Shown here in pieces: positions 1 through 64,000 of a stretch of 64,000 nucleotides of DNA (its first letter is position 1; the number at the start of each line of letters is the position of its first letter). The position numbers were made by a program, and so were the translations under genes. Location of the stretch: contig CAZZCX010000001.1 in NCBI GenBank assembly GCA_964653195.1, positions 35,290 through 99,289 on the forward strand. The letters run 5' to 3'. The notes beneath the pieces were generated by a model, which was not told the DNA's origin, did no database searches, and saw only the letters and a program-made list of their open reading frames with translations. Origin of the DNA: an uncultured Gammaproteobacteria bacterium. Lineage in GTDB: Bacteria > Patescibacteriota > Microgenomatia > Levybacterales > UBA12049.

Positions 1-141
1 CTTGTAAAGCGTATACAAAAAGTAGACAATAATGAATATTTCGTTTCTGGCGACAATAAAAGCCAAAGTACAGATAGTAAAACATTCGGTTATATAAAAA
101 GAATTGATATTGCCGGGCAAGTTGTTTATAAATTTTCTTAA
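1..141 (+). CDS. lepB: signal peptidase I, C-terminal fragment (5' end outside the window)
   Basis: Frame 1 translates to ...VSGDNKSQSTDSKTFGYIKRIDIAGQVVYKFS*, matching the S26 C-terminal GDNRxxSxDSRxxG motif. The stop is at 139-141. Confidence 0.5.
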   Translation, partial: LVKRIQKVDNNEYFVSGDNKSQSTDSKTFGYIKRIDIAGQVVYKFS

Positions 142-156
142 ACTTTATATAGATAT

Positions 157-714
157 ATGTTTTTCATCATTTTTCAAATAGGAATATTTTTGATAATCAT
201 ACTTTTAATTTATTTTTTAACCTGGTTTCTTCCAACTGACAGTCCCTGGTCTCCTTGGTGGGCAACTTCTAAAGAAATTGCTCGAAAAGCATGTAAAATC
301 GCAAAAGTAGAAAGAAAAGATATATTTTATGAACTTGGTTCAGGCACAGGAACGACGGTAGTGATTGCAGCAAAAGAGTTTGGAGCGAAAGCTATAGGAA
401 TTGAGTCGGATTGGAGTAGAGTCACTTGGTCACGCTGGAAAGCAGATAAATCTGGAGTTGGAAAGAAAGTAAAATTTATTAGAAATAACTTTTTTGATGT
501 TAGCCTTAAGGATGCAACAGTAATTTATTTATATTTAGTACCTAGAGTTATAAAAAAACTGAGGACTAAACTATTGAGAGAGTTAAAGCCTGGGACGCGT
601 GTTATAAGCTATACTTATTTTATTGATTATTTACCCCAAGTTGCTATCGATGAAGAATCTCAAATTTTTGTTTATAAAATAGAAGAAAAAGTAAAAAGTT
701 CCCCTAGCGTTTGA
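157..714 (+). CDS. class I SAM-dependent methyltransferase with an N-terminal transmembrane helix
   Basis: Hydrophobic N-terminus, then a motif I ELGSGTGTTVV Rossmann signature. Confidence 0.5.
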   Translation: MFFIIFQIGIFLIIILLIYFLTWFLPTDSPWSPWWATSKEIARKACKIAKVERKDIFYELGSGTGTTVVIAAKEFGAKAIGIESDWSRVTWSRWKADKSGVGKKVKFIRNNFFDVSLKDATVIYLYLVPRVIKKLRTKLLRELKPGTRVISYTYFIDYLPQVAIDEESQIFVYKIEEKVKSSPSV

Positions 715-1798
715 TTTTTAGATAAAAACTTCGAAGTATGTCAGCAATTTTATAAATTTCATAGAAGAAAGGCTTGATGACAAGATCTAAACTACCTACA
801 TATTCTATGTGTTCTGGATTAAACCGTTTTTTGAATAAATGAAATCCGTACCATGGATTATTGGGGTCAGGATTTGATGAAAGTGAGCCCCACATATCAA
901 ACTTTTTAAGTCCGAGTTTTTTTCCCCATTTTATAGCTTCCCACATCGTAAGGGTTGAATGCATGACGTTTCTATTTTCATTGCTTGATGCACCGTACGG
1001 GTAATAGAGCGTGTCATGAAAAACAAAAAAAAGCATCGTTGTCAAAACTTTATTTTGATAGGTCGCTGTAAATAAGTGAGAAGTTAGCTGATCTGGGTTT
1101 ATAGTTTGAGAAGTATGAGAAATTCTTGTTTTACTTGAAGAATAAACGTGATTTAGCGTTTCCCATTGGGACTTGTGGTAATGTTTAGTATGGGCATAAA
1201 ATCGTTGTCTTTTAGTGGTTTCCTGTGTTAGCGCCCAGTACTTTTCAAATGCAGCATCGGAATTATCAACAGATACTAAAACTCCGTGCCTTTCAGCGAC
1301 TTTTATATTGTATCTTGTTTTTGGATGTAGATTTTTTAAGAGTTCTTCTTCAGTCTTTGTTAGGTCAAGTTGAAAAGTATATTTGGTAAATAGAGGATGC
1401 GCTGACTGCTTGAGAGAGTACTGAGAACTGTTAAGTAGTTTATCTATTTGCCGATTCTCGCCTGTCGGCGAGGCAGAGTCACTTACCATTTGCTCATTGG
1501 GTTCAAGTTGTATAAATATACAATTTTCTTTTTTACCGATATTTGCCAATTCTTCTAAGATTTCCTTAGTTGGGAATACGCTCTTAGGTAAGTAACCGAT
1601 TTTTAATGAAGTATTAGGAATAGAATGTATGCTTAGTTGAAAAGCAGATACTAGTTCTCCCCCATCATAAATGCCACGTCGAATTATTTTGATGCCTGTT
1701 TTTTTTCTAAATTCCCCCCATTCATAGCTCTGAAGCGGATGCATCACTACTTTATTGAAGTCTTTTCTCATTTCTTCGCTTATTTGTAATATTCTCAT
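704..1798 (-). CDS. FemAB-family peptidoglycan cross-bridge peptidyltransferase-like protein
   Basis: N-terminal HPLQSYEWGEF... pattern and a length of about 360 aa fit FemAB/MurM. This is a weak, composition-level match. Confidence 0.45.
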   Translation of the reverse strand: MRILQISEEMRKDFNKVVMHPLQSYEWGEFRKKTGIKIIRRGIYDGGELVSAFQLSIHSIPNTSLKIGYLPKSVFPTKEILEELANIGKKENCIFIQLEPNEQMVSDSASPTGENRQIDKLLNSSQYSLKQSAHPLFTKYTFQLDLTKTEEELLKNLHPKTRYNIKVAERHGVLVSVDNSDAAFEKYWALTQETTKRQRFYAHTKHYHKSQWETLNHVYSSSKTRISHTSQTINPDQLTSHLFTATYQNKVLTTMLFFVFHDTLYYPYGASSNENRNVMHSTLTMWEAIKWGKKLGLKKFDMWGSLSSNPDPNNPWYGFHLFKKRFNPEHIEYVGSLDLVIKPFFYEIYKIADILRSFYLKIKR

Positions 1799-1824
1799 GT
1801 GTTGTGAAATAAATTATACAGCTA

Positions 1825-3693
1825 TTAGAAGTATTCCATTACTTCCTCATTTTTTATTGTGTATTTTAGGCTTTTATTTATAACTTTTTCCGGTAATTCA
1901 AAAATGAAACGGGAAACTGTATTTTGATTCATTCTTCCAAAAAAAATTCTTTTTCTTGCGTATGTCAGATAAAGTTTTTCACGGGCTCTTGTCATTCCTA
2001 CATAACAAAGTCGTCGTTCTTCCTCTAGCTCGTCTTTATTCATAAGCGATCTACTATGAGGAAAAATACCTTCTTCCATACCTATTATAAAGACATATGG
2101 AAATTCTAATCCTTTCGCAGCATGAAGTGTCATAAGTGTCACCGCATTCTTTTTTCCGTCGTTAAGTTTTTTATCTGCATAGTATTCGCTTTCTACTAAG
2201 GACACGTTTTCTAAAAATTCTGTCAGTTGGGGAAAAGCGAGTGCGACTGATCTAAGTTCTTTTATATTTTCCAACCTTGCTCTATCTTCAGGATCATCTT
2301 CATCATATAATTCAAGATACTGTGTAGCCTTTATTGTACTATCAAGTAGTTCAATTGTTTCTATGCTTTCAATTTCTTTAATACTTTCTGAAAAAACTAA
2401 AAATTTCTTCAATCTTCCCTTCCCTATTTTTTCTAATCTTTTAAAAGATATCTTGTCTTTTGGGTTTCCTAATATTCTTAAGTAAGACAATACGTCTTTG
2501 ACTTCCTTTCGATCATAAAATCTAGTACCGCCAATCAAAACATAAGGAATAGAGTTATGTAGAAATGCCTCTTCAACTATGCGGGATTGCGCGTTCGTAC
2601 GGTACAATATTGCAATTTGGTCTAATTTACTAATCCCTATAGAATATATTGATTTTATAATGAAATCTATTTCGTCTTGTTCATTAAGCGATTCGTAGAT
2701 CTCTATCTCCTCGCCATGCGGATTCTGTGTCCAAAGTGAGAGAATTGGATGAGTCGTGTTGTGTGCTATAACTGCAGTAGCACCGTCTAATATTTTTTGG
2801 GTGGAACGATAGTTTTGTGAAAGAGCAAAAGTTTTAGTTTTTGGAAAATCATCTTTAAAACGGGTAAGATTTCTGTAATCAGCACCCCGCCATGAGTATA
2901 TGCTTTGTGAGAAATCTCCCACAACACAGATATTATTATATTTTTTAGCTAGCAATTTGGTAAGAAGATATTGCGCTCTATTAGTATCCTGATATTCATC
3001 AATAAGAATATACCTAAACTGATCCTGATACTTTTTTAGAACCAATTCGTCTTCTTGAAATAGTTTTACTGTATGGTTTATGAGATCATCAAAGTCCATA
3101 GCATTATTTTCTTTTAAAAGTCTTTGATAGCTAGGATATATTACTGCAACTGTTTTTTGAAATTGTCCTCTGGCAAAAAGTGTATATTGCTCTGGTGTTA
3201 TTAACTCGTTTTTAGCACCACTTATAGTTCCCAAAATCGCATTCGGTTTGAAATCTTTCGTAGAGATATAAAGGTGTTCCATTGTTTGTTTAATTAAATC
3301 TAGAGAATCATTACCATCATAAATGGAAAATTGAGATGAAAAACCAATCTTGCCTGCCTCTTTTCGTAGTAATTTGGCACATAACGAGTGGAAGGTTGAG
3401 ATAAATGGACTCTGATTTTTGCCTAGTTGTTTATATTTAGCAAAGAATTTTTGGATTCTTTCTTTCATTTCGTTAGCCGCTTTATTCGTAAATGTAACCA
3501 TAAGAATATTCTCAGGAGCTACATTTTTTTCCAAAATCAGATATATAACTTTGTATGTAAGAACTCTAGTCTTTCCGGAGCCTGCACCGGCAAGTATTAC
3601 TGTCGGTCCATTGGTTGCTTCAACTGCTTTGAATTGTTCGTTATTTAAAGAGTTGAGTAGTTCACTTTTCATAAGGTATAATGATTCAGTCAT
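1825..3693 (-). CDS. UvrD/PcrA/Rep-family ATP-dependent DNA helicase (short form)
   Basis: Walker A AGAGSGKTRVL; helicase motifs DEYQDTN, YRS, LTLHAAKGLEF, VGMTRA. Confidence 0.8.
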   Translation of the reverse strand: MTESLYLMKSELLNSLNNEQFKAVEATNGPTVILAGAGSGKTRVLTYKVIYLILEKNVAPENILMVTFTNKAANEMKERIQKFFAKYKQLGKNQSPFISTFHSLCAKLLRKEAGKIGFSSQFSIYDGNDSLDLIKQTMEHLYISTKDFKPNAILGTISGAKNELITPEQYTLFARGQFQKTVAVIYPSYQRLLKENNAMDFDDLINHTVKLFQEDELVLKKYQDQFRYILIDEYQDTNRAQYLLTKLLAKKYNNICVVGDFSQSIYSWRGADYRNLTRFKDDFPKTKTFALSQNYRSTQKILDGATAVIAHNTTHPILSLWTQNPHGEEIEIYESLNEQDEIDFIIKSIYSIGISKLDQIAILYRTNAQSRIVEEAFLHNSIPYVLIGGTRFYDRKEVKDVLSYLRILGNPKDKISFKRLEKIGKGRLKKFLVFSESIKEIESIETIELLDSTIKATQYLELYDEDDPEDRARLENIKELRSVALAFPQLTEFLENVSLVESEYYADKKLNDGKKNAVTLMTLHAAKGLEFPYVFIIGMEEGIFPHSRSLMNKDELEEERRLCYVGMTRAREKLYLTYARKRIFFGRMNQNTVSRFIFELPEKVINKSLKYTIKNEEVMEYF

Positions 3694-3749
3694 AACATTC
3701 TAACATATGATCTATTAGCCCTGAAGATCAGAGTATGAATTTATAGAAT

Positions 3750-4430
3750 ATGAAAAAGCTTTTTATTGTTGGGAATTGGAAATCTTACAAGACTAAGTCT
3801 GAAGCGATCGAGTGGTTTACTCAATTTACCAATACGAGCTTGGTTCTTGCTGACACAGAAAACAAAATAATAATACTTTGTCCACCATTTCCATTACTAG
3901 CCATACTTGAGGATTTAATTGCTAAATCTATAAACAACACCAACTTAAATCTAAACTTAGGATGCCAAAACGTTTCTTCTTTTGAAGAAGGTGCTTATAC
4001 AGGGGAGGTATCTGCAAAACTTCTAAGTGGATTTTGTAAATATGTAATCATTGGACACTCAGAAAGAAGAACTAATTTTAAAGAAACTGATGACCAATTA
4101 AAAAGAAAAGTCGAATTAACCAAGCGTTTTAACATGACGCCAATTTTTTGTATTCAAGGTAAAGAGACAATAATACCAGATGGAGTTGATGTAGTAGCAT
4201 ATGAACCAGTTTCCGCAATAGGTACAGGTAAGCCTGACGATCCGATTGATGCCGAAGAGGTAGCTGGTTATGTAAAGGAAAAATATAAAGTTAGTGTAGT
4301 TTTATACGGGGGCAGTGTGAACGAGAATGATGTCACTTCATTTACAAATCAACCTCACATAGACGGTGTTTTAGTGGGTGGAGCGAGTAGAGATGCAATC
4401 AGCTTCACTAAAATAATTAAAAATGCTTAA
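3750..4430 (+). CDS. tpiA: triosephosphate isomerase
   Basis: IVGNWK, IIGHSERR, and GGSV...E... motifs. Confidence 0.85.
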   Translation: MKKLFIVGNWKSYKTKSEAIEWFTQFTNTSLVLADTENKIIILCPPFPLLAILEDLIAKSINNTNLNLNLGCQNVSSFEEGAYTGEVSAKLLSGFCKYVIIGHSERRTNFKETDDQLKRKVELTKRFNMTPIFCIQGKETIIPDGVDVVAYEPVSAIGTGKPDDPIDAEEVAGYVKEKYKVSVVLYGGSVNENDVTSFTNQPHIDGVLVGGASRDAISFTKIIKNA

Positions 4431-4516
4431 AGGCATTTTATTTGCAAAAATGCGAATATAACTATCCATATTAGGTGTATATTCGCATTATTCATGTTAA
4501 ATCTAAAACTAATCAT

Positions 4517-5659
4517 ATGCCAAAACGGAAAAAGAAACTTTCACAGAAAAAAACTATAGTATTAATTTCGTTGGTATTTGCGTTAATAGGATTTTTGATT
4601 ATTTCAAAATTTTCTGCATACATAAAACCCTTATACGAACTAGCTTTTGAAAAAAAGATAGAACTAAAAAAAACTAACGAAGAAAAGATAAATATACTTT
4701 TATTAGGAATAGGAGGTGGTTCACATGACGGGCCTTTGCTTACGGATACTATTATGTTTGCCAGTATAGACCCCTTGAAACTATCTGTAAACTTAATATC
4801 GATTCCAAGAGATTTATGGATTGATGAAGTTAAAGATAAAGTTAATAAAGTTTATGTTTATAGCGAGGTTAAGAAAAAAAGTTCCGGATTACTTGAAACA
4901 AAAAGAGTAGTAAGTAAAGTAGTTGGTCAAAGAATTGATTATGGTTTTCTAATTGATTTCACCGGTTTTATAAAGGCAGTTGATATTATAGGAGGAATTA
5001 ATGTAAAAGTAGAAAGATCATTTGATGATTATGCCTATCCAGTTGCTGGCAAAGAAAATGATCTTTGCGGTTTTGAAGAAGAGTCAATAGCAAGCTTTTC
5101 TGCTCAAATCGCAACCGGGAGCGCTACCGATTTTGATATATTTCCTTGCCGCTTTGAGCATTTAAAATTTGAGAAAGGGGAACAGCATATGGATGGCATA
5201 ACAGCATTAAAATTTGTGAGATCACGGCATGCGCTCGGTCCTGAAGGTACAGACTTTGCTAGGAGTATGCGTCAGGAAAAAGTGATAAAAGCAGTAAAAG
5301 AGAAAGTATTTTCAGCGGGAATACTCCTAAATCCCGTGAGAATATTTAGTCTATATGATGTAATCAAAGATAGTATAGATACAGATATAAAAGAGGAAGA
5401 AATTGATGATTTCATAAAGCTTGCACAAAAAATGAAGAATTCAGAAATTCACAGTACAGTATTAGATGTGAGTGAAGATGACCGCGAAATACCAGCATTG
5501 CTGTGGAATCCACCTATTTCAGATGAGTATAATTATCAATGGGTTATAATTCCTAAAAAAGGAAAAAGTGATTACTCAGAAGTCCATACATACATAATGT
5601 GTATTATAAAATATAATGGCTGCTCAGCTACTCCCACCTATTCCACATCGATTAACTGA
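4517..5659 (+). CDS. LytR-CpsA-Psr (LCP) family cell-wall polymer transferase
   Basis: N-terminal TM; LLLGIGGGSHDGPLLTDTIMFASID...SIPRDLWI matches the LCP core. The start is moved to the internal ATG at 4517 (MPKRKKK). Confidence 0.7.
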   Translation: MPKRKKKLSQKKTIVLISLVFALIGFLIISKFSAYIKPLYELAFEKKIELKKTNEEKINILLLGIGGGSHDGPLLTDTIMFASIDPLKLSVNLISIPRDLWIDEVKDKVNKVYVYSEVKKKSSGLLETKRVVSKVVGQRIDYGFLIDFTGFIKAVDIIGGINVKVERSFDDYAYPVAGKENDLCGFEEESIASFSAQIATGSATDFDIFPCRFEHLKFEKGEQHMDGITALKFVRSRHALGPEGTDFARSMRQEKVIKAVKEKVFSAGILLNPVRIFSLYDVIKDSIDTDIKEEEIDDFIKLAQKMKNSEIHSTVLDVSEDDREIPALLWNPPISDEYNYQWVIIPKKGKSDYSEVHTYIMCIIKYNGCSATPTYSTSIN

Positions 5660-5666
5660 TATTTTT

Positions 5667-5694
5667 TTGACAAAACTTGAAAATAAAGTATAAT
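5667..5694 (+). promoter_or_regulatory. near-consensus sigma70-type promoter (TTGACA-16-TATAAT)
   Basis: ttgaca at 5667-5672, a 16-nt spacer, tataat at 5689-5694. This implies the downstream ORF really starts at the internal ATG 5722. Confidence 0.4.
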
Positions 5695-5721
5695 CGGCAT
5701 GATAATAAACTATTTATTATT

Positions 5722-6231
5722 ATGTTTGCGGATGTATTGAAAAGATCAGGAATATTATATTTTGTTATTCAGCAAACAATTGTGCCTGTATATTTTCCTG
5801 TACCTTTAGAAATTGAAGTTATCACCAGTTTACAAACACCAAATCTAGAGAAACTACCAGATATCAAAAACCACAAGGTCAAGTACAGTTATCCTATTTA
5901 TGAAAAGTTATTAGATGAGGAGGTATTTGACAACGCTGACAATACAGCAGGTGATAGAATAGACGATACTGTTAAAACAAATACATGTGATAGTTGTTCA
6001 TATCCATCTATCAGTCATCTGTCTACATTGGAACCGGTGGATGAAAATAAAAGTGCGTACGAAAAGCCAAAATCTGTTTTATCCTCATTGCCAACTGCAG
6101 ATTTAGTTCTGCCTACACCAGTGATCGTCGTAGAGCCTCCTGTAGATCCGTTTGGGTCAGTTAATCCAGGTTGTGGATGTGGCATGGTTTCAGAGAAGGG
6201 TATGGAGACAATCTGTCTTTGCCTCGAGTAG
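5722..6231 (+). CDS. hypothetical protein with a hydrophobic N-terminus and Cys-rich C-terminus
   Basis: The ORF-track start (5677) lies upstream of the predicted TSS. The C-terminus reads ...NPGCGCGMVSEKGMETICLCLE. No family recognised. Confidence 0.3.
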   Translation: MFADVLKRSGILYFVIQQTIVPVYFPVPLEIEVITSLQTPNLEKLPDIKNHKVKYSYPIYEKLLDEEVFDNADNTAGDRIDDTVKTNTCDSCSYPSISHLSTLEPVDENKSAYEKPKSVLSSLPTADLVLPTPVIVVEPPVDPFGSVNPGCGCGMVSEKGMETICLCLE

Positions 6232-6249
6232 CTTATTATTGATAGATAG

Positions 6250-8727
6250 TCACTTATGGATTTTTAAGATAAATGTATCTTCAGACTTGAAAACTGTCTT
6301 TCCAATGCTTTGAAGCTTCGATTCTTTTAGTAATGGATATTTCTCTCGCTCTAACCTTCCAATTATTACATAAGAGATATTGTATTTTTGTAATAATTCT
6401 TTAGTAATTAGTAAATCTTCAGATTCGTATATTTGCCTTATGTCATCAGTTCTTGAGTTTGGGGCATCTTGTCCTCTCCACAACCATTGGTGGACATACC
6501 ATCCAAGTACAGTTGGTAAGCCTGTATTTGCAGAAAATCTTTCGTAATCTGTATAAGAATCACCTTGCGCTTCAAGAATTACTGGCTGGTTTTTGAGATT
6601 ATTCAACCATAGATATGCTTCATAATCCCCGCTGGAACGGTTCTTTAAATATTTTACTCCATCTAATCCGACATACGTTTTAAGTCCATTGTAATAAGAA
6701 ATTACGGCAAAGTAAGGGTATACCAGTACAAGAGAAATAAGTGTAGCCGAAAGAAATACATAAGCCAAGTAAAGAGGTTTTATGGGTATTGGAAGTAATC
6801 TCAAATTATACTTTGAAGAAGTCCGTGTGATAACATATCCACTTACTATAGACAACATAATAAATGCCTGAAAAACTAATTTAAACATAGTATTTGCTCT
6901 GTAATGATCAGGATATATATCTTTCATATATATAAATTCAGGAATAATTATTAAAAATGTCGAGATAATTATCAGTAAAAGGATGAATTTATCAGTCTTT
7001 TTTAAAGGTTTATTTTTTAAGAAAAAGACTAGAAAAGTAAAAATAAAAAAATAAAAGAAACCATATAAAGTCAAAAGTTGCCATAGAGGTGATCTTAGGC
7101 AATGATCTGGTTCAAATAGTAAAGGTCCGATCTTTCTGCTTGTATACTTTGTGGTAACTTTTTGTGAATCTTTTGTATTCATCAGAGATAAGCAGTGATC
7201 CGGAACAAAAATCTTTTTTATAAGATTTCTATTATCTATGCCATATGTTTTTCCGGACATATCAACAGTTTCTTGAGTTAGAAATATTGAAGGAGCGCCT
7301 ACTACACCTATTCCGCCTACAAGTTTTGATGCATCAAAATTAAAAGAAAATGGGCGAGAAAAAAGGAAAAAAGTAAATAGAAGAATTGATAATTGGACTA
7401 GTAAGCCTATACCAAAATTTACAATCGGTTTCTTTAACTGAGATGATAGTCCATTGCCCCAATTTATTTTTAATGATAATTCATCTTTTGTTTGTTTTGT
7501 GACGTATTCTTCACTTGTCTTTCTAAAGACTCGATTATAGTGATAATAAAATAATACTAATGCAGTAAGTAGTAAATAAGTTAAGCCGTCCCATGCGTTT
7601 GTCATATACATGCTGGAGAGAAGAAAACTTATAAACACTAAACCGCTTACTATTGGTTTCATTCTACTTTTTGGGTCAGTAAAAAATATTACAAAGATTG
7701 TCGATATGGTGAGCAGTACTATCGGTATATCAGCAACATGCCCATGAAGATCAGCTACTACCCAGGAGTATATAGGAAATTCATGTATAGTATTGTGAAT
7801 AAATCTGGTTGCATTGGGATACCAGTAGTTATTTGGGACTGCCGTCAACTTTTTCTTATCAACTTCATTGCAATAAACTATTTCCTTGCTACCACTTGTG
7901 CTAATTTTTTCATACGAATCCTTACCGTAGCAAGGATTAACAAGAGACAATTCTAAATTCCAAATAGGCATTGGTTTCTCTACGTCATATGGCTTGAAGA
8001 ATATATATAAAATATGTAGATTACCAGATAGGCTAACCAAGCTGGCTGTTATAAGACCACCAACTATAATTCTAAAGATTTGCTTCTCAATTTTATTAAA
8101 AGATCGGGCTATGAGTGTTATTCCTAAAGAAAAAGACTCTAAAAAACATAATGCGAACAGTGTTGCGATCATTAAGTTGTAGGTAATAAAAGATGGTATT
8201 CCTGATGCCTTTGTGAGGACAGCAGTTATGAAATGACCGAAATAGTAATAATTTATAGGTAGTCCGGAATACCACATATCAACTGGAGGGAAATAAGTTG
8301 AGCGGAGTATAGAGTTTACAAAACCAAAATCCATATATTTCTCCAGGCCATAAATTTCAGGATTGAATGCGCGAACATAAGACCATGAGAGAAGACAAAG
8401 AAAGAAAATACATTCTTCGAATATAAAAAGAAAAATTCTTTTATGATTCAATAATGATTTATAACTTTTGCCTTTCCAAACGAGAATTGGAATTATTGTA
8501 AAAGTAAATATCAAATAAATCGAATAATTTGTAAACGGGGTTATTTTAAATATACCTAAGACAAAAACCAAATAGCTTATTATTAGTATTCCAAGAATCT
8601 TTGAGAACCCATAGCCCTTATCTAAAAATGAAGAAAAAATTATACCTGCTAAGGGCAAGAATACAATTCCTGATATAAAAAAAATAATCCACCAGCGAAA
8701 AACATACATGAGATCGTGTATTGGCAT
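6250..8727 (-). CDS. large polytopic membrane protein, possible GT-C-like glycosyltransferase (DUF2298-like)
   Basis: 825 aa, many predicted TM helices at both ends with a central soluble region. Sits in the glycosylation cluster. Confidence 0.35.
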   Translation of the reverse strand: MPIHDLMYVFRWWIIFFISGIVFLPLAGIIFSSFLDKGYGFSKILGILIISYLVFVLGIFKITPFTNYSIYLIFTFTIIPILVWKGKSYKSLLNHKRIFLFIFEECIFFLCLLSWSYVRAFNPEIYGLEKYMDFGFVNSILRSTYFPPVDMWYSGLPINYYYFGHFITAVLTKASGIPSFITYNLMIATLFALCFLESFSLGITLIARSFNKIEKQIFRIIVGGLITASLVSLSGNLHILYIFFKPYDVEKPMPIWNLELSLVNPCYGKDSYEKISTSGSKEIVYCNEVDKKKLTAVPNNYWYPNATRFIHNTIHEFPIYSWVVADLHGHVADIPIVLLTISTIFVIFFTDPKSRMKPIVSGLVFISFLLSSMYMTNAWDGLTYLLLTALVLFYYHYNRVFRKTSEEYVTKQTKDELSLKINWGNGLSSQLKKPIVNFGIGLLVQLSILLFTFFLFSRPFSFNFDASKLVGGIGVVGAPSIFLTQETVDMSGKTYGIDNRNLIKKIFVPDHCLSLMNTKDSQKVTTKYTSRKIGPLLFEPDHCLRSPLWQLLTLYGFFYFFIFTFLVFFLKNKPLKKTDKFILLLIIISTFLIIIPEFIYMKDIYPDHYRANTMFKLVFQAFIMLSIVSGYVITRTSSKYNLRLLPIPIKPLYLAYVFLSATLISLVLVYPYFAVISYYNGLKTYVGLDGVKYLKNRSSGDYEAYLWLNNLKNQPVILEAQGDSYTDYERFSANTGLPTVLGWYVHQWLWRGQDAPNSRTDDIRQIYESEDLLITKELLQKYNISYVIIGRLEREKYPLLKESKLQSIGKTVFKSEDTFILKIHK

Positions 8728-8738
8728 ATGAAAATTTT

Positions 8739-9296
8739 CTAATCTGTAAGTACATCTGAAATCTTTGTTATAGCGCGGATATTTTTGGAGATACTTTTAT
8801 CAATTTTGTTATTTAACCAGTATAACTTAGTTTTATTGTTTCTTGAAGCGATATATTTAAGTAAATATAGGTCATCGTCAACAAATTTATCAAGCTCTAA
8901 TTTCTTAATTTTTTCAAATTTGAAAATATGAGGTTGATTATTCTCAAAATTAAAATATAATTTATTAAATATATTTTCTAGTTTCTGTTTTATTATGATA
9001 CTTGTGGTTTGTTTTTGTAAAAAACTAAATCTACTGGAGATTAAATATAAATTATAATTCTTATCTAATGATAATTGCTTTACAAATAAAATATTTTTTT
9101 TAACTACTGGTCTTAAAAAAGATGCATGAGATATTTCTCGTATTTTTTGCTCAAATTTTGAGGGGTATCTGTATTTCAATTCCCCATTCATTTTCCCTCG
9201 ATATAAACGTTCAATTATTCTCTGAGGTATAATAGGAGGTGTATTTATAAATATATTATCTAAATCAAAGCCAATTTTCATATAATTATTATACAC
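8739..9296 (-). CDS. HAD-superfamily hydrolase-like protein
   Basis: Motif I IGFDLDNIF (DxD), S/T in LISSR, motif IV FVDDD. Confidence 0.35.
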   Translation of the reverse strand: MYNNYMKIGFDLDNIFINTPPIIPQRIIERLYRGKMNGELKYRYPSKFEQKIREISHASFLRPVVKKNILFVKQLSLDKNYNLYLISSRFSFLQKQTTSIIIKQKLENIFNKLYFNFENNQPHIFKFEKIKKLELDKFVDDDLYLLKYIASRNNKTKLYWLNNKIDKSISKNIRAITKISDVLTD

Positions 9297-9309
9297 ATCT
9301 ATAACAATA

Positions 9310-10443
9310 ATGAATATATTATTTACTGTTAGTTATTACAAGCCGTATATATCAGGAATTACAGTTTATGCTCAACGTTTAGCAGCTTCTCTTTCAAAAC
9401 GTGGTTATAATGTAACAATAGTAACTACGCAGTTAGATAAAAATTTATCCAAAAAAGAAATCGAGAAAGGTGTTCGAGTAATTCGTGTTCCTATAGCATT
9501 AAAGCTTTATAAGGGATTTATTATGCCCTCTTATATATTTAAAATTTGGCAGCAAGTAAGTAAATCAGAAGCAGTTGTATCTCATTTACCCCAGTTTGAA
9601 AGTCTTTTTGTAGCATTTATAGCGAAAATTCTAAGAAAAAAGTACTATGTGATTTATCATTGTGAAGTGAAGTTGCCTAGTAGTATATTTGGTAGAATTA
9701 TTGAGTTACTTTTATATCACTTTCATTTTATAACATTAGTGCTCGCTGATAAAATAATTACTACTACAAAAGATTATGCAATTAATTCTTCATTGTTGCC
9801 AAAGTTTTTGGCTAAAACTTTTTATATTTATCCTCCAATTCCACATTTACCGTTGAATGATATATCAGTTAGTGATAATTTGATGAAGCAAAAAATATAT
9901 GCGATAGGTGTAGTAGCGCGATTATCTACTGAGAAAGGTTTTGAATATCTATTTTCAGCGATACCATTTATCAAAAAAAGTCTAGGAGAAAATTTCGAAA
10001 TACATATTGTTGGGCCAATGTACCCAATGGGAGAATCTGCATATATGAAAAAGCTTTCTTCACTCTTAGAGAAATTTAAGAATTACATTCATTTTACAGA
10101 TACTATTAAGGATAACGAAATGGTTAAATTTTATAAAAGTCTTGATGTCCTTGTCTTGCCTAGTATAAATAAAACTGAAGCATTCGGGATGGTTCAGGTC
10201 GAAGCTATGCTTTGTGGTGTGCCTGTAGTAGCAAGTAACTTACCAGGAGTTAGAGTTCCAATCAGAGTTACTGGAATGGGTGAGATTGCAGTGCCCGCTG
10301 ATTCTGAAAGTTTGGCACAAAAGATTGTAAAAGTCTTGCATAATAAAGAGAAATACTGTAAAAACACGTCAAGAGTTAAAAAAATATTCTCTTATGAAAA
10401 AACTATCCAACAATATGAAAAAATACTTAACAGCGTTTCTTAG
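9310..10443 (+). CDS. glycosyltransferase family 4 (GT-B fold)
   Basis: C-terminal EAFGMVQVEAMLCGVPVVASNLPGV sugar-donor binding motif. Confidence 0.7.
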   Translation: MNILFTVSYYKPYISGITVYAQRLAASLSKRGYNVTIVTTQLDKNLSKKEIEKGVRVIRVPIALKLYKGFIMPSYIFKIWQQVSKSEAVVSHLPQFESLFVAFIAKILRKKYYVIYHCEVKLPSSIFGRIIELLLYHFHFITLVLADKIITTTKDYAINSSLLPKFLAKTFYIYPPIPHLPLNDISVSDNLMKQKIYAIGVVARLSTEKGFEYLFSAIPFIKKSLGENFEIHIVGPMYPMGESAYMKKLSSLLEKFKNYIHFTDTIKDNEMVKFYKSLDVLVLPSINKTEAFGMVQVEAMLCGVPVVASNLPGVRVPIRVTGMGEIAVPADSESLAQKIVKVLHNKEKYCKNTSRVKKIFSYEKTIQQYEKILNSVS

Positions 10444-11176
10444 GGAAAAGCCATTTTTTTTTGCAGTTGTGCGTCCAAAAGAAGCAAGTCTTTATCAGCC
10501 CTTTAAGCCATTTATAGGACCAATATTAGATCTTGGTTGTGGAGATGGTTTTTTTGCATCTGTTGCCTTTGGTAGATTAGATGCAGGAGTCGATCCAGAT
10601 AATAATGCAGTTAAAGAAGCAAAAGCTCGTCGTATATATAAAGAAATAAGATACTATGATGGAAATAAAATCCCTTATGAAAATAAATACTTTTCTACTG
10701 TTGTTAGTAATTCAACCCTGGAACATATTTCTAACTTAGACGATGTACTCAAGGAAACTTCACGAGTCTTGAAAAAAAACGGAAAGTTTTATTTTACAAC
10801 TGTTACAGATTCTTGGCCAGAATATTTATTTGGAAATCTGTTTCTAGGTGACTTATACAAGAAATATTTTGTAGATAAATCTAAACATTATAATATGTAC
10901 TCTATAAGTAAATGGAAAAAGTTATTAAAGGTTCATGGTTTTAGTGTTATATCATATCAACATTACCTAGATAATAAAAAAATTTTGTGGCTATTTGATA
11001 TTTCTCATTATTTTAGTTTTCCATCTTTAATTACGAAAAAGATTTTAGGTAAGTGGGTACTATTCCCCAACAAGGAGAAGGCAGCAGGAAAGCTCAAAGA
11101 TTTTTTAATTAAACAGACTAAGAATGATAACAGAAAAGGACCTTATCTATTTATTTCTGCAATAAAAATAAATTAA
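10394..11176 (+). CDS. class I SAM-dependent methyltransferase (Methyltransf_11-like)
   Basis: ILDLGCGDGFFA motif I. Overlaps the 3' end of the GT4 gene, so the true start may be slightly downstream. Confidence 0.6.
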   Translation: MKKLSNNMKKYLTAFLREKPFFFAVVRPKEASLYQPFKPFIGPILDLGCGDGFFASVAFGRLDAGVDPDNNAVKEAKARRIYKEIRYYDGNKIPYENKYFSTVVSNSTLEHISNLDDVLKETSRVLKKNGKFYFTTVTDSWPEYLFGNLFLGDLYKKYFVDKSKHYNMYSISKWKKLLKVHGFSVISYQHYLDNKKILWLFDISHYFSFPSLITKKILGKWVLFPNKEKAAGKLKDFLIKQTKNDNRKGPYLFISAIKIN

Positions 11177-12906
11177 TTACCTCTGACTTTTTTATAAATA
11201 AGTACTTGTGGATGGTCATAAACAGTGAAAGATTCTTCTGATAAATCATCAGGTATAGTAAGTGGTATACCTAGATACTCTAATGAAGGATAAGAGTTAA
11301 ATTCTGCAATTTTTATAAAACCGCGTTTTCCGGCAAACAAATCATCATAGAATTTGCTGGTGATAGGATACCTCTCAGGGACTCGAGAAATACTTGCCCA
11401 AGCTCTATTTGAAGATAGGATATAATAGTCGGATTGAGATAAAACCTCATTTAATTTTTCCCATTTTTCACTAGAGTCAGGATTGAATATATGAAGTTCA
11501 AGATGGTTGAAATATTTTTGTTGACCAGCAAACCGAAGAGGTAATGGATCATCCCATACTTCCCAAGCTATTACACTTCCTTCCGGAATATTATCATAAA
11601 TCCAATCTGATGCTTCAATTCTTGAATGAGGTGTTTTATAAATTGACAAAAAAGATAAAGGCCAGATAACGACAATTATTAAGCAAATAAATTTAAAAAT
11701 TACATGCTTATTTGTTAGCAAGCTATCCCACCCTAATGCAGCAAAAATTGCCAGAAAAGGATAAATAAAAATAAAATATCTAATAGCTTTGACTATTTGC
11801 GTAGATTGAAATAAGAAAAATGCCATGACCCAAAGAAGTATGGTTATAAAAATAATATTTCTTTTTCTTGCTAATATGATGACAATGCCTAATATCGCAA
11901 AAAAGAAATAAGGTATACCTACACCGAATAGTATTAAATTAAAAAGACTAAATAATACTGGTGTTCTGTTAAGCCACTGGACTCCGGGCGGAAACCAGGC
12001 ATCTTCGCTCTCCCAAGACTTAAGTGTTTGCCAATTTTGGATTAGGAGTGTACTAATTTTCGGATTTAAAAAAGATGCATTTTCAAACATATAGGGATTA
12101 GAAATACGAATTGAAAAATACGTAAAAAACAGAAAGATCATAAATGACATTATTAAAGTTAAAAGTGTTTTTTTATTTTCTTTAAAAATTGCTACAAATG
12201 ATCTGGAAAATTTGATACGCTGCACATAATAGATTCCAATAATCGATAGTAATAGAGGAAGAAAGAATATAGCAGTAATTTTTGATCCGAATGCGAATCC
12301 AAGGAAAATTCCGCTAAATATTAACGGTTGGTATTCGTTTTTAATATAAAATCTAATACAAAAATAAAAAGAAGCAAATAGAAAGGTGTTAAGAAATAGA
12401 TCTACAGCAAAAAAATGAGAAAGTTGTATAGGTAATACGCTTATAGCATAGAAGAATGAAGCCAAATATTTAATGGAGCTATTAAGCTTTAACTTTTCTT
12501 CAATTAGCTTAATAGTTTTATAAATTAGTATGACGGTAAGTATATCCAAAAACGCAGAGAATAATCGTCCGGTAATAGTAAAGCCATTATAATTATCATT
12601 AGCACTGAAAATTGATGCAAGTTTATTAAGAGTTATAGGTAGCGCGCCATAAACGTAAAAAGGATATTTTCTGTTACCTTCATTGTCATATAAATTAACA
12701 GGATTTAGGCTTGATGTTTTGGGATTTAGATAATTTTTCAAACTATTTGGTATCTTTGTATCTATACCAACCATTGTGAGAAATCTTTCATCAGGGTGAA
12801 GATGTGTGTTATTATCCCAATTTATACCGGTAAATCGAAGAATAATTGCTAGAATGATAATTCCTATTATTAATAATTTAGTCGCAATTTGGTTAAATGA
12901 AGACAT
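11173..12906 (-). CDS. GT-C fold membrane glycosyltransferase (ArnT/PMT, family 39/83-like)
   Basis: Polytopic, with an HPDERFL motif in the first extracytoplasmic loop and a C-terminal soluble domain. Confidence 0.55.
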   Translation of the reverse strand: MSSFNQIATKLLIIGIIILAIILRFTGINWDNNTHLHPDERFLTMVGIDTKIPNSLKNYLNPKTSSLNPVNLYDNEGNRKYPFYVYGALPITLNKLASIFSANDNYNGFTITGRLFSAFLDILTVILIYKTIKLIEEKLKLNSSIKYLASFFYAISVLPIQLSHFFAVDLFLNTFLFASFYFCIRFYIKNEYQPLIFSGIFLGFAFGSKITAIFFLPLLLSIIGIYYVQRIKFSRSFVAIFKENKKTLLTLIMSFMIFLFFTYFSIRISNPYMFENASFLNPKISTLLIQNWQTLKSWESEDAWFPPGVQWLNRTPVLFSLFNLILFGVGIPYFFFAILGIVIILARKRNIIFITILLWVMAFFLFQSTQIVKAIRYFIFIYPFLAIFAALGWDSLLTNKHVIFKFICLIIVVIWPLSFLSIYKTPHSRIEASDWIYDNIPEGSVIAWEVWDDPLPLRFAGQQKYFNHLELHIFNPDSSEKWEKLNEVLSQSDYYILSSNRAWASISRVPERYPITSKFYDDLFAGKRGFIKIAEFNSYPSLEYLGIPLTIPDDLSEESFTVYDHPQVLIYKKVRGN

Positions 12907-12911
12907 ATAAC

Positions 12912-14591
12912 TTATTTAATCTTTTTGAAAATATAGACTGTCGGATTGTCAAATACATTTACTGTCTGTTCGAAAGATAACATTGGGTTATTTATATAAA
13001 TTATTTTACAATAAAAATCACATGGCGATTTAAAAATTAGTTTATATTTAGTGATGTCAAAGAAAGATGTATAAATCAAATATCGCTTTGGAAAACGCGT
13101 TTTTTTAAGTTGTGCCATTTTTAAAAGTCGTTCGCTGGGAAGTATGATATATTCTGTATTAGAAAGCGTTTGCGATAGCGGAGTGTTATTGCATAAATCA
13201 TCGCTTTTTTCTGAATTATAAAAATCACAAAGGACGATATTGTGCAGATTGGGATTAAAAGCAATTATACCTAGGTCATATGTTTCACTAATTATTTTAC
13301 TATTTGAAGGTATATTTTGCTTCGCCCATTCTGCTGCTGCTACTCTATTGTCGGGTTTAGCAAGCACGGTTACAAAATAAGAAAAGGTAAAAATTAAACT
13401 GATTATTGAGACTATACTTAATACTTGATATTTAATGCTTGATAACTTTGGATTATTTAGAAATAAATCTGTAATCAGTATTGAGACAATCAAATAAATA
13501 AATGGCAATGTCGGCACCATATAACGTGTCCACTTAACAAATAAAAATGCTTGGGAAAGGAAAAGTAGTAAGTAGCAAGAAATAAGTAGCAAATAATTCT
13601 TGTTTTTTGATTTAACAGATATCCAAAAGATATAAAAAAAAGAAGGAATAAATAGAACAGTAATAAGAGGATTAAGTAGGAAAGGATATATATATTTAAA
13701 ATGATACAAAACTGGAATTGTATCGAAAAACTCATGAGTATAGAAGACATCAATCGCTCCTGTTGCAACTTTTGATTCGTAATTTATACTGTTTTCGAAA
13801 GAAGGAAAATCTAAAAATGTAAATGGATTACTAATTAAATATATTAACGATGCCGAGCCTAATATTAAAAAGGAGGAAAGGAATTTAAAAGATATTTTTT
13901 TAAATAAAACAAATCTATATCTCTCTTCAGGTATTTTATTAAATGCTGATATTAATATACTAAATAAAGGTAGGATGACAAATAAAATATTCGATATTTT
14001 TGTAGATATTAAAATTCCTAGAATTAATCCGGTAAGTATTAATGCTTTAATACTAATCTGATGACTCAACTTTATGGCAGTCCAAATTAGGAGCAGGCAA
14101 AAAAAAGTAATCCATATTTCAAAAGTTCCAAAGTGAGAAAATTGAATAAATCCCACACTTGAAGAAGCAAGAAAGGCTGCTAGTAAGCCTACTTTTTCTG
14201 AGTGTATTTTTTTACCGATTTTATATATCAAAGCGATAATCAAAATAGAGAAAAAAGCAGAAAAAAATCTTCCAATAAAAATAGCTTGATCAAAAGGAAT
14301 TTGAAAATTATCATTCGGTTGGTTGAATGTAAGTTGAAAATATCTAACTAAGTTCAGCAATACTCCTGTGAAGTAGACTGTGTATATTGGTAATGATCCA
14401 TATGCAAAAAAATTAGGATTCATTTGCCCAGGAAATTTTAACTGAGAAATAGAAGAAGCTATATTTCTTTCATCTGGATGGAAATAGTAAGGTGCGCCCC
14501 AGTTCAAATTGTAATATCTCAGAAAAGCTCCAAGAACCATTAAGCATATTAAGGTAAGTACTGTTTTATTTTTTACTAGATATTTTTTCAT
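12912..14591 (-). CDS. GT-C fold membrane glycosyltransferase (ArnT/PMT-like), tandem paralog
   Basis: FHPDERNIA loop motif and the same architecture as its neighbour. Confidence 0.55.
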   Translation of the reverse strand: MKKYLVKNKTVLTLICLMVLGAFLRYYNLNWGAPYYFHPDERNIASSISQLKFPGQMNPNFFAYGSLPIYTVYFTGVLLNLVRYFQLTFNQPNDNFQIPFDQAIFIGRFFSAFFSILIIALIYKIGKKIHSEKVGLLAAFLASSSVGFIQFSHFGTFEIWITFFCLLLIWTAIKLSHQISIKALILTGLILGILISTKISNILFVILPLFSILISAFNKIPEERYRFVLFKKISFKFLSSFLILGSASLIYLISNPFTFLDFPSFENSINYESKVATGAIDVFYTHEFFDTIPVLYHFKYIYPFLLNPLITVLFIPSFFYIFWISVKSKNKNYLLLISCYLLLFLSQAFLFVKWTRYMVPTLPFIYLIVSILITDLFLNNPKLSSIKYQVLSIVSIISLIFTFSYFVTVLAKPDNRVAAAEWAKQNIPSNSKIISETYDLGIIAFNPNLHNIVLCDFYNSEKSDDLCNNTPLSQTLSNTEYIILPSERLLKMAQLKKTRFPKRYLIYTSFFDITKYKLIFKSPCDFYCKIIYINNPMLSFEQTVNVFDNPTVYIFKKIK

Positions 14592-15873
14592 GTAAGATCA
14601 GTTTAGCTACTATCTGACCAAGCTCAACAGCATAGTTAGTTCCTCTGTCCCATGGATATACCTGTTCAATATTGGCAAGAAATACGTTGGATAACGGTGT
14701 TAACATTGAGGGCATAATTTCTGAATAATTTACAGGAACTATTGGTTGGGCAAAAGGAGCTTTAAATAATCGCATGCCTATCAAATTATTTTTATAAACA
14801 GGATTAATTTTTTTTAAAAATGGATCAAAAATTGAAAGCATATCCTCTTCAGTCATAGAAAAATATGGATGATTAGGAGTAACATAATTTCCAAGATAGA
14901 CTATGTGTTCATTGTTGTAATTTCTTTTATCCATGAAGTTTGTATGCTCTACTATTGCCATTACTGGTGATCTATTATCGCAAACACTAAGCCAGTAAGT
15001 TTTATCGTGGAAAAATGGTTTACTTAGTCTAAGAACGAGATTGGTAGCGCCCAAGCCCTTGAGTCTATTTAGCCTTTTAATATAAGATTCCGGTAGCTGA
15101 GGGGTAATTTTTTGAAAAAGAAATGAAGGTAGTGTGACGATTGCCTTATCGAATTTTACTGTTTTTTTATTTCCTTTTTCTTTTAATACAATTTTTATAC
15201 CCCCTGAATCTCTTAATTCTAATATTTCTTTATTGAATAATATCTTTCCTTTATTTTCCTCGATTATAGAAACTAAATGTTTTGCAAAAGATAAAAATCC
15301 TCCTTCTGGATATACTAAAGATGGAGTTCTCTTTTTGATACGAGCCCAAAACCAGGCAAGTGAAATATCTGAAATGTAAGAATCAAATTTATTATGAAAT
15401 TGGGGCTGCCAAAGAGTTTTATATGCGTTTTCTCCCATAGTTTTTTGTAGAAAAGATTCAGCATGAATTTTTTCAAGAGGTTGCCAGTAAGGATTAAATT
15501 TAAGAAACCCCAACACTGCTGCCATACGTAACTTATCAGTAATCGGTAATTTTGGAAAACGCAAAACGCTTAAAGGTGAATCAAGTTGATAAATAGAATT
15601 ATCAACATATACTGATGTTTTAGGTCGAGGTATTAAGACGGCATGATTGATCTCTTTCGCTAAATCAATAATATACTTGTCGTTTGCGAACCAGTGGTGG
15701 TAGTGTTTTTCAAGTGTCCATTTCCAGCTTTTCTCTTGATAACCAATAGCGAGTCCACCGGGTTGCGAATCTTTCTCAAAAACTGTAACTTCATGTCCTG
15801 TTTTTATTAGTTGATATGCTGCTGAAAGACCTGTGAACCCGGCTCCTATTATTGCTATTTTCATACTAATCAA
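14566..15873 (-). CDS. FAD-dependent oxidoreductase (amine oxidase / phytoene desaturase / UDP-galactopyranose mutase superfamily)
   Basis: N-terminal KIAIIGAGFTGLSAAYQL dinucleotide-binding motif ...EKDSQPGG. Confidence 0.6.
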   Translation of the reverse strand: MISMKIAIIGAGFTGLSAAYQLIKTGHEVTVFEKDSQPGGLAIGYQEKSWKWTLEKHYHHWFANDKYIIDLAKEINHAVLIPRPKTSVYVDNSIYQLDSPLSVLRFPKLPITDKLRMAAVLGFLKFNPYWQPLEKIHAESFLQKTMGENAYKTLWQPQFHNKFDSYISDISLAWFWARIKKRTPSLVYPEGGFLSFAKHLVSIIEENKGKILFNKEILELRDSGGIKIVLKEKGNKKTVKFDKAIVTLPSFLFQKITPQLPESYIKRLNRLKGLGATNLVLRLSKPFFHDKTYWLSVCDNRSPVMAIVEHTNFMDKRNYNNEHIVYLGNYVTPNHPYFSMTEEDMLSIFDPFLKKINPVYKNNLIGMRLFKAPFAQPIVPVNYSEIMPSMLTPLSNVFLANIEQVYPWDRGTNYAVELGQIVAKLILHEKISSKK

Positions 15874-15947
15874 TTGTACAATAAATTTAGATTATAGATC
15901 GGTAATTTAAATTTTTAAATGTTTTAAAGATAAATATTGTGAAGATT

Positions 15948-17336
15948 TTAGATTCGGCTTAGGAGAAAAGTTAACGAGCCTATAAGCGTTATAAAAGTAA
16001 GAAATCCGATAGTTATTACTAAGCTCTCGCTACCTGGTGGGGTAATGCTGGGCTGACTTGATGGTATGCTTGTTGATTGTATAGATGGAGACAACTGCAG
16101 AATTGTTGGTGACGGATTCAGTGTAATTGTGGGTGAGGCTATTGGTGTAGCTGATGGTAAAACAGTAGGAACTTGAGTTGGTGATGTTTTCGGCTTTGTC
16201 GGTGCTACAGAAGGGTCCGTAAACTGACTTCCTTCTGCGTTTATTCCGAATGATTGCATTATACCCTCGATAATACCAGTTGAATTTTTCGCGGAAACTG
16301 AAAGTTTATATATCCCGGGTGCAAGTTTTATATCAGGCCTGAATTTCCAGCGTCCCTCCATATCTGAGAGAATTTTTTCGTTAATGATTTCTTCGGCCTC
16401 AAGCATATTAATTGTTATATTAACCTGAGTATTTGCGGTAGAATTACCAATAAATTCTGGCTGAGTATCGTTAAGAGTTTGATCTTTTTCTGGAACTAAA
16501 ATTTCTAATTTCCCGTTGCTTTTAGGTAAGTTAGAAAATAAAGGCATTGTGGATTTTGCAGTATCGGTTGCCGTTTTAGCTGTATCCCCTGGTACTGAAG
16601 TAAAGTTATACACTTGCGAAAGGGTAATCGTAGGTATGGATCCTGCATCTTTCATAAAAATACTGGCTGTTGCTTGCTCACCATCACCGATAATTGTTAA
16701 ATTTACTTTTTCATCATCTGTGATTTCATCAATTTTTTGCAGATCCTGTGTGAAAAGATTTTTTACTATCATTCTAAATGAGCCATCCTGATTTAGTATT
16801 GTGGAGATTAGCTGAGAATTTCCGATTTGTGCGTAGACTGAGCCTTCTTTAGGGTAGGATCCGTCCATTCGAATCACCTTACCTGAGATTATTTTCTCTT
16901 CTACGCGGGATGAAATATTCGCAGGTGATGTTTTAACAGTATAAGGTTCTCCATTATCGTTATATGTTTCGTTATTCGATATAAGATTGAAAAAATATTC
17001 TGTATTTGGCTTAAGGTTATTGATAGTGAAGTAATGAAGTCGATGTGGTTTTTCATTAATTTCTCTTTCGCGATCATCTTTAACTAGCACTTCCGGATTT
17101 TTTGATTCACCATAAGAAACTTGCCCTATACTTTCAGATGCAGTTGAGAAAGACACTGTGAATGATGTAGTAGAGATATTTGCAATCCTAACAATTGTTG
17201 GAGTTTTAGCCGGTGATGCTCGTAAGCTTAGAAAGCTTTTTCCACTTAATAAGAATATCGTTAGACCCAAAATTATGCAAAGAAATACTAGTCCAATGTG
17301 TGTGGGTATTTTATGATCCAATATAGATTTGTTCAT
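15948..17336 (-). CDS. cell-surface protein with an N-terminal TM/signal, Ig/FN3-like beta-rich middle, and a Pro/Ser/Thr-rich stalk ending in a C-terminal TM anchor
   Basis: N-terminal hydrophobic segment; C-terminal ...SPTITLNPSPTILQLSPS... followed by LVITIGFLTFITLIGSLTFLL. Confidence 0.4.
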   Translation of the reverse strand: MNKSILDHKIPTHIGLVFLCIILGLTIFLLSGKSFLSLRASPAKTPTIVRIANISTTSFTVSFSTASESIGQVSYGESKNPEVLVKDDREREINEKPHRLHYFTINNLKPNTEYFFNLISNNETYNDNGEPYTVKTSPANISSRVEEKIISGKVIRMDGSYPKEGSVYAQIGNSQLISTILNQDGSFRMIVKNLFTQDLQKIDEITDDEKVNLTIIGDGEQATASIFMKDAGSIPTITLSQVYNFTSVPGDTAKTATDTAKSTMPLFSNLPKSNGKLEILVPEKDQTLNDTQPEFIGNSTANTQVNITINMLEAEEIINEKILSDMEGRWKFRPDIKLAPGIYKLSVSAKNSTGIIEGIMQSFGINAEGSQFTDPSVAPTKPKTSPTQVPTVLPSATPIASPTITLNPSPTILQLSPSIQSTSIPSSQPSITPPGSESLVITIGFLTFITLIGSLTFLLSRI

Positions 17337-17338
17337 AA

Positions 17339-17701
17339 TTATTCGGAATCTAAAGGAAAATTTGATGGTATAGGCGAATTTAGGGGAGAAATTGTAACTG
17401 AGGTATCTATTTTTGGTTTTGAAGTCTCAGGAGCTGGAGACGTGCTTATTATTTCAGCTTCAAACGATGCAAAACTCTCTTTATAGTCAGGCAGTATAGT
17501 CCTTCGGTTCTTCAAGTCTTCAATCGTGTCAACATCAAATTTCCCCTTTATCGGGATTATTTGCAATTGAAGCGTATCATCTATGGTAGAGGTTACATAA
17601 GCATTATAAATATTTGAACCAATCCAAAGAAAAACGATTAGACATAAGGAGATTGACAAATATGCAAGATCTTTTTGTATTCGGTATTTTTTATTTTTCA
17701 T
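17339..17701 (-). CDS. small membrane-anchored protein, co-operonic with the PilN/PilO-like genes
   Basis: One N-terminal TM followed by a Pro/Ser-rich tail. Confidence 0.3.
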   Translation of the reverse strand: MKNKKYRIQKDLAYLSISLCLIVFLWIGSNIYNAYVTSTIDDTLQLQIIPIKGKFDVDTIEDLKNRRTILPDYKESFASFEAEIISTSPAPETSKPKIDTSVTISPLNSPIPSNFPLDSE

Positions 17702-18321
17702 AATGTAAAAAAGACTCTACCTTGAATAGTTATTGATTCCTGAGATTCATTGTTATAAGAAATTGATTCAAGTCTTATTATTCTATCGAAATTTAAAACA
17801 AGATTGGCAAACTGAGTCAGGTTGTCTTTAGAGCCTTTTGCAGTTACATTAAAAACGAAAGAATCTGATTTTGGAATAATTGTTTTTTTTGAATTTGATT
17901 TTGGTAAATCTAGCGAAGACGATCGAAGATCGGTTATGGTTGTATTCGATATCTCTGCGATTGCCTGCAATTGTCCAAATAGTTTAACAGCTTCAGGATG
18001 TTCAGGAACCGCATAAGCAACCAATGGCCAGGTGTTAATTAGCGCTTCGTATTCAGTGTTAAGGGAAGATAAATTGGCTATTTTTATTTTAAGCGTATCA
18101 CTGACAAATTCGCTATCTTTTAACTTTCGATTTAATTCAAAAATTGTAGTGAGCGTTGGATTAATAGCGAAAATGCCAAGAAATGATAGGGAAATAAGAG
18201 TGAGGATAAGCATAATATAGATATGTGTTCTTTCCTCTTTCAATCGAGGATGTGATCTCACCAATGCCATATATCGTTCTTTTGTAAAGTTTTTAACTAT
18301 TTTTTTGTTAAATAGTCCCAT
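17698..18321 (-). CDS. PilO-like type IV pilus assembly protein
   Basis: Short cytoplasmic N-terminus, one TM, a coiled-coil segment, then an alpha/beta domain. Stop/start overlaps the upstream PilN-like gene. Confidence 0.45.
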   Translation of the reverse strand: MGLFNKKIVKNFTKERYMALVRSHPRLKEERTHIYIMLILTLISLSFLGIFAINPTLTTIFELNRKLKDSEFVSDTLKIKIANLSSLNTEYEALINTWPLVAYAVPEHPEAVKLFGQLQAIAEISNTTITDLRSSSLDLPKSNSKKTIIPKSDSFVFNVTAKGSKDNLTQFANLVLNFDRIIRLESISYNNESQESITIQGRVFFTL

Positions 18322-18322
18322 A

Positions 18323-18868
18323 TTAGTTATTAATTTTTTGTAACACAGCAGTGAAAGTTATATTTATTAGAGCGCTTTTTGGTTTACTTTCTACCTTATC
18401 TATACTTAAAGACTTAACCCGAGGATGATTTTTTAATTCATTTGTGAATGCGCTAAGGGAATCAGTGGACGAAGACGTCGCAGTAACAGAGAGAGAGTCT
18501 GGAGTAATAGTGAATGCAGTATAGTTGATATTGGAATTTGTATTTTCCATAAATTTACGGAAGAGATCAAAAGTCGCTGCAGATGAACTGGTACTATCCT
18601 TGCTAAGATCTAACTTTAGATGTGTATTTCTAAATTTTTCTTCACCTTGCCGAAACATTTGTACGAAGGTTTGTTGTTTTTTTATAGAGTCACTATAGTC
18701 TATAAGCTTTCTATCTATAGAGAAACGTGATAAAAAAACAAAAAGAGCTATCACCTCAGTTATTATTACGAGAAGTCTGCCTATATATAGTGCCCAAAAC
18801 AAAAATATATCTGCTGTCGATTTGTCTTTGGTTGAAAGTAAATTAATTGAATGGTTTTCTTTTTCCAT
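18323..18868 (-). CDS. PilN-like type IV pilus assembly protein
   Basis: N-terminal HSINLL motif (PilN INLLP signature) followed by a single TM. Confidence 0.5.
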   Translation of the reverse strand: MEKENHSINLLSTKDKSTADIFLFWALYIGRLLVIITEVIALFVFLSRFSIDRKLIDYSDSIKKQQTFVQMFRQGEEKFRNTHLKLDLSKDSTSSSAATFDLFRKFMENTNSNINYTAFTITPDSLSVTATSSSTDSLSAFTNELKNHPRVKSLSIDKVESKPKSALINITFTAVLQKINN

Positions 18869-18924
18869 AACTATAAACCTGAGAAAAATTCAGGCTATAT
18901 TCAGTCTAAGTAAATTTATTTTGA

Positions 18925-18953
18925 TTGTCAAAGTAGGATTGATATGTTATACT
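18925..18953 (+). promoter_or_regulatory. sigma70-type promoter for fusA (TTGTCA-17-TATACT)
   Basis: ttgtca at 18925-18930, a 17-nt spacer, tatact at 18948-18953, about 35 nt upstream of the fusA ATG. Confidence 0.4.
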
Positions 18954-18987
18954 TTTGCAGGTTAAAAGAACTACTTTATTTATTCAT

Positions 18988-21108
18988 ATGTCAACAATGC
19001 CAACCAGATCGCGTTTATATCCTTTAGATAAAATCCGAAATATCGGAATCATCGCGCATATAGATGCAGGGAAAACTACAACTACCGAAAGAATACTTTT
19101 TTATACCGGAAGAACATATAAGATAGGTGATATTGATGATGGAAATACGCAAATGGATTGGATGGAGCAGGAGAAAGAACGAGGTATTACTATTGTTTCT
19201 GCAGCTACTACGACATTTTGGAAAGATTATCGTATTAATATTATAGATACTCCTGGTCACGTCGATTTTACAGCTGAAGTAGAAAGATCACTTCGTGTTC
19301 TAGATGGTGGCATTACAGTACTTGATGCAGAGGAAGGTGTTCAGTCTCAATCAGAAACAGTTTGGAGACAAGCTGATAAGTATAAAGTTCCAAGAATTTG
19401 TTTTGTAAATAAAATGGACAAGCTTGGTGCTAATTTCCTTAAGACTGTTGAAAGCATTGAAAGAAGACTTGGAGCAAATCCGGCTATTATGGTGCTCCCA
19501 ATAGGCGCTGAAAATACTTACGTAGGCAATGTAGATTTACTTACACGTCAAGTAATACTATGGGGATCAGATGATCTAGGAGCTAAATTTCAAATTTCTG
19601 ATCAAGTACCAGCAGAAATGAAAGAGAAGGTTGAGGAGTATAGGCATAAGCTTATTGAAAAAATATCTGAAACCGATGATGTTTTGCTTGAAAAGTATCT
19701 CGGCGGTCAAGAGCCAGCTGTTGAGGAGTTAAAGAAAGCTTTACGTGCAGCAGTTATTGCATATAAGTTGGTTCCTATATATGCTGGCACTTCTTTGAGA
19801 AATAAAGGCGTTCAGCCATTATTAGACGCAGTTATTGACTATCTTCCGTCCCCTCAAGATTTAGACCATGTTACCGGCATAAATCCAAAAACAGAATCTG
19901 AAGAAACTAGAAAGCTTATACCAGATGAAAAATTATCTGGTCTGGCATTTAAGATTCAAAATGATCCGCATGTAGGAAAACTTACATATTTTCGCGTATA
20001 TTCAGGAGTTATTGTGTCAGGGTCATATATTTATAACAGTACTAAAAAAGTTAGAGAGAGGGTAGGAAGACTTCTTTTAATGCATGCTAATCAGAGAGAA
20101 GAAGTGAAAGAAGCATACGCTGGAGAAATAGTTGCAGTTGTCGGACTTAAAGAAACAGTTACGGGAGACTCATTATGTGAAGAAGGCTTCCCTATACTCT
20201 TAGAGCAAATTTCATTTCCAGAGCCAGTTATTTCACTTGCAATTGAACCGCAAACAAAATCTGACCAAGAAAAGCTGGGTTTTGCACTAAAGAGATTGCA
20301 GGAAGAAGATCCAACATTTAGAGTCAAAACTAATCATGAAACAGGTCAAACTATAATATCTGGAATTGGCGAATTGCAACTTGAAATCATGGTAGATCGT
20401 ATGAAGAGAGAATTTGGCGTCCTAGCAAATGTTGGTGCACCTCAGGTTGCTTATAAAGAGACTTTTGCTACATCTGCTGAAGGAGAGGGAAAATATATCA
20501 GACAATCAGGTGGTCGTGGACAATATGGGCACTGTTTGTTAAGAGTTGAACCAAGACCTCGTGGAGAAGGATATGAGTTCGTCGATGCCATTAAAGGTGG
20601 AGCGATACCTGCAGAATTTGTAAGAGCTGTAGAAAAAGGAGTTTTTGAGATGTTAGATAACGGGCTTATGCTTGGATATCCATTAGTTGATTTAAAAGTA
20701 ACGGTATATGACGGATCATTCCATGATGTTGACTCTTCTGAAAACGCATTTAAGATTGCAGCGTCTCAAGCGATGCAAGCAGCCTCTAAAAAGGCGCAGA
20801 TGAGTTTACTTGAACCTATAATGAAAGTAGAGGTCACAACACCTTCTGAGTTCATGGGAGACATTATAGGTGACCTATCTTCAAAGCGCGCACAAATATT
20901 AGGAACTGAAGAACGAGGAACTGCCACTATTGTTTTAGCTATGGTTCCACTCGAGGAATTATCGGGATATGCTACTCAACTTAGATCAATGTCACAAGGT
21001 CGTGCTTCGTATTACATGGAACCGTCGCATTACGAGGAAGTACCACGAAATATAGTCGATCAGATGCTTTCTAAGTCCACGTTCACTGGCCGCATTGCTG
21101 CTAATTAA
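18988..21108 (+). CDS. fusA: elongation factor G
   Basis: G-domain motifs [18 protein letters not shown] and EF-G domains II-V. The ORF-track start 18955 is a TTG, so the first ATG (18988) is used. Confidence 0.9.
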
Positions 21109-21322
21109 GACCTAAGCTTTCATTAAGGAATTAGGCAAAAAACTTTCAACTGTAAAAGCAGAGTTACTTATATTTATAATTAGACCCTACATATCTGATG
21201 AAGAATTGAATTATTTATAAACTATACTTAGGAGAGCCAAATTTTCAGTCAGTGATAATAAATTAACTCTTAATTTATGAAGTTAATTTAAGTTTAATTA
21301 TCTTTAGTTTATACTTTATTCT

Positions 21323-22492
21323 ATGAGACAGTATCAAAATATCAGACTCATCAAGTGGTTTAATTTTTTTACTGATCTAAAGCTTTACGGTCCAGTTGCT
21401 GTTATTTATTTTGCGCAAATTACCGATTCATTTGCATTAGCGATGAGTGTTTTTTCTGTCGTATTTCTGTCTGCTGCCTTTTTTGAGATACCTACAGGGT
21501 ATATCTCAGATTTTATCGGACGTAAAAATACTCTGATTTTCGGTGCAGTTTCTGCAGTCATATTTACAATTTTTTATGCCATAGGTATATCCTTTTGGAT
21601 ACTAATCGTGGGTGCTGTTTTTGAAGGATTATCACGTGCATTTTATAGCGGAAATAACGAAGCACTTATCTATGACTCGTTAGCAGATAGCGAAAAAGAA
21701 AATTTTGGATCACATTTAGGTAAGTCTTCAGCAATGCTGCAAGTTGCATTGGCTCTCTCAGCATTCATTGGGAGTATTTTGGCAAGTAAGTCATTCAGTA
21801 TTGTTTTGTGGTTGTCTGTAATACCGCAAATAATTTGTTTATTAATTGGTTCTAGATTATATGCACCTCTTAATCAGCACAAAACGGATAATAATTTATA
21901 TTTGCATTTTAAAGAAGCAATAGCTTTATTTAAAGGAAACTTCAGTTTAAAAAGACTGAGTTTAGCTATGATGCTTAACCGCGGAATTGCTGAGGCTGCT
22001 TTTGATTTCCAAGCTGCATTTTATCAAACTATATGGCCTGTATGGGCAATTGGATTCGCAAAAATGCTTTCCTATATAGGTGCAGCTTTGAGTTTTTATT
22101 ACAGCAGTAAATTAATAAAAAAGTTTGGTGAAGTAAATATGATACTCTTCAGACATATAATAAATAGAATACTTTTCTCTATTGCACTCCTGTTTCCCAA
22201 TAACGCTTCGCCTTTAATCATGTCATCAGGATCTTTGCTCTATGGCGCAGAGATAGTAGCTACGCAATCATTGGCACATAAAGAATACTCTGATAAACAG
22301 CGTGCAACTATGGGTTCTTTAGTATCTTTCGGTGGAAGTATTATATTTGCAATAGCTGCTGTTATAATGGGAGCCATTGCCGATTCGTATGGACCGGCAA
22401 AGGCTCTTTTTATCGGACAGTTGACTTTAGTTGTAGTTATTTTTTTGTACTGGTCAATTTACAGAATTGATAAGAAGCATTTTAAAGTATAA
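21323..22492 (+). CDS. MFS-family transporter
   Basis: About 12 predicted TM helices with the usual MFS loop pattern. Confidence 0.6.
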   Translation: MRQYQNIRLIKWFNFFTDLKLYGPVAVIYFAQITDSFALAMSVFSVVFLSAAFFEIPTGYISDFIGRKNTLIFGAVSAVIFTIFYAIGISFWILIVGAVFEGLSRAFYSGNNEALIYDSLADSEKENFGSHLGKSSAMLQVALALSAFIGSILASKSFSIVLWLSVIPQIICLLIGSRLYAPLNQHKTDNNLYLHFKEAIALFKGNFSLKRLSLAMMLNRGIAEAAFDFQAAFYQTIWPVWAIGFAKMLSYIGAALSFYYSSKLIKKFGEVNMILFRHIINRILFSIALLFPNNASPLIMSSGSLLYGAEIVATQSLAHKEYSDKQRATMGSLVSFGGSIIFAIAAVIMGAIADSYGPAKALFIGQLTLVVVIFLYWSIYRIDKKHFKV

Positions 22493-22549
22493 GTGTATAT
22501 AATTTAAACTTCATACTACTACATGCTAATGTGATAAAATAGCCTCCAT

Positions 22550-23218
22550 ATGAAATCTGTAGTATGTGTATTTGCACATCCTGACGATGAGGCTTTCGGA
22601 CCTGGTGGGACAATAGCTCTTCTATCTAAAAAATTACCTGTATACATCATTTGTGTGACAGATGGTGATGCAGGTCAAAATAGTTCAAAAGCGAAAAGAG
22701 ATTTAGGAATAATCCGCAAAGAAGAGTTAAAACGTTCAGCAAAGTTATTAGGTGTGAAAAAGGTTTTCTTCTTAGGCTTTAATGATGGAAGTTTGTGTAA
22801 CTCCCTATATCACGATATGGCTGATAAAATAAAGTCAATAATATCAAGGATAAAACCTGATACCCTACTGACATTTGAACCCAAAGGTGTAAGTGGTCAT
22901 ATAGATCACATTACAGTTAGTATGGTCACGACGTATATCTTTAATAGAGTTAAATATATAAAAAAACTAATGTATTATTGTATTGGGGTGAATCACAGGG
23001 TTTTAGAAGGAGAAAATTATTTTATATATTTTCCTGATGGCTATAAAAATGAAGATATAGATGAAATTTATGATATATCCTCAGTATGGGAACAAAAAAT
23101 TGCAGCTATGGATGCACATCGATCTCAGAAACATGATGGAGTAAATATTCAGAAAATTATCAGGCAATTACCTAAGGAAGAATATTTTTTAGTAAATTTA
23201 AAAAAGAATAATAATTAA
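22550..23218 (+). CDS. PIG-L/LmbE-family N-acetylglucosaminyl deacetylase
   Basis: N-terminal VFAHPDDEAFGPGGT zinc-binding motif; HxDH later. Confidence 0.7.
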   Translation: MKSVVCVFAHPDDEAFGPGGTIALLSKKLPVYIICVTDGDAGQNSSKAKRDLGIIRKEELKRSAKLLGVKKVFFLGFNDGSLCNSLYHDMADKIKSIISRIKPDTLLTFEPKGVSGHIDHITVSMVTTYIFNRVKYIKKLMYYCIGVNHRVLEGENYFIYFPDGYKNEDIDEIYDISSVWEQKIAAMDAHRSQKHDGVNIQKIIRQLPKEEYFLVNLKKNNN

Positions 23219-23228
23219 ATCTACGAAA

Positions 23229-23885
23229 ATGATAAAAGTTTCAGTTTTTACAAATGAAAAAGGAAAATATGGTAATCCCCTGGGTATCGTAATTGATACA
23301 GAAAAGAAAATAAGCCATAAAGAGCGTTTGAAGATCACAAATAAAAGCGGATTAAGCGAATTAGTTTTTGTAGATAATTTTAATAATCGAAAAATAAGCA
23401 TCTATTCTCCTAAGAGGAAAATTTCCTTTGCAGGGCATGCTGTGCTGGGTGCTGCTTTCTTTTTTGAGAAAATATTGAATAAATCAATCAGTAAAATTAC
23501 AACCATGGATAAAGAAATCGATATTTGGTTTGAAGGAGAGAGATTGTGGGCAAAAGGAGAGTTGAGCACTACTCCTTCTTGGTGGCATGAAAAACTGGAT
23601 TTCGTAAACGATTTAGAAATGCTGAAAGGTCCTCAATCAAAAATACAAGGCCATACTCAGTTATGGGCATGGATGGATGAAAAGAAAGGTATAATCCGTG
23701 CAAGAACTTTTGCTGCAGATTGGGGAATACCTGAAGATGAGGCAAATGGTTCCGGAAGTATGCGATTGGCAGCAGCTTTAGGGCGATCCTTGATAATTAA
23801 TCATGGAAGAGGTTCATTGATACACGCTAGGCCATCGGGTCCGGGATATGCTGAGATAGGCGGATTAGTTAAGATTTTGAAATAG
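23229..23885 (+). CDS. hypothetical protein, possibly half-length PhzF/DapF-fold
   Basis: N-terminal FTNEKGKYGNPLGIV resembles PhzF FT..PF.GNP..VV. Only 218 aa. Confidence 0.25.
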   Translation: MIKVSVFTNEKGKYGNPLGIVIDTEKKISHKERLKITNKSGLSELVFVDNFNNRKISIYSPKRKISFAGHAVLGAAFFFEKILNKSISKITTMDKEIDIWFEGERLWAKGELSTTPSWWHEKLDFVNDLEMLKGPQSKIQGHTQLWAWMDEKKGIIRARTFAADWGIPEDEANGSGSMRLAAALGRSLIINHGRGSLIHARPSGPGYAEIGGLVKILK

Positions 23886-23968
23886 ACTTTTTGAATTCAC
23901 CACAGTGAAATAATAGATATAATTTATACATATAGCATGCATAAGTCATACCTAAAAATAAATCAAAC

Positions 23969-25036
23969 GTGATTAAAAAAATAATATTACTATTAGCAGT
24001 GATAGGGATGGGATTATTTGCGATATCAGCGCGGGAAACCTTTAAAGATAGAAATGCCAATATACCCGATCGTAATAAGAAGTCGGATTTGGTTGAAAAA
24101 AAAGAAATGACCTCACTTTTTGTTCCTTATTGGACTCTTGGAGAAGGTATTATGCATCAACAAGATTACGATAAATATTTATACTTCGGAATCACAGCAA
24201 CGCAAGACGGTGTAAGCACCAATGAGCCTGGATATAAAAATCTTTCAACCTTCATTGATTCTGCTGGTGCTGAGGCAGAAAAATTACTAGTTTTAAGGAT
24301 GCTTGATTCGAAAGTTAATTTTGATATCTTGAAAGATACATCAAAACAGGAAAAGCTCATAAGTCAGACTATAAATGTCGCAAAGGAATATGGATTTGAT
24401 GGAGTTGTATTGAATTTGGAACTTTCAGCTCTTCCTTTTGATTCGCTAATTAAGCAAATCAATAGCTTTAATAGTGACTTTTTTAAAATATCTAAGTCAG
24501 ACGGTCTTAGTTACTTTTTAACAATATATGGCGATGTGTATTATAGAATCCGCCCTTTTGATGTAAAAAATTTAGCTGAAAACTCAGACCGAATTATGAT
24601 AATGGCGTATGATTTTTCAAAAGCGAATGGTAATCCAGGACCTAATTTTCCGTTACAGGGAAAAGAAAAATATGGCTATGATTATACAGAACTGGTAAAT
24701 AAACTAATTGCTGAAGTTCAAGCCAAGAAAATTGAAATAATTTTCGGTTTATATGGTTATGACTGGCAGGTAGATAATAAAAATATAGCACAACTTACAG
24801 GTAAATCTTTAAGCCATCTTGAGATAAAAAATTCAATACTCAATAACTGCGATATATTGTCTTGCAGCAACACTCGAGATAATTTATCAAAAGAAAATGT
24901 AGTTACATATATTGGCAAAGACGGGAAGAAGCATACTGTTTGGTATGAAGATTTAGCTTCTATTGAAGAAAAAAAGAATTACTTAAAATCAAAAGGTATT
25001 TACAATTTTAGTCTTTGGGCAAATAGTTACTTTTGA
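23969..25036 (+). CDS. secreted GH18 (chitinase-like) family protein with a non-canonical catalytic motif
   Basis: Signal peptide/TM; GFDGVVLNLE in place of DGxDxDWE; MAYDFS (MxYD motif). Confidence 0.5.
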   Translation: MIKKIILLLAVIGMGLFAISARETFKDRNANIPDRNKKSDLVEKKEMTSLFVPYWTLGEGIMHQQDYDKYLYFGITATQDGVSTNEPGYKNLSTFIDSAGAEAEKLLVLRMLDSKVNFDILKDTSKQEKLISQTINVAKEYGFDGVVLNLELSALPFDSLIKQINSFNSDFFKISKSDGLSYFLTIYGDVYYRIRPFDVKNLAENSDRIMIMAYDFSKANGNPGPNFPLQGKEKYGYDYTELVNKLIAEVQAKKIEIIFGLYGYDWQVDNKNIAQLTGKSLSHLEIKNSILNNCDILSCSNTRDNLSKENVVTYIGKDGKKHTVWYEDLASIEEKKNYLKSKGIYNFSLWANSYF

Positions 25037-25122
25037 TTTCTATATTTAATAATAGCGTTGTGTTTTCTGATCTTGATAAAATGACTATTGACGACTGAGT
25101 TAAAGTATTGTATCATTACATT

Positions 25123-25150
25123 AATCTCATTTCTGATGAGATTTATTTTT
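25123..25150 (+). terminator. hairpin (8-bp stem AATCTCAT/ATGAGATT) followed by a T-rich run
   Basis: Lies between the GH18-like gene and tuf. Confidence 0.3.
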
Positions 25151-25163
25151 CTGAATTTTAACT

Positions 25164-26345
25164 ATGGCAGATAAATTTCAACGCAATAAACCACATGTAA
25201 ATATCGGTACTATCGGTCACGTCGATCATGGTAAAACTACTTTATCGGCTGCTATTGCAACAGTCCTTTCTAAAAAAGGTCTTGCAACCGCTAAGAAATA
25301 CGAAGACATAGATAATGCTCCAGAAGAAAAAGCTCGCGGAGTTACTATTAATATCTCCCATATCGAATACGAAACAGATAAGCGCCATTATGCGCATATT
25401 GATGCTCCAGGACATGCTGATTATATTAAAAACATGATTACTGGTGCAGCGCAAATGGATGGTGCAGTTCTGGTAGTATCAGCTCCTGATGGTCCAATGC
25501 CACAAACCAGAGAACATATACTTTTAGCATATCAAGTAGGTGTTCCTTCAATCGTGGTATTCATGAATAAGTGCGATATGGTACAAGATGCAGAACTTTT
25601 GGATTTGGTAGAGATGGAAGTAAGAGAACTTCTTACTAAATATAAGTTTCCGGGAGATCAAATACCAGTTATTCGTGGATCAGCACTAAAAGCTCTTGAA
25701 GGAGATGCTGAAGCTGAAGCTAAGATTATGGAATTGATGGATACAGTCGATAGTTATGTTCCGACTCCTGAAAGACCTACAGACAAGCCATTTCTTATGG
25801 CTGTTGAGGATGTATTTTCTATAAAAGGTAGAGGTACTGTAGTAACAGGAAGAATTGATAGAGGTATAGTAAAAGTAAATGACACAGTTGAGATAATTGG
25901 GCTTCATACAACAAAATCTACGGTAGTAACAGGTGTAGAAATGTTTCGTAAGCAGCTTGATGAAGGACAAGCTGGCGATAATGTAGGACTATTACTTCGT
26001 GGTATAGAAAAAGATGACGTAGAGCGTGGACAAGTATTAGCTAAACCCGGTTCTATCACGCCGCATACACAGTTTGACGCAGAAGGTTATATCTTAACCA
26101 AGGAAGAAGGCGGACGTCATACCCCTTTCTTTACAGGTTATAGACCACAATTTTATATCAGAACAACTGATGTAACAGGCTCAGTTGACTTGCCTCAAGG
26201 AGTTGAAATGGTAATGCCAGGAGACAATACAAAAATGAGTGTAAAGCTTATTGTACCTGTTGCTTTAGAAGAAGGACAACGATTTGCAATTCGTGAAGGT
26301 GGTAAAACCGTCGGAGCAGGTGTTATCACTAAAATTATTGCTTAA
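25164..26345 (+). CDS. tuf: elongation factor Tu
   Basis: [18 protein letters not shown], and high overall conservation. Confidence 0.95.
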
Positions 26346-26357
26346 GAACTATAATTA

Positions 26358-26386
26358 CATAGGCCGTAAAGGCCTATTTTTTATGA
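26358..26386 (+). terminator. Rho-independent terminator after tuf
   Basis: cataggccgtaaaggcctat stem-loop followed by ttttttat. Confidence 0.55.
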
Positions 26387-26452
26387 CTTCGATTGGGTAG
26401 AATTTGTGCTCTTTAACAGTTTGTTGGTACGTAAATATAAAGGAGAAAGAAT

Positions 26453-26761
26453 ATGCCGAAAGGTAAAATACGTGTACGTTTAAAAAGTTACGATTCCCGA
26501 GTATTAGATGCTTGTTGTCAGCAGATCTTAGATACTGCTATAAGAACAGGTGCAAAAATAATTGGTCCTATCCCCTTGCCTACTGATAGAAGTGTATATG
26601 TAGTAAATCGTTCTCCATTTATTGACAAAGACGCGAGAGACCACTTTGAAATAAGAGTACATAAGCGTTTAATTGATATAATTTCACCAACAGACAAGAC
26701 AATTGATAGCCTGACCCATTTAGAATTACCAGCCGGAGTAGATATAGAGATTAAGATGTGA
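26453..26761 (+). CDS. rpsJ: 30S ribosomal protein S10
   Basis: RIRLKS.D...LD......GPIPLP. Confidence 0.9.
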
Positions 26762-26969
26762 TAGGTCAATTATTCAGAATTTTAATAATTCGCATGAATA
26801 GAATACTAGTATTTTAGCGTCCGAATTAGTATAATCGAGAATACAGGGAGGAAAGATCAGATAGATTAAAGTGATGAGTAAGATCAATTTGCCCAAAAAT
26901 ATTAAAATGAGGAGGTTTGTAAAGGCCTAAATTCGGAATCAGAAAGAATAAGAGTTTCTATCGAGGAGG

Positions 26970-26993
26970 TAGCCGAATAGGCTATCTTTTTTT
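26970..26993 (+). promoter_or_regulatory. small hairpin (UAGCC/GGCUA) plus U7 immediately upstream of the rplC start codon
   Basis: The hairpin lies between a GGAGG at 26964-26968 and the ATG at 26997. Possible attenuator or standby element. Confidence 0.25.
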
Positions 26994-26996
26994 GTT

Positions 26997-27839
26997 ATGA
27001 ATAAGATTATTGGTAAAAAAAAGTTTCAAGCACAGGCATTTTTGACCGATGGGACAAGAATACCAGTAACTTCTATTGAAGTTATGGATAATGTTGTTTT
27101 ATCTGTAAAAACTATTGATACTCATGGATATAATGCTGTGCAGCTAGGTTATGATAAACGGAAAAAGTCTAAAAAGTCTTTATTGGGACATGCCAAGAAA
27201 GCTAATTTGACTACTGCTCCTTTGATTATTAAAGAGGCTCATATAGGTTCGAATGAAGCTTTCAATATTGGGGACGCGATAAGCGTTGATTCAATATTTA
27301 AGTTGGGAGATATAATAAAAGTAACGGGTAGATCGAAAGGTAAAGGCTTTGCTGGAGTAGTTAAGAGACATAATTTTCGAGGTGGTCCCAGAACGCATGG
27401 TCAATCAGATAGAGAAAGGGCTCCTGGATCTATCGGACAAACAACTACACCTGGTCGAGTATATAAGGGCAAAAGGATGGCAGGTAGGATGGGTAATGCT
27501 ATTACATCTTCCTTGAATCTGGAAATTGTAGATATCGAGGAGATAAATGGCTTAAAGAGAGTTTTGGTGAAAGGTTTAGTTCCAGGTGTAGTAAATAGTA
27601 TAGTAACAATAGAAAAAACAGGAGAGTTATCCGAGAAGAAAGTGCTATCTGTTATAAAGCTAGATAAAAAAACACTTAATGAAGTGACTCAGGATCTTTC
27701 GACTGTGACTGAAAACGTAGTTACTACAGATAATGCGTCAAATAGTGCACCAGATAGTTCTGTAAATGAACCAGTTGTAGCCGAGAAAGAAAGTCAAACA
27801 ACAGAAGTTATCGAAACTAAAATAGAAGATAAAAAGTAA
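26997..27839 (+). CDS. rplC: 50S ribosomal protein L3 (with an approximately 70-aa acidic/Thr-rich C-terminal extension)
   Basis: L3 core FKGKGFAGVVKRHNF.GGP.THG. Confidence 0.9.
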   Translation: MNKIIGKKKFQAQAFLTDGTRIPVTSIEVMDNVVLSVKTIDTHGYNAVQLGYDKRKKSKKSLLGHAKKANLTTAPLIIKEAHIGSNEAFNIGDAISVDSIFKLGDIIKVTGRSKGKGFAGVVKRHNFRGGPRTHGQSDRERAPGSIGQTTTPGRVYKGKRMAGRMGNAITSSLNLEIVDIEEINGLKRVLVKGLVPGVVNSIVTIEKTGELSEKKVLSVIKLDKKTLNEVTQDLSTVTENVVTTDNASNSAPDSSVNEPVVAEKESQTTEVIETKIEDKK

Positions 27840-27840
27840 T

Positions 27841-28635
27841 ATGGCCAAAGCAAATCTTAAAAATCAAACAGCATTAACTAAGGTAAGTAAAGCCAAGATT
27901 GAGAAAGTTATGAAAACAGAAAAAGTTCAGAAGGCTATAAAGCTTAAATCTCAACCTGAAACAAAAATATCTAAGTCAAAGAGTGGATTAAAAGTAGATG
28001 TTATAGATATAAGTGGTAAGGTAATTGATTCAATTGATCTCCCTAATGAAATATTTGGGGTGAAAATTAATAAAGCTCTAATAGCCCAAGCGGTAAGAGT
28101 TTATCTTGCAAATCAACGTCAAGGTAGCGCTAGTACTAAAACTAGAGGTGAGGTGCGGGGTTCAACTAGGAAAATTTATCGACAAAAAGGTACCGGAAGA
28201 GCGCGTCATGGCGCAGTTAGAGCACCAATATTTGTACATGGGGGTATTGCGCATGGACCTAAACCTAGGGACTACAGCCTTAAATTACCACAAAAGATGA
28301 AAAAAGCTGCTCTATATTCTGCACTTTCTGCAAAATTGAAAGTAGGTGCATTGACAGTGGTCGACGGAATAGAAAAGACAGATGGAAAAACGAAGTCAGT
28401 AGTAAATCTATTTAACACCAAGAGTAAGAAGACCATAAAAACCCTTTTTGTTATTGAGGGAAAACATGAAAACTTACTGCGTTCAATTAGAAATATAGAA
28501 GGTGTGACTTACGAATATGCTTATAAGCTACACGCTTATGGAGTAATTGAAAATCAAAGGGTGTTTTTTATGAAAAATGCAATTACATTTTTAAAAAAGC
28601 AATTAGATGAAAGAGTAACTGAAGTACAAAAATAA
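27841..28635 (+). CDS. rplD: 50S ribosomal protein L4 (with an approximately 55-aa Lys-rich N-terminal extension)
   Basis: L4 core RQKGTGRARHGAVRAPIFVHGG. Confidence 0.85.
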   Translation: MAKANLKNQTALTKVSKAKIEKVMKTEKVQKAIKLKSQPETKISKSKSGLKVDVIDISGKVIDSIDLPNEIFGVKINKALIAQAVRVYLANQRQGSASTKTRGEVRGSTRKIYRQKGTGRARHGAVRAPIFVHGGIAHGPKPRDYSLKLPQKMKKAALYSALSAKLKVGALTVVDGIEKTDGKTKSVVNLFNTKSKKTIKTLFVIEGKHENLLRSIRNIEGVTYEYAYKLHAYGVIENQRVFFMKNAITFLKKQLDERVTEVQK

Positions 28636-28636
28636 T

Positions 28637-28924
28637 ATGCAAAACGTTATTATTCGACCGCTTATAACTGAGAAATCAATATCTTTAGCAAAAAGCGGTA
28701 AGTATACATTTATAGTTTCCAAAGATGCGGGAAAAAGTAACATAAAACTGGCTGTTGAAGAAGCATTCGGCGTTACAGTTTTGGACATAGTTACATCAAT
28801 GGTAAAAGGCAAAACGTTAAGAACCGGTAAGAGACGGACAGAAATTGTAATTAGTCCTGTGAAAAAAGCAATAGTTAAGATAGCTAAAGATCAGAAGATT
28901 GACCTTTTTGAGCTAGCAGGATAA
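28637..28924 (+). CDS. rplW: 50S ribosomal protein L23
   Basis: Position and size; IIRPLITEKS start. Confidence 0.85.
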   Translation: MQNVIIRPLITEKSISLAKSGKYTFIVSKDAGKSNIKLAVEEAFGVTVLDIVTSMVKGKTLRTGKRRTEIVISPVKKAIVKIAKDQKIDLFELAG

Positions 28925-28927
28925 AAT

Positions 28928-29686
28928 ATGAAACATTTAAAAATTATTAAAAAGAAAAGAACCGGTAGAAGCTCGTCTGGTCAAGTGGTGGTTAGGCATC
29001 AGGGTGGTGAGCATAAGCGATATTTACGGCTAATTGATTTTAAAAGAATGAAAGTGGGAATAAGAGGAAAAGTAATAGGTATTGAATACGATCCTAATAG
29101 GACAGCTGATATTGCTTTAATTCAATATATAGACGGTGATAAGAAATATATATTGGCACCTGATACTCTTTCTGTTGGTGATTCTGTGATGTCCGGGAGT
29201 CAGGTGGAAATTCGACCAGGAAACGCAATGCCTCTTAGTGAGATTCCTGTTGGCACTATGGTCCATAATGTTGAATTGACTAAGGGTAAAGGAGGCCAAA
29301 TAGCAAGGAGTGCAGGGTCAGGAGCTGTAATTTCTGCCAAAGAGGGTAAATTCGTTCATTTACGTATGCCTTCAGGTGAAATGAGACGTGTTCATATGAC
29401 CGGATATGCTACAATCGGACAGTTGGGAAATATAGAGTGGAAGGATGAGGTAATGGGGAAGGCTGGAAGAAATAGACATAGGGGAATTAGGCCAACAGTT
29501 CGGGGAGTTGCACAAAATCCAAGATCACATCCACATGGTGGAGGAGAAGGTCGTTCGGGAATCGGTATGACATCTCCGAAAAATTATACAGGTAGAGTAG
29601 CTGTAGGAAAAACAAGAAATAAGAAAAAACATTCGAATAAGTTTATTATTACGAGGAGAAGTAGTAAGAGTAAAACTAGGAAATAA
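28928..29686 (+). CDS. rplB: 50S ribosomal protein L2
   Basis: GRNRHRGIRPTVRG...HPHGGGEG. Confidence 0.9.
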   Translation: MKHLKIIKKKRTGRSSSGQVVVRHQGGEHKRYLRLIDFKRMKVGIRGKVIGIEYDPNRTADIALIQYIDGDKKYILAPDTLSVGDSVMSGSQVEIRPGNAMPLSEIPVGTMVHNVELTKGKGGQIARSAGSGAVISAKEGKFVHLRMPSGEMRRVHMTGYATIGQLGNIEWKDEVMGKAGRNRHRGIRPTVRGVAQNPRSHPHGGGEGRSGIGMTSPKNYTGRVAVGKTRNKKKHSNKFIITRRSSKSKTRK

Positions 29687-29773
29687 TTAAGTGTTTATGA
29701 CTAGTTGTTAACGACGAGAAAACATAAGTTGCTAAATAGTCTAAGTAATAAATTCTTAATAAATAACTAAAAT

Positions 29774-30058
29774 ATGTCAAGAAGTAGTAAAAAAGGACCA
29801 TTTATAGATCAAAATTTACTTAAAAAGGTGATGGCCCAGAAACAGTCTGGATTGAATTCATCAATTAAAACCTGGAGTAGGGCAAGTCAAATTCCGCCTG
29901 AATTCGTGGGTCATACGTTTATGGTGCATAATGGTCGGATATTTGTAAGTGTTTTTGTGCATGAAAATATGGTGGGAAGAAGACTTGGTGAATTTTCTCC
30001 AACCAGGACATTCAGAGGCCATGGAAGGGTTGTCGCCAGAGAGATAAGCAAGACATAG
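29774..30058 (+). CDS. rpsS: 30S ribosomal protein S19
   Basis: [11 protein letters not shown]...HNGR. Confidence 0.9.
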
Positions 30059-30140
30059 CATAAAGCTGAGTGAATTAATAATTAGCGCAAAGCGTTAAGT
30101 AAGTTAAGTATTTGACATAAAAGTAATATAAAAAATACAA

Positions 30141-30539
30141 ATGAAAATACAAGCGATAAGTAGAAACGTTAGAATCAGTCCTAGAAAAGTTCGATTAGTA
30201 GCTAACGCAGTGAGGAATTTGTCTGTGGGTAACGCTTTGGTTGCATTAAAAGTGACTCGAAAGCGGGCTGGAGTAGCTATAGCCAAGACTATAGAAAGTG
30301 CTTTGGCAAATGCGGTGAATAATGCAAAACTTGATAAGGGAGTTCTTTCAATATCGGATATTGAAATAAATGAGGGGCAGGCTCTTAAGAGATTTCATCC
30401 ATCAACTCGTGGAAGAATTCATCCATATAAAAAAAGAAGCTCGCATATAAGAGTAATTTTAGAAGAAAGAATATCACAAGAAGTAAAAAAAGCAGAACCA
30501 AAAATTGTAGAAAAAAGGAAGGAGGATAAAAAGTTATAG
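30141..30539 (+). CDS. rplV: 50S ribosomal protein L22 (Lys-rich C-terminal tail)
   Basis: ISPRKVRLVA... Confidence 0.85.
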   Translation: MKIQAISRNVRISPRKVRLVANAVRNLSVGNALVALKVTRKRAGVAIAKTIESALANAVNNAKLDKGVLSISDIEINEGQALKRFHPSTRGRIHPYKKRSSHIRVILEERISQEVKKAEPKIVEKRKEDKKL

Positions 30540-30570
30540 TTTATAACTTATAGCTAATATCTTTAAACAT

Positions 30571-31218
30571 ATGGGACAGAAAGTAAATCCACACATTTTA
30601 AGGCTTAATACAGTATTTCGCTGGAATAGCAGGTGGTTTGATGAAAAAGAATATAAAAATACTGTGCTTGAAGATTTCCTGATTCGAAAGTTACTTCGGG
30701 AAAAGTTGAAAAGCGCAGGAATTTCAAAAATTGATGTCGAAAGATCAATCAACAGTATTAAATTAATCTTATACGTTGCCCGTCCTGGTATAGTTATCGG
30801 TCGTGCAGGTTCAGGACTGGAAGAATTGAAGAAAACGATAGTGAGTTTTTTTAGGAATCAACGTAAAGATAAGCAATTGCCAAAGCTTGATATTCGAGTT
30901 GAGCCAATTAAAGAGCCGAACTTAGATTCTTATCTAGTCGCGAAAAGTATAGCAGATCAGCTTGAGCGAAGAATGCCTTTTAAAAGAGTCTTGGTCCAAA
31001 CCGCTGATCGTGTGATGTCATCGGGCGCCAAGGGAGTAAGAATCTTACTTTCTGGTAGAATAGCTGGTGCTGAAATTGGAAGACGGGAAAGAGTGCAGTT
31101 GGGTACAGTACCATTATCAACAATTAGAGAAAACATTGACTACTCAAGCCTTCCTTCTTTGACGAAAAAGGGTTATATAGGAGTCAAAGTTTGGATTCAT
31201 AAAGCGGAAGGAAAGTAG
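30571..31218 (+). CDS. rpsC: 30S ribosomal protein S3
   Basis: MGQKVNPH..R, KH domain, GRIAGAEI.R.E. Confidence 0.9.
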   Translation: MGQKVNPHILRLNTVFRWNSRWFDEKEYKNTVLEDFLIRKLLREKLKSAGISKIDVERSINSIKLILYVARPGIVIGRAGSGLEELKKTIVSFFRNQRKDKQLPKLDIRVEPIKEPNLDSYLVAKSIADQLERRMPFKRVLVQTADRVMSSGAKGVRILLSGRIAGAEIGRRERVQLGTVPLSTIRENIDYSSLPSLTKKGYIGVKVWIHKAEGK

Positions 31219-31306
31219 AATTTATTAAAATGTTATTTATTAACGAGTTAACGAGTTAGGTAAAACTAGCTAATAAATAACTCTTTAATAAATTAATATA
31301 AAAAAT

Positions 31307-31726
31307 ATGTTAGTACCAAGAAGAGTAAAATATAGAAAACAAATGAGAGGTGTCATGAAGGGTAATGCTACACGTGGTGTAGAGCTTGCTTATGGTGAAT
31401 TTGGTTTATCAGCTCAATCTGCCGGATGGATATCAAGCAGGCAAATTGAATCAGCTCGTCGGGCAATTACGCATTATACACAACGTGGTGGTCGGGTATG
31501 GATTATGATATTCCCAGATAAGCCAATCACAAAAAAACCGCCTGAAGTCCGTATGGGTAGCGGAAAAGGTGATGTGCATGAGTATGTATCAACAGTAAAG
31601 CCGGGTAGAATTATGTTTGAGATAGGCGGAGTATCGGAGATTATGGCGAAAGAAGCCTTGAGACGGGCATCCCATAAATTGCCGGTTAGAACAAAACTAG
31701 TGTCTAAGAGAGGATTAATGGTATGA
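31307..31726 (+). CDS. rplP: 50S ribosomal protein L16
   Basis: [11 protein letters not shown]. Confidence 0.9.
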
Positions 31727-31938
31727 AAACAAATGAAAGAAAAGAATTGCATAAAAAATCTATAGATGATCTTAATAAGTCACTTGCTGAAAAACAAAAT
31801 GTGCTGAGTGAATCACGCTTGTCACATACAAGAGGGAAGCTAAAAAATCCGAGAATATTAAGATCTATAAAAAGAGAAATAGCTCAAATAGCATCGATTC
31901 TTAGAGGAAAGGAGTTATCAAATGGCAAAAACACTTAA
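31723..31938 (+). CDS. rpmC: 50S ribosomal protein L29
   Basis: Size, position, and helical K/E-rich sequence. Confidence 0.8.
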
Positions 31939-32170
31939 CGGTATAATCAAATCAACTGATATGCAGAATACTGTTATCGTAGAGGTAACCCGTAGAATTC
32001 CTCATCCTAAATATAAAAAACTTATGAAAAGAAGTAAGAAATTTGCTGTTTCGTTAAATGGCAATACTGTAAAAGTAGGAGATTCTGTTACGATCACTGA
32101 AACAAGACCAATTTCCAAAAGGGTACATTTCTTGATTAGTAAAATAAACGGAAAGGAAAAAGTTTTATGA
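31922..32170 (+). CDS. rpsQ: 30S ribosomal protein S17
   Basis: OB-fold sequence; position. Confidence 0.85.
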
Positions 32171-32541
32171 TTCAATTGCGTTCAATATTACAATCAGCAG
32201 ATAATAGCGGAGCAATATCGCTTTCAGTAATTCATGTTTTCGGCGGTAGTCGAAGAAAGTTTGGGAGAATCGGCGATATTATTAACTGTGTAGTGAAAAA
32301 AGCATCACCTCACGGTCAGGTAAAAGATAGTGAAATGGTGAAAGCAGTAGTTGTAAGAACCAGAAAAGAGCATAGAAGGAAGGATGGCTCATATGTCCGG
32401 TTCTCAGATAATGCAGCTGTTGTTATTGATAATCCGAAAGATAAGAACCCAAAAGGTACACGTATTTTTGGTCCAATTCCAAGAGAGATTAGAGATAAGG
32501 GATTTACTAAAATCGCTAGTATGGCTGTGGAGGTTGTATAA
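32167..32541 (+). CDS. rplN: 50S ribosomal protein L14
   Basis: MIQ..S.L...DNSGA. Confidence 0.9.
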
Positions 32542-32542
32542 T

Positions 32543-32848
32543 ATGAAACTTAAGAAAAACGATCAAGTTAAAATAATGAGTGGAAAAGACGCAGGTAAAA
32601 TTTCATCCGTTGAAAAAGTATATACAAAAGAAAATAAAGTATTGGTAAGCGGTATAAATCAGTATAAACGGCATGTAAAAGCCAGAACTCAAGGCCAATC
32701 GTCTGAAATTATTACGATCACGAAGCCATTAACCGTTTCGAAAGTAGCTCTTGTTTGTCCAAATTGTAAGAAGCAGACGAGGATAGGGTATTCAAATGAT
32801 AAAGGTTTAAAGACCCGCATATGTAAAAAGTGCGGAAAAAAGATATAA
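32543..32848 (+). CDS. rplX: 50S ribosomal protein L24, Cys4 zinc-ribbon variant
   Basis: The true start is the internal ATG at 32543 (MKLKKNDQVKIMSGKDAGK, KOW motif). The C-terminal CPNC...CKKC replaces the usual non-Cys residues. Confidence 0.8.
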   Translation: MKLKKNDQVKIMSGKDAGKISSVEKVYTKENKVLVSGINQYKRHVKARTQGQSSEIITITKPLTVSKVALVCPNCKKQTRIGYSNDKGLKTRICKKCGKKI

Positions 32849-32851
32849 CAT

Positions 32852-33400
32852 ATGACAGATTTACAAAAAAAATATAAAGAAACAATTGTAAGTGAGTTAC
32901 AAAAAGAGCTTGGAATCGATAATGTTATGGCTGTTCCCCATATCGTAAAGATTGTTGTAAATATGGGTGTCAAAGATGCAACGGCAGATAAGAAGCTTAT
33001 TGATAAAATGGGTCAGATAATGGGTCAGATTACAGGCCAGAAAGCACGAGTAGCAAGAGCAAAAAAGTCCATAGCTACTTTTAAATTAAGAGAGGGAGAT
33101 GCAATAGGACTTAGTGTAACTTTACGAGGAAAGAGAATGTACGGTTTCTTAAATAAATTGATTAGTATAATTTTGCCACGTATTAAAGATTTTCGAGGCG
33201 TAAAAACTACTAGCTTTGATGGCCGCGGAAATTATGCCATCGGTTTTAGAGAATATACAGTTTTTCCTGAGATTGACTTAGGTAGTGTTGATAGAATGCA
33301 GGGATTAGAGATTATTATTGTCATGTCGGCAAAAACTGATTTAGAAGGATTAACTTTACTAAAGGCATTCGGCATGCCGTTTCAAAAAACTAAATCTTAG
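32852..33400 (+). CDS. rplE: 50S ribosomal protein L5
   Basis: Conserved L5 sequence and position. Confidence 0.9.
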   Translation: MTDLQKKYKETIVSELQKELGIDNVMAVPHIVKIVVNMGVKDATADKKLIDKMGQIMGQITGQKARVARAKKSIATFKLREGDAIGLSVTLRGKRMYGFLNKLISIILPRIKDFRGVKTTSFDGRGNYAIGFREYTVFPEIDLGSVDRMQGLEIIIVMSAKTDLEGLTLLKAFGMPFQKTKS

Positions 33401-33510
33401 TAAATCCAATGGATTTTTGTTTAAATGTATCGAAATTACGGTTTTGTATGGTATAATTCTGAAGCTAAAATTATTCCGATTTATAAGGATTAATAGAAAT
33501 TTGTACAAAT

Positions 33511-33696
33511 ATGGCTAAAACATCAGACATAGTAAAATTTAAAAGAAAACAAAAGTTTGAAGTAAGAGATGTGAATCGATGTAATCTTTGTGGAAGAGCG
33601 AGAAGTTATTTTAGAAGATTTGGTTTATGCAGGATGTGTTTCCGTGAATTAGCAATGAAAGGAGATTTACCTGGGGTAACTAAATCCACCTGGTAA
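33511..33696 (+). CDS. rpsZ: 30S ribosomal protein S14 type Z (zinc-binding)
   Basis: 61 aa; C..C....C..C with R/K-rich context. Confidence 0.85.
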
Positions 33697-33704
33697 AAAA
33701 GTAT

Positions 33705-34091
33705 ATGTATCATGTAGGTGATTTTATTTTACGAATTAAAAATGCTTACCTAGCTAGAAAAAAGCAAGTAATTATGCCTTTTTCTAAGATAAACCAAGCT
33801 GTAGCAAAGTCGTTAGTGAAAGCAGGATTTATAAGTAGTGTCAAAGAAGAGGAAAAGGAAAGTATAAAAGTTATAGTTTGTGATCTCAGATACTATAATA
33901 GGCGACCTGTATTACATGATGTCAGATTAATATCTAAACCATCCCTTAGAGTATATATAGATAAAGAGGGATTAATGAGAGATAAAGATAAAGCATTAAC
34001 ATCCATTCTTTCTACAAGTTTTGGAGTGATGACAGGAAAAGAAGCAGTGAAAAAAGGGGTAGGAGGAGAATTGTTATTTAAGATTTGGTAA
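33705..34091 (+). CDS. rpsH: 30S ribosomal protein S8
   Basis: Position; DFILRIKNA. Confidence 0.85.
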   Translation: MYHVGDFILRIKNAYLARKKQVIMPFSKINQAVAKSLVKAGFISSVKEEEKESIKVIVCDLRYYNRRPVLHDVRLISKPSLRVYIDKEGLMRDKDKALTSILSTSFGVMTGKEAVKKGVGGELLFKIW

Positions 34092-34101
34092 GGAGAAAAT
34101 T

Positions 34102-34653
34102 ATGTCAAAAATAGGAAGAACACCAATTATTCTTAAAGAAAATTTAGATGTGAGTGTAAACGGAGCAACCGTATCGATAGTTAGTGATAAAGGTAATTCT
34201 ACTTATGTTTTGCCGAGCGGAATTTCAGCAAGAGTAGCGGATGGGAAATTAATGTTAGATATTGCAGACATGAAAGACAGAAGCTTGCGTGCTAAATATG
34301 GATTAAGCAGAGCGAATTTGGCGAATATCTTGAAAGGGATAACTTCGGGATTTGAAAAAAAACTTGAAATACAGGGAGTTGGATATAGGGCGCAACTTCA
34401 AGGTACGGATTTAGTATTATCACTGGGGTTTTCCCATACAGTAAAATTTCAACCCCACAAAGATGTGAAAATTGCAATATCGGAAAATATTATTTCGATA
34501 AGTGGAATAGATAAAGCCTTAGTTGGATTAACAGCATCAAAAATACGTGCAATTAAACCACCTGAGCCATATAAGGGTAAGGGTATTAGATATGCAGGTG
34601 AAATAGTTAAAAGAAAAGTGGGTAAAGCTGCAAAAGCAGTAGGGACAAAATAA
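34102..34653 (+). CDS. rplF: 50S ribosomal protein L6
   Basis: SKIGR.PI.....V. Confidence 0.85.
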   Translation: MSKIGRTPIILKENLDVSVNGATVSIVSDKGNSTYVLPSGISARVADGKLMLDIADMKDRSLRAKYGLSRANLANILKGITSGFEKKLEIQGVGYRAQLQGTDLVLSLGFSHTVKFQPHKDVKIAISENIISISGIDKALVGLTASKIRAIKPPEPYKGKGIRYAGEIVKRKVGKAAKAVGTK

Positions 34654-34735
34654 TCTTAGGATTAATCCCAAATTAATTTTAAGCCTTGAAGAAATTTATA
34701 TCAAAATAAATTAAAATTTAAAGTAAAATAAAATT

Positions 34736-35080
34736 ATGAATGCAAAAACACAAAGTATAAATAGACAAATGCGGATTAGGAGAAAGATACGTATAGTTTC
34801 AAGCAGGCCTAGGCTTTCAATATTCCGTTCAAATAAATATTTATATGCACAAATCATTGATGATGTAAAAGGACAAACACTATTGGGTGTTTCTGAGAAG
34901 GTTTTAGAAGAACAAAACGGAGCTAAAACTGATAAAGCCAAACAGCTTGGGATGACACTTGCAAAAAAAGCGAGAGACTTAAAAATTGAAGCTGTTGTAT
35001 TTGATAAGGGTAGGTTTTCATATCATGGAAAAGTAAAAGCTTTTGCAGATGGAGCAAGAGAAGGAGGGCTTAAGTTTTAA
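34736..35080 (+). CDS. rplR: 50S ribosomal protein L18
   Basis: RPRLSIFRSNKYLYAQIIDD. Confidence 0.85.
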   Translation: MNAKTQSINRQMRIRRKIRIVSSRPRLSIFRSNKYLYAQIIDDVKGQTLLGVSEKVLEEQNGAKTDKAKQLGMTLAKKARDLKIEAVVFDKGRFSYHGKVKAFADGAREGGLKF

Positions 35081-35174
35081 TTAAAAGATTATAAATAAAA
35101 TCACAATGATCTAGATTAAAGACAAAATATTTTAGATTTTAATTTTAATTTTTTATTTTAAATGAAAGAAGTAT

Positions 35175-35681
35175 ATGGATAATAAAAATAATTTCAAAAA
35201 GTTTGAAAACCAAAGTGGTTTTGATGAGCAGGTAGTAAGTATTAACCGTGTAACTAAAAAAACAAAAGGCGGAAATAAAATGGGATTTGCTGCGCTGGCA
35301 GTTGTAGGAGATAAGAATGGAAGAGTGGGTGTTGGACTGGGGAAAGCGATGGATGTATCAACTGCTATACGTAAAGCAATAATATTAGCGAGAAAAAAAC
35401 TTTTAACAGTTCCAATAATTAACGGCACTATACCTTTTAGAATTGATGTGAAAGTTGGTGCAGCAAAAATAATGCTAAAACCAGCTCCTAAGGGTTCGGG
35501 TATTATCGCAGGTGGAGCTGTGCGTAGTGTAGTATCGGTTGCAGGGATTGAGAATATTTCAAGCAAAGTGTTAGGTACCACAAATGCTGTAAATAACGTA
35601 TATGCAACCATGGAAGCACTTAAACAAATCGCGGAACGTCATGCTAGTTCAAATCATTTAAAGATGGGGGGGAAGAAATAA
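35175..35681 (+). CDS. rpsE: 30S ribosomal protein S5
   Basis: dsRBD plus S5 C-terminal domain; VVGDKNGRVGVGLGKA. Confidence 0.9.
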   Translation: MDNKNNFKKFENQSGFDEQVVSINRVTKKTKGGNKMGFAALAVVGDKNGRVGVGLGKAMDVSTAIRKAIILARKKLLTVPIINGTIPFRIDVKVGAAKIMLKPAPKGSGIIAGGAVRSVVSVAGIENISSKVLGTTNAVNNVYATMEALKQIAERHASSNHLKMGGKK

Positions 35682-36118
35682 TGCAATTACATTCACTTAC
35701 CCAAACCGTAGAAAAAAGCAAAAAAAGATTAGGTCAAGGACATGGATCTGGACGGGTTAAGACTAGTGGTAGGGGAACAAAGGGACAGAATGCGCGGTCA
35801 AAGAGACCTCTTCAGTTTGAGGGTGGTGCTCTGCCGTTGACTAAGCGTCTTCCTTTTCTGCGCGGAAAAGATAGAAATAAGTCTTTAAAACTAAAACCGC
35901 TTAGTATTAATTTATCTATGATTAGTAATTTACCGCAAAATACAGAAATTACTATTGATTCTTTGGTTAAACATAATTTGATCGCAAAAGGAAATGAAAA
36001 AAGGGGAGTGAAGCTTTTGGCAGTAGGGGAAATTACAAACGCTTATGTTGTAAAAATTCCCACATCCAAAACTGCACGTGTTAAAATAGAAAAAGTAGGC
36101 GGTAAAATTGATGCATGA
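35681..36118 (+). CDS. rplO: 50S ribosomal protein L15 (follows S5 directly; no L30 gene)
   Basis: [19 protein letters not shown]. The start shares a nucleotide with the rpsE stop codon. Confidence 0.85.
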
Positions 36119-37404
36119 ATGATGTTTTACAGATTCTTCGAAATAGCGTTAAGACCCCGGAAATAAGGAAAAAACTGCTGTTTACAGCAGCGATTTTTTT
36201 GATTTCACGTTTTTTTGTCCATATTCCGGTTTCTGGTGTCGATTTGGCGCAGCTTCGTACACTTTTTTCACAAAATCAATTTCTGGGTTTGCTTGATTTG
36301 TTTTCGGGAGGTACTTTAGCTAATTTCTCCATTATGGCTCTTGGCCTAAATCCTTATATCAATGCGTCAATTATCTTGCAGCTTATGACTATGATATTTC
36401 CGAAGCTTGAAGCATTACAAAAGGAGGGTGAGCAAGGGAGACGAAAAATTAATCAGTATACAAGGTTTATATCGATACCTTTGGCTGCATTACAGGCATT
36501 AGGCATGTATGCATTACTAAGAAGTCAAGGTATCATAACAACTCTTTCTCCGCTTTCACTTATATCTTTTATTTTGACTATGGTGGCAGGTACTATGCTT
36601 TTAGTTTGGCTTGGTGAATTGATCACTGAGCGTGGAATCGGGAATGGTATATCAGTTATGATATTTGCGGGAATTGTTGGAAGGCTGCCTGTCATATTGG
36701 GTCAAACAGCATCAACTTTTTCATCAGAAAATGCATTAAATTTATTGATTTATGTAGCTATGGGTATAGGGATGATTGCCGGTGTTATTATAGTCAATGA
36801 AGCGACACGTAAAATTACAGTCCACTATGCTAAAAGAGTTCGTGGAAGCAAGATGTTTGGCGGTCAATCAACACATCTTCCACTTAGATTAAATCAGGCA
36901 GGTGTAATTCCTATTATTTTTGCTGTATCTCTAGTTTTACTTCCTTCGATGTTGGGAAATTATTTAGTTTCATCAGCAAATGCAACACTTGCAGGAGCCG
37001 GACAATTCTTAACCACATTCTTTAATCCGGACTCTGCACAATATAATATTTTATATTTCACATTGGTCGTGGGCTTCACGTATTTTTATACAGCAGTTGT
37101 ATTTAACCCTCAGAAAATTGCTGAAGAAATACAGAAATATGGTGGTTTTATTCCCGGTATCCGTCCAGGTTCCCAAACCACTAAATATCTAAACTATATT
37201 CTCAACAGAATTACTTTAGTAGGAGCTATGTTTTTAGGTTTTATTGCAGTTTTGCCAACACTTGTAAAATTTGTTACCTCACAGCAGAATGTTTTAATTG
37301 GCGGAACAAGTATACTTATAGTAGTGAGTGTAATTCTCGAGATATTTAAATCAATGGAAGCAAATCTTGTCACCAGAAATTATGAGGAATTTTTGAGAAA
37401 ATAG
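36115..37404 (+). CDS. secY: preprotein translocase subunit SecY
   Basis: 10-TM SecY sequence; position after L15. Confidence 0.9.
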
Positions 37405-37436
37405 TATTGCCTCATATTCAATATTCTTTTTAAGAT

Positions 37437-37985
37437 ATGAACATTATCATTATTGGTATTCAGGGGTCGGGAAAATCAACTCAAGGGAAATTGCTTTCTC
37501 GTAATCTGAAAATACCTTATCTTTCTTCAGGGCATATATTTAGAGATCTAGCACACAAGAAAGATAAATTAGGAAGGTATATTAAAGAGCACATGCATGC
37601 GGGAATGCTTATTCCTGATACGCAAGCACTTAAGATCATCACAGACTATCTTGACCTACCACTGTATGCAAATGGATTTATTTTGGACGGTTTCCCGAGA
37701 ACCTTAAGTCAAGCTGAGAAGTTTTTGCACAAAGTCACCCATGTAGTTTATTTAAAAATCTCTGATAAAGAAGCACTGTGGCGGTTATCGTACCGTGAAG
37801 AAAAGAAAGAGGAGTTCCGAGAAGACGAGACATTGGCTGCAGTCAGACATCGTATTGATCTTTTTCATAAATTTACAACACCTGTTATCAAGTATTATGA
37901 TGAGAAAAAGTTACTTATTGAGATAAACGGTGAGGTGAGCATCGAAGAAATAAATAAAGAAATTCTTAAAAGGCTTCGCGTATGA
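37437..37985 (+). CDS. adk: adenylate kinase (short-LID type)
   Basis: P-loop GIQGSGKSTQ; the NMP-binding and LID regions are conserved. Confidence 0.85.
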   Translation: MNIIIIGIQGSGKSTQGKLLSRNLKIPYLSSGHIFRDLAHKKDKLGRYIKEHMHAGMLIPDTQALKIITDYLDLPLYANGFILDGFPRTLSQAEKFLHKVTHVVYLKISDKEALWRLSYREEKKEEFREDETLAAVRHRIDLFHKFTTPVIKYYDEKKLLIEINGEVSIEEINKEILKRLRV

Positions 37986-38572
37986 GAGATTTATCGGATA
38001 AAGCCTCTCATTCATCTATAGTTATTGCAATTGTAGGAATGGCAGGAAGTGGTAAATCAGAAGCAGCTAAGTTTTTTAAAGAAAAAGATTTGCCGATCCT
38101 GCGTTTTGGTGATGTGATTGATGAAGGGATAAAAGCGGAAGGACTTCCTTGGACTCCTGAAAATAATGTATATTACAGAAATAAAATTCGAAAAGAGCTA
38201 GGAATGGAGGCAGTGGCAGTGAAAATGTTGCCTAAAATTCAGAAGGTTTTAAGAGCAAATAGTAATATAGTAATGGATGGTTTATACAGTTGGGAGGAAT
38301 ACAAATACCTGCAAAAATTTTTACCTAAACTTTTTCTATTATGTGTATTTGCCCGTCCTTCTATACGTTATAATCGTCTCGAGAAAAGGGTTGATCGTAG
38401 TTTTAGTAAGGAAGATGCCATTAGGCGTGATATTACAGAAATTGAACAGTCACATAAAGCTGGTCCTATCGCCATTGCTAATTATCTTATTAAAAATGAA
38501 TCGACGATTGAAAGATATCATGAAAAACTGAACACCTTTTGGCAAATTATGAAAAAAGGAGATATATGGTAG
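37982..38572 (+). CDS. P-loop nucleotide/nucleoside kinase-like protein (dephospho-CoA kinase / dNMP kinase fold)
   Basis: IAIVGMAGSGKSEAAKFF Walker A. ATGA overlap with the adk stop codon suggests translational coupling. Confidence 0.4.
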   Translation: MRDLSDKASHSSIVIAIVGMAGSGKSEAAKFFKEKDLPILRFGDVIDEGIKAEGLPWTPENNVYYRNKIRKELGMEAVAVKMLPKIQKVLRANSNIVMDGLYSWEEYKYLQKFLPKLFLLCVFARPSIRYNRLEKRVDRSFSKEDAIRRDITEIEQSHKAGPIAIANYLIKNESTIERYHEKLNTFWQIMKKGDIW

Positions 38573-39339
38573 ATATAAAAACTTCAAAAGAAATTGAATC
38601 GATGAAAAAAGGGGGAGGAATTCTATCTAGGGTTTTATGGGAAGTTTTAGCTCACGCAAAACCTGGTATAACTGAACTTGAGCTTGACCAGATGGCGGAA
38701 CGGCTTATAAGAGAACAAGGTGGTGAGCCTGGTTTTAAAAAAGTTAAAGGATATTATCATACTATATGTGCTTGTACCAACGAAGTTGTTGTTCATGGTA
38801 TACCTTCAGGTTATAAACTTAAAGCAGGTGATGTGATATGTATAGATTGTGGTGTTTACTATGATGGGTATCATACAGACATGGCAGAAACGGTTATAGT
38901 GAAGAATTCTGAAATCAAAATTCAAGGTTATGAGAAAAAGAAAAAGTTTCTAGATATTGGCAAGAAGGCGCTTAAAGCGGGGATAATGCAAGCAGTTACC
39001 GGGAATCGTATAGGACATATATCAAAGGCCATACAAGACATTGTAGAGACTGATGGAGGGTACAGCGTGGTCCGATCTCTTATTGGACATGGTGTCGGAC
39101 GGGAACTTCATGAAGATCCTGAAGTGCCTGGATTTCTGGATAGAACAATTCTCAAAACTCCTCGACTTATGGAAGGGATGACTATTGCTATAGAAGTGAT
39201 ATATAACATGGGTAAATCAGAGGTGGTTTATGCTGGTACTGATGATTGGACGATAAAATCAGCAGATGGTAGTCTTTCTGCAGTTTTCGAGCGGACAGTT
39301 GCAATTACAAATGCAGGGCCTTTTATATTAACTAGGTAA
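38566..39339 (+). CDS. map: methionine aminopeptidase type I
   Basis: Pita-bread fold metal ligands (D...D...H...E...E pattern). The internal ATG 38566 is the likely start. Confidence 0.85.
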   Translation: MVDIKTSKEIESMKKGGGILSRVLWEVLAHAKPGITELELDQMAERLIREQGGEPGFKKVKGYYHTICACTNEVVVHGIPSGYKLKAGDVICIDCGVYYDGYHTDMAETVIVKNSEIKIQGYEKKKKFLDIGKKALKAGIMQAVTGNRIGHISKAIQDIVETDGGYSVVRSLIGHGVGRELHEDPEVPGFLDRTILKTPRLMEGMTIAIEVIYNMGKSEVVYAGTDDWTIKSADGSLSAVFERTVAITNAGPFILTR

Positions 39340-39494
39340 TTGCCCTTTTGAGCTTGATTTGATATAATTATTTTCGGTAAAATCAATCGATCTGAATTTG
39401 GCTTAAATTCTAAATTCTGCTGACTCTGCCGGTTGAGTAAATTTAACCCTAAATTAAGGCTAGTAGTATAGTTATATTTAGAATTTTAATATTT

Positions 39495-39713
39495 ATGGCT
39501 CATCAAGGATCAGTCGAGAAAAATGGAATCGTTAAAGAATCATTGCCCAATACTTTATTTAGGGTAGAGCTTGAGGAAGGGTCATTAATTTTATGTCATT
39601 TATCCGGGAAAATGCGGATGAATTTTATAAAGATCTTACCTGGTGACAGAGTAATTGTTGAGATGACGCCTTACGATTTAAATAAAGGAAGAATTATTAG
39701 AAGATTAAAATAA
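39495..39713 (+). CDS. infA: translation initiation factor IF-1
   Basis: S1-like OB fold; GKMR....I.PGD.V. Confidence 0.9.
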
Positions 39714-39714
39714 T

Positions 39715-39828
39715 ATGAAAGTTCAAGCAAGTATAAAACCAAGATGTAAGAATTGTAAGAATGTTCGCAGAAAAGGCGTTGTGTTTATAGTGTGTACTAC
39801 AGCAAAGCATAAACAAAGACAAGGCTAG
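39715..39828 (+). CDS. rpmJ: 50S ribosomal protein L36 (below the ORF-track size cutoff)
   Basis: Hand translation gives [37 protein letters not shown], a C-x2-C-x12-C-x4-H zinc ribbon. Confidence 0.8.
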
Positions 39829-39848
39829 TTTATATTTAATATTGAAAT

Positions 39849-40265
39849 ATGAGATTACTTGGAGTTATTATTCCTGATGATAAAAGAATTGACATAGCGC
39901 TTAGCTACCTTTATGGAGTCGGAAGAAAGAATGCTGTAAAGATTCTTAATAAAGCGGATGTTGATATATCAAAAAGGGCTAAGACTTTATCTGAAGAGGA
40001 ACTTAAAAGAATAACAAACGCAGTTGAGGGGATTAAGATTGAAGGAGATTTACGTGCAGAAGTGAATGGAAACATAAGGCAGCTTAAAGAGATGGGTGCT
40101 TATAGAGGTATAAGACATAGTCGAAGTTTACCGGCACGAGGTCAGCGAACAAGATCGAATGCAAGGACTAAAAGGGGTAAGAGGGTAACAATTGGTGCTA
40201 TAAAGAAAGAATTAGTGGCTAAGATTGAAGCATCTCAAAAAACAAAAGAAGCAGCGAAAAAATAA
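39849..40265 (+). CDS. rpsM: 30S ribosomal protein S13
   Basis: Conserved S13 sequence and position. Confidence 0.9.
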   Translation: MRLLGVIIPDDKRIDIALSYLYGVGRKNAVKILNKADVDISKRAKTLSEEELKRITNAVEGIKIEGDLRAEVNGNIRQLKEMGAYRGIRHSRSLPARGQRTRSNARTKRGKRVTIGAIKKELVAKIEASQKTKEAAKK

Positions 40266-40312
40266 TTTGAATCGTAATCAGATAGAACAATAGACAAAAA
40301 TTATAAATAAAT

Positions 40313-40714
40313 ATGGTTAAAAAACTAACTAGCAATAAACCAGCCAAAAAGCGATCAAGCGTCGTAGTAGGCAGTCATGGTAAAGTTTTCATCACGGCTA
40401 CATTCAATAATACCCTCGTTACCATTACGAATGAAAGTGGCGACACTCTTTCATGGAGTTCTTCTGGATCTAGAGGATTTAAAGGGACAAGAAAATCTAC
40501 ACCTTATGCAGCGTCACTTGCTGTAGAAGATGCTTCAAAAAAAGCTCTATCCAAAGGCTTAAAAAACGTTGAGGTGTTCATAAAGGGTCCAGGGTCAGGA
40601 CGAGATTCAGCACTGCGGGGAGTAAAAGCAGGTGGTTTAAGTATATTATCTATAACAGATGTGACACCTATTCCGCATAATGGACCGAGGGCACAGAAGC
40701 GGAGGAGAATTTAA
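40313..40714 (+). CDS. rpsK: 30S ribosomal protein S11
   Basis: Conserved S11 sequence and position. Confidence 0.9.
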
Positions 40715-40719
40715 TTTTT

Positions 40720-41322
40720 ATGGCACGTTATACGGGACCAAAACATAAATTAGCAAGAAGAGAAGGAGTTAATGTTTTAGATAAAACATCAGCAAGTCTT
40801 CTTAGGCGTATTACTATACCACCAGGTGTGCATGGTAAAAAGCGCAAGAGAAGATTATCTGAATTTGGGCTACAGCTTAGAGAAAAACAAAAAGCTAAAG
40901 TAATATATGGAATGCTTGAGAAGCAGTTCAAGCGTCTTGTTGAGACTGTAGCACGCCAGAAAGGTGATACAGAAGAATTACTTCTTTCACTACTTGAGAC
41001 ACGTTTAGATAATATAGTTTATCGTTTAGGTTTTGCAAAATCCCGTTTTATGGCAAGGCAAATGGTTACTCATGGTCACGTGTTAATTAATGATAAGAAG
41101 TTGTCTATTCCTTCTTATCAAGTGAAAAAAGATGAAATCATATCACTTTCTCAAATTATTCAAAAGAATCCGGACATTATTAAACTCATGGCTGAAAACC
41201 AACCAATAGCGCCATTTCTTGCTAAAGAAGGAAACCAAGGAAAGCTTATAAGAGTTCCTCAGAAAAGCGATTTAGAATTTCCATTTAATACCAGACAGAT
41301 CATTGAATATTATTCACGTTAA
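40720..41322 (+). CDS. rpsD: 30S ribosomal protein S4
   Basis: MARYTGPK..., S4 domain. Confidence 0.9.
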   Translation: MARYTGPKHKLARREGVNVLDKTSASLLRRITIPPGVHGKKRKRRLSEFGLQLREKQKAKVIYGMLEKQFKRLVETVARQKGDTEELLLSLLETRLDNIVYRLGFAKSRFMARQMVTHGHVLINDKKLSIPSYQVKKDEIISLSQIIQKNPDIIKLMAENQPIAPFLAKEGNQGKLIRVPQKSDLEFPFNTRQIIEYYSR

Positions 41323-41340
41323 TGATATACTACTAACTCT

Positions 41341-42273
41341 ATGGTTGAACTTAACTTTAATGTAAAAGAGCTCACTTTAACTGATGAATACGGTGAATTC
41401 GTAATTGAACCTTTGGAGCCGGGATACGGCTACACTATTGGTAATGCTTTAAGACGGGTTTTGTATGCTTCAATTCCTGGAGCTGCTGTAACCTCAGTTA
41501 GAATCACAGGTGTTAAGCACAGATTCTCTGTATTACCTGGTTTAAAGGAAAACATTATTGATTTTCTTTTAAATTTAAAGCAGCTCAATCTACGATTACT
41601 TGGAGAAGAAAATTCTGCAACAATTACATTATCTGTAAAAGGTGAAAAGGTAATAAAAGCGTCTGATTTAGAAGTAAGCGAAAGTGTAGAGATAGCAAAT
41701 CCTGATCTATACCTCGGTACACTCTCTGGTGCAAAATCAAAATTGGAAATGCAACTTACTGTTGAGCGTGGATTTGGATTTTCACTTGCCGATGAAAGAA
41801 AGAGTAATGCATTGGAAGTAATTCCTACAGATGCAGTATATACACCCGTAAAACGCGTTACTTACGCAGTTGAGGCTACTCGTGTTGGTCGGCAGACAAA
41901 TCTTGATAAATTAATTTTAAAAATTTGGACAAATGGTACAATTAATCCAAGAACTGTATTGGATGAAGCTGCAAAGATCCTTGCACATTCATTCTCTTTA
42001 ATTTATCAACCTACAAAATCCTCAATGAGTGATTCTGAAGTAACTGAAAGTTCAACTTCCTCTATTCCGCCAGAAGCATTGAAGCTAACTATTGATGAGC
42101 TGGATCTTCCTACAAGGATATATAATTCACTTCGCAATGGAGGCATTGAGACAGTTGAAGAGTTACTTAATACTCCTCGCAAAGAGCTTATTAGTATGCG
42201 TAATATGGGAGGGAAATCGATTACTGTTATTGAGGATAAGCTTCAAACAAAAGGTATATCCTTATCTGCCTAA
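41341..42273 (+). CDS. rpoA: DNA-directed RNA polymerase subunit alpha
   Basis: N-terminal dimerisation domain and alpha-CTD; position after S4. Confidence 0.9.
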   Translation: MVELNFNVKELTLTDEYGEFVIEPLEPGYGYTIGNALRRVLYASIPGAAVTSVRITGVKHRFSVLPGLKENIIDFLLNLKQLNLRLLGEENSATITLSVKGEKVIKASDLEVSESVEIANPDLYLGTLSGAKSKLEMQLTVERGFGFSLADERKSNALEVIPTDAVYTPVKRVTYAVEATRVGRQTNLDKLILKIWTNGTINPRTVLDEAAKILAHSFSLIYQPTKSSMSDSEVTESSTSSIPPEALKLTIDELDLPTRIYNSLRNGGIETVEELLNTPRKELISMRNMGGKSITVIEDKLQTKGISLSA

Positions 42274-42280
42274 CCAGAAA

Positions 42281-42375
42281 GATATTAAGATATTGGGATA
42301 CTGAGATATTAAGAGATATTCTATATCAAAACTTAATATCTTAATTTACTTAATATTTTAATATCTTTTTTTAAT
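42281..42375 (+). repeat. cluster of direct and inverted copies of the 9-mer GATATTAAG/CTTAATATC forming nested hairpins, ending in T7
   Basis: gatattaag x2 (42281, 42305), cttaatatc-like x3 (42342, 42357, 42368), then ttttttt directly before the rplQ ATG. Confidence 0.4.
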
Positions 42376-42909
42376 ATGAAAAAAAACGTTTTTGGCCGAC
42401 AATTTAAAAGAGATACAAATGAAAGAAAATCCCTGTTTAAAGGATTAATGACAGCATTGGTTATGCATGATCGGATCCAAACAACAGAAGAAAAAGCAAA
42501 ATCAATCAAAGGTGCAGTAGAAAAGTTGGTTACAAAAGCGTTAAGAAAAGGAGAGAATTCCAAAAGAGAACTTCTCCCATTTTTAAGTGAGGATGCGGTT
42601 AAAAAAATGATACTAGACATTGCCCCTCGATTTACAGACAGAAGCGGAGGCTATACGAGGATAATCAAGCTTGGAAGACGATTTGGTGATAATGCATCTC
42701 TTGTTATACTTGAATGGGTTGAGCAAAGTAGCAATAAGAATGTAACGAGTAGTAGCACAACTAAGAAAGCTGATATAAAAACGGCAGTTGCCAAAGGTAG
42801 CAATGTCAGTGTAAAATCGAAAAAAACTAAAACAATTAGTTCGAATAAGCCTAAAACAGTAAAACTACCTAAAACAAAAAAAGTAAGAAAGGAAAGCAAG
42901 GAAAAATAA
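42376..42909 (+). CDS. rplQ: 50S ribosomal protein L17 (Lys-rich C-terminal extension)
   Basis: L17 core GRQFKR...R..LF. Confidence 0.85.
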   Translation: MKKNVFGRQFKRDTNERKSLFKGLMTALVMHDRIQTTEEKAKSIKGAVEKLVTKALRKGENSKRELLPFLSEDAVKKMILDIAPRFTDRSGGYTRIIKLGRRFGDNASLVILEWVEQSSNKNVTSSSTTKKADIKTAVAKGSNVSVKSKKTKTISSNKPKTVKLPKTKKVRKESKEK

Positions 42910-43325
42910 TGAAAGCTACGACATCTACTAAAGCAGTGCAAATAGTAAGAAATTGGTATCTGCGAGATGCAGCAGATAAAACGTTAGGACGTTTTGCAAC
43001 TGATGTTGCAATATTACTTATGGGTAAAGCGAAACCATATTTCGTCAGAAATCTTGATTGTGGAGATTATGTGATAATAACAAATGCTAGTAAGGTTAAA
43101 GTTACAGGAAAGAAAGAGACCGATAAGGTGTATGCAAGACATTCAGGTTATCCCGGTGGATTTAAGTCAGAAACTCTTAAAGAATTACGGGAAAGAAAGC
43201 CTGAAGATATTATAAGAAAAGCAGTGAAAGGTATGATTCCTCGTAATAGGTTAGGCGCATCCATGATGAAGCGGCTTTTCATATTTGCGGGTGAAGAACA
43301 TACGTATAATGATAAATTGAAATAA
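42909..43325 (+). CDS. rplM: 50S ribosomal protein L13
   Basis: Conserved L13 sequence. Confidence 0.9.
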   Translation: MKATTSTKAVQIVRNWYLRDAADKTLGRFATDVAILLMGKAKPYFVRNLDCGDYVIITNASKVKVTGKKETDKVYARHSGYPGGFKSETLKELRERKPEDIIRKAVKGMIPRNRLGASMMKRLFIFAGEEHTYNDKLK

Positions 43326-43397
43326 ACATTTAGATAAATAGTACTTAGCGTCTGGTAACTGATATACGCATAAAACTAAAAACTAAACATAAAAAAT

Positions 43398-43868
43398 ATG
43401 GCAGATAAAATAATAAATATAAAAAAAGATCAGAAAAAAGATTATATTTTTGCTGTAGGCAGAAGAAAACAAGCAGTTGCAAGAGTAAGGTTGTATGAAT
43501 CAGTCAAAGCTGATACTTCATGGGGGAATTTAGACGTAAAAAAAGGAGAAATATTGGTAAATAAAAAAACCATAAGTGAGTATTTTCCAGGTGACATTTA
43601 TAAAAGAGTCTATTCTGAACCTTTAAGCGTTGCAAATGCTTTAAATAAATATGCATTTACAATACAAGTAGCAGGCGGTGGTCCTGCAGGACAGCTAGAT
43701 GCAGTAGTTGCAGGAATATCTAATGCGTTAATTAAATTCGATTCTGAAAATTATAGACCATTACTTAAAAAGAAGGGGTTTTTAACCAGAGATGCTAGAG
43801 TCAGAGAACGAAGAAAAGTCGGTACGGGTGGAAAAGCGAGAAGAAAGAAGCAATCACCTAAGCGTTAA
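43398..43868 (+). CDS. rpsI: 30S ribosomal protein S9
   Basis: C-terminal ...RRKKQSPKR. Confidence 0.9.
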   Translation: MADKIINIKKDQKKDYIFAVGRRKQAVARVRLYESVKADTSWGNLDVKKGEILVNKKTISEYFPGDIYKRVYSEPLSVANALNKYAFTIQVAGGGPAGQLDAVVAGISNALIKFDSENYRPLLKKKGFLTRDARVRERRKVGTGGKARRKKQSPKR

Positions 43869-44491
43869 ACTTCTATAGTTACCCCTGTCTCCATTAATTT
43901 AAAATCGATATTTGATTGCATGAGATACTCTCTAGCCCGTTGATATAGACTTTTTCTAACTTCCTCTTTCCAATGCCAATCATGGATAGGTATTACTACT
44001 TTCGGACTTAACTCTTCAGAAAGCTTTATAGCTGATGCAAATGAGCCCCATGGTGCTTGAATAGGAAGAGCTATTATAGGAGCGGTTAATGTGAAATGAT
44101 ATGAATCACCAGGGTGAGTAAATAGTTCAAAGAGAGTAAACTGAGTGTTTTGCGGGGGTACAGATAACACTACATCCTCATGCGGTACCGATTCGGTTCG
44201 AATGAAGCTAGGAAGTTTCGTATAAGCTGTAATATTTTCAGCTGATAGTAAATCTACGACAGAGCTATTGCTAATAATTTTTACATCTGGGTATCGGTCT
44301 ATAAACTCGCGTAAAAAAGATATAGACATATGATCAGAATGCTCATGGGTTATAAGTATGTATTCTGGGGGCTGAATTTTCTGAAAATCAATCACTTTTT
44401 CGTTATAAGTATATTCTCCTGGATCTATTAAAATAATTTTATCTTGATGCTCAATAAGTAAACAGGAGTGAAGATATTTAGTAATTTTCAT
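43865..44491 (-). CDS. MBL-fold metallo-hydrolase
   Basis: ILITHEHSDH motif. Confidence 0.6.
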   Translation of the reverse strand: MKITKYLHSCLLIEHQDKIILIDPGEYTYNEKVIDFQKIQPPEYILITHEHSDHMSISFLREFIDRYPDVKIISNSSVVDLLSAENITAYTKLPSFIRTESVPHEDVVLSVPPQNTQFTLFELFTHPGDSYHFTLTAPIIALPIQAPWGSFASAIKLSEELSPKVVIPIHDWHWKEEVRKSLYQRAREYLMQSNIDFKLMETGVTIEV

Positions 44492-44511
44492 TTTTTGTTT
44501 ATAAATTTTTT

Positions 44512-45708
44512 TTAGGTTGTAACTTTTTTATTCTGAGCTTGAATTAAAGCTAAAATATATCTTACGAAAGCCCCAATCATCATGAGGCTTAAAGCAAATA
44601 CTGTAGACCAGCCAATAAAAGGTATTAGGAATAATATAAAAAAGCTAATTGAACCTACTATTGCAGCTTTCCAGTTAAGTATATATTCTTTTTTATCTCG
44701 TTTATACCATGCGTTTAGAATTAGCCAACCAAGAAATATTTTTCCTAAATATATACTGGTAATTATTGCTAAGCCATAAAATAGAAATGCTGCTATTCCA
44801 AGCCATACCAGCATTAATAAGAAGATACTAAAGAGAGGCCAAAAGAAAAGAAAAATAAATCCTGTGCCAAAAGATACCAAAGGAGATTTTTTTACTTTTA
44901 TTAAAATTTCATTCGTAAAGATTGGAAGTATTGATAAGAATAAAAGGGAGATAACAATATCTATTACAAGTTTATAGATAGACCCCGTAGTTATAATACT
45001 TGCTTTTTTTTGTGTATTTTTATCCTCTATAAATTGAAATTCAGTTTTTCCTTGGACCTTCGCTTCATCTGATATTTTTGCTTTTTCTGTTGCTTTATAT
45101 TTTAAATCGCCTTTAATATTTGCTTTGCTTCCGAGTGTAAGAGTACCGATTTCACCCTCTAAATTACCTCCGACTTCAGCGTTTAAAGTAGCTTGTCCAC
45201 CATTTATATATACTTTCCCCTTTACAGGTCCATTTATTTGTATGTCTCCTCCAAGGATAAGTAAGTCTCCGCTAATCGATGCCGTATCAGTAATTCGGAT
45301 GTTTCCACCTGCAACTAATACATCATTTCTGGTTTCACCGCTTATTACGATATTACCTCCTGCAACCCTAAGTGTGTTTCCTACTTTAGAGCGGATGAAT
45401 ACATCTCCTCCTGCTGCAATTAAGCTTCCTGAAATATCTCCATTTACCGTAACAGTTCCTGCTGCTGCAGTTAAATCGTTTGTTACAAAAGCATCTGAAG
45501 TTATTGTGCTCCCAAAGAGATATAAATCTTTTTGGCCAGTTTTGTTTTCTGCTATGTATATATTTTCACCGGCTTCGATAGATGCCCCGTATGACTGAGA
45601 AGTGAAGAGAGTAGTCAGAATAACAAACACAATTAACTTGAAAATAGTTATTCCTCGAAAATTCATACTTTGTGTCCTTACTGTACTATTATTGGTTATT
45701 TTCGTCAA
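44512..45708 (-). CDS. secreted beta-helix repeat protein (DUF4097 / bactofilin-like repeats) with a C-terminal polytopic membrane domain
   Basis: Signal peptide; repeated G(G/D)x(I/V)x(I/V) units (GGDVFI, GGNIVI, GGNIRI, GGDIQI, ...); about 5 TM helices at the C-terminus. Confidence 0.45.
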   Translation of the reverse strand: MTKITNNSTVRTQSMNFRGITIFKLIVFVILTTLFTSQSYGASIEAGENIYIAENKTGQKDLYLFGSTITSDAFVTNDLTAAAGTVTVNGDISGSLIAAGGDVFIRSKVGNTLRVAGGNIVISGETRNDVLVAGGNIRITDTASISGDLLILGGDIQINGPVKGKVYINGGQATLNAEVGGNLEGEIGTLTLGSKANIKGDLKYKATEKAKISDEAKVQGKTEFQFIEDKNTQKKASIITTGSIYKLVIDIVISLLFLSILPIFTNEILIKVKKSPLVSFGTGFIFLFFWPLFSIFLLMLVWLGIAAFLFYGLAIITSIYLGKIFLGWLILNAWYKRDKKEYILNWKAAIVGSISFFILFLIPFIGWSTVFALSLMMIGAFVRYILALIQAQNKKVTT

Positions 45709-45723
45709 GCTTTTTACAGATTT

Positions 45724-46200
45724 TTACGTTTCATCGCGAGTAGAGCCAAGATTACTTACAGTCTTAGTAAGATTTTTTGATTGTAGATGTGTAAGCTCCA
45801 CATTTTCCCGTGAAATAAGGATTAGTCCTTGTATTATACGTCTTGCCTCAAGTGCATCTTTGTTTTTTAGAAATGTTAGGATTGTAGGAGGTGCTTTACT
45901 GTTTTTATCTATTATTGATAATTTTCCAAATAGGAGACTGGTCTCAGCTTGAACCGTGGCAATGTCTTTAATAAGTACTGAACGTATCTGTTTCGAAAAG
46001 AAAAATATCTGACTAATAAGATTTATTTTACTCTCTGTAATAATTAGTTTATCTGGGAACAATGTAAATGGAAAAACAGTGCTTATCGTTAAAAGAACAT
46101 TATCCGTCTCGATAAGTTTTTGAATCTTACTGATTGAAGATTTGTTTATTTTATGTCTAAGTAAATCCTTTTTAGTTACTATTACTGATTCTTGTTGCAT
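45724..46200 (-). CDS. bacterial PH-domain (bPH_2 / YdbS-YdbT-like) protein
   Basis: LIITESKINLI..FFFSKQIRSVLIKDIATVQAETSLLFGKLSI resembles the bPH_2 core. Confidence 0.4.
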   Translation of the reverse strand: MQQESVIVTKKDLLRHKINKSSISKIQKLIETDNVLLTISTVFPFTLFPDKLIITESKINLISQIFFFSKQIRSVLIKDIATVQAETSLLFGKLSIIDKNSKAPPTILTFLKNKDALEARRIIQGLILISRENVELTHLQSKNLTKTVSNLGSTRDET

Positions 46201-46246
46201 AACTGTGAAATTAAATCCTATATAAGAAATATTTGAGTAAGAAGTA

Positions 46247-46666
46247 TCATTGTAGGAGATTTAATCCAGTCATATCGTCTTTGGCGCGTAGCAGTTTTAT
46301 CTCAAAAGGGATAAGCAGCACTTCACATGTAGCGGAAATAACCAATTCTTTTACATGACCACCGATTACAGATAGATCATTTTTCGAAAAAGTACCATGT
46401 ATATGAATAGTTAATTTCTCATCTAACATAGCTAAATTGCCATTAAGGCTTACGATTTCCAGATTTTCTGAAAGATAATGATCTTCAAATTCATGTTTTT
46501 CAAAATTGAAAAATGATAGAGTTATTTTTTTTGCAGAGCCAATTGCATTTATACTTCCTGCCATTAGCGAATGTGTAGTGGCATAATCTGTGACACATTT
46601 AATTAGTTCGTCGTCTTTGTCTAGACGAATTATGTGTATACTACTGTCATTATTTATTACTTTCAT
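46247..46666 (-). CDS. PPC (DUF296) domain protein
   Basis: EIVSLNGNLA...IHIHGTFSKNDLSVIGGHVKELVISATCEVLL matches the PPC fold pattern. Confidence 0.45.
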   Translation of the reverse strand: MKVINNDSSIHIIRLDKDDELIKCVTDYATTHSLMAGSINAIGSAKKITLSFFNFEKHEFEDHYLSENLEIVSLNGNLAMLDEKLTIHIHGTFSKNDLSVIGGHVKELVISATCEVLLIPFEIKLLRAKDDMTGLNLLQ

Positions 46667-46695
46667 GAGTGTTGTGTATTTATTATGTAATTATA

Positions 46696-47268
46696 TTAAT
46701 AATCTATAATTATTTCTTTTACAAAAATATAACCCCATAATAGCGTTATAGGCACAAAGCTTTGAAACTTACTGGAGTCAAATTCTAAGCCTTGTATAGT
46801 AAGTTTGTTCGTCATTTTTTTTGTAATAATATATTTTATAAAATGATCAATAACTTGATTTATTGGTGGATATACCCTCACTCCATCTATTAATTCTTTA
46901 GCAGCTTTAATTCTTGCTGTGCGCAGCTTAGACTGGTCTGTCGTAATAATAAATGGTTTATGATCGTGTGTAATTGAGCGGTATTTAATATATATTTGTA
47001 TTCCGTACATTATTGAAAAATAGAAAAGCGCATACAATTGAGATTTATAAATTTTGTTCATTGGGGGAAGAGGAGTAAAATGAATTTGTGCAAACGCAGC
47101 AGCAATTGGTCTTATATGTATTAGCAATTCTTCAGGCGGTATAAATTTAGAGAAATAACTATCATTTGTAAATTGAGACATAGACATAATTACTTCTTGT
47201 GTAATTAGGAACGCTATATTTTCTGTCTCAATACTTCTGGGATTTATAAATTCGGGTAAACTTTTCAT
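46696..47268 (-). CDS. hypothetical protein
   Basis: ORF only; no motif recognised. Confidence 0.3.
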   Translation of the reverse strand: MKSLPEFINPRSIETENIAFLITQEVIMSMSQFTNDSYFSKFIPPEELLIHIRPIAAAFAQIHFTPLPPMNKIYKSQLYALFYFSIMYGIQIYIKYRSITHDHKPFIITTDQSKLRTARIKAAKELIDGVRVYPPINQVIDHFIKYIITKKMTNKLTIQGLEFDSSKFQSFVPITLLWGYIFVKEIIIDY

Positions 47269-47470
47269 AAAATAAGAATTGTTTCATTCTCTCCTAATTT
47301 TAGTATAAATGAGGTTTTAAATAACTTCAATTGATAAATATAAATGCACTTAAATATATCAATAATTAGCGCTTTCCTTATATGTGTTTATAATTTTTGG
47401 GTATCCTTATTGTTGAGTGAAACAAAAATCTATGTGAGTAGTTAGAGTATATAAAACTTCCTAATAATTT

Positions 47471-47923
47471 TTATTTAATTTCAAGAAGTTCTACGTCAAA
47501 GGTTAGTGTTGCATTTGGTGGTATATTTGGGGGAGCGCCGTTTTCCCCATAGCCTAGATCTGGGGGAATGACAAGTTTTCTCTTTCCGCCTACTTTCATC
47601 CCCGGTATTCCTTGATCCCAACCTTTAATAACAGTACCTATGCCTATTGTTGTTATAAATGGTGAGTTTCGTTTATAAGAACTATCAAATTCTGTGCCAT
47701 CATCAAGTATTCCCTTGTAATGCATTACTACTGTATCGCCTGTTTTAACGGCCTCCCCTTCTCCTAATTGAGTATCGGTTATCTTAAGCTTTTTAGTATT
47801 ATTTATAGAAGGAGTAGGTGTTATACTTGCATCTTTTAATGAGAATTCACCTGGAGAAATCATAATAAGAAATTCAGCAATTATAAAAATTAGTACAATT
47901 ATGATAATTATTCTTTTTTTCAT
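47471..47923 (-). CDS. FKBP-type peptidyl-prolyl cis-trans isomerase, membrane-anchored
   Basis: N-terminal TM; [17 protein letters not shown]...[12 protein letters not shown]...[10 protein letters not shown]. Confidence 0.8.
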
Positions 47924-47945
47924 GTTTTAGCATTATAGCACGGAT

Positions 47946-48599
47946 CTATCTTTTTATGAATTTAAAAATCAACAAAAATATAAAATCTAAAATCAGCGGT
48001 ATAGATAAATAAAGACAAGCAGTTCTGAAGAGTTTTATTATAACTGGTTTTTGGGCAAATTCATTTATGGAGATTCTAATTCCAAGCAAATAAAGTGCAG
48101 AGATAATTATTGAGGTGATAAAAATAAGCGCAAAAGCTCCTTCCATATCTTTTTTACTTGCGAACATTGTATTGCCAATTTGGAAAACAACATAAAGAAG
48201 AATTATTATTATCCATAAATTTTCAGATGAGAAGTATTTCATAGAGAGGTAAATTGAGCTAAGTAGAATAAAAATTCCGAAAATAAATGGCGCTATGCCA
48301 ATAAAAAAACGTCTAATTGGATCGGTTATTTGTATTTCTGCGTGTCCCATCTTTATATCGTTTCCTACAATTTCAGGAATAAGATGAATTCTACCGGTAC
48401 GCACAAAAAGAAGTTCTGCCATAAGTTGATGAGAGAATTCATGGATTATGGTTCCGGGAAGGAAAAGTATCGCTAGTATGTAGACTGTGAGCTTCTTATG
48501 CTTTAAAAAACGATGAAGTATATAGCTTAAGTTTTTGGTTAAAGAGCGAGAAAAGAAATAAAGTATTATTATTTCAGCGGTTAATATGAGAAGATACAT
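47946..48599 (-). CDS. polytopic membrane protein with an HExxH motif (putative intramembrane zinc metalloprotease)
   Basis: IIHEFSHQLMAE within a TM region. Confidence 0.35.
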   Translation of the reverse strand: MYLLILTAEIIILYFFSRSLTKNLSYILHRFLKHKKLTVYILAILFLPGTIIHEFSHQLMAELLFVRTGRIHLIPEIVGNDIKMGHAEIQITDPIRRFFIGIAPFIFGIFILLSSIYLSMKYFSSENLWIIIILLYVVFQIGNTMFASKKDMEGAFALIFITSIIISALYLLGIRISINEFAQKPVIIKLFRTACLYLSIPLILDFIFLLIFKFIKR

Positions 48600-48673
48600 A
48601 TCTTATATATTTAGTTTAACATTTTATAAACAGTTTTTACTTTAATTAGTTATGTTATGATAATTAATATTAT

Positions 48674-48961
48674 ATGGTTAAATATAAGAGGCAATTTCAG
48701 TTAATGATTGATGAAAATAAGTTACTTTTCAGTGAGTTTAAAAAGTATCACGATCTGTTAGATTCTGGTGACGGATCCGTAAGAGAAGAATTTAATGAGA
48801 TAGGCCGGAAAGTGCAACGTGTTGTAAGACGTTATGAAAACGAGCTATGTGCCAAATCAGAAAATAGCGGATTTGGCAAATATTCAGAAAATCTATCAGA
48901 AAAATTTTGGCTTGAAGTTAGGCAATACTTACCTAAGATAGACAAGATTGAGATTGAATAA
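48674..48961 (+). CDS. hypothetical small protein
   Basis: ORF only. Confidence 0.25.
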   Translation: MVKYKRQFQLMIDENKLLFSEFKKYHDLLDSGDGSVREEFNEIGRKVQRVVRRYENELCAKSENSGFGKYSENLSEKFWLEVRQYLPKIDKIEIE

Positions 48962-48975
48962 TATTTGGTATTGAG

Positions 48976-49046
48976 TCGGGATGCCGTGAATCGAACACGG
49001 ACTACCGCACCCCCAGCGCGGCGTACTACCACTATACTACATCCCG
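48976..49046 (-). tRNA. tRNA-Pro (anticodon GGG)
   Basis: Hand-folded cloverleaf on the minus strand: acceptor CGGGATG/CATCCCG, U8, D arm GTAT-AGTGGTA-GTAC, anticodon arm CCGCG-CTGGGGG-TGCGG (U33, GGG, G37), T arm CCGTG-TTCGATT-CACGG. No encoded CCA. Ends are within about 2 nt. Confidence 0.75.
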
Positions 49047-49082
49047 GATTTAGTCGTAAGGCTTTGGTCGTTAGTCGTTTAA

Positions 49083-49430
49083 TTATTCTCTATTTAGCGA
49101 TTTTATCAAACTATGTAATTCTTTACTAATAGAGTCACATTTTAACAGAGCTTTGGAAACATCCACCACAAAAAGTTGTTCCGCAATTTTAAGAGCTGCA
49201 ATTGTCTCATATAAAGATTTCAACGCATTGCGTAAATAACTTTTGTATTCCTTATCACCTAAGCCACCGCTACCTTCTGCAATATTTAATACCACTGAAA
49301 TAGCAGATCTTTTTAGCTGATCAATTAGTGCAAATTTTTCATCGCTTGGTAGTTCGATCGTAATTTTATATATAGTTTTCACCAATTCAACTGCATTTTG
49401 ATATACACGAAGTTTCTCAAATCTATACAT
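49083..49430 (-). CDS. four-helix-bundle protein (family typical of 23S rRNA intervening sequences)
   Basis: MYRFEKLRVYQNAVELVKTIYKIT...LPSDEKFALIDQLKRSAISV..NIAEG. Confidence 0.6.
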   Translation of the reverse strand: MYRFEKLRVYQNAVELVKTIYKITIELPSDEKFALIDQLKRSAISVVLNIAEGSGGLGDKEYKSYLRNALKSLYETIAALKIAEQLFVVDVSKALLKCDSISKELHSLIKSLNRE

Positions 49431-49510
49431 GAGTCTGATAATATATTTTTAATCTATATCTATTTAATCTTATTGTCTAAAGACTTATGACTAATTGCCA
49501 ACGACTATTT

Positions 49511-49527
49511 GTAATTTAGAAAATTAC
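49511..49527 (+). promoter_or_regulatory. 17-bp palindrome GTAATTTAGAAAATTAC upstream of recA (candidate operator)
   Basis: Perfect 7-bp inverted arms with a 3-bp spacer. Overlaps a putative -35 (TTACAA, 49524-49529), 17 bp from TACCAT. Confidence 0.3.
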
Positions 49528-49580
49528 AAAATTGCCACTTGTATTTTACCATAACTTCGTATAATATTTGCCTAAGATTT

Positions 49581-50684
49581 ATGGCAAGAGCATCCGCTAA
49601 CCCCCCCAAAAACATTCCACAACCTTCATCAGATCAAGATGCAAAATTAGAATCAGTCCGAATCGCGATGGATCAGATTGAGAAGCAGTATGGTCGAGGA
49701 AGTATTATGCGTTTCGGAGAAGCAGCCCAAAAGCTCGATATCTCAGTTATTTCTACGGGATGCTTACCGCTAGATATGGCACTTGGCGTGGGTGGGCTTC
49801 CACGAGGAAGAATAATTGAAATATATGGACCGGAAGCTTCAGGAAAAACTACAGTTTGTCTATCAACTATCGCACAAGCGCAGAAACATGGCGGCATAGC
49901 AGCATTTATTGACGCAGAACACGCGCTTGATCCATTATGGGCTGAAAGACTGGGTGTAAAACTAGATGAGCTTCTTATTTCTCAACCTGATACAGGAGAA
50001 CAGGCGTTGGAAATCACAGAAAGTCTTATAAGAAGTGGAGGAGTAGATGTCCTAGTCATCGATTCTGTGGCAGCTTTGGTACCGAGAGCTGAGATAGAGG
50101 GAGATATGGGTGATTCATCTATGGGACTTCAGGCTAGACTTATGTCTCAAGCTCTTCGTAAGCTGACTGGAGTTATATCGAAATCAAAAACAGTTTGCAT
50201 ATTCACCAATCAGCTGCGCCAAAAAATCGGGGTGATGTTTGGTAACCCCGAGACAACTACAGGCGGATTGGCACTTAAGTTCTATGCATCTATAAGGATG
50301 GATATCCGTAAAATTGAGACTCTAAAAGATAGCGATAAAGTAATTGGCTCAAGGCATAGAGTGAAGGTTGTAAAGAATAAAGTAGCTGTACCATTCCGTC
50401 TTGCAGAATTTGATGTCTTTGGTGACGGCATCTCAAGAGAAGGGGGGATTCTGGATGTGGCTGTTGAGATGAATGTAATCTCTAAATCAGGCGCTTTCTT
50501 CCGTTATAATGATCAAATGATAGGCCAAGGAAAAGTAGCTGCTATGGAGTGGCTGAAGGAGAATTCCGATATTGCAAAGAAGATAGTAGCTGAAATTATG
50601 TTGCGATCAAAAAACGGCGGTTTACCTGTGGCAGTAGGGGTAGAATCAGGAAAAGTAGACACGAAAGCTTCCCTTGATGAGTAA
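49581..50684 (+). CDS. recA: recombinase RecA
   Basis: GPEASGKTT Walker A; L1/L2 loops. The internal ATG 49581 (MARASANPP) is used as the start. Confidence 0.95.
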
Positions 50685-50695
50685 AGTCCTCTTTT

Positions 50696-51181
50696 ATGGA
50701 ACCTGCCGATCTTTACAGAAAGTATCTTGATAGAGCTCTTCATTTCCTCTCTTTTCGTTCCCGCTCTGAGAAAGAAGTAAGGGATAATCTATTAAAAAAG
50801 GATGCATCCAATGAAACGATTGAACAGATAATAAGTTGGTTAAAGGATCATAATTTTCTTGATGACAAAGATTTTGCTAGGAGATTTATAGAACAGCGTA
50901 TAAAGCTTCGTCCTAGGGGGATGAGAGTCATAAAGATGGAGTTAAAGCAGAAGGGAATAAGTCAGGAAATAATAGAAGAGATAACTGCAGAAAATGAAGG
51001 AGAAGTGGATAATGAGTTTGCAATGGCAAAAAGAATTGTTGAAAAAAAGATCATGAAATACAAAGGATTCGAGAAAAGAGTGATATACCAAAAACTTGGA
51101 GCCCATCTTGCTAGCAAAGGATTTAATTGGGATATCATAAAACGAAGCATAGACGAGTATTTATCTAATGTGAACTTCTGA
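50696..51181 (+). CDS. recX: RecA regulator RecX
   Basis: Three-helix repeat pattern (LSFRSRSEKEVRDNLLKK...); position after recA. Confidence 0.75.
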   Translation: MEPADLYRKYLDRALHFLSFRSRSEKEVRDNLLKKDASNETIEQIISWLKDHNFLDDKDFARRFIEQRIKLRPRGMRVIKMELKQKGISQEIIEEITAENEGEVDNEFAMAKRIVEKKIMKYKGFEKRVIYQKLGAHLASKGFNWDIIKRSIDEYLSNVNF

Positions 51182-51194
51182 CATCACATCGTTA

Positions 51195-52085
51195 CTATCG
51201 TGGTTGAAAATGTCTTAGCGCATGACCTGCGTCGCCCACTACATATGGGTCAGTTAAGTAATAACTTTCACTCATTGTATCTGAAGCGCCTAAAGCATAA
51301 AAAATTGAATCTATTCCCATTTCTTCAAGGGCTTTTCTCATATTAGGTATTCCTTGTCTTGTGGCAATAATTGATCGATGAATCAATCTTGCGGGAGTGA
51401 TTCCTTGAAAATGAGCTGCGACAGCAACCGCAGCTGTTGATGCGCCTGATGCAGGGTTCACAAAGTCCGCCACTTCTATAGTCTTCCCTTTGAGTTCGGG
51501 GACTTGCTGTGGGTTTTTCCATTCTACAGTTACCATAAGATCTGTATTCTGCCCCACTTTAGGATGCTGTCTTTTGGTAACCACTTTTATTTCATCAGAT
51601 ATTTCTGCGTCGGGTTCCACCCCATGCGCTAAGCGTGTAGTAACTAGACCAGCTCTTACTAAAGATAACGGTCTACCTCGTCTAGCGTTAGGTAAAAGCG
51701 TATCAATTAATTCATAACCCACTTTTGCCAATTCATAATATTCTCTACAAAATCCTTTATCATCGTAGAGACGAGGATCTGCTACGAGTCTTCTGGCATG
51801 TGAATCAATTCTTCCGACCAAAAGCGCAGCGTCTTTATAGTGATCTGCGAGAACCACCACTCCCCTTTCGGGAAGTCGATCGCGATCATCCCAAAAATCT
51901 CCTTCGTATCTGCCAATAAGGGGAACGAATGCCTGGCCGAAATTAACCAGGGCATGTACATCTGGATTATCACCAGCTTCTAAAAAGTCTTGTGGGTTTC
52001 TTAATTCACCGAGAATATTGATTCTTTCCCCATGGTGAGCAGAAGTAACTCTAATCTCTGAACCACCAAAAATGTAAGCTTGCAT
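51195..52085 (-). CDS. uracil-phosphoribosyltransferase-family PRTase with an approximately 110-aa N-terminal extension
   Basis: SLVRAGL (UPRT LRAGLGM), KTIEVADFVNPASGAST (PRPP loop, compare DPMLATGGS), C-terminal YVVGDAGHALRHF (compare IIPGLGDAGDKIFG). Confidence 0.55.
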   Translation of the reverse strand: MQAYIFGGSEIRVTSAHHGERINILGELRNPQDFLEAGDNPDVHALVNFGQAFVPLIGRYEGDFWDDRDRLPERGVVVLADHYKDAALLVGRIDSHARRLVADPRLYDDKGFCREYYELAKVGYELIDTLLPNARRGRPLSLVRAGLVTTRLAHGVEPDAEISDEIKVVTKRQHPKVGQNTDLMVTVEWKNPQQVPELKGKTIEVADFVNPASGASTAAVAVAAHFQGITPARLIHRSIIATRQGIPNMRKALEEMGIDSIFYALGASDTMSESYYLTDPYVVGDAGHALRHFQPR

Positions 52086-52505
52086 TCTTTTTCGGTTATA
52101 GCCTTGGATGGATGAAGGTTTAGTACATGGTCGGTTCCTAATCTTCTTCCCTCTTCAATTAATTGACCCATAATTTTATTTCATCGCATTATACTCTTAA
52201 AATTATAAATTGCAATTACTGTTGTGCAAACCACGGAAAGTGATTTGGAGATGGCTCATAAGAAATGTGGAGAGTAAGATTATGAATTTAAATTCTCTAC
52301 TTGTATATATTTAGCAAACATGAATCATTGTTTGCTAATATGGCAGCTTTTTGATTTTTATAATACATACATTAAATCTAGTGAAGTTGATGATAGGTGC
52401 AAAGATAATCCCGCGATAGATTTCTTAGTCTGTTCAGAATTTTAAGCATGGACAATTCAAATTTAAAATGTACTAATAGACTGTGAGGCTGATCTTAGAT
52501 AGTAG

Positions 52506-54029
52506 TTAAATGCCGTTTCCGAGGTTATTTAAAACTATTGAGGCAACCTCAGAATCTGTTATGAGATTGATTCCGTATTTAACTGCAGCTTTTCGTATTA
52601 ACTTGCCGTCAGTAAATTCTTTACTCACCTTAACTGTTTCACGTGTTGGGATATTAATTATCAAATCAAATATTTGCCTTGTAACTAAATCTAAAATATT
52701 GGGCGATTCTCCGATTTGGGATACTTTATATACTAGAGAAGAATTGAGATTATTTTGCATTAAAAATTTATTTGTATTTTCAGTAGTGTAGAGAATCACA
52801 TCTTTATTTCTTACAGCATTTTTGATATATGGCAATAAATATTTTTTATTTTCACTTTTGCCGATACTTAATAGAACATGTTTCTTTTTGCCGGATATCA
52901 ATGCTTGTTTTCCGTATCTATTAGAGTCCCAGTCATGAGTTTGTAAGTTTAAAAGCGAAAATACTGACACATTTCTGATGTTTGATTCAGCAAAAACATA
53001 CTGCAAAACCCTTTCATTGCCTATGCCGTAACCTGCATGAGGATTAGTCAGTTTATTCTTCATAATATTCAAATACCATGCGAAATCTTCATAGCTTCCG
53101 CCTCTTTGCTGATGGAGTTTAAACATAGTTGATGAAAGAAGTCTCTCATTGAGCTTTTCGAAATCATGTTCGCGTACCGCTGATCCTGCACCTTCACCTG
53201 CATATGGAAAAATTAAATCGGCAGATAACGCCAGTCGATCATCTTTCGTCCATACTTTCATGTTGAAGAATTTTATTTCTTTAGGGTATTTCATAATAAA
53301 TACCGGCAGTTCCTGCTTGGGTCCGTTAAGCAAAGATACTACTTTGGCTTCATGCTCTGCTTTTAAATCGTCACCGAATTTCACTTGCGGAAATCCGTGT
53401 TTATTTAAGAGTTTCACCGCGTCTTCATAAGTAATACGAAGAAAATCTTTTCTTAAAACCTCTTTTAATCTCTCTGTATTTCTATTGTAGGTTTTCTTTA
53501 ATATTTCATGGTTGTCTTTTATTATTTGCGCAATCATTGACCGAACAGTTTCTTGAATACTTTCAAGAAGAGCTTCATACATTTGGTTTTCATCGTAATT
53601 TTCGCGAGTCATTGAAAGAAGAGTACTGTCAAACTCTTCTTCAGTTAGACGAAACTGTCTAAGATGCCTGTCATCTTCCTCTTCTTCGTCGCGGCCTGAA
53701 TGAATTACCGTATGTACAGCATGAAAGGACTGAAGGGCTTGTTCAAGCGAAAGCTGCCCGGTTTGAGTAAGAAAAAGAGGAAGATCTAGTCGGTTGCCTA
53801 TTTTAAAAAGCGTATCTACATTTTCACATGCACCTGTTATGCCCACAACTTCAGGAACATCTACATATACTCTTTCTCTTTTTTGATAACTTTCGCGTGC
53901 TCCGTTGTTTAAGCTTTGGTTAACGGAAACTAAATTAGAAAAGTGCTCTGAATAAGGTAAAGTTATTTTATTTTCTGATATTGTAAGTTTTACTGGTTTC
54001 ATATTTTTTTGCCAAAAAAAAAGAGCCAT
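52506..54029 (-). CDS. AsnRS-type class-II aaRS catalytic core (AsnA / AS-AR-like, no anticodon-binding domain) fused to a C-terminal MGS-like domain
   Basis: Blocks aligning to the AsnS catalytic domain: ITYEDAVKLL, FGDDLKAEHE, PVFIMKYPKEIKFFNMK, DLIFPYAGEGAGSAVREHDFEKLNERL, NPHAGYGIGNERVLQYVF (motif 3). The C-terminal approximately 130 aa resembles the CarB/PurH MGS-like fold (HVLLSIGKSENKKYLLPYIKNAVRNKDVILYTTENTNKFL...). Translation may begin at the second ATG (54002). Confidence 0.6.
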   Translation of the reverse strand: MALFFWQKNMKPVKLTISENKITLPYSEHFSNLVSVNQSLNNGARESYQKRERVYVDVPEVVGITGACENVDTLFKIGNRLDLPLFLTQTGQLSLEQALQSFHAVHTVIHSGRDEEEEDDRHLRQFRLTEEEFDSTLLSMTRENYDENQMYEALLESIQETVRSMIAQIIKDNHEILKKTYNRNTERLKEVLRKDFLRITYEDAVKLLNKHGFPQVKFGDDLKAEHEAKVVSLLNGPKQELPVFIMKYPKEIKFFNMKVWTKDDRLALSADLIFPYAGEGAGSAVREHDFEKLNERLLSSTMFKLHQQRGGSYEDFAWYLNIMKNKLTNPHAGYGIGNERVLQYVFAESNIRNVSVFSLLNLQTHDWDSNRYGKQALISGKKKHVLLSIGKSENKKYLLPYIKNAVRNKDVILYTTENTNKFLMQNNLNSSLVYKVSQIGESPNILDLVTRQIFDLIINIPTRETVKVSKEFTDGKLIRKAAVKYGINLITDSEVASIVLNNLGNGI

Positions 54030-54037
54030 CCGGCTCT
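54011..54037 (-). terminator. GC-rich hairpin (AGAGCC-GGAU-GGCUCU) followed by U9, on the minus strand, overlapping the annotated start codon of the AsnRS-like gene
   Basis: Read on the minus strand: agagccggatggctct + ttttttttt. The 54029 ATG sits in the loop or stem. Confidence 0.4.
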
Positions 54038-54114
54038 TTGTTAAAGACTATAACAGTTGAGTATTATCTTAATATTTCTAATCATTCAAAAAATAATAAA
54101 ACAATTTTTAATAC

Positions 54115-54144
54115 TTGTCAACTAGCAAATGTTTGGAGTATAAT
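54115..54144 (+). promoter_or_regulatory. sigma70-type promoter for rny (TTGTCA-18-TATAAT), overlapping a minus-strand TTGACA-17-TATTAT element
   Basis: ttgtca at 54115-54120 and tataat at 54139-54144. The reverse complement of the same region carries TTGACA...TATTAT pointing at the AsnRS-like gene. Confidence 0.35.
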
Positions 54145-54253
54145 TACATTTGGAAAGCAACAGATTATGTGTTTTATGAATAGGACACAGAAACTTATTA
54201 TTATTAAAACTGTTTTAATTTAGTCGTTTCTTCTTCTGTTGCCTCAATTATTT

Positions 54254-55531
54254 ATGGCCGATACTAATACTCATCAGGATCTAATACTCCTTGAAAAAAA
54301 ACTACTTGAACGACAAGAGAAACTTGAAGAAAAACAGGAGTATATAAAAAAACTTCAGGATTCACTTGAAAAAAAATCTACAGAATATACTGAGAAACTT
54401 GAAAAAATCGCATCTTTAACTCGTGATGAGGCTAAAGAAGAGTTACTAAGAGAGGTTGAAAACAAGTCATCAGCTATGGTTGCGCGAATTATTAAAGAAA
54501 AAGAAGAAGAAGCAAAAGCTACAGCTTCAATTAAGGCACAGGAGATAATTTTAGAAAGTATCAGGCACGGAGCTTTGGATTTTATTCCAGAATATACTGT
54601 TTCTATTGTTAAGGTTGAGGATGAAGAGCTTAAAGGAAGAATCATCGGAAAGGAAGGGCGAAACATTAGAGCGTTTGAGCAGTCAACAGGTGTAGATGTG
54701 GATCTTGATGAAGAACACATAATAAGACTCTCTTCGTTTGACTCAGTTAGGCGTGAGATTGCGAGAAGAGCACTTGAAAAATTACTTAGAGATACAAGAA
54801 TTCAGCCTTTTAGAATAGAGGAAGTTGTTGAGCAGACAAGAGCAGAAGTTGACAAGATAATGTTTGATGAAGGTCAAAAACTTGCAATCGAAGCAGGTGT
54901 TTATAATATTCCTACCGATCTTTATACAATACTGGGAAGATTTAAATTCCGCACCTCTTATGGCCAGAATTTAATAGTTCATTCTTTAGAGACCACAAAA
55001 ATAGGTATACATCTAGCAGAAGAGCTTGGGGCAGATGTAAATATTGTAAAACTAAGTTGTCTATTTCATGATATCGGTAAAGTGATGGAGGGGGAAGGAA
55101 GTCATGTAAAGTTAGGAGTAGATTTAATAAAACGGCACAACTTTCCTCAGGAAGTTATAAATTGTATAGCGGAACATCATGAAGATAAACCTTTTTCGAG
55201 CATTGAATCAATAATTGTGTCAACCGCAGATAAAATATCAGGCATGAGGCCAGGTGCAAGATATGAAGATATAGAGAATTATGGAAAAAGACTTACTGAA
55301 ATGGAGAGTCTTGCAAGAAAATACGAAGGGGTAGAGGATGCGTATGCTTTTGAAGCTGGTCGGGAGCTGAGAGTTATAATTGATCCTGGGCTTATGGATG
55401 ATAATCAGACCATTATACTCTCCCGAAAGATTCAAGAAGAAATCGCGCAAACACTTGCGATACCTGGTGAAGTTAAAGTAACAGCAATACGTGAATTTCG
55501 TTCTGTTTATCCAGATAGACAAGTTTCGTAA
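54254..55531 (+). CDS. rny: ribonuclease Y (KH + HD domains; no N-terminal TM)
   Basis: KH domain: IIGKEGRNIRAFEQSTGVDV. HD domain: H...HDIGK...D. The ORF-track start is a TTG; the first ATG (54254) is used. Confidence 0.8.
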   Translation: MADTNTHQDLILLEKKLLERQEKLEEKQEYIKKLQDSLEKKSTEYTEKLEKIASLTRDEAKEELLREVENKSSAMVARIIKEKEEEAKATASIKAQEIILESIRHGALDFIPEYTVSIVKVEDEELKGRIIGKEGRNIRAFEQSTGVDVDLDEEHIIRLSSFDSVRREIARRALEKLLRDTRIQPFRIEEVVEQTRAEVDKIMFDEGQKLAIEAGVYNIPTDLYTILGRFKFRTSYGQNLIVHSLETTKIGIHLAEELGADVNIVKLSCLFHDIGKVMEGEGSHVKLGVDLIKRHNFPQEVINCIAEHHEDKPFSSIESIIVSTADKISGMRPGARYEDIENYGKRLTEMESLARKYEGVEDAYAFEAGRELRVIIDPGLMDDNQTIILSRKIQEEIAQTLAIPGEVKVTAIREFRSVYPDRQVS

Positions 55532-55710
55532 AAACATACTCCCTCCCTCTTGACAAGTCTTCGTTTTCCTTGTATTGTAAGTCTATTCGACGTCTGCCTA
55601 TATGATTGTTTTTTCTAGCCTCATTATTAATCCTTTTTATTTATTCCGTAAAAAATATATAGTAAAATATCGAATTTATCAAAGATGTAAATTTTCTTAT
55701 ATCGTGAAGG

Positions 55711-55995
55711 GTGGTGAGTATTATTACTAAAAACGATCTTATTGAAATAGTCGCTAAAAAGACTAATCTTACAAATAAAGCAACTCGAGATGCAATACAA
55801 ATGTTTCTTAACACAGTACAAGACTCACTAAAAAGAGGAGAGAAAGTGGTACTTACAGGCTTTGGTACATTCAGTATAAGGTCCCGAAAGTCACGCATAG
55901 GAAGAAATCCTAAGACTGGAGCTAAGATTACATTAGCTGCAAGAAAATCACCAGGCTTCACACCAGGAAAATCATTTAAGCGACTTATTAAGTGA
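55711..55995 (+). CDS. hup: DNA-binding protein HU
   Basis: GFGTFSIRSRKSRIGRNPKTG beta-arm. Confidence 0.85.
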   Translation: MVSIITKNDLIEIVAKKTNLTNKATRDAIQMFLNTVQDSLKRGEKVVLTGFGTFSIRSRKSRIGRNPKTGAKITLAARKSPGFTPGKSFKRLIK

Positions 55996-56070
55996 TATAG
56001 AGTATAACTGTAAATAAATGAAAGAAACTTCTCATAATACTGAGGAGTTTCTTTTTGTTATAATTAAAGT

Positions 56071-57051
56071 GTGGTAATTTCAGTCAATAATTTATCCAAA
56101 TACTACCGTGTTTATAAAAAGGAGCCTGGACTTATGGGCTCTATAAAATCTCTATTTAATAGAAAATATTATGATGCGAAGGCTGTAGATGATACCTCAT
56201 TTTCGATAGAAGAGGGTGAGCTTGTAGGTTTCATCGGACCAAACGGTGCTGGGAAAACCACCACGCTCAAATGCTTATCAGGGCTTTTATATCCCACTAA
56301 AGGCAAAGTAGATGTCTTAGGATTTAATCCGTTTGATCGTAAAAGCGAATATCTTAAAAAGATTGCCCTTGTAATGGGACAGAAAAATCAACTCTGGTGG
56401 GATCTTCCCGCTATTGACTCGTTTTTACTAAATAAAGCGATTTATGAAGTATCAGATAATAATTATAAAGAAACAGTTAGAGAATTATCTGCACTTTTGG
56501 AAGTAAACGATGTTTTAAATATCCAAGTTCGCAAGCTTTCTCTTGGGCAAAGAATGAAATGTGAACTAATAGCAGCATTGATTCATTCGCCTAGAATTCT
56601 ATTCTTAGATGAGCCAACTATTGGCTTGGATGTTGTGATGCAGAAAAAATTAAGAGATTTTATAAAAGAATACAATAAGAAATATAAAGCTACAATTATT
56701 TTGACAAGTCACTATATGGAAGATGTCAGACAACTTTGTGAAAGAGTAATCGTTATTGATCGCGGAAGCATACTCTTTGATGGGAAGCTACATGACATTG
56801 TTAAAAAATACTCAACAAGTAAATATTTGTCGGTTACGTTTGAAAAACCAGTTGATAAAGATAGTTTAATGAAATTAGGAAAAATTGAGTCATATGAATT
56901 TCCGAAAGTAATTTTATCTGTTCCTGTTGAAAGATCAAAGAATGTCGCTGCAAAACTACTTGAAGAATTTCCAGTCGATGATATCAACATCACAGAGCCT
57001 GATATTGAAGATATAGTTCGAGAGATTTTCTTAAAAGCTGGAAAGAGTTGA
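56071..57051 (+). CDS. ABC transporter ATP-binding protein (ABC-2 type)
   Basis: Walker A GPNGAGKTTT; signature LSLGQRMK; Walker B ILFLDEPT. Confidence 0.85.
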   Translation: MVISVNNLSKYYRVYKKEPGLMGSIKSLFNRKYYDAKAVDDTSFSIEEGELVGFIGPNGAGKTTTLKCLSGLLYPTKGKVDVLGFNPFDRKSEYLKKIALVMGQKNQLWWDLPAIDSFLLNKAIYEVSDNNYKETVRELSALLEVNDVLNIQVRKLSLGQRMKCELIAALIHSPRILFLDEPTIGLDVVMQKKLRDFIKEYNKKYKATIILTSHYMEDVRQLCERVIVIDRGSILFDGKLHDIVKKYSTSKYLSVTFEKPVDKDSLMKLGKIESYEFPKVILSVPVERSKNVAAKLLEEFPVDDINITEPDIEDIVREIFLKAGKS

Positions 57052-57136
57052 TACATTGAATCTGAAAGTTTGGAAACTTCACAAAAGCTAAATATTAGTA
57101 AATTTCCGCTTTCTATTTTCAGCGACAAATCTTTTT

Positions 57137-57931
57137 ATGATGCGTCATTTTAGAATCTTTTTATTATGTTTCCAGTATGTATTTGAGAGAAGAGGAGTTT
57201 CAATAGTTTGGCTTTTAGTAATGTTGATAAATCCACTTATACTCTTGGTTTATTGGCGTTCAGCTCTGGAGAATAATTCAATCGCTGGTTGGTCTTTATC
57301 ATCAATCTCCTCATATTATTTTTTGTTATTTACTGTTTCTGCTTTTTTGATGTCACACATTGAAGAAAATGTGTCAGAAGATGATATTGCTAATGGTCAG
57401 TTAGTTAAATACTTAGTTAAACCATACTCTTATTTTCTTTTTAATATTATTAGGGAATTGCCATATCGTTTATTGCAAGGTTTTTTCGCCATAATAATTT
57501 CACTTATATTTATACTTATATTTGGAAGATTTTTTCAAATCACTACTGATCCAAGAATATTATTTTTAACTGTACTTGTTTTTATTTTAGCTTATATTTT
57601 ATCGTATTCTTATAAAATTGCTATTGGGCTCTTGGCTTTTTGGCTTACAGATGCTAACGGTCTTTTCCAATTTATGGAAATAATTACACTGATTTTTGCG
57701 GGGTATGTTATACCAATTAGCTTAATGCCTGAATTATTATTAAAGATTGTTTATGCTTCTCCTTTCCCATATATAATTTATTATCCTGTAATAATTTTGC
57801 AAGGTAATTTGTCTACCGTAGATATTATATTTGTTATATGTAAGCAGATAGCATGGATATTTTTAATGGTATTACTTTATAAGTTTTTGTGGAAAAAAGG
57901 AATCAAAGTATTTACGGGTATGGGACAATAA
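57137..57931 (+). CDS. ABC-2 family transporter permease (type A)
   Basis: 6-TM, about 260 aa. Paralogous to the 58825 ORF. Confidence 0.55.
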   Translation: MMRHFRIFLLCFQYVFERRGVSIVWLLVMLINPLILLVYWRSALENNSIAGWSLSSISSYYFLLFTVSAFLMSHIEENVSEDDIANGQLVKYLVKPYSYFLFNIIRELPYRLLQGFFAIIISLIFILIFGRFFQITTDPRILFLTVLVFILAYILSYSYKIAIGLLAFWLTDANGLFQFMEIITLIFAGYVIPISLMPELLLKIVYASPFPYIIYYPVIILQGNLSTVDIIFVICKQIAWIFLMVLLYKFLWKKGIKVFTGMGQ

Positions 57932-57933
57932 TT

Positions 57934-58722
57934 ATGAAACGATATTTAAGTATATTTTTATTATTTTTAAAATACAGCTTAATCGAAATTTCTACTTTTA
58001 GATTGAGCTTTTACAATAGCTTAATCAGTCACATTTTTTGGGGTGGATTTCAGTTCGCTTCGATTTTTTTACTTACAAGTAAGACAGGAGATGTATTCGG
58101 ATGGAAAAGAGAAGAGCTATTTTTACTTACAGGAGTTTTTAATTTGGGAATTGGTATCTTCAGAACTTTGGTAGCAAAGAACATGGATTATTTTAATAGG
58201 ATTATTGATACCGGTGGTATAGATAGTTACCTGCTTAAGCCAATTGATGCACAGTTTACACTTAGTTTGATGCACATAAATATTGGTGCATCTATAAGAA
58301 TACCGATATCGATAATTATAATTTTTATATTGTTAAAATTTCTAAATATCAATCCGGGTTTTTTTGAATACGTTATATTTTGTATACTTTTGTTTTTTGG
58401 TTTATTAATAACATATGCCGTATGGTATGGGGTAATGACGATCAGGGTGTGGTATACAAACTTATTCAACTTAAGAGATTTATTAAGTAACATTAGCGGG
58501 ATTTCTCGTTATCCGTGGGAAATGTTTGAGAATACAGGTATATTTTTATTTTTAGTCTTTTTTCCAATTTCTAGCGTTATTTCAATTCCTACGAAATTTT
58601 TACTTGGACGGAATAATATATCTGAAATTTTATTTTTTATTTTCATATCTCTCTCCTCATTCTACTTATCTCGAATATTTTGGAAATTCGCATTAAGGTA
58701 TTACACAAGTGTTAGCGGATGA
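57934..58722 (+). CDS. ABC-2 family transporter permease (type B)
   Basis: The start is moved to the ATG just after the upstream stop. Paralogous to the 59624 ORF (C-terminus FWKFALRYYTSVSG vs FWKYALKRYSSASS). Confidence 0.55.
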   Translation: MKRYLSIFLLFLKYSLIEISTFRLSFYNSLISHIFWGGFQFASIFLLTSKTGDVFGWKREELFLLTGVFNLGIGIFRTLVAKNMDYFNRIIDTGGIDSYLLKPIDAQFTLSLMHINIGASIRIPISIIIIFILLKFLNINPGFFEYVIFCILLFFGLLITYAVWYGVMTIRVWYTNLFNLRDLLSNISGISRYPWEMFENTGIFLFLVFFPISSVISIPTKFLLGRNNISEILFFIFISLSSFYLSRIFWKFALRYYTSVSG

Positions 58723-58824
58723 GAAGTAAAAACAGGAAATGATAAGAATTTTCTTGTAGTAACACTTTATCAACGAAATAGATTAGAAACGTTGTGAAGT
58801 TCTGATGCAATATATTTTAAAACT

Positions 58825-59619
58825 GTGCATAAATACTATTTAATCGCAAAATATACCTGGGATGAGATGCTGACATATCGTCTGAATTTTGCTATGTATA
58901 GAATGAGAAATGTCTTAACGTTTCTTACTATTTATTATTTATGGTTGGCGCTTTTGCCTGAAGGCACATCATTATTTGGTTATACTCAGTCAGCGATACT
59001 TACCTATATTTTAGGTACCGCTTTTCTTCAATCATTAGTAATCTCTTCAAGAAGTTATGCATTAGGAGATGATATTATTCAGGGTAGTTTATCGAATTTT
59101 TTACTCAAGCCTTTTAATTATTTTTACTATTGGTTCGCAAAAGATTTGGGTGACAAATTGATGAATATAGCTTTCGCATTAATTGAGCTTGCCCTTCTAG
59201 TTATTGCTCTTCGTCCACCACTTTTTATCCAAACGGATATTCTTTACTTAATCTTTTTTATAATATCTATCGTAATTGCCATTTTTCTATTCTTTTTTTG
59301 TAATATTTTATTGGGTATGATAGGTTTTTTTAGTCCAGAAGTTTGGGCACCACGATTTATATTCATGGTGCTTATCGGGTTTTTCTCAGGTGGGTACTTT
59401 CCACTTGATATATTACCGAAATCCATTTTTTATATTTTTAGGATTCTTCCTTTTAATTACCTCACTTACTTTCCTTTAAAAATTTATTTAAAACAGATAC
59501 CGCTTATAGAAATAACTACAGGTATCGTAAGTGGAGTTACATGGGTGTTTGTTTTATATGTATTGATCAGATATTTTTGGAGGATAGGACTTGGAGAGTA
59601 TACAGCGCAGGGGAGATAG
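58825..59619 (+). CDS. ABC-2 family transporter permease (type A')
   Basis: Homologous to the 57137 ORF (DDIANGQLVKYLVKPYSYF vs DDIIQGSLSNFLLKPFNYF). Confidence 0.55.
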   Translation: MHKYYLIAKYTWDEMLTYRLNFAMYRMRNVLTFLTIYYLWLALLPEGTSLFGYTQSAILTYILGTAFLQSLVISSRSYALGDDIIQGSLSNFLLKPFNYFYYWFAKDLGDKLMNIAFALIELALLVIALRPPLFIQTDILYLIFFIISIVIAIFLFFFCNILLGMIGFFSPEVWAPRFIFMVLIGFFSGGYFPLDILPKSIFYIFRILPFNYLTYFPLKIYLKQIPLIEITTGIVSGVTWVFVLYVLIRYFWRIGLGEYTAQGR

Positions 59620-59623
59620 ATTT

Positions 59624-60403
59624 ATGTATAAATATTTTAAAATTTGGTGGTTACTTATGGTTCGTACGGCGCAAATCGCGCTTGAGTCACGGCTTGGGGT
59701 CATTATATTTCTTTTAGGTAAATTAATTCGTTTCGGAGCATACCTATTTTTTTTAATAGTAATACTATCTAAGACCCAAACTCTGGCCGGGTATTCTGTC
59801 TCACAGGTTCTACTTTTCTTCGCGACATTTAACTTCATCGATACCTCAGCACAGTTTTTACTCCGAGAGGTATATCGTTTTCGTCGCCATATAATCTCAG
59901 GATATTTTGATTACACATTGCTTTGGCCGATATCCCCTCTCTTTAAGTCACTCTTTGGTGGCTCAGATGTTTTAGATATACCTATGATTTTAATTTCTGT
60001 GGGATTAATCATATATACAGTATTTGGCCAAGACGTAACAGTAATGGGAATTATTCTTTATCTGTTTTTGATACTTAATGCTTTTTTTATCGCACTGGCT
60101 TTTCATATATGTGTTCTATCGTTAGGTATACTTACGACTGAAATAGATAATACATTATGGATGTATCGGGATCTGACGCAAATGGGAAGAATTCCAATAG
60201 ATGTATACAAAGAGCCTATTCGAGGCATCATAACATTTGCAGTGCCAGTTGGGATAATGATGACATTTCCCGTAAAAGCAATACTAGGATCACTATCTCT
60301 TTCAGTTGTGATTTTATCATTTAGCATCGGGCTCGTATTTGTCTTTTGTAGTTTATTGTTTTGGAAATATGCATTGAAGCGGTATTCGAGCGCAAGTAGT
60401 TAG
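59624..60403 (+). CDS. ABC-2 family transporter permease (type B')
   Basis: Homologous to the 57934 ORF. Confidence 0.55.
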   Translation: MYKYFKIWWLLMVRTAQIALESRLGVIIFLLGKLIRFGAYLFFLIVILSKTQTLAGYSVSQVLLFFATFNFIDTSAQFLLREVYRFRRHIISGYFDYTLLWPISPLFKSLFGGSDVLDIPMILISVGLIIYTVFGQDVTVMGIILYLFLILNAFFIALAFHICVLSLGILTTEIDNTLWMYRDLTQMGRIPIDVYKEPIRGIITFAVPVGIMMTFPVKAILGSLSLSVVILSFSIGLVFVFCSLLFWKYALKRYSSASS

Positions 60404-60429
60404 GTGAAAGAAAGCTGGAGAGTTTTTCG

Positions 60430-60940
60430 CGCTTCCGGGAAACGAGTAAGCCAGATTCTGCTTCGCCCTCCGTAGCTTAAGCGAAGGAGGGTTTACCTCA
60501 ATCATAAAGCCCTAAAAGGACCAAACCGCAATCTATCTAAAAATGATGTTTTATGTCATTTTTTCCCGCTTTAGACGGGATGCCCGTAAACTTTGATGCT
60601 TCCGTATGCCGGTATAACGCATCTTTCGACGGTTGCAGCAGGTAGGATTACCTTTGCCCTCCATAGCTCATATGAGCGAAGGAGGGACCGTTTCATCCAT
60701 CAACCATGATCTTACAATTTTAGGTTAATGATCGTCTCTGTGGTTCTCGTCTTGAGTCAATTCTCAATCCGTGTTTGAAGAGTTTCCCCCTCAAGCCACT
60801 GGCTGTCACCAGCCGGAGCTTACACTCCGTCCCTTTGCATACTGCTGTCTGGACTTTCCTCCCCACTTCGCCAAGGCTTCGAGGGGCAAGCCCATCTTAG
60901 CTTCGGAAAATAGGGTAGCGGTTCTGTTTCCCGGAATCGC
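60430..60940 (-). ncRNA. rnpB: RNase P RNA (bacterial type; unusually long at about 510 nt)
   Basis: The minus strand carries the P4 5' strand GGGGAGGAAAGUCCAGAC (+60845-60862). The P4 3' strand GCAGAAUCUGGCUUAC (+60450-60465) has the bulged U. P1 is an 11-bp perfect pairing, UUCCGGGAAAC / GUUUCCCGGAA, at the two ends. Boundaries are approximate. Confidence 0.6.
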
Positions 60941-60994
60941 TCCTATAGTATATCAAATGTATATGGATTTGACTATTTAGGTGGCAAATCTAGA

Positions 60995-63991
60995 TTAGTG
61001 TTGAATTGAATGGGTCTGACAGATCATTTTAAATTCACAATTTTGGCATATTATACCGCCAGAACAAATAAATTTACTTGTACTGATCTCAGCTACTTTT
61101 TCTGTAATTTGCTGTTTGATTACATCAAGTTGTGACCTTGTTCTAACTGTTGATACCTTTATATCCTGATCGACATACCAGAGGGAAAGGATGACATTTT
61201 CAGGATTACGGTGAAATATTTCGCTTTGGACTTCTGAGGCAGCTAAAGCATAAATTGATAGCTGTAAATCCACATCAAGTTTTTTTTGATCCGGTATCTT
61301 ATACCCAGTCTTATAATCAATAATTTCAATTTTCTCATTATCTAATGAGTCGATTCGATCAATTCTACCTCCAACTTTTAAGCTTGATCCATCTAGTTTT
61401 TTTATGAAGAAACCGAATGCTGTTTCTAGAGCTAGAGGACTTGCTTTTTTATTTGTCTCGTTATTCAAAAAGCGAGTTAAAGATGCCTGAGCATTTATGA
61501 AAGCTTGATTCATGTGTTCTTTGCTTTCAAAGCCAGTAGTGAGCCAATTACGCCTAAGTAATGAATCTATGGATAATTTATTTACATCTTCGTTTGCCAT
61601 TTTTAAATTGAAATAATCTTTTAGAGTGTTATGTATTGAAATTCCTATATTTTGTGCACTAGATGGAGGAGTTGGAATTTTGAGAATATTCTTTAATTTA
61701 TAATGTAACGGACAGATGTCAAAAGATTGGATTTGAGAATAAGAAATGTAGGTGATCGGTACTGGTGTATGGGTGGTAGGTTGTTGCTCGTTATTTGCCG
61801 AATCTATATCATCTTTGCCATTTGTTAACTCCTGCTGCACTTGGTCGTTGGCCAAATCAAGGAGAGAAAGCTGCTTTATTGATTGAGTATACTTCTCTTT
61901 ATTTAATAATTTTTTAACAATTTCTTCACCTATAGCTTCATAAACAAATGGTGAAATTTTTCGAATTGTCTTGCCTTCACTATAATATTGGGATGCGCAA
62001 AGGTATAAGAAACGTTTTGCGCGTGTCATCCCTACGTAAAACAATCTTCTTTCCTCCTGTAGATTATAATCCCCAACGGGCAGTATTTCTTTTATAAGTT
62101 CAATAGATACTGGTATTTGTTCTTTGCGTGCACGTGTTGGAAATCTTTGCGTTACAAGGTTGACTAGAAATACAGCCTTAAATTCAAGACCTTTACTTGA
62201 ATGGATAGTTAAAATATTTACAGCATTGGTATCTGCCCAATCCATATCAGCAGCCTTTGGGCTTTCACCAAGCTGCATAGCAAGTTCAATCCATTCAGAG
62301 GTAGCAAAAACTGATGAATCAATGTGACTGGACTCAAATTCTTTCAACTTTTCAAAAAATTTAGCAACATTTTGAGCACGTTTCTCATCTTGGGGTAATG
62401 AGGCTGCTAGATAATTCTGCAGTAAACCTGAGTCTTCTAGAAAATAGTATAAAATTTGCCCAGCAGTGTCTCTTGGGATTCGTTTAAGATGTTTATTAAT
62501 CATTAAAGTAATTCTTTTTACTTTTTCTTTGGTTACGTCTTTTATATAAATTTGCTCGACTTTTTCTATGGCCTCGAAAAGACTTAGGTTTTGTATTTTT
62601 GCATAATTTATAATTGCTGCGATATCTCGAGCGTCAAGATCAAAAACAGGCATACTAAGGAGGCGATACATAGCGGAGTTATCTTGGAAGTTGGATAAAA
62701 CTTTAAGGTAAGATACTAAATCTTTAATTTCTTCTTGATGAAACAAATGGCCAGGTCCTAAAAACTGATATGGTATTTTAGATCTTTCAAGGCAGCGTAC
62801 AAAAGGCTGTGAATGATCATTTGCTCGAACGAGAATCGCTATATCTTTATATAATAGACCTTTTTCATTCACCAGTTTCTTTATACTTTTTTTGACTTGT
62901 TCTGCTTCATTCTCTATGTTATTGGTGTATAAAAATTCAACAATGCTGTCTGTTTGAACCAGCTTGCTTGCTGAAATGGAAGGATTCAGCATTTCTTGAT
63001 CATTTTTCATGGCAATTAATCTTTTGTCAATTTTTTCTTTGAATTCTAGGCGGTCAGGGTTATTGTGTTGAATTAACTGGTATGCTGAGTCTAGAATCTC
63101 TTTAGATGACCTGTAATTTTTAATAAGTGTAACTATTGTCGCTTGCGGAAAATTCTTTCTGAACTGGATGATATTTGCAATTGCTGCACCTCTCCATCTG
63201 TAAATTGATTGATCGTCGTCTCCTACTACGTTGATATTTTTTTTATCACCAGCTATCAGCATTGCAAGTGTATTTTGAGCGAAGTTTGTATCCTGAAACT
63301 CGTCAACGAGTGTATACTTGAATTTTTCTTGGTAGTATTTTAAGATGTTTGGTCGCTCTCGAAATAAACGAAGAACATTGGCGTTTAAATCCGAGAAATC
63401 CATAATGCCTTCTTGTGATTTGATTTCTTCATAAATTGCATAAGTATTTGCTAATTCAAATATTTTTTTTACTTCGTTTTTTTCCTGCGTTTTATCTTTT
63501 GCAAATTTTTCTGCAAATTTCTTATAATCTTTGGTTGTTATATCATCATCTTTAAGCCGATTAAAATGCTGTATAAGTCCTTGCAAAAATTTATATGGAC
63601 TACCTAAAGGCCTAAAGTAATCAAGTTTTAATTTAAATATATTTTTTTTTAGTAATAGCATCGCTTCAGCCTCAGTTGATAGCTTATAAGAAGGATTTAG
63701 TCCAATGTGTATAGCTTCATCACGAAGGATGCGATCACAGAATGAATGAAAAGTTGATATCCAAAGCTGTGTATATCCGTAAGGAAGTACTACATCAACT
63801 CGGGATTCCATCTCTAACGCTGCTTTTTCAGTAAAAGTTAATGCAAGTATACTGGATGGATCAATTTGTTTTTCAAGTATTAAGTGTTTAATGCGTTGGG
63901 TGACAACAGTAGTTTTACCAGTTCCAGCTCCCGCAATAATAAGTAATGGTCCTTGTCCATGCTTGACTGCTTTGAGTTGTTCTTCATTCAA
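60995..63991 (-). CDS. UvrD-family helicase fused to a C-terminal PD-(D/E)xK (RecB/Cas4-like) nuclease with a 4-Cys cluster; the N-terminus runs to or past the window edge
   Basis: AGAGTGKTT Walker A and UvrD motifs. C-terminal IDYKTGY nuclease motif and C..C...C......C Fe-S-type cysteines. The first codon at the window edge is TTG. Confidence 0.75.
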   Translation of the reverse strand: MNEEQLKAVKHGQGPLLIIAGAGTGKTTVVTQRIKHLILEKQIDPSSILALTFTEKAALEMESRVDVVLPYGYTQLWISTFHSFCDRILRDEAIHIGLNPSYKLSTEAEAMLLLKKNIFKLKLDYFRPLGSPYKFLQGLIQHFNRLKDDDITTKDYKKFAEKFAKDKTQEKNEVKKIFELANTYAIYEEIKSQEGIMDFSDLNANVLRLFRERPNILKYYQEKFKYTLVDEFQDTNFAQNTLAMLIAGDKKNINVVGDDDQSIYRWRGAAIANIIQFRKNFPQATIVTLIKNYRSSKEILDSAYQLIQHNNPDRLEFKEKIDKRLIAMKNDQEMLNPSISASKLVQTDSIVEFLYTNNIENEAEQVKKSIKKLVNEKGLLYKDIAILVRANDHSQPFVRCLERSKIPYQFLGPGHLFHQEEIKDLVSYLKVLSNFQDNSAMYRLLSMPVFDLDARDIAAIINYAKIQNLSLFEAIEKVEQIYIKDVTKEKVKRITLMINKHLKRIPRDTAGQILYYFLEDSGLLQNYLAASLPQDEKRAQNVAKFFEKLKEFESSHIDSSVFATSEWIELAMQLGESPKAADMDWADTNAVNILTIHSSKGLEFKAVFLVNLVTQRFPTRARKEQIPVSIELIKEILPVGDYNLQEERRLFYVGMTRAKRFLYLCASQYYSEGKTIRKISPFVYEAIGEEIVKKLLNKEKYTQSIKQLSLLDLANDQVQQELTNGKDDIDSANNEQQPTTHTPVPITYISYSQIQSFDICPLHYKLKNILKIPTPPSSAQNIGISIHNTLKDYFNLKMANEDVNKLSIDSLLRRNWLTTGFESKEHMNQAFINAQASLTRFLNNETNKKASPLALETAFGFFIKKLDGSSLKVGGRIDRIDSLDNEKIEIIDYKTGYKIPDQKKLDVDLQLSIYALAASEVQSEIFHRNPENVILSLWYVDQDIKVSTVRTRSQLDVIKQQITEKVAEISTSKFICSGGIICQNCEFKMICQTHSIQH

Positions 63992-64000
63992 CTCAATTAG

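Follow-up and report, generated by a model that had tools for sequence, protein, structure and literature searches.

Catalytic cores of class II aminoacyl-tRNA synthetases (aaRS) have been recruited to non-translational chemistry in EpmA/PoxA, HisZ and the amino acid:carrier-protein ligases, and the loss of tRNA-binding domains is a theme common to these proteins and to the family described here. HisZ is an aaRS paralogue without a tRNA-binding domain that can act as a regulator. The archaeal asparagine synthetase A (AS-AR), whose core derives from asparaginyl-tRNA synthetase (AsnRS) and is likewise devoid of the tRNA-binding domain, sets the precedent here: it adenylates the β-carboxyl group of aspartate independently of tRNA. 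The gene studied here, located in a 64-kb window (the whole stretch of DNA that was analysed), codes for a protein whose core also derives from AsnRS and has no tRNA-binding domain; it differs from EpmA/PoxA, HisZ and the carrier-protein ligases in its parent synthetase and its partners, and its family occurs without an EF-P or HisG context. Our leading reading, to which we grant somewhat less than an even chance, is that it specifies a tRNA-independent, adenylate-forming ligase, derived from an AsnRS core, of a non-canonical pyrimidine pathway in Patescibacteria, with closure of the dihydroorotate ring as its likely task.

The core of the protein is best matched, both in sequence and in structure, by the class IIb enzyme AsnRS, with which it shares the catalytic fold, motifs 1 to 3 and the adenylate-forming residues. 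Residues 22 to 358 of the ORF product match Pfam tRNA-synt_2 (E = 7.9e-30), and the best solved relative is the P. horikoshii AsnRS (PDB 1x54; E = 2.7e-25 by sequence, 2.1e-36 by profile, 2.6e-21 by Foldseek), of which only chain residues 133 to 425 are covered; an AlphaFold model (pLDDT 85) superposes onto AsnRS structures over about 335 columns in Foldseek. The NCBIfam asnS model TIGR00457 is matched at profile positions 129 to 447 alone, which represent the catalytic core, with 171.7 bits, the cutoff being 342.6, and the second asnS model, NF003037, yields 166.2 bits and stays below its equivalog cutoff of 414. Because the asnS and 1x54 matches span only these segments, the N-terminal OB-fold is absent, and Pfam detected no tRNA_anti-codon match in the ORF product. 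The sequence-only reading had proposed exactly such a core without the anticodon-binding domain, had assigned it the architecture of AS-AR, and had seen in the C-terminus a methylglyoxal-synthase-like (MGS) domain of the CarB kind. Core and C-terminal domain are borne out, and the AS-AR comparison holds for the missing anticodon domain, but not for membership in that family: the archaeal AS-AR models (PRK06462) reach at best 69.2 bits where 368 are required, the protein falls below every AS-AR cutoff, and the archaeal AS-AR structures in the PDB (3p8t/1nnh) are matched with an E-value of 4.5e-4 over the last approximately 120 residues. The family is thus closer to AsnRS than to AS-AR, from which it also differs by its MGS fusion and pyrimidine-operon context. 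Matches to tRNA-synt_2 and MGS were obtained as expected, whereas the Pfam model of the E. coli-type AsnA gave none at E ≤ 1; an Amidohydro domain was not detected in the ORF product by Pfam.

The C-terminal domain scores well above the gathering threshold of the Pfam MGS family (PF02142; residues 406 to 491, E = 1.1e-11, 45.2 bits versus 24.1), is covered by the NCBIfam CarB models over residues 380 to 501, and finds its PDB match in the MGS domain of human CPS1 (2yvq). Over 120 patescibacterial protein clusters contain the fusion (62–79% identity), and the same continuous architecture throughout rules out that the C-terminal domain is a separate, frameshifted gene. In the databases, the members of the family are named only "asparaginyl-tRNA synthetase" (the designation used by JGI) or "amino acid--tRNA ligase-related protein", and not as ordinary AsnA. 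A literature search retrieved no paper on an MGS domain joined to an aaRS-like protein, in keeping with the earlier remark that no such ligase had been described, nor one on a pyrimidine pathway of the type considered here. As to the start of the gene, homologues begin at the second methionine and the first ATG lies within a leader hairpin; the true coding sequence therefore probably extends from 52506 to 54002, with the ATG at 54002 and 498 codons for amino acids.

Table 1. Features of the AsnRS-like gene and its surroundings in the window
Feature	Position	Strand	Basis or remark
Divergent UPRTase-like phosphoribosyltransferase-family gene	51195..52085	(-)	downstream, same strand; family of 76 clusters
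ORF with AsnRS core and MGS domain	52506..54029	(-)	507 aa as listed; confirmed present
C-terminal MGS-like domain, CarB allosteric-domain type	52527..52892	(-)	Pfam, CarB models, 2yvq, CarB alignment
Class II AsnRS-type catalytic core	52956..53966	(-)	aa 22-358; Pfam, asnS profile, 1x54 alignment, Foldseek
Motif 3, PHAGYGIGNER, with ATP-binding Arg	53010..53042	(-)	alignment to AsnRS
Motif 2 with acidic loop, SGRDEEEEDDRHLRQFRLTE	53640..53699	(-)	ungapped 1x54 alignment; near-invariant in homologues
Terminator-like hairpin AAAGAGCCGGATGGCTCTTT, then T9	54020..54039	(-)	17 nt before probable start codon
Promoter-like site TTGACA-17-TATTAT	54093..54121	(-)	11/12 matches, upstream of leader; consensus match only

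When the core is viewed against AsnRS, the residues needed for adenylate formation prove to be invariant across the family: the Arg, Glu, His and Phe of motif 2, the Mg/ATP-binding Glu, and the Arg of motif 3. The equivalences proposed earlier for motif 3 and for the GEGAGSAVRE segment are both recovered in the alignment, the invariant columns of motif 3 being P321, H322, G324, Y325, G326, G328, N329 and R331 (M10 numbering). In motif 2, an acidic insertion replacing the FRAE region had been suspected. The acidic stretch is real, but it is not inserted: SGRDEEEEDDRHLRQF aligns with SFRAEKSRTRRHLTEF of 1x54 without a gap, FRAE keeps its R and E, and the loop constitutes a charge-reversing substitution in which the basic KSRTR of AsnRS gives way to DEEEEDD, with about six acidic residues. 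This acidic loop is almost invariant (59 to 120 homologues), also in relatives that consist of the core only; these core-only proteins possess all conserved residues of the core+MGS proteins. Conserved as well are the residues aligned to Glu228 and Arg368 of AsnRS, which we take to recognize the asparagine side chain, and the residues that bind the α-amino group in AsnRS. The invariant catalytic residues point to an active enzyme, and the acidic loop, the missing anticodon domain and the sub-cutoff asnS scores to one that is probably not an AsnRS.

A genuine AsnRS in which the MGS domain serves as a new tRNA-binding module would agree with the best database match, with the JGI designation, and with the fact that no aaRS was found among the 12 larger ORFs of the window scanned by Pfam, which contained neither GatCAB nor pyr genes either. 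We give this interpretation hardly any credence. The acidic motif-2 loop, located where AsnRS faces the acceptor stem, and the missing anticodon-binding domain argue against charging of tRNA-Asn; the score attains half of the curated cutoff; and the pyrimidine-operon setting with its DHODH fusion (see below) also speaks against such a role. Together with the sub-cutoff scores and the acidic loop, the core-only relatives, which share the conserved residues and carry no additional domain at all, make an ordinary AsnRS very unlikely.

The MGS domain belongs to the same Pfam family as the allosteric domain of CarB/CPS1, and in both cases there is a tie to pyrimidine synthesis. Six residues of E. 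coli CarB, the reference used here (K954, T974, T977, K993, N1015, D1025), are conserved in nine out of nine aligned CPR MGS domains, and they are conserved alike in the MGS domains attached to the AsnRS core, to an argininosuccinate synthase (ASS) and to a dihydroorotase (DHOase)-like protein; T1016 and T1017 of CarB are not conserved in these nine domains. The six residues presumably correspond to the contacts with the phosphate and ribose of IMP/UMP seen in E. coli CPS-IMP structures. Their retention in a CarB-type MGS domain makes a phosphorylated or nucleotide ligand plausible, as the sequence-only reading had proposed. In contrast to CarB/CPS1, the domain occurs here without the CPS synthetase domain and is linked instead to the three enzymes just named. 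It can be viewed as a CarB-type module, predicted to bind phosphate or nucleotides and common to successive enzymes of one pathway, that probably serves pyrimidine-nucleotide feedback, enzyme assembly, or both.

The genomic context of the family, with its pyrimidine-operon linkage and its fusions, is a new finding. We surveyed 80 species-level loci (including 38 core+MGS and 31 core-only loci) with flanks of up to 10 kb. In 22 of the 38 core+MGS loci the next gene on the same strand encodes dihydroorotate dehydrogenase (DHODH; DHO_dh), with pyrE and pyrF behind it, and 21 of these 22 contain pyrF; many operons place only the core gene before pyrD. The linkage extends to fusion proteins: P0123 combines the core, the MGS domain and DHO_dh, while P0122, found in three assemblies, additionally carries a PRTase-CE end and is followed by pyrE and pyrF. 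The family gene often comes after genes for ASS+MGS and an amidohydrolase. Five loci (L014, L017, L033, L043, L052) exhibit this longer arrangement ASS+MGS, amidohydrolase, core, DHODH, with pyrE/pyrF beyond where the locus extends, and ASS+MGS genes apparently share contigs with the family gene, as judged from indirect record matching. The ASS encoded in these operons exceeds the argG equivalog cutoffs (518 vs 334), and the amidohydrolase is of the PRK06886 type with matches to cytosine-deaminase subfamilies; L043 also holds a DDAH/ADI-like citrulline-forming enzyme and an aspartase/fumarase-type lyase. E. coli CarA, CarB and PyrB, used as tblastn queries against all family loci (1.39 Mb), returned only weak matches to amidotransferase domains and matches to MGS domains, and none to the synthetase part of CarB or to PyrB. 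Membership of the family in a de novo pyrimidine pathway is well supported by these data. Operon linkage and the DHODH/PRTase fusions point to synthesis of the pyrimidine ring, and not to asparagine synthesis or to the aminoacylation of a nucleotide ligand that had also been considered; the family enzyme probably replaces absent early pyrimidine steps rather than charging tRNA. AsnRS is set apart from it by this operon context, as it is by its N-terminal OB-fold, its basic motif-2 loop and the lack of an MGS extension.

The place of the gene directly before pyrD suggests the dihydroorotase PyrC as its putative analogue, in function only. L010 has the order CBS-[DHOase-like+MGS]-PyrD, and L047 and L048 have CBS-[AsnRS core+MGS]-PyrD; the two proteins are thus positional equivalents. 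Their folds are unrelated, and PyrC carries out a reversible, metal-dependent cyclisation, whereas an ATP-dependent route via an acyl-adenylate is proposed here. In the envisioned pathway, which would proceed without CarAB, PyrB and usually PyrC, the MGS-bearing ASS would couple citrulline and aspartate, and the cytosine-deaminase-like amidohydrolase would release ornithine by hydrolysis. The AsnRS-like enzyme would then use ATP to adenylate the β-carboxyl group of the aspartate moiety by AsnA-type chemistry, whereupon the ureido or guanidino nitrogen would attack intramolecularly to form the N3–C4 amide bond of dihydroorotate; the hydrolytic step and ring closure may occur in either order. 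In effect, the enzyme would be an ATP-driven replacement of dihydroorotase, and its product would pass to DHODH, either the fused one or that of the gene immediately downstream. We infer substrate, reaction, order of steps and regulator from chemistry and genomic context. The proposal in its widest form envisages a carbamoyl-phosphate-free pyrimidine ring in Patescibacteria, especially Microgenomatia: the carbamoyl group of citrulline would reach aspartate via argininosuccinate (ASS+MGS), the AsnRS-derived cyclo-ligase would close the ring, the amidohydrolase would free ornithine, and the resulting dihydroorotate would feed pyrD/E/F, with the CarB-derived MGS domain as a shared regulatory or assembly module. 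We regard it as conceivable, yet rather doubtful in this entirety.

Several observations weaken the ring-closure reading. In 16 of the 38 core+MGS loci no DHODH follows directly (13 have none anywhere in the locus), and the same is true for 30 of the 31 core-only loci (29 with none in the locus). A DHOase-like gene adjoins the core+MGS gene in L011, which fits poorly with a simple replacement of dihydroorotase. Furthermore, the α-amino-binding residues kept in the family would not obviously be required for an N-substituted aspartate. Since no conserved residue is missing from the core-only proteins, a more general function is possible, for instance asparagine synthesis. The family could accordingly represent an ammonia-dependent asparagine synthetase of the AsnA/AS-AR kind (Asp + NH3 + ATP → Asn) with a nucleotide-sensing MGS domain, and its position in pyr operons would then reflect a shared aspartate supply or shared regulation rather than ring synthesis. 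The closest characterized relatives, AsnRS and more weakly AS-AR, speak for this idea, as do the conserved counterparts of Glu228 and Arg368 and the core-only relatives, which mostly stand alone in housekeeping-type contexts, one of them near an ammonium transporter. We nevertheless judge it unlikely, if worthy of serious attention: the fusion to DHODH and a PRTase and the place directly upstream of pyrD in 22 of 38 loci are hard to explain in this way, the ASS/amidohydrolase/pyrD-F operons would be left without a ring-closing enzyme, and the scores are far under all AS-AR cutoffs. The wider family is heterogeneous. No neighbour is conserved beyond four of the 31 core-only loci when their flanking genes are clustered; the distant core-only relative P0136 is part of a cluster of ATP-grasp and amidohydrolase genes, and P0140 stands alone beside TrmB- and Nre-domain genes. 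Core-only proteins fall below the AS-AR model cutoff as well, and some match EpmA weakly.

Absence of carB and pyrB from all family loci would also suit an enzyme that makes N-carbamoyl-aspartate directly, in place of CarAB and PyrB, by adenylating N-carboxy-aspartate for attack by ammonia, with the amidohydrolase acting as dihydroorotase. An MGS domain from the CarB allosteric domain, which in canonical pathways marks the initial, regulated step, would be at home in such an enzyme, and an amidohydrolase or DHOase-like gene adjoins the core in L011, L014, L017 and L070. To our knowledge, however, class II synthetase cores adenylate only C-carboxylates of bound amino acids, and we are not aware of any enzyme with this fold that adenylates a carbamate. 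The bona fide ASS of the operon would be left without a role, the PRK06886 amidohydrolase resembles cytosine deaminases and not DHOases, and many operons have the core as the only gene ahead of pyrD. This route is in our view quite improbable. There is an even slimmer chance that the protein is a non-catalytic subunit which, in the manner of HisZ and HisG, senses Asp/Asn and a nucleotide and thereby controls DHODH or a PRTase. Its fusion to, or adjacency with, DHODH and PRTases, its allosteric-type MGS domain and the HisZ precedent itself would be compatible with such a function; a degenerate sensor, however, would not be expected to keep all ATP-binding and adenylate-forming residues invariant at 62–79% overall identity, and degenerate catalytic motifs were not found.

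At the locus from which this study started, the only sign of a pyrimidine operon is the neighbouring UPRTase-like gene. Its product has no Pfam match of its own, but one of the 76 clusters of its family bears the UPRTase domain PF14681. Homologues follow pyrF directly in L026, L029 and L034, where they are the last gene of family-pyrD-pyrE-pyrF operons, and another adjoins thyA, DHFR and dcd in a Roizmanbacteria contig. A relationship of this neighbour to PRTase-CE was considered and rejected: BLASTP against the PRTase-CE end of P0122 revealed no similarity, and the protein belongs to the UPRTase-like family. Genes for pyrD, pyrE and pyrF (tblastn with pyr seeds), ASS and the amidohydrolase were not found elsewhere in the 64-kb window, which weakens the ring-closure reading further. 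The terminator-like leader hairpin with its U-run is a candidate attenuator and, like the UPRTase-like neighbour, counts in favour of the pyrimidine reading; similarly placed hairpins precede 11 of 31 family genes whose upstream neighbour is divergent, compared with 2 of 185 other genes. An Rfam search of the locus produced no meaningful match, and the leader therefore does not correspond to any known PyrR site or riboswitch.

If the proposed reaction is true, it would add new chemistry to the repertoire of the tRNA-synthetase core and establish a new de novo pyrimidine pathway, in which arginine or citrulline would be the source of the carbamoyl group. Pyrimidine synthesis is generally considered to open with the same three steps in all organisms, those of CPSase, ATCase and DHOase. 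According to bioRxiv 10.64898/2026.09.16.751625, large parts of the pyrimidine pathway are missing from most Patescibacteria. Should the enzymes described here replace those steps, part of this supposed auxotrophy would be an annotation artefact. Counting the family among the asparaginyl-tRNA synthetases, as some pipelines do, can mask both the absence of AsnRS and the presence of pyrimidine synthesis in these organisms.

The window protein joins an AsnRS-type class II catalytic domain (the core) to a C-terminal MGS-like domain, an architecture referred to here as core+MGS; relatives without the second domain are termed core-only. Both domains expected by the sequence-only reading were matched by Pfam, tRNA-synt_2 at aa 22-358 (E 7.9e-30) and MGS at aa 406-491 (E 1.1e-11; 45.2 bits, gathering score 24.1), and NCBIfam CarB models matched aa 380-501; the MGS domain is a PF02142 member of the CarB type. 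The top NCBIfam match, asnS (TIGR00457), scores 171.7 bits (cutoff 342.6) and is confined to profile positions 129-447, and the alignment with the nearest solved structure, the Pyrococcus horikoshii AsnRS (1x54), starts at chain residue 133, past the anticodon-binding domain; the predicted absence of this domain is thus borne out. An AlphaFold2 model (59 homologues as input; pLDDT 85.1) superposes on AsnRS structures over ~335 columns, and motif 3 and the equivalent of GEIIGGSQRE align as first described. An acidic insertion had been proposed in motif 2; instead, the alignment of SGRDEEEEDDRHLRQF with SFRAEKSRTRRHLTEF of 1x54 is gap-free, the catalytic R, E, H and F being retained and the basic loop KSRTR exchanged for acidic residues. 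The class II active site is intact for adenylate formation, in a protein with no tRNA anticodon domain and a charge-reversed motif-2 loop. We consider it extremely improbable that the family represents a true AsnRS, from which the core+MGS protein differs by the missing anticodon domain and its sub-cutoff score; a HisZ-like regulator, a second reading of such a core, is also very improbable. The suggested resemblance to archaeal asparagine synthetase A (AS-AR) holds for the core without an anticodon domain but not for the profiles, since no AS-AR model gives more than 69 bits (cutoff 368).

Features of the window and of family loci (L-numbers, species-level loci of the family; P-numbers, protein clusters or representatives)
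Feature	Position	Strand	Remarks
FemAB-family gene	window 704-1798	minus	would encode an aminoacyl-tRNA-dependent peptidoglycan peptidyltransferase
LytR_cpsA_psr gene	window 4475-5659		near FemAB-family gene
Large DUF2298 membrane protein	window 6250-8727		near FemAB-family gene
Two PMT_2 glycosyltransferases	window 11173-14591		near FemAB-family gene
Divergent UPRTase-like family gene	window 51195..52085	minus	~300 aa; same strand as core+MGS gene, downstream of it
Core+MGS ORF	window 52506..54029	minus	507 aa; presence confirmed
Conserved leader element (promoter-like site, short leader ORF, hairpin)	window 54002-54121	minus	also upstream of family gene in L001, L002, L007, L012, L013, L015, L016, L018, L031, L036-L038, L051, L058, L059, L067, L068, L076
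Terminator-like hairpin	window 54039..54020	minus	downstream of strong promoter-like site
ASS+MGS gene	L017 7326-9014; L033 7489-9102		beside pyr genes; >120 clusters (P0347-P0466)
PRK06886 amidohydrolase gene	L017 9004-9999; also L014, L020, L025, L028, L033, L043, L052, L065, L070		recurs beside AsnRS-like gene
P0122, core + MGS + DHO_dh + PRTase-CE			1134 aa; composite protein from representative search
P0123, core + MGS + DHO_dh			807 aa; composite protein from representative search
P0270, MGS + DHO_dh			composite protein from representative search
P0260, Amidohydro_1 + MGS			DHOase-like, 241-250 bits to dihydroorotase models; composite protein from representative search
Divergent DHO_dh-like + PRTase-CE fusion	L007 3334-5145; L017 11472-13391; also L018, L035
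SLOG cluster-4 (LOG-like) protein	L033 12690-13304; L017 14518-15141; also L025, L030, L032		recurrent within pyr operons
Cluster with distant core-only protein P0136	L091 5237-10542

In homologues the protein starts at the second Met, and in the window the first ATG falls within a leader hairpin's loop, so that the true start is probably 54002. The leader ORF has 14 codons (MIRNIKIILNCYSL*) and ends at the hairpin foot. Terminator-like hairpins with a U-run (7-9 U) precede many genes of the family, core-only members included, and end 10-40 nt ahead of the start codon. Where the upstream neighbour is divergent, the hairpin was present at 11 of 31 family genes versus 2 of 185 other genes (~30-fold enrichment); for co-directional neighbours the figures are 12/34 and 11/248. 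It is absent from the operon-internal copies checked, in which the core gene comes after the amidohydrolase gene, and Rfam gave no match for the leader element. In E. coli, leaders with a U-run are characteristic of UTP-sensitive pyr regulation. The hairpin looks like an attenuator, and the element may be of the UTP-sensitive or the translation-coupled type.

The fusion recurs in related genomes: the PF00152+PF02142 architecture is common to more than 120 clusters at the 90% identity level, with 62-79% identity to the window protein and lengths of ~495-500 aa, and those with a named source organism are from Patescibacteria or Levyibacteriota. Their sole names are "asparaginyl-tRNA synthetase" (JGI) and "amino acid--tRNA ligase-related protein" (NCBI). 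When 1.84 billion representatives were searched exhaustively, the next relatives proved to be many stand-alone core-only proteins of 320-390 aa, likewise under the asnS and AS-AR cutoffs, and canonical AsnRS emerged only at ~116 bits. The catalytic motifs, the acidic loop (SGRDEE.ED.RHLRQFRLTEEEF) and the GITGACENVDTLF segment, disordered in the AlphaFold2 model, are very highly conserved. Among the best 80 of 195 relatives found in GTDB species genomes, all Patescibacteria wherever the record name is informative, 44 loci encode core+MGS proteins (mostly Levyi-, Roizman-, Gottesman-, Beckwith-, Woese- and Amesbacteria) and 36 core-only proteins (Saccharimonadales, Nomura-, Uhr- and Woesebacteria, Paceibacterota by record name). 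The two forms have every conserved residue in common, with zero differentially conserved positions.

The first three genomic contexts inspected were apparently unrelated to each other. Three of the composite proteins, P0122, P0123 and P0270, join core+MGS or an MGS domain to dihydroorotate dehydrogenase (DHODH, DHO_dh, pyrD); the gene for P0122, found in three assemblies, precedes a Pribosyltran gene and OMP decarboxylase, and that for P0260 is flanked by a CBS protein and canonical pyrD. Seeds from these operons were used in tblastn searches of the 80 species-level loci. Immediately downstream of the core gene, and on its strand, a DHO_dh gene is encoded in 22 of the 38 core+MGS loci with enough flank (pyrF in 21 of them, pyrE-type PRTases in many) and in 1/31 core-only loci. 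The order ASS+MGS (ASS, argininosuccinate synthase), amidohydrolase, core(+MGS), DHODH is found in L014, L017, L033, L043 and L052 and partly in L025 and L028, followed by pyrE, a SLOG-4 protein and pyrF in those loci of this type that reach far enough. The core gene is genomically coupled to DHODH, OPRT (pyrE) and ODC (pyrF). In an Uhrbacteria locus (L089), a core-only gene stands beside OMP decarboxylase, a weak PyrE-type PRTase match, IMPDH and an ammonium transporter.

The divergent DHO_dh-like part of the PRTase-CE fusions (~360 aa, with an N-terminal extension) lies under pyrD cutoffs; other operons carry the canonical 303-aa PyrD. A CBS-pair protein is frequently encoded first (L010, L033, L047, L048). 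In L091, P0136 (47% identical) is encoded with an ATP-grasp enzyme on one side and an Amidohydro_1/DHOase-like protein on the other, in a cluster also holding an aminotransferase and a NUDIX gene, which may represent a different small-molecule pathway with the same ligase type.

The operon ASS scores far over the argG equivalog cutoffs (518 vs 334; 469 vs 268) and ends in a CarB-type MGS domain. ASS+MGS proteins form a large, extremely conserved patescibacterial family (77-93% identity), located on the same contigs as core+MGS, as judged by identical longest-contig sizes (25929, 49517, 49502, 11136, 13601, 9044, 5952). Of the operon genes scanned, none was recognised as an argininosuccinate lyase. 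The amidohydrolase belongs to NCBIfam PRK06886 ("hypothetical protein"); at subfamily level it resembles cytosine deaminases rather than DHOases, and in L033 its gene is apparently split or frameshifted (a 266-aa ORF plus a remnant). L043 additionally encodes a citrulline-forming enzyme of the DDAH/arginine-deiminase type and a Lyase_1+FumaraseC_C protein with a fumarase/aspartase-type C-terminus.

The canonical pyrD, pyrE and pyrF of the operons point to dihydroorotate as a pathway intermediate, for whose formation ASS, the cytosine-deaminase-like amidohydrolase and the AsnRS-like ligase would be the only candidates in family operons. Each could do its usual chemistry: ASS would join the citrulline ureido carbon to the aspartate amine (N1-C2 bond); the ligase would adenylate the beta-carboxyl, which a ureido or guanidino nitrogen would attack, forming the N3-C4 bond and closing the ring; and the amidohydrolase would exchange the nitrogen that carries the ornithine at C2 for oxygen, acting either ahead of ring closure, with carbamoyl-aspartate as its product, or once the ring is closed. 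AsnA and AS-AR adenylate the beta-carboxyl, and in its proposed chemistry, an aaRS core acting as a tRNA-independent ligase, the core+MGS protein resembles them; ureido binding could plausibly have arisen from an AsnRS pocket, given its recognition of a carboxamide beside the site of adenylation. The ligase as the source of the DHODH substrate fits the fusions of core to DHODH, the position of the core gene directly upstream of pyrD, and the positional equivalence of CBS-[DHOase-like+MGS]-pyrD (L010) and CBS-[core+MGS]-pyrD (L047, L048). Counting against ring closure, a DHOase-like gene adjoins the core+MGS gene in L011. No matches to E. coli CarB (synthetase part) or PyrB were found in 1.39 Mb of family loci plus the window. 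Nearly all core-only forms and many other members, including the window copy, are not beside pyr genes, yet share all conserved residues, so that a general role such as asparagine synthesis is possible; an AsnA-like asparagine synthetase, which this distribution favours, is nevertheless unlikely, though the least so of the alternatives; that the family is itself a direct carbamoyl-aspartate synthetase seems more improbable to us.

An alignment to residues 931-1073 of E. coli CarB shows K954, T974, T977, K993, N1015 and D1025 to be retained in all the MGS domains compared, from core, ASS and DHOase-like proteins alike; among these six are residues that hold the IMP/UMP phosphate and ribose in the CPS-IMP structures. 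Within an operon, the MGS domains of core and ASS are 40-45% identical. A phosphate or nucleotide ligand, as originally suggested, is therefore likely from the retained residues, but the domain could equally be an assembly device, since successive enzymes carry the same module.

By tblastn, the 64 kb window holds no pyrD, pyrE, pyrF, ASS or PRK06886 gene, and Pfam scans of 12 larger window ORFs revealed no aaRS or amidotransferase. The gene downstream of the core+MGS gene (local GC 0.41, above the window average) has no Pfam match; its family comprises 76 clusters, from candidate-phyla bacteria wherever the source names an organism, with a PRTase-like motif (VADFVNPASGAST) and a UPRTase profile on one cluster. 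In L026, L029 and L034, homologues of this gene close the core+MGS, pyrD, pyrE, pyrF operons, and another homologue adjoins thyA, DHFR and dCTP deaminase (dcd) on a Roizmanbacteria contig. The window thus keeps a pyrimidine-related neighbour, the rest of the operon being elsewhere or absent.

In agreement with the initial claim of novelty, no description of an aaRS-core+MGS fusion or of such a pyrimidine pathway was found in the literature searched. We class the core+MGS protein as an aaRS-derived ligase, and the probability that it signals a new pyrimidine pathway is, in our view, substantial.

Follow-up and report, generated by a model that had tools for sequence, protein, structure and literature searches.

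A putative translation-coupled attenuator in the leader of an AsnRS-like gene from Patescibacteria

The AsnRS-like gene and its leader

The window, by which we mean the whole 64-kb stretch of DNA that was analysed, encodes on its minus strand an AsnRS-like protein, and the gene is preceded by a short leader in which a promoter, a mini-ORF and a hairpin followed by a run of U succeed one another (Table 1). Regarding the protein, it lacks the anticodon-binding domain and carries at its C-terminus an MGS-like domain, of the allosteric type found in CPSase; the 296-aa gene downstream had no match in Pfam, NCBIfam or PDB.

Table 1. Features of the AsnRS-like gene and its leader, with their positions in the window
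Feature	Position	Strand	Remarks
AsnRS-like gene, 498 aa	52506..54002	-	class II aaRS catalytic core closest to AsnRS
Spacer GGCAAAAAAAU, from U-tract to start codon	54003..54013	-	A-rich, without Shine-Dalgarno sequence
U-tract, nine U after GGCUC	54014..54022	-	first three U can alternatively lengthen the stem
Predicted terminator stem-loop	54020..54039	-	AAAGAGCC-GGAU-GGCUCUUU; begins 1 nt past the mini-ORF stop codon
In-frame ATG in loop and 3' arm	54027..54029	-	gene-caller start of the 507-aa product P0001
Mini-ORF (uORF), 14 codons and stop, MIRNIKIILNCYSL	54041..54085	-	ATG 54085-54083, TAA 54043-54041
-10 hexamer TATTAT, leader promoter	54093..54098	-	17-nt spacer to -35; invariant in L081
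-35 hexamer TTGACA, leader promoter	54116..54121	-	invariant in L081
Divergent promoter-like site for rny, TTGTCA-18-TATAAT	54115..54144	+	rny ATG at 54254

As for the start of the gene, the ATG at 54029 was rejected because in L081, the nearest relative (79% identity at the protein level), the hairpin loop reads AGAA in place of GGAU, on an identical stem, and because the N-termini of the homologous proteins align to 54002; the annotation is corrected accordingly, to 498 aa from 54002 instead of 507 aa from 54029. An earlier reading of this DNA, made from the sequence only, had offered sequestration of the start codon by the hairpin as one option, and this falls together with the false start on which it relied. 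The end of the hairpin is 17 nt from the true ATG, therefore the structure reaches at most the edge of the ribosome-binding region. Downstream of the U-tract, the spacer runs GGC, seven A and one U, so that the gap to the ATG at 54002 measures 11 nt and not the 8 nt first given. A Shine-Dalgarno-like 4-mer accompanies only 11 of the 56 ORFs of the window, and the pattern made of T8-9, G or AG, an A-run and ATG recurs among the relatives.

The leader promoter and the divergent promoter-like site of rny both match the consensus at 11 of 12 positions, and their -35 hexamers overlap (the plus-strand TTGTCA lies at 54115-54120, and its TATAAT at 54139-54144). The overlap of the two promoters, pointed out in the sequence-only reading, is real in the window but absent in L081, where an insertion parts them and rny has its own TTGACG-17-TATAAT (read from the alignment row), with the -10 conserved and the -35 different. 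Transcription from the leader promoter is predicted to start at A54086 or A54085; the mini-ORF is probably leaderless, because its ATG at 54085 is only 7 nt past the -10 box. The broader idea that leaderless mRNAs are common in this genome found no support in the -10-to-ATG spacing: the genes of the window show no excess of -10 boxes at 6-9 nt from the ATG on its upstream side.

A conserved, predicted intrinsic terminator

The hairpin has an 8-bp stem, with the 5' arm at 54039-54032 and the 3' arm at 54027-54020 of the minus strand, closed by the loop GGAU at 54031-54028; four of its pairs are G-C, the GC-rich core being AGAGCC/GGCUCU, and its folding energy is -9.6 to -11.1 kcal/mol. A GC-rich stem-loop directly followed by at least seven U on the transcribed strand is thus present. 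The combination of a hairpin with nine U, as originally described, was confirmed for the hairpin and needs an adjustment in the count, with eight U following the 6-bp stem that ends in GGCUCU and nine only if counted after GGCUC. Judged by its sequence, the hairpin with its U-run is real and would act as an intrinsic terminator in the short leader of the AsnRS-like gene. A bidirectional or plus-strand terminator was discarded, given that the hairpin, read from the plus strand, is trailed by TTTG only and the scan reports the minus-strand site alone.

Such a structure could arise as a chance palindrome beside a T-run in an AT-rich intergenic region, and a loose consensus scan, with one site in the window against 0.6 expected from shuffles, was uninformative and leaves room for this view. 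The strict criterion (a hairpin of -9 kcal/mol or stronger with at least seven T in nine, assessed with thirty dinucleotide shuffles) gave instead six sites in the 64-kb window, both strands included, against 0.17 ± 0.37 in the shuffles. In L081, the -35 and -10 hexamers, the stem, the nine U and their spacing are identical, embedded in an intergenic region that has otherwise diverged. In addition, a hairpin of -7 kcal/mol or stronger with a T-run, at most 110 nt upstream of the gene, was found for 17 of 26 orthologues with a divergent neighbour, and for only one of 62 other genes of the same loci; with a co-directional neighbour, the figures were 41/54 and 6/81. These conservation data effectively refute a chance origin.

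The stem sequences vary between loci (GAGCC/GGCTC, CCCGCG/CGCGGG, GCCACC/GGTGGC, CCCCTCC/GGAGGGG, and others), and both the pairing and the T-run are kept. A leftover terminator of an upstream gene was likewise set aside, since the hairpin is present in those 17 loci whose neighbour is divergent; the comparison indicates that it is a conserved leader element rather than a stray terminator. Attenuation in a short leader, already proposed in the sequence-only reading, is strongly backed by the same comparison, that is by the terminator and promoter kept in L081 and by the contrast with the other genes.

As for other structures, the terminator hairpin is the sole element in the centroid fold of the leader, which has a fold z-score of -0.8, and the only one in the two-sequence consensus fold. 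Neither fold contains an alternative antiterminator structure, and the check for antiterminator pairings that had been recommended for the leader returned no alternative; no mutually exclusive pair of antiterminator and terminator hairpins is predicted.

The mini-ORF and the proposed mechanism

The sequence-only reading had found no upstream minus-strand gene that this terminator could serve, and this holds for genes of normal size but overlooks the 14-codon ORF at 54085-54041, which abuts the stem, its TAA ending 1 nt ahead of it. The L081 mini-ORF has the same length (14 codons) and the same TAA position, with a different peptide (MLKTNKKKLYIYNL). Across the family the mini-ORFs have 10-31 codons and encode unrelated peptides. 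In a set of 63 non-redundant leaders, defined by a consensus promoter followed by a terminator, the reading frame opened by the first ATG ends 1-9 nt short of the 5' arm in 26 cases, compared with 4.9 ± 2.1 (maximum 12) in 2000 shuffles and 8.8 ± 2.4 (maximum 17) when the ATG and the last 9 nt were fixed, although both tests overstate the significance because the loci are phylogenetically non-independent. Five further ORFs stop within the hairpin and nine run through it, stopping just past the T-run; about a third of the related leaders deviate from the mini-ORF pattern. An ORF that ends within about 10 nt of the hairpin, or crosses it, is seen in the window, in L081 and in L082. Finally, the distance from the ribosomal P site to the last U would be 32 nt in the window leader, and it has a median of 31 nt and a range of 24-37 nt across the family. 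Sequence comparison has thus shown that the predicted terminator, the promoter, the mini-ORF and the stop-to-stem geometry are conserved.

These features could also be read as an independent small gene, either the 14-codon ORF itself or a small non-coding RNA, with its own terminator and with a separate promoter for the ligase gene, given that promoter, short ORF and terminator make a formally complete transcription unit of about 72 nt. However, the gap between U-tract and ATG is 11 nt here and 0-1 nt in seven relatives, too little to house a separate promoter; moreover, the peptide sequences of the mini-ORFs are not conserved and the sRNA families give no match, which makes this explanation very improbable.

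Our main reading, to which we assign a probability of roughly 0.6, is that the ~84-nt leader of the AsnRS-like/MGS gene works by translation-coupled attenuation, of the kind seen at rph-pyrE and pyrBI of E. coli, with the stem-loop and the U-tract as the attenuator. Transcription would begin at about 54086/54085 from the consensus promoter, so that the 5' end of the transcript would be the AUG of the 14-codon mini-ORF, or within 1 nt of it. A ribosome following closely behind RNA polymerase would arrive at the stop codon as the polymerase arrives at the end of the U-tract; there it would mask the 5' arm, block the hairpin and let the polymerase continue into the gene. With no close ribosome, the hairpin would fold and the transcript would terminate at about 54014. 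The leader would in this way report the tightness of the coupling between translation and transcription, and an antiterminator hairpin would be unnecessary. We infer from this arrangement that the mini-ORF is translated, that both termination and read-through occur, and that some signal shifts the balance between them.

The geometry of the leader agrees with what is expected from E. coli for ribosome-dependent anti-termination. At the E. coli tR2 terminator, a stop codon placed 5 bp instead of 28 bp upstream cuts termination from ~90% to <10%, an effect lost once translation is removed (PMC4824070), and the expression of E. coli pyrE is set by the distance between the rph stop codon and the pyrE attenuator (PMC2784333). 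Terminators that lie less than 100 bp into a coding region are reported to be efficient (PMC4824070), therefore a ribosome on a 45-nt ORF may rarely catch a polymerase that does not pause; ahead of its terminator, the window leader shows neither an obvious pause hairpin nor a U-rich stretch. In many relatives a T7-8 run follows a hairpin at the 5' end of the transcript (hp1), inside the mini-ORF, and Phe is 1.8-fold enriched.

In place of the ribosome, a factor that acts in trans and binds the leader might switch the terminator, be it a tRNA, a small RNA or an RNA-binding protein such as, perhaps, the ligase itself; the mini-ORF would then be incidental. Many relatives have at the 5' end of the transcript a conserved hairpin, hp1, whose arms show compensatory changes (CCAGAG/CUCUGG, UCUAGAG/CUCUAGA, UUUAGAAU/AUUCUAAA) and which could be a protein-binding site. 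This hairpin is absent from both the window and L081, which have only ~45 unstructured nt before the terminator. A distant homologue, L059, has a T-box-like leader that contains GGGUGGUACCACG and is below threshold, with 37.8 bits (E = 7e-7) against a gathering score of 93; the T-box model (RF00230) found nothing in the window, whether run at its gathering score or at E <= 10, and nothing in nine further loci. A PyrR site, suspected from the CCAGAG-like 5' hairpin of the relatives, was discarded for lack of a match: the PyrR binding loop of Rfam had no gathering-score match in 20 loci, none at E <= 5 in ten loci with the CCAGAG-type hairpin, and none in the window. More broadly, Rfam families gave no match in the window (gathering score over the 64 kb, or E <= 10 over 53950-54300) and none in 50 related loci. 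A trans-acting factor, for which neither the window nor 30 related loci offer a T-box, a PyrR site or another Rfam match, would also leave the stop codon abutting the stem unexplained, and we regard it as unlikely.

As for the codons of the mini-ORFs, no clusters of cognate codons were found and no residue was convincingly enriched: Asn reached 1.08-fold overall, and 16 of 29 mini-ORFs had it among their final six codons against 11.7 in the null (P = 0.06). The leader families of Rfam stayed far below threshold, Phe_leader scoring 16.8 bits where its gathering score is 55.

The structure might instead be constitutive, as a leaky terminator or a 5'-UTR element, and sense nothing; its role would then be to damp a very strong promoter, to make the mRNA more stable or to cover part of the ribosome-binding region. 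The near-consensus promoter (11/12) is in line with this, as is the fact that neither a ligand-binding structure nor a run of regulatory codons was found; furthermore, the hairpin, 17 nt from the ATG here and 0-6 nt from it in several relatives, is within reach of the 30S footprint. Against a purely constitutive role stand the start and stop positions of the mini-ORF, which are non-random relative to the terminator, the tight distribution of the P-site-to-last-U distance, and the tandem modules of L082, which are hard to reconcile with a simple damper; accordingly, we consider such a role improbable.

Operon context and comparison with known systems

In the relatives, the leader module always precedes whichever gene opens the operon. 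This first gene is argG-like in L004 and L007, encodes the amidohydrolase in L128 and is pyrD-like in L082, where two ORF-stop-terminator modules occur in tandem; in L167 and L168, for example, it is the AsnRS-like gene, which stands alone there with a divergent neighbour. The gene order of L004 is argG-like+MGS, amidohydrolase, AsnRS-core+MGS, pyrD, pyrE-like and pyrF, and fusions of DHO_dh with PRTase make up 42 of 111 downstream neighbours. Such a set of genes points to a pyrimidine synthesis whose early steps are unusual. No pyr genes were found in the 64-kb window, hence none adjoin the AsnRS-like gene, and the pyrimidine link comes from the relatives only; a literature search gave nothing on the AsnRS-core+MGS enzyme family in pyrimidine synthesis.

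Regarding the signal of the translation-coupled attenuator, the preferred candidate, still a doubtful one, is the speed of the polymerase as set by nucleotide supply, especially UTP, in the manner of pyrBI and pyrE of E. coli, because in the relatives the AsnRS-like gene shares an operon with pyrD, pyrE and pyrF. On a wider scale, we tentatively raise the possibility of an undescribed leader class, spread throughout the Microgenomates, in which a stop codon abutting the terminator gauges the distance between ribosome and polymerase and switches a non-canonical pyrimidine operon. Under this reading, the mini-ORF of the relatives would have its Shine-Dalgarno sequence and AUG enclosed in the 5'-end hairpin and be gated by it. 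The same reading would have the argG-like+MGS, amidohydrolase and AsnRS-core+MGS genes occupy the places of carAB, pyrB and pyrC, upstream of pyrD, pyrE and pyrF.

How Patescibacteria, the mostly uncultured candidate phyla radiation, regulate their genes is to our knowledge almost entirely unexplored, and a full-text literature search that combined Patescibacteria with attenuation, leader peptide or intrinsic terminator found no paper. The proposed attenuator is a concrete case that can be tested; it is minimal, with nothing but a promoter and a terminator on either side of a 14-codon ORF, and it is conserved in dozens of lineages. If read-through proved sensitive to nucleotides, control of the pyrBI/pyrE type would reach a very distant phylum.

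The pyrBI leader of E. coli encodes a 44-codon leader peptide and relies on UTP-sensitive coupling. The leader described here resembles it in that an intrinsic terminator and a short ORF of the leader come just ahead of the structural gene, and in the proposed role of a ribosome that adjoins the polymerase and stops the hairpin from forming; in addition, the nine related mini-ORFs that cross the terminator end right past the T-run. The differences are that the ORFs of the window and of 26 relatives stop before the hairpin instead of spanning it, that the ORF is much shorter, that the host belongs to the Patescibacteria, and that the Rfam leader families give no match.

The rph-pyrE arrangement of E. 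coli likewise has an upstream ORF that stops just before a terminator directly ahead of the regulated gene, no antiterminator hairpin, and regulated genes tied to pyrimidine synthesis (here, in the relatives); the closeness of the terminating ribosome to the hairpin sets read-through there (PMC2784333), as is proposed here. However, its ORF is the full-length rph, and not a dedicated mini-ORF of 10-31 codons that in the window seems to be leaderless; the two show no similarity in sequence, and the window leader lacks the U-rich pause region before the hairpin.

The attenuators trpL, hisL, pheL, thrL, leuL and pheST share the order of a leader peptide and then a terminator, upstream of a biosynthetic or aaRS-type gene, but the present leader has neither a run of cognate codons nor an antiterminator/terminator pair, and a ribosome at the stop codon, which favours termination in trp-type leaders, would favour read-through here. 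T-box leaders also place a terminator directly upstream of an aaRS-family gene; the window leader, of only ~84 nt, is without Stem I, specifier loop and T-box sequence. Finally, the tR2 constructs (Li et al. 2015, PMC4824070) are alike in geometry, since termination there is repressed by a stop codon lying a few bp ahead of the hairpin, and only if the upstream ORF is translated; those were engineered behind a long ORF, whereas the arrangement described here is natural and conserved, and its ORF is very short.

Layout of the leader and start of the AsnRS-like gene

The AsnRS-like gene and its divergent neighbour rny are separated by a 250-nt spacer, which has the layout reported in the table. 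The nearest relatives of the window are Patescibacteria of the Microgenomates group (Roizmanbacteria, Levyibacteria, Beckwithbacteria, Woesebacteria and Gottesmanbacteria, among others), and the GC content is about 34%.

Features of the divergent spacer and of the leader of the AsnRS-like gene (window positions)
Feature	Position	Strand	Basis
rny start codon	ATG 54254	+	sequence
Leader promoter, near-consensus	TTGACA 54121-54116, 17 nt, TATTAT 54098-54093	-	sequence, promoter scan
Mini-ORF start	ATG 54085, 7 nt 3' of the -10	-	sequence
Mini-ORF, 14 codons, MIRNIKIILNCYSL	stop TAA 54043-54041	-	sequence
Single nucleotide C between mini-ORF stop and stem	54040	-	sequence
Stem-loop AAAGAGCC-GGAU-GGCUCUUU	54039-54020	-	sequence
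Nine-U run, first three common to the stem	54022-54014	-	sequence
Spacer GGC, A7, U between U-run and start codon		-	sequence
AsnRS-like gene start codon	ATG 54002	-	sequence, homologue comparison

The hairpin and U-run noted earlier on the minus strand at the start of the AsnRS-like gene are confirmed from the sequence, small miscounts aside: of the 6-bp stem followed by nine U, the terminator-like hairpin stands and the U count does not, because eight U lie past the 6-bp core stem; the gap between the U-run and ATG 54002 is 11 nt, not 8. When the leader is folded, this hairpin is the sole stable structure and the centroid contains nothing else, so that the alternative (antiterminator) pairing once envisaged is not found; the z-score of the whole-leader fold is -0.8. 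Both promoter matches, that of the leader and that of rny, proved real, with -35 hexamers that overlap in the window; the locus of the closest relative, L081, has a 43-nt insertion that parts them, and its rny has its own promoter, TTGACG-17-TATAAT (L081 row of the alignment). Since the promoters are apart in L081, the overlap is, by this comparison, compaction and not a conserved feature. As for the rny product (54254-55531, plus strand), it has only 425 aa, a length also found in L081, L083, L084 and L085, and it matches positions 105-200 of 201 of the RNase_Y_N profile, the second half, which suggests that the usual N-terminal membrane anchor is absent.

The AsnRS-like product consists of a class II aaRS catalytic core, nearest AsnRS, and an MGS-like domain at the C-terminus, the kind with which carbamoyl-phosphate synthetase ends; its match to TIGR00457 (171.6 bits, under the cutoff of 342.6) covers profile positions 129-447 only, and therefore the anticodon-binding domain is missing. 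Public gene calls (P0001, 507 aa) begin the gene at the first in-frame ATG, 54029, located within the hairpin loop. This start codon is ruled out by L081, with a protein 79% identical and a loop, AGAA, that has no ATG, and by the N-termini of the homologues, which start at the equivalent of 54002 with the motif M-K-x-[IV]-x-L; the comparison indicates that the gene starts at 54002 and that its product has 498 aa. Sequestration of the start codon by the hairpin, one of the two options of the sequence-only reading, is not supported, because ATG 54029 is not that codon; 17 nt separate the stem from the true ATG. SD-like 4-mers occur at -22 to -4 in only 11 of the 56 long ORFs of the window, and therefore SD-less initiation must be common in its genome.

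Conservation and specificity of the terminator-like hairpin

A loose terminator scan was uninformative, with one site against 0.6 expected, and therefore a strict criterion was applied: a hairpin of -9 kcal/mol or lower, then at least 7 T in 9. Six sites were found on the two strands of the 64-kb window, against 0.17 ± 0.37 in thirty dinucleotide-preserving shuffles; this genome thus has few strong terminator-like sites, and they are not due to chance; the hairpin of the AsnRS-like leader is among them. Intrinsic terminators are scarce also in the related loci, at 6 of 81 co-directional gene junctions. A second strong hairpin with a T-run lies at 26965-26989 on the plus strand (-13.2 kcal/mol), 7 nt before ATG 26997 and about 200 nt past a 102-aa ORF (26453-26761); its 5' arm includes GAGGAGG, and it could be another leader/attenuator, or an element masking the ribosome-binding site.

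The loci of relatives carrying homologues of the AsnRS-like gene, 166 in number, reduce to 125 non-redundant leaders, 88 of which have a terminator-like hairpin ending at most 110 nt from the start and 80 a consensus promoter within 260 nt. The L081 spacer is diverged and contains insertions, yet its -35 and -10 hexamers, stem, U9 and distance to the ATG are identical to those of the window; among lineages, stem sequences vary freely, and the pairing and the T-run are kept. Such a hairpin might serve as the terminator of a neighbouring gene, or reflect a general habit of these genomes, and the control compared other genes of the same loci, counting hairpins of -7 kcal/mol or stronger with a T-run within 110 nt upstream. 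With a divergent upstream neighbour, 17 of 26 orthologues carry one, which rules out a neighbour's terminator, against 1 of 62 other genes; with a co-directional neighbour the counts are 41/54 and 6/81, and those for the other genes rule out the general habit. The difference shows that the hairpin is a specific, conserved part of the leader of the AsnRS-like gene.

The mini-ORF and the proposed translation-coupled attenuation

In both the window and L081, the mini-ORF ATG is exactly 7 nt past the -10 box, so that a leaderless transcript is likely; both ORFs have 14 codons and the same TAA just 5' of the stem, and the L081 peptide, MLKTNKKKLYIYNL, differs from that of the window. Among 63 non-redundant leaders having a promoter and then a terminator, the first-ATG ORF stops 1-9 nt 5' of the 5' arm in 26, against 4.9 ± 2.1 with the leader interior shuffled (maximum 12 in 2000) and 8.8 ± 2.4 with the ATG and the last 9 nt held (maximum 17), counts that are not independent events, given the relatedness of the loci. 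Five more leaders have the ORF stop inside the hairpin, and in nine the ORF crosses the hairpin and stops just past the T-run. The peptides (10-31 codons, median 14) are mutually unrelated and the pattern spans leaders without sequence similarity; the spacing between the last sense codon (P site when the stop occupies the A site) and the last U varies little, with a median of 31 nt (range 24-37), and is 32 nt in the window.

Translation-coupled attenuation is the best-supported reading of the leader: a ribosome at the mini-ORF stop codon would cover the 5' arm that starts 1 nt past the stop. Since a ribosome protects about 10 nt past its A site and 10-15 nt must be free for a hairpin to fold (PMC4824070), the terminator would form only without a ribosome close behind the polymerase. 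E. coli provides direct evidence: at terminator tR2, termination fell from ~90% to <10% when the stop codon was placed 5 bp upstream instead of 28, an effect abolished without translation (PMC4824070), and the natural E. coli rph-pyrE attenuator depends on the same stop-to-terminator distance (PMC2784333). Terminators are reported to work well when they lie in the first 100 bp of a coding region (PMC4824070), so with a 45-nt mini-ORF termination would be expected as the default, and read-through would take rapid initiation or slowing of the polymerase. Attenuation in a short leader, the other option first proposed, gains support from the comparison and is sharpened to a specific, proposed ribosome-dependent mechanism.

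The mini-ORF/terminator module follows the head of the operon. In L082 (75% identity), a pyrD-like gene lies 18 nt upstream of the AsnRS-like gene, with no hairpin between, and is preceded by two tandem modules, MLKLTPNIIKNNN then TAA-C-AAAAGACC-GCAA-GGUCUUUU-U9, and MHRLHKFRFKRQFIIQLLLNL then TAA-AGAGGC-UCCCAA-GCCUCU-U8. The module is ahead of an amidohydrolase gene in L128 and of an argG-like+MGS gene in L004, where the ORF reads through the hairpin, and in L007, where MKLQNFTQF and its stop precede a GAGCC/GGCUC hairpin; in L167 and L168, where the AsnRS-like gene is on its own beside a divergent neighbour, the mini-ORF stops 3-7 nt 5' of the stem.

A further hairpin at the transcript 5' end, hp1, occurs in 39 of the 71 leaders that have a promoter (shuffles, 21 ± 3.5) and takes up the first ~30 nt of the leader (as in L013, L014, L041, L057 and L167); it has no family match in Rfam. 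In about 25 leaders its arms are of the type YCAGRG/CYCUGR, and compensatory changes are seen (CCAGAGC/GCUCUGG, UCUAGAG/CUCUAGA, UUUCAGAAU/AUUCUGAAA); the mini-ORF ATG is usually in the loop, an SD-like GGAG is often in the 5' arm, and T7-8 often follows. The window and L081 have the apparently leaderless arrangement instead of hp1, which may be a gate or pause synchronising ribosome loading with the polymerase.

Candidate signal and known systems

Regarding the signal, no amino acid enrichment stands out in the mini-ORFs; Asn, the commonest residue in their last six codons (16/29, expectation 11.7, P = 0.06), is no more than suggestive. In the relatives, the neighbouring genes point to pyrimidines: L004 has, in order, argG-like+MGS, amidohydrolase PRK06886, AsnRS-core+MGS, pyrD, pyrE-like and pyrF, with pyrD (310.9 bits) and pyrF (210.6 bits) above the profile cutoff, and DHO_dh+PRTase fusions are 42 of the 111 downstream neighbours. 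Because of this context, the leading candidate is a polymerase-ribosome race sensitive to UTP, of the pyrBI and pyrE kind. It is a doubtful candidate, because there is no U-rich stretch 5' of the hairpin in the window's leader and no pyr gene within the 64-kb window.

The tight operon of the relatives (L004:347-6909, L007:326-6391) contains pyrE-like and pyrF genes, or a DHODH+PRTase fusion instead, and its PRK06886 amidohydrolase is cytosine-deaminase-like; carAB, pyrB and pyrC were not seen in L004, L007 and related operon loci. This AsnRS-core+MGS operon may be a non-canonical route to dihydroorotate; the literature searched had nothing on it. Downstream of the AsnRS-like gene, the window has a 296-aa ORF (51195-52085, minus strand) with no match in Pfam, NCBIfam or PDB, homologues of which are ~2.5 kb downstream of the same gene in L016, L019 and L024; judged by eye only, the C-terminus of the ORF (…YVVGDAGHALRH) looked PRTase-like.

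Rfam gave no family match in the window or in the relatives; the leader is not a PyrR site. A T-box is ruled out as well: the sole match, L059:2714-2906, is sub-threshold (37.8 bits, E = 7e-7, gathering score 93), carries GGGUGGUACCACG and a very short Stem I, and precedes a distant homologue of short form, without the MGS domain; 9 loci similar to L059 have no such leader. A classical trp-type attenuator is ruled out, since the leader has neither a regulatory codon run nor an antiterminator. Finally, in the mechanism proposed, the AsnRS-like leader would work like the pyrE and pyrBI attenuators, with no sequence in common, and it would use a dedicated, very short and apparently leaderless ORF.

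Follow-up and report, generated by a model that had tools for sequence, protein, structure and literature searches.

The rnpB gene of heterocyst-forming cyanobacteria is said to contain STRR repeats, a genome-wide family that reportedly lies in a peripheral part of the gene, where it is transcribed within the ribozyme and tolerated. The STRRs reportedly are tandem heptamers located in P12, and occur in one cyanobacterial group only. In class A RNase P RNA, which cleaves the 5' leaders of pre-tRNAs, the GGU in L15 pairs with the 3' CCA of the tRNA. The RNase P RNAs of the CPR (Candidate Phyla Radiation), as described in the accessible part of Lui et al. 2021 (PMC8172020), score under the Rfam thresholds, often lack P13, P14, P16, and P17 and occasionally P12, and can have extended helices; in about two-thirds of them the UGG motif, to which the CCA of pre-tRNAs binds, is missing. 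Helix P19 is found in class B and in some class A bacterial RNase P RNAs, according to a table in PMC2858038. Finally, REP elements, as defined by Di Nocera et al. 2013 (PMC3733652), are palindromes one end of which bears a GTAG (or CGTC) tag that stays unpaired.

We looked at the rnpB gene of the window, that is, the whole 64-kb stretch of DNA that was analysed. On sequence and comparative grounds, 60429-60940 (minus strand) is assigned as a class A RNase P RNA gene of a diverged Patescibacteria form, 512 nt long from the P1 5' strand to the P1 3' strand. It is delimited by a 15-nt inverted repeat (60429-60443 and 60926-60940) with 93% complementary arms, which encloses, on the minus strand, the P4 strands GAGGAAAGUCCAGAC (60847-60861) and CAGAAUCUGGCUUAC (within 60446-60465). 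The nearest proteins to the helicase of the window organism are from Levybacteria / Patescibacteria. The helix map, from 5' to 3' of the RNA, is as follows.

60947-60975, minus strand: TAGTCA-17-TATACT, a promoter-like site whose -10 box is preceded by TG, directly upstream of P1 (consensus scan match only)
60926-60940, minus strand: P1 5' strand, GCGAUUCCGGGAAAC (inverted repeat and covariation)
60918-60924, minus strand: P2 5' strand GAACCGC, pairing with GCGGUUU at 60523-60529
60861-60886, minus strand: P3 distal hairpin CCCCUC-GAA-GC-CUUG-GC-GAA-GUGGGG (clade alignment, pair tables, and fold)
60847-60860, minus strand: P4 5' strand and conserved region, AGGAAAGUCCAGAC (RF00010 match and clade pair table)
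60697-60732, minus strand: P12-like hairpin of 9 bp with a 17-nt loop (alignment; called P12 by the covariance model in the orthologue L122)
60657-60686, minus strand: module A, RNA CCCUCC-UUC-GCUCAUAUGAGC-UAU-GGAGGG, flanked by GAUGAAACGG and the P11 3' strand and thus at the P13/P14 position
60564-60580, minus strand: P18 hairpin of ordinary size, UCCCGUCUAAAGCGGGA (covariance-model and clade alignments)
60523-60529, minus strand: P2 3' strand GCGGUUU (covariation)
60508-60522, minus strand: GGUCCUUUUAGGGCU, a small additional hairpin of J2/4 on the 5' side of module B, otherwise present in L121, L122, L123, and L128 only
60466-60491, minus strand: module B, RNA CCCUCC-UUC-GCUUAAGC-UAC-GGAGGG, inserted in J2/4 (the P19 position)
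60446-60465, minus strand: 3' part of J2/4 and P4 3' strand, CGAAGCAGAAUCUGGCUUAC (pair tables)
60429-60443, minus strand: P1 3' strand, GUUUCCCGGAAGCGC (inverted repeat and covariation)

Relatives were compared with the window by MAFFT alignment and explicit pair tables; the minimum-free-energy fold of the whole RNA ignores the P4 pseudoknot, and helices were assigned without it. From 22 related loci, 20 other rnpB copies aligned end to end with that of the window. Four different paired versions of P1 were found among the clade sequences, with compensatory changes in relatives (UCCGGGUAAC/GUUACCCGGA, CCUAGGAAGA/UCUUCCUAGG, and UUCUGAGAAU/AUUCUCAGAA), and P2 covaried as CCGC/GCGG, CCAC/GUGG, UCAC/GUGA, and CUGC/GCAG. 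The long-range helix P4 (GAGGAAAGUCC... with ACAGAA..GGCUUA), in which AAGUCCAG pairs with CUGGCUU leaving a bulged U, was invariant in 21/21 clade sequences. The specificity-domain strands CCACAGAGA (J11/12) and GAUGAAACGG (J12/13) and the P5-P9 core aligned to RF00010 at high posterior probability and were conserved in the clade. A TATACT/TATAAT box also precedes P1 in the rnpB of relatives. The identity and boundaries of rnpB, the sites where the modules are inserted, and their presence or absence in relatives are established.

The Rfam model of class A RNase P RNA, RF00010, has 367 positions and a gathering threshold of 100 bits. When the window was scanned at the gathering threshold, a tRNA alone was reported and no RNase P. 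At a relaxed threshold, rnpB matched RF00010 with 35.6 bits (E 2.9e-9) over 60508-60900 only, and module B stayed outside because the model took a false 3' P4 strand, a mis-alignment. With the L122 orthologue, which carries both modules, the match was full length (model 1-367) and both hairpins were inside; rnpB copies of the clade reached 55-70.6 bits over the full model (E 3e-14 to 2e-21). This shortfall is published for the radiation (PMC8172020), and the score below threshold is regarded as a limit of the model and not as evidence against class A membership. The original prediction had proposed an oversized RNase P RNA with ends about 510 nt apart and two near-identical hairpins inside it. 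The P1 arms indeed lie 512 nt apart, and the gene is large with respect both to the 367-position model and to its own clade, where the 20 other copies measure 354-652 nt, mostly 354-407 nt, with only one longer than that of the window. The prediction named no strand for the gene, which is on the minus strand. Both hairpins are inside the gene, since the 20 related copies align end to end and P1 and P2 covary. The covariance-model check suggested at that time did give a relaxed match to RF00010, below the threshold and without module B; taken literally this would refute the prediction, and the comparative data identify it as an artefact of the model.

Like the diverged CPR RNAs of the accessible part of Lui et al. 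2021 (PMC8172020), the rnpB of the window is class A, belongs to Microgenomatia, scores below the Rfam threshold, and has extended helices, and P12-P14 are missing in much of its clade. In that part of the paper, however, the extra length is put down to 'extensions of helices' and dispersed repeats are not mentioned, whereas two of the insertions in the rnpB of the window are copies of a cross-phylum palindrome, present or absent in relatives.

On the plus strand, module B (60466-60491) reads CCCTCCGTAGCTTAAGCGAAGGAGGG and module A (60657-60686) CCCTCCATAGCTCATATGAGCGAAGGAGGG. The module pattern had 2 matches in the window versus 0 in each of 100 shuffles. Each module folds into a hairpin in which a 3x3 internal loop separates a 6-bp stem from an inner stem capped by a 4-nt loop, with predicted energies of -12.3 and -18.1 kcal/mol on the RNA strand. 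The inner palindromes pointed out in the original prediction, GCTCATATGAGC (containing CATATG) and GCTTAAGC (containing CTTAAG), are present in the window but are not conserved, the orthologues reading GCTCATATAAGC, GCTTTTACAAGC, GCTAAAGC, and GCTGAAGC; they are incidental. Of the two origins then suggested for the hairpins, expansion of P12 and P18 does not agree with the helix map: P12 is a separate hairpin (60697-60732), P18 is ordinary (60564-60580), and modules A and B occupy P13/P14 and J2/4. Small inserted elements are favoured instead, with relatives carrying both, one, or neither hairpin and the sequence dispersed in unrelated genomes. The P12-like hairpin was found in the window, L121, L122, and L123 and in none of the rest of the clade. 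None of P12-P14 is present in 17/21 clade sequences; the window has the short P12-like hairpin and module A at P13/P14. The distal hairpin of P3 is a third, diverged module-like hairpin with a polarity opposite to that of modules A and B; by our count, 21/26 of its positions agree with the commonest form of the module (CCCTCCGTAGCCTTGGCGAAGGAGGG), and the same P3 type is present in L131, L133, L139, and L141.

A relaxed Rfam scan of 60100-61300 on both strands, with E up to 10, found no family on either hairpin. A structure-based scan of the window and of the flanks of relatives, allowing any outer stem around an NTA...GAA core, gave no convincing further copy, shuffled sequence giving 0-2 chance-like matches. 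As far as visible, the module is therefore not high-copy in this genome, being found within 64 kb only inside rnpB. The strands of the 11-nt GNRA-tetraloop receptor are CCUAAG and UAUGG; this motif was rejected, as module A reads CCUUCG...CUAUGG and module B CCUUCG...CUACGG. A kink-turn has a 3-nt bulge followed by tandem sheared G.A pairs, and was rejected because the modules have neither a bulge nor tandem G.A, their internal loop being a symmetric 3x3 that reads UUC/UAY on the RNA strand. A sarcin-ricin reading of the internal loop was ruled out on sequence.

Module B sits between the P2 3' strand and ACAGAA. The place that it shares with the preceding small hairpin, between the P2 3' strand and ACAGAA/the P4 3' strand, is that of P19, and the rnpB of Phenylobacterium also has a hairpin at the P19 position. 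Most of the window's clade has no helix there, and that of the window is a copy of a repeat family. As with the STRRs of cyanobacterial rnpB, a repeat family has entered the peripheral part of an RNase P RNA gene. In contrast to STRRs, the modules are single palindromic hairpins of 26-30 nt, located at P13/P14 and P19, found in either polarity and in many phyla.

The synteny helicase-rnpB-ABC-2 is conserved around the gene. Among syntenic relatives, L121 and L122/L123 carry both modules, L128 and L129 module B only, and L124, L126, and L127 neither. Twelve metagenome rnpB copies had a delimited full length: module A was present in 0/12, and two of the 12 (L132 and L138) had at site B a hairpin variant of opposite polarity. 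The empty site A reads GAAACGG-NN-AAUCC (L124 and L126-L142) and the empty site B GCGG-NUNAAA-CAGAAU (L124, L126, and L127). The module B orthologue of L129 has diverged to CCCGAC...GACGGG. When the window was compared with L122, the stems and internal loops of A and B differed at 0/44 nt, versus 13.9% for the rest of rnpB, and the terminal loops of both modules differed. All close orthologues keep UAUG in copy A and UACG in copy B, and compensatory pairs were observed (C-G to U-A in module A; U-A to G-C in module B of L129). In the helicase tree, the module-free rnpB of L124 adjoins the module-bearing rnpB of L122, so that the history needs either recombination or repeated precise loss of the modules. 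Target-site duplications were sought at both sites: nothing clear was seen at site A, and flanking direct repeats were weak or ambiguous (UUAAA/UGAAA in L129, CGAA/CGAA in L128).

The 22-nt stem and internal-loop sequence CCCTCC-NTAGC...GCGAAG-GAGGG (strand opposite to rnpB) recurs exactly elsewhere. A genome scan demanding the exact outer stem gave at least 120 loci in at least 12 phyla, including one cultured isolate, and 21 viral-contig stretches carried the exact pattern; in total, at least 140 loci have the 21-base specified pattern versus about 3 expected by chance, by our own estimate. Modules across the family are 25-34 bp long, a 3x3 mismatch separating the 6-bp outer stem from the inner stem-loop, and have in common an asymmetric core and loop preferences for CTTG, TTTA, and TTCA. 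Among 145 instances there are 24 long forms, 22 of which retain two or more additional inner base pairs although their sequences differ, versus an average of 2.1 in shuffles; the inner stems covary. In Phenylobacterium, whose rnpB scores 290.6 bits, the module is a 27-nt insertion in P16/17 with a polarity opposite to that of the window, and a Peribacteria 23S rRNA gene carries it in the rnpB polarity of the window, including UAUGG. Modules A and B are thus members of a dispersed family that occurs in both polarities in structured-RNA genes. A crude count of neighbouring ORFs gave no strand bias (upstream 47 same versus 34 opposite; downstream 39 versus 38). Among the matches listed, at least 9 MAGs hold 2-3 module loci each; one 33.8-kb viral contig has four copies, and modules are often in pairs of opposite orientation, as in L152, L154, L156, L027, and L059. 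Rfam scans of 37 module loci returned nothing at module positions, and a text search of the literature for the module sequence gave chance primer matches only and no description.

Modules are also found between tRNA or tmRNA genes and genes for an 80-aa GIY-YIG nuclease. In module loci, every GIY-YIG gene found (8/8) has a module on its own strand no more than about 430 nt upstream. Seven of them come after a predicted tRNA or tmRNA gene, and the eighth (L027) comes after a 3' end that looks like that of a tmRNA in the sequence. Three further GIY-YIG homologues, picked by contig number and length and regardless of the presence of a module, are arranged likewise: a predicted tmRNA precedes two of them, and a tmRNA-like 3' end precedes the third. 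The stretch between the tRNA/tmRNA gene and the mini GIY-YIG nuclease gene appears to be the 'home' setting of the module. In L174-L181, a PF01797 (Y1 transposase) gene follows the GIY-YIG gene; tblastn with this Y1 protein hit its own loci only, and none of the module loci nor the window. With three query proteins, no GIY-YIG gene was detected on the viral contigs carrying the module. A literature search on GIY-YIG together with palindromes, tmRNA, or COG2827 found nothing relevant.

Like REP/REPIN elements, the modules are short imperfect palindromes (20-40 bp class), dispersed and mostly intergenic, contain GTAG, and often form pairs of opposite orientation. A REP family has many, chiefly extragenic copies spread over a single genome, and its repeats flank a cognate gene for RAYT, a Y1 transposase; one GIY-YIG locus family has an adjacent PF01797 Y1 gene. 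Unlike in REP, the G/A-TAG of the module is enclosed by the outer 6-bp stem and not at a free end, the module sequence crosses phyla while the majority of REP families do not extend beyond a single species or genus, and the recurrent neighbour is a mini GIY-YIG nuclease by tRNA/tmRNA rather than a RAYT.

Inserted hairpins, among them two copies of a small palindromic repeat, account for much of the extra length of this rnpB. We think it probable that modules A and B are REP-like palindromic modules that entered permissive sites on the periphery of the ribozyme and were then retained as helices. The clade has a pared-down rnpB of about 355-400 nt without P12-P14, and the lineage of the window would have regrown it to 512 nt by several peripheral insertions: an enlarged P3, the P12-like hairpin, module A at P13/P14, and the small hairpin with module B in J2/4, where other bacteria carry P19. 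The modules are copies of a short imperfect DNA palindrome dispersed through many phyla, much like REP elements, made of an outer stem CCCTCC/GGAGGG, an asymmetric core NTA-GC...GC-GAA, and a variable inner stem-loop. They presumably arrived through insertion of a mobile or recombining palindrome, would be tolerated because they fold as self-contained hairpins directed away from the catalytic core, and may since have been kept by selection as ribozyme helices. A wider reading, which we put forward tentatively and consider doubtful, is that the hairpin belongs to an undescribed cross-phylum family of palindromic elements. Its autonomous form would be a cassette that combines a tRNA/tmRNA 3' end with a hairpin array, the gene of the 80-aa GIY-YIG nuclease, and in some cases that of a Y1 transposase. 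Solo copies in either orientation would colonise stable-RNA genes, i.e. rnpB (at least 2 phyla), a 23S rRNA intron region, and tRNA and tmRNA trailers, and be co-opted as helices.

When the window and L122 are compared, stems and internal loops are invariant, terminal loops vary, and the rest of rnpB differs at 13.9%. The complete conservation of the stems and loops of both modules across relatives could mean that they have an RNA function tied to their sequence and are not simply tolerated junk. The hairpin might then be primarily a functional RNA module, for instance for protein docking or a tertiary contact, spread by selection for RNA function and not by mobility of a DNA repeat, and its role would be identical in RNase P RNA, group I introns, and GIY-YIG leaders. 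The UAUG and UACG kept by all close orthologues, the covarying inner stems, and the presence of the window's RNA polarity, UAUGG included, in the 23S rRNA gene of another CPR lineage agree with this. We nevertheless regard it as unlikely: the complementary polarity is found in the Phenylobacterium rnpB, in P3 of the window, at site B of L132/L138, and in all GIY-YIG leaders, where it gives a purine-rich GUA/GAA or GAA/GAA loop and not UUC/UAY, so there is no single RNA motif. Moreover, the internal loop fits neither the 11-nt tetraloop receptor nor the K-turn, and no Rfam family was found on either strand even with E up to 10.

The hairpins could also have arisen within rnpB, either by duplication of one of them or as outgrowths of native helices, with the resemblance elsewhere due to coincidence or to convergence driven by an SD/anti-SD-like GGAGG/CCUCC stem and stable loops. 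That the only two copies in 64 kb are both in rnpB, at P13/P14 and P19, positions commonly holding helices in bacterial RNase P RNAs, would be in accordance with this origin. It is largely refuted by the dispersed matches, whose number is far above the estimated chance expectation and which have a common asymmetric core and loop preferences, and by the Phenylobacterium rnpB, which holds the module at a different helix; relatives of the window have opposite-polarity variants at the same site as well, and we consider this origin very improbable. Alternatively, the plus strand might be the conserved one, the hairpins stabilising or terminating the 3' ends of transcripts from the convergent ABC-2 transporter operon, which ends at 60403, and the overlap with rnpB being incidental. 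On the plus strand the modules have the polarity of the GIY-YIG leaders, module B lies 63 nt past the ABC-2 stop codon, and REP elements are frequent in 3' UTRs (PMC3733652). But module A is 254 nt downstream of that stop codon, neither hairpin is followed by a T-run and the terminator scan reports none there, L122 has a different downstream gene with both modules unchanged, and the modules of L113 and L100 are within RNA genes where the argument of a convergent operon does not apply, which makes this explanation extremely unlikely.

The insertion of REP-like modules offers a concrete explanation of how some of the unusual architecture of CPR RNase P RNAs came about, and indicates that peripheral helices can be gained by capture of ready-made hairpins from a genome-wide repeat. 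Natural rnpB alleles with zero, one, and two modules coexist, providing a ready-made deletion series for the contributions of peripheral helices. For annotation, the case shows why covariance models miss or misplace CPR rnpB, here 80 nt at the 3' end. The larger prize may be the 22-nt stem-and-loop, which at least 12 phyla share and which is linked to mini GIY-YIG genes beside tRNA/tmRNA: if the family of palindromic elements is real, it would be a source of the 'lineage-specific expansions' in CPR ribozymes and rRNAs.

We located the RNase P RNA gene (rnpB) on the minus strand at 60429-60940, beside genes for a UvrD/PcrA-type helicase with a PD-(D/E)XK nuclease domain and for ABC-2 permeases. 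Pfam PF12705 was found in relatives of this helicase, and the named homologues among its matches belong to Levybacteria and other Patescibacteria. It carries signature strands of bacterial RNase P RNA. P12, P18 and two hairpins, copies A and B, were placed by covariance-model alignment of the helicase-linked relative L122, which has both hairpins; the clade alignment agrees with this placement.

Directly upstream of rnpB, minus strand: promoter-like TAGTCA-17-TATACT, from a consensus scan
60926-60940 and 60429-60443, minus strand: P1, a 15-nt inverted repeat
60861-60886, minus strand: distal hairpin of P3, a diverged third copy, CCCCUC-GAA-GC-CUUG-GC-GAA-GUGGGG, of purine-rich polarity
60847-60861, minus strand: 5' signature strand of P4, GAGGAAAGUCCAGAC
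Within 60429-60940, minus strand: RNase P RNA signature strands CCACAGAGA and GAUGAAACGG
60697-60732, minus strand: P12, a short hairpin
60657-60686, minus strand: copy A, in the P13/P14 position directly after GAUGAAACGG; on the plus strand CCCTCC-ATA-GCTC-ATAT-GAGC-GAA-GGAGGG
60564-60580, minus strand: P18, an ordinary hairpin
60523-60529, minus strand: 3' strand of P2, GCGGUUU
60466-60491, minus strand: copy B, an insertion in single-stranded J2/4 between the P2 3' strand and ACAGAA; on the plus strand CCCTCC-GTA-GC-TTAA-GC-GAA-GGAGGG
Within 60446-60465, minus strand: signature strand CAGAAUCUGGCUUAC

At curated thresholds, Rfam gave no match over this gene. With relaxed filters, the class A model RF00010 reached 35.6 bits (E 2.9e-9) over 60508-60900 only, and copy B falls outside this match, since the model takes a wrong strand, AGAUAGAUUGCGGUUUG, as the 3' strand of P4. 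Lui et al. (2021, PMC8172020) described the RNase P RNAs of this radiation as not reaching Rfam cut-offs, as often missing P13, P14, P16 and P17 and occasionally P12, and as having extended helices in some cases.

For comparison, seven syntenic loci with a complete rnpB (L121-L124 and L126-L129) were reached via helicase homologues 66-98% identical to that of the window; L125 was left out, its contig stopping short of rnpB. Scanning metagenomes with a 23-nt P4/P5 string gave 13 further loci. We delimited 20 copies in addition to the window's. The relatives' genes align with the window gene from P1 to P1, compensatory changes are repeated in P1 and P2 while P4 is invariant in the clade alignment, and RF00010 matched over its full model at 55-70.6 bits in all relatives tested except L127, for which the best match was the archaeal model. 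Therefore, the gene spans 60429-60940 with both hairpins inside. Its architecture and covariation place it in class A of RNase P RNAs, although its score is under the Rfam cut-off, as published for this radiation. This confirms the original prediction of an oversized rnpB with two internal hairpins: the window gene measures 512 nt from one outer end of P1 to the other, while the 20 other copies are mostly 354-407 nt and only L132 (652 nt) is longer. L132 has a ~250-nt insertion in the P15-17 region, and its P8/P9 and P19 site bear further small hairpins. Compared with the compact L124, the ~140 nt surplus of the window consists of an enlarged P3, a P12-like hairpin, copy A, and a small hairpin with copy B. 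The J2/4 site of copy B is where P19 lies in other bacteria. Of the two readings first proposed for the hairpins, inserted elements are the one favoured; expansion of P12 and P18 did not hold, given the positions of copies A and B. The surroundings also vary: in L127 (~6013-6413) rnpB lies in inverted orientation, although its helicase and ABC-2 neighbours are unchanged, and in L122 a gene for a bAvd/23S-rRNA-intervening-sequence-type protein (6596-6964, downstream of rnpB) replaces the ABC-2 permease. One helicase homologue, P0031 (1333 aa), probably contains an intein, since it has the Pfam domains PF01079 (Hint) and PF14890.

The hairpin pattern matched twice in the window and never in 100 shuffles. 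On either strand, both copies are predicted to fold into a 6-bp stem that leads via a 3x3 internal loop to an inner stem capped by a tetraloop. Copy A and copy B, the latter with an extra small hairpin, are both present in the window, L121 and L122/L123. L128 has copy B with the small hairpin but no copy A; L129 also lacks copy A, and its copy B is diverged (CCCGAC...GACGGG) and without the small hairpin. Both copies are absent from L124, L126, L127 and 10 of the 12 delimited metagenome copies, while L132 and L138 lack copy A and have a hairpin of complementary polarity at the copy B site. Empty sites read GAAACGG-NN-AAUCC for copy A and GCGG-NUNAAA-CAGAAU for copy B. Between the window and L122, none of the 44 nt in stems and internal loops differs, versus 13.9% in the rest of the gene, and the few module changes in other relatives are compensatory. 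The inner CATATG and CTTAAG palindromes, singled out at first as notable, vary freely among orthologues and are merely hairpin tips. In a neighbour-joining tree of the helicase, L129 and L128 are basal and the module-free L124 is sister to the module-bearing L122. We suspect that the rnpB segment recombined in L124, because of this tree position, the two small ORFs that L124 and L126 have in common between helicase and rnpB, and a specificity domain similar to those of L126 and L128. These ORFs encode ~75-90 aa; L125 has one of 77 aa and the window none, and no Pfam match is on record for those of L124, L125 and L126.

The same module occurs far beyond rnpB. The pattern CCCTCCNTAGC-N(2-12)-GCGAAGGAGGG, with 21 specified bases and an estimated ~3 matches expected by chance, was found in at least 120 stretches of one-genome-per-species GTDB and in 21 stretches of viral contigs. 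According to record titles, the matches listed include Bacteroidota; Verrucomicrobiota, Lentisphaerota and Kiritimatiellia; Planctomycetota; Patescibacteria; Nitrospirota; several Pseudomonadota classes and 'Deltaproteobacteria'; Acidobacteriota, Actinomycetota, Omnitrophota, Fibrobacterota and Binatia; one archaeal MAG; and one cultured isolate, Aureisphaera galaxeae. Flanks of the instances are unrelated to one another. Of 145 instances, 112 have G at the variable position, 27 have A, 5 have C and 1 has T; CTTG, TTTA and TTCA are the tips that occur most often. At least two extra inner pairs of differing sequence were present in 22 of 24 long forms (shuffle mean 2.1); what is conserved is the fold, not the inner sequence. 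Nearby there are often related hairpins that combine this core with a different outer stem, such as CCACCC-GAAGC-CTTG-GCGAAG-GGTGG in L027, and opposite-polarity copies lie beside or around the module in L027, L059, L152, L154 and L156. No Rfam family matched the module, either in the window hairpin region on both strands or in 37 module loci, and a crude count of neighbouring ORFs gave no strand preference for solo modules. In Nitrospira loci (e.g., L015, L029, L031, L048, L069, L075, L080, L097 and L107) the module sits inside a larger conserved composite repeat, ...CCCCGTAGCTTGCTACGGGG ATGAAGGCGAGGAGAA [module] TAGCGGCTTCGGAGAATTTCGCAGG..., whose make-up suggests lineage-specific multi-hairpin units.

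Other structured RNA genes also contain it. In a Phenylobacterium locus (L100), a canonical rnpB (2405-2804, 290.6 bits) has the module at 2643-2668 as a 27-nt insertion in P16/17; its RNA is purine-rich, CCCUCC-GUAGC...GCGAAG-GAGGG, the opposite polarity to copies A and B. In a Peribacteria locus (L113), the module (5785-5815) lies inside the 23S rRNA gene (3568-7201), at the 5' edge of a group I intron match (5790-6020), with the polarity of the window copies (CCCUCC-UUCGC...GCUAUGG-AGGG). The window P3 hairpin, a type common to L131, L133, L139 and L141, is of purine-rich polarity, which makes part of it complementary to copies A and B. A related hairpin, CGUCC-UGAG-UUUAUC-GAAG-GACG, is found in P15-17 of several distant members of the clade.

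These observations are best fitted by a REP-like DNA palindrome that occurs in either orientation and that entered RNase P RNA genes on more than one occasion, at several permissive sites. Each inserted copy would fold alone and project from the periphery (P3 tip, P13/14, P15-17, P19), and we propose that the ribozyme therefore tolerates it. Strict conservation among relatives suggests that copies A and B now matter to the RNA. The main rival reading sees the hairpin primarily as a functional RNA motif. It is weakened by the complementary versions found in different RNA genes, since GUA/GAA loops cannot be the same motif as UUC/UAY loops, but it may hold in this lineage.

The dispersed copies contradict an origin of the hairpins purely within rnpB. 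If their role were confined to the opposite strand, in the service of the convergent ABC-2 operon, copy B would be a poor fit and copy A none at all. As for how the inserted palindrome spread, a GIY-YIG nuclease, a Y1 transposase or recombination could be responsible.

Among the at least 120 loci listed, all eight 80-aa GIY-YIG genes (Pfam PF01541; L014, L026, L027, L040, L041, L047, L050 and L059) have a module at most ~430 nt upstream on the same strand. A tRNA or tmRNA is predicted upstream of the gene in seven of the eight, and L027 has a tmRNA-like 3' end. Conversely, three GIY-YIG homologues picked on contig number and length, not module presence (L164-L185), all had the same layout, with a predicted tmRNA (two) or a tmRNA-like 3' end only (one, the L174 group), hairpins of the same build and the GIY-YIG gene. 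The recurrent cassette thus runs from a tRNA/tmRNA 3' end through an array of GTAGC...GCGAAG-core hairpins of both polarities to a same-strand 80-aa GIY-YIG gene; many of these genes are on very short contigs, as repeats are. In one of the three converse cases (L174-L181, ~1788-2270), a 160-aa PF01797 Y1 transposase (IS200/RAYT-type) gene follows 48 nt after the nuclease gene; tblastn with this transposase found nothing in the other loci.

The module behaves like REP elements, yet it has neither a free GTAG tag nor a lineage-restricted sequence, two features that define that family, and we therefore call it REP-like, not REP. Repeats inside rnpB have their nearest precedent in the STRR heptamer arrays, which Vioque reportedly described in 1997 in P12 of rnpB from heterocyst-forming cyanobacteria. 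The family of hairpins with mini-GIY-YIG cassettes is a side lead that deserves its own study.
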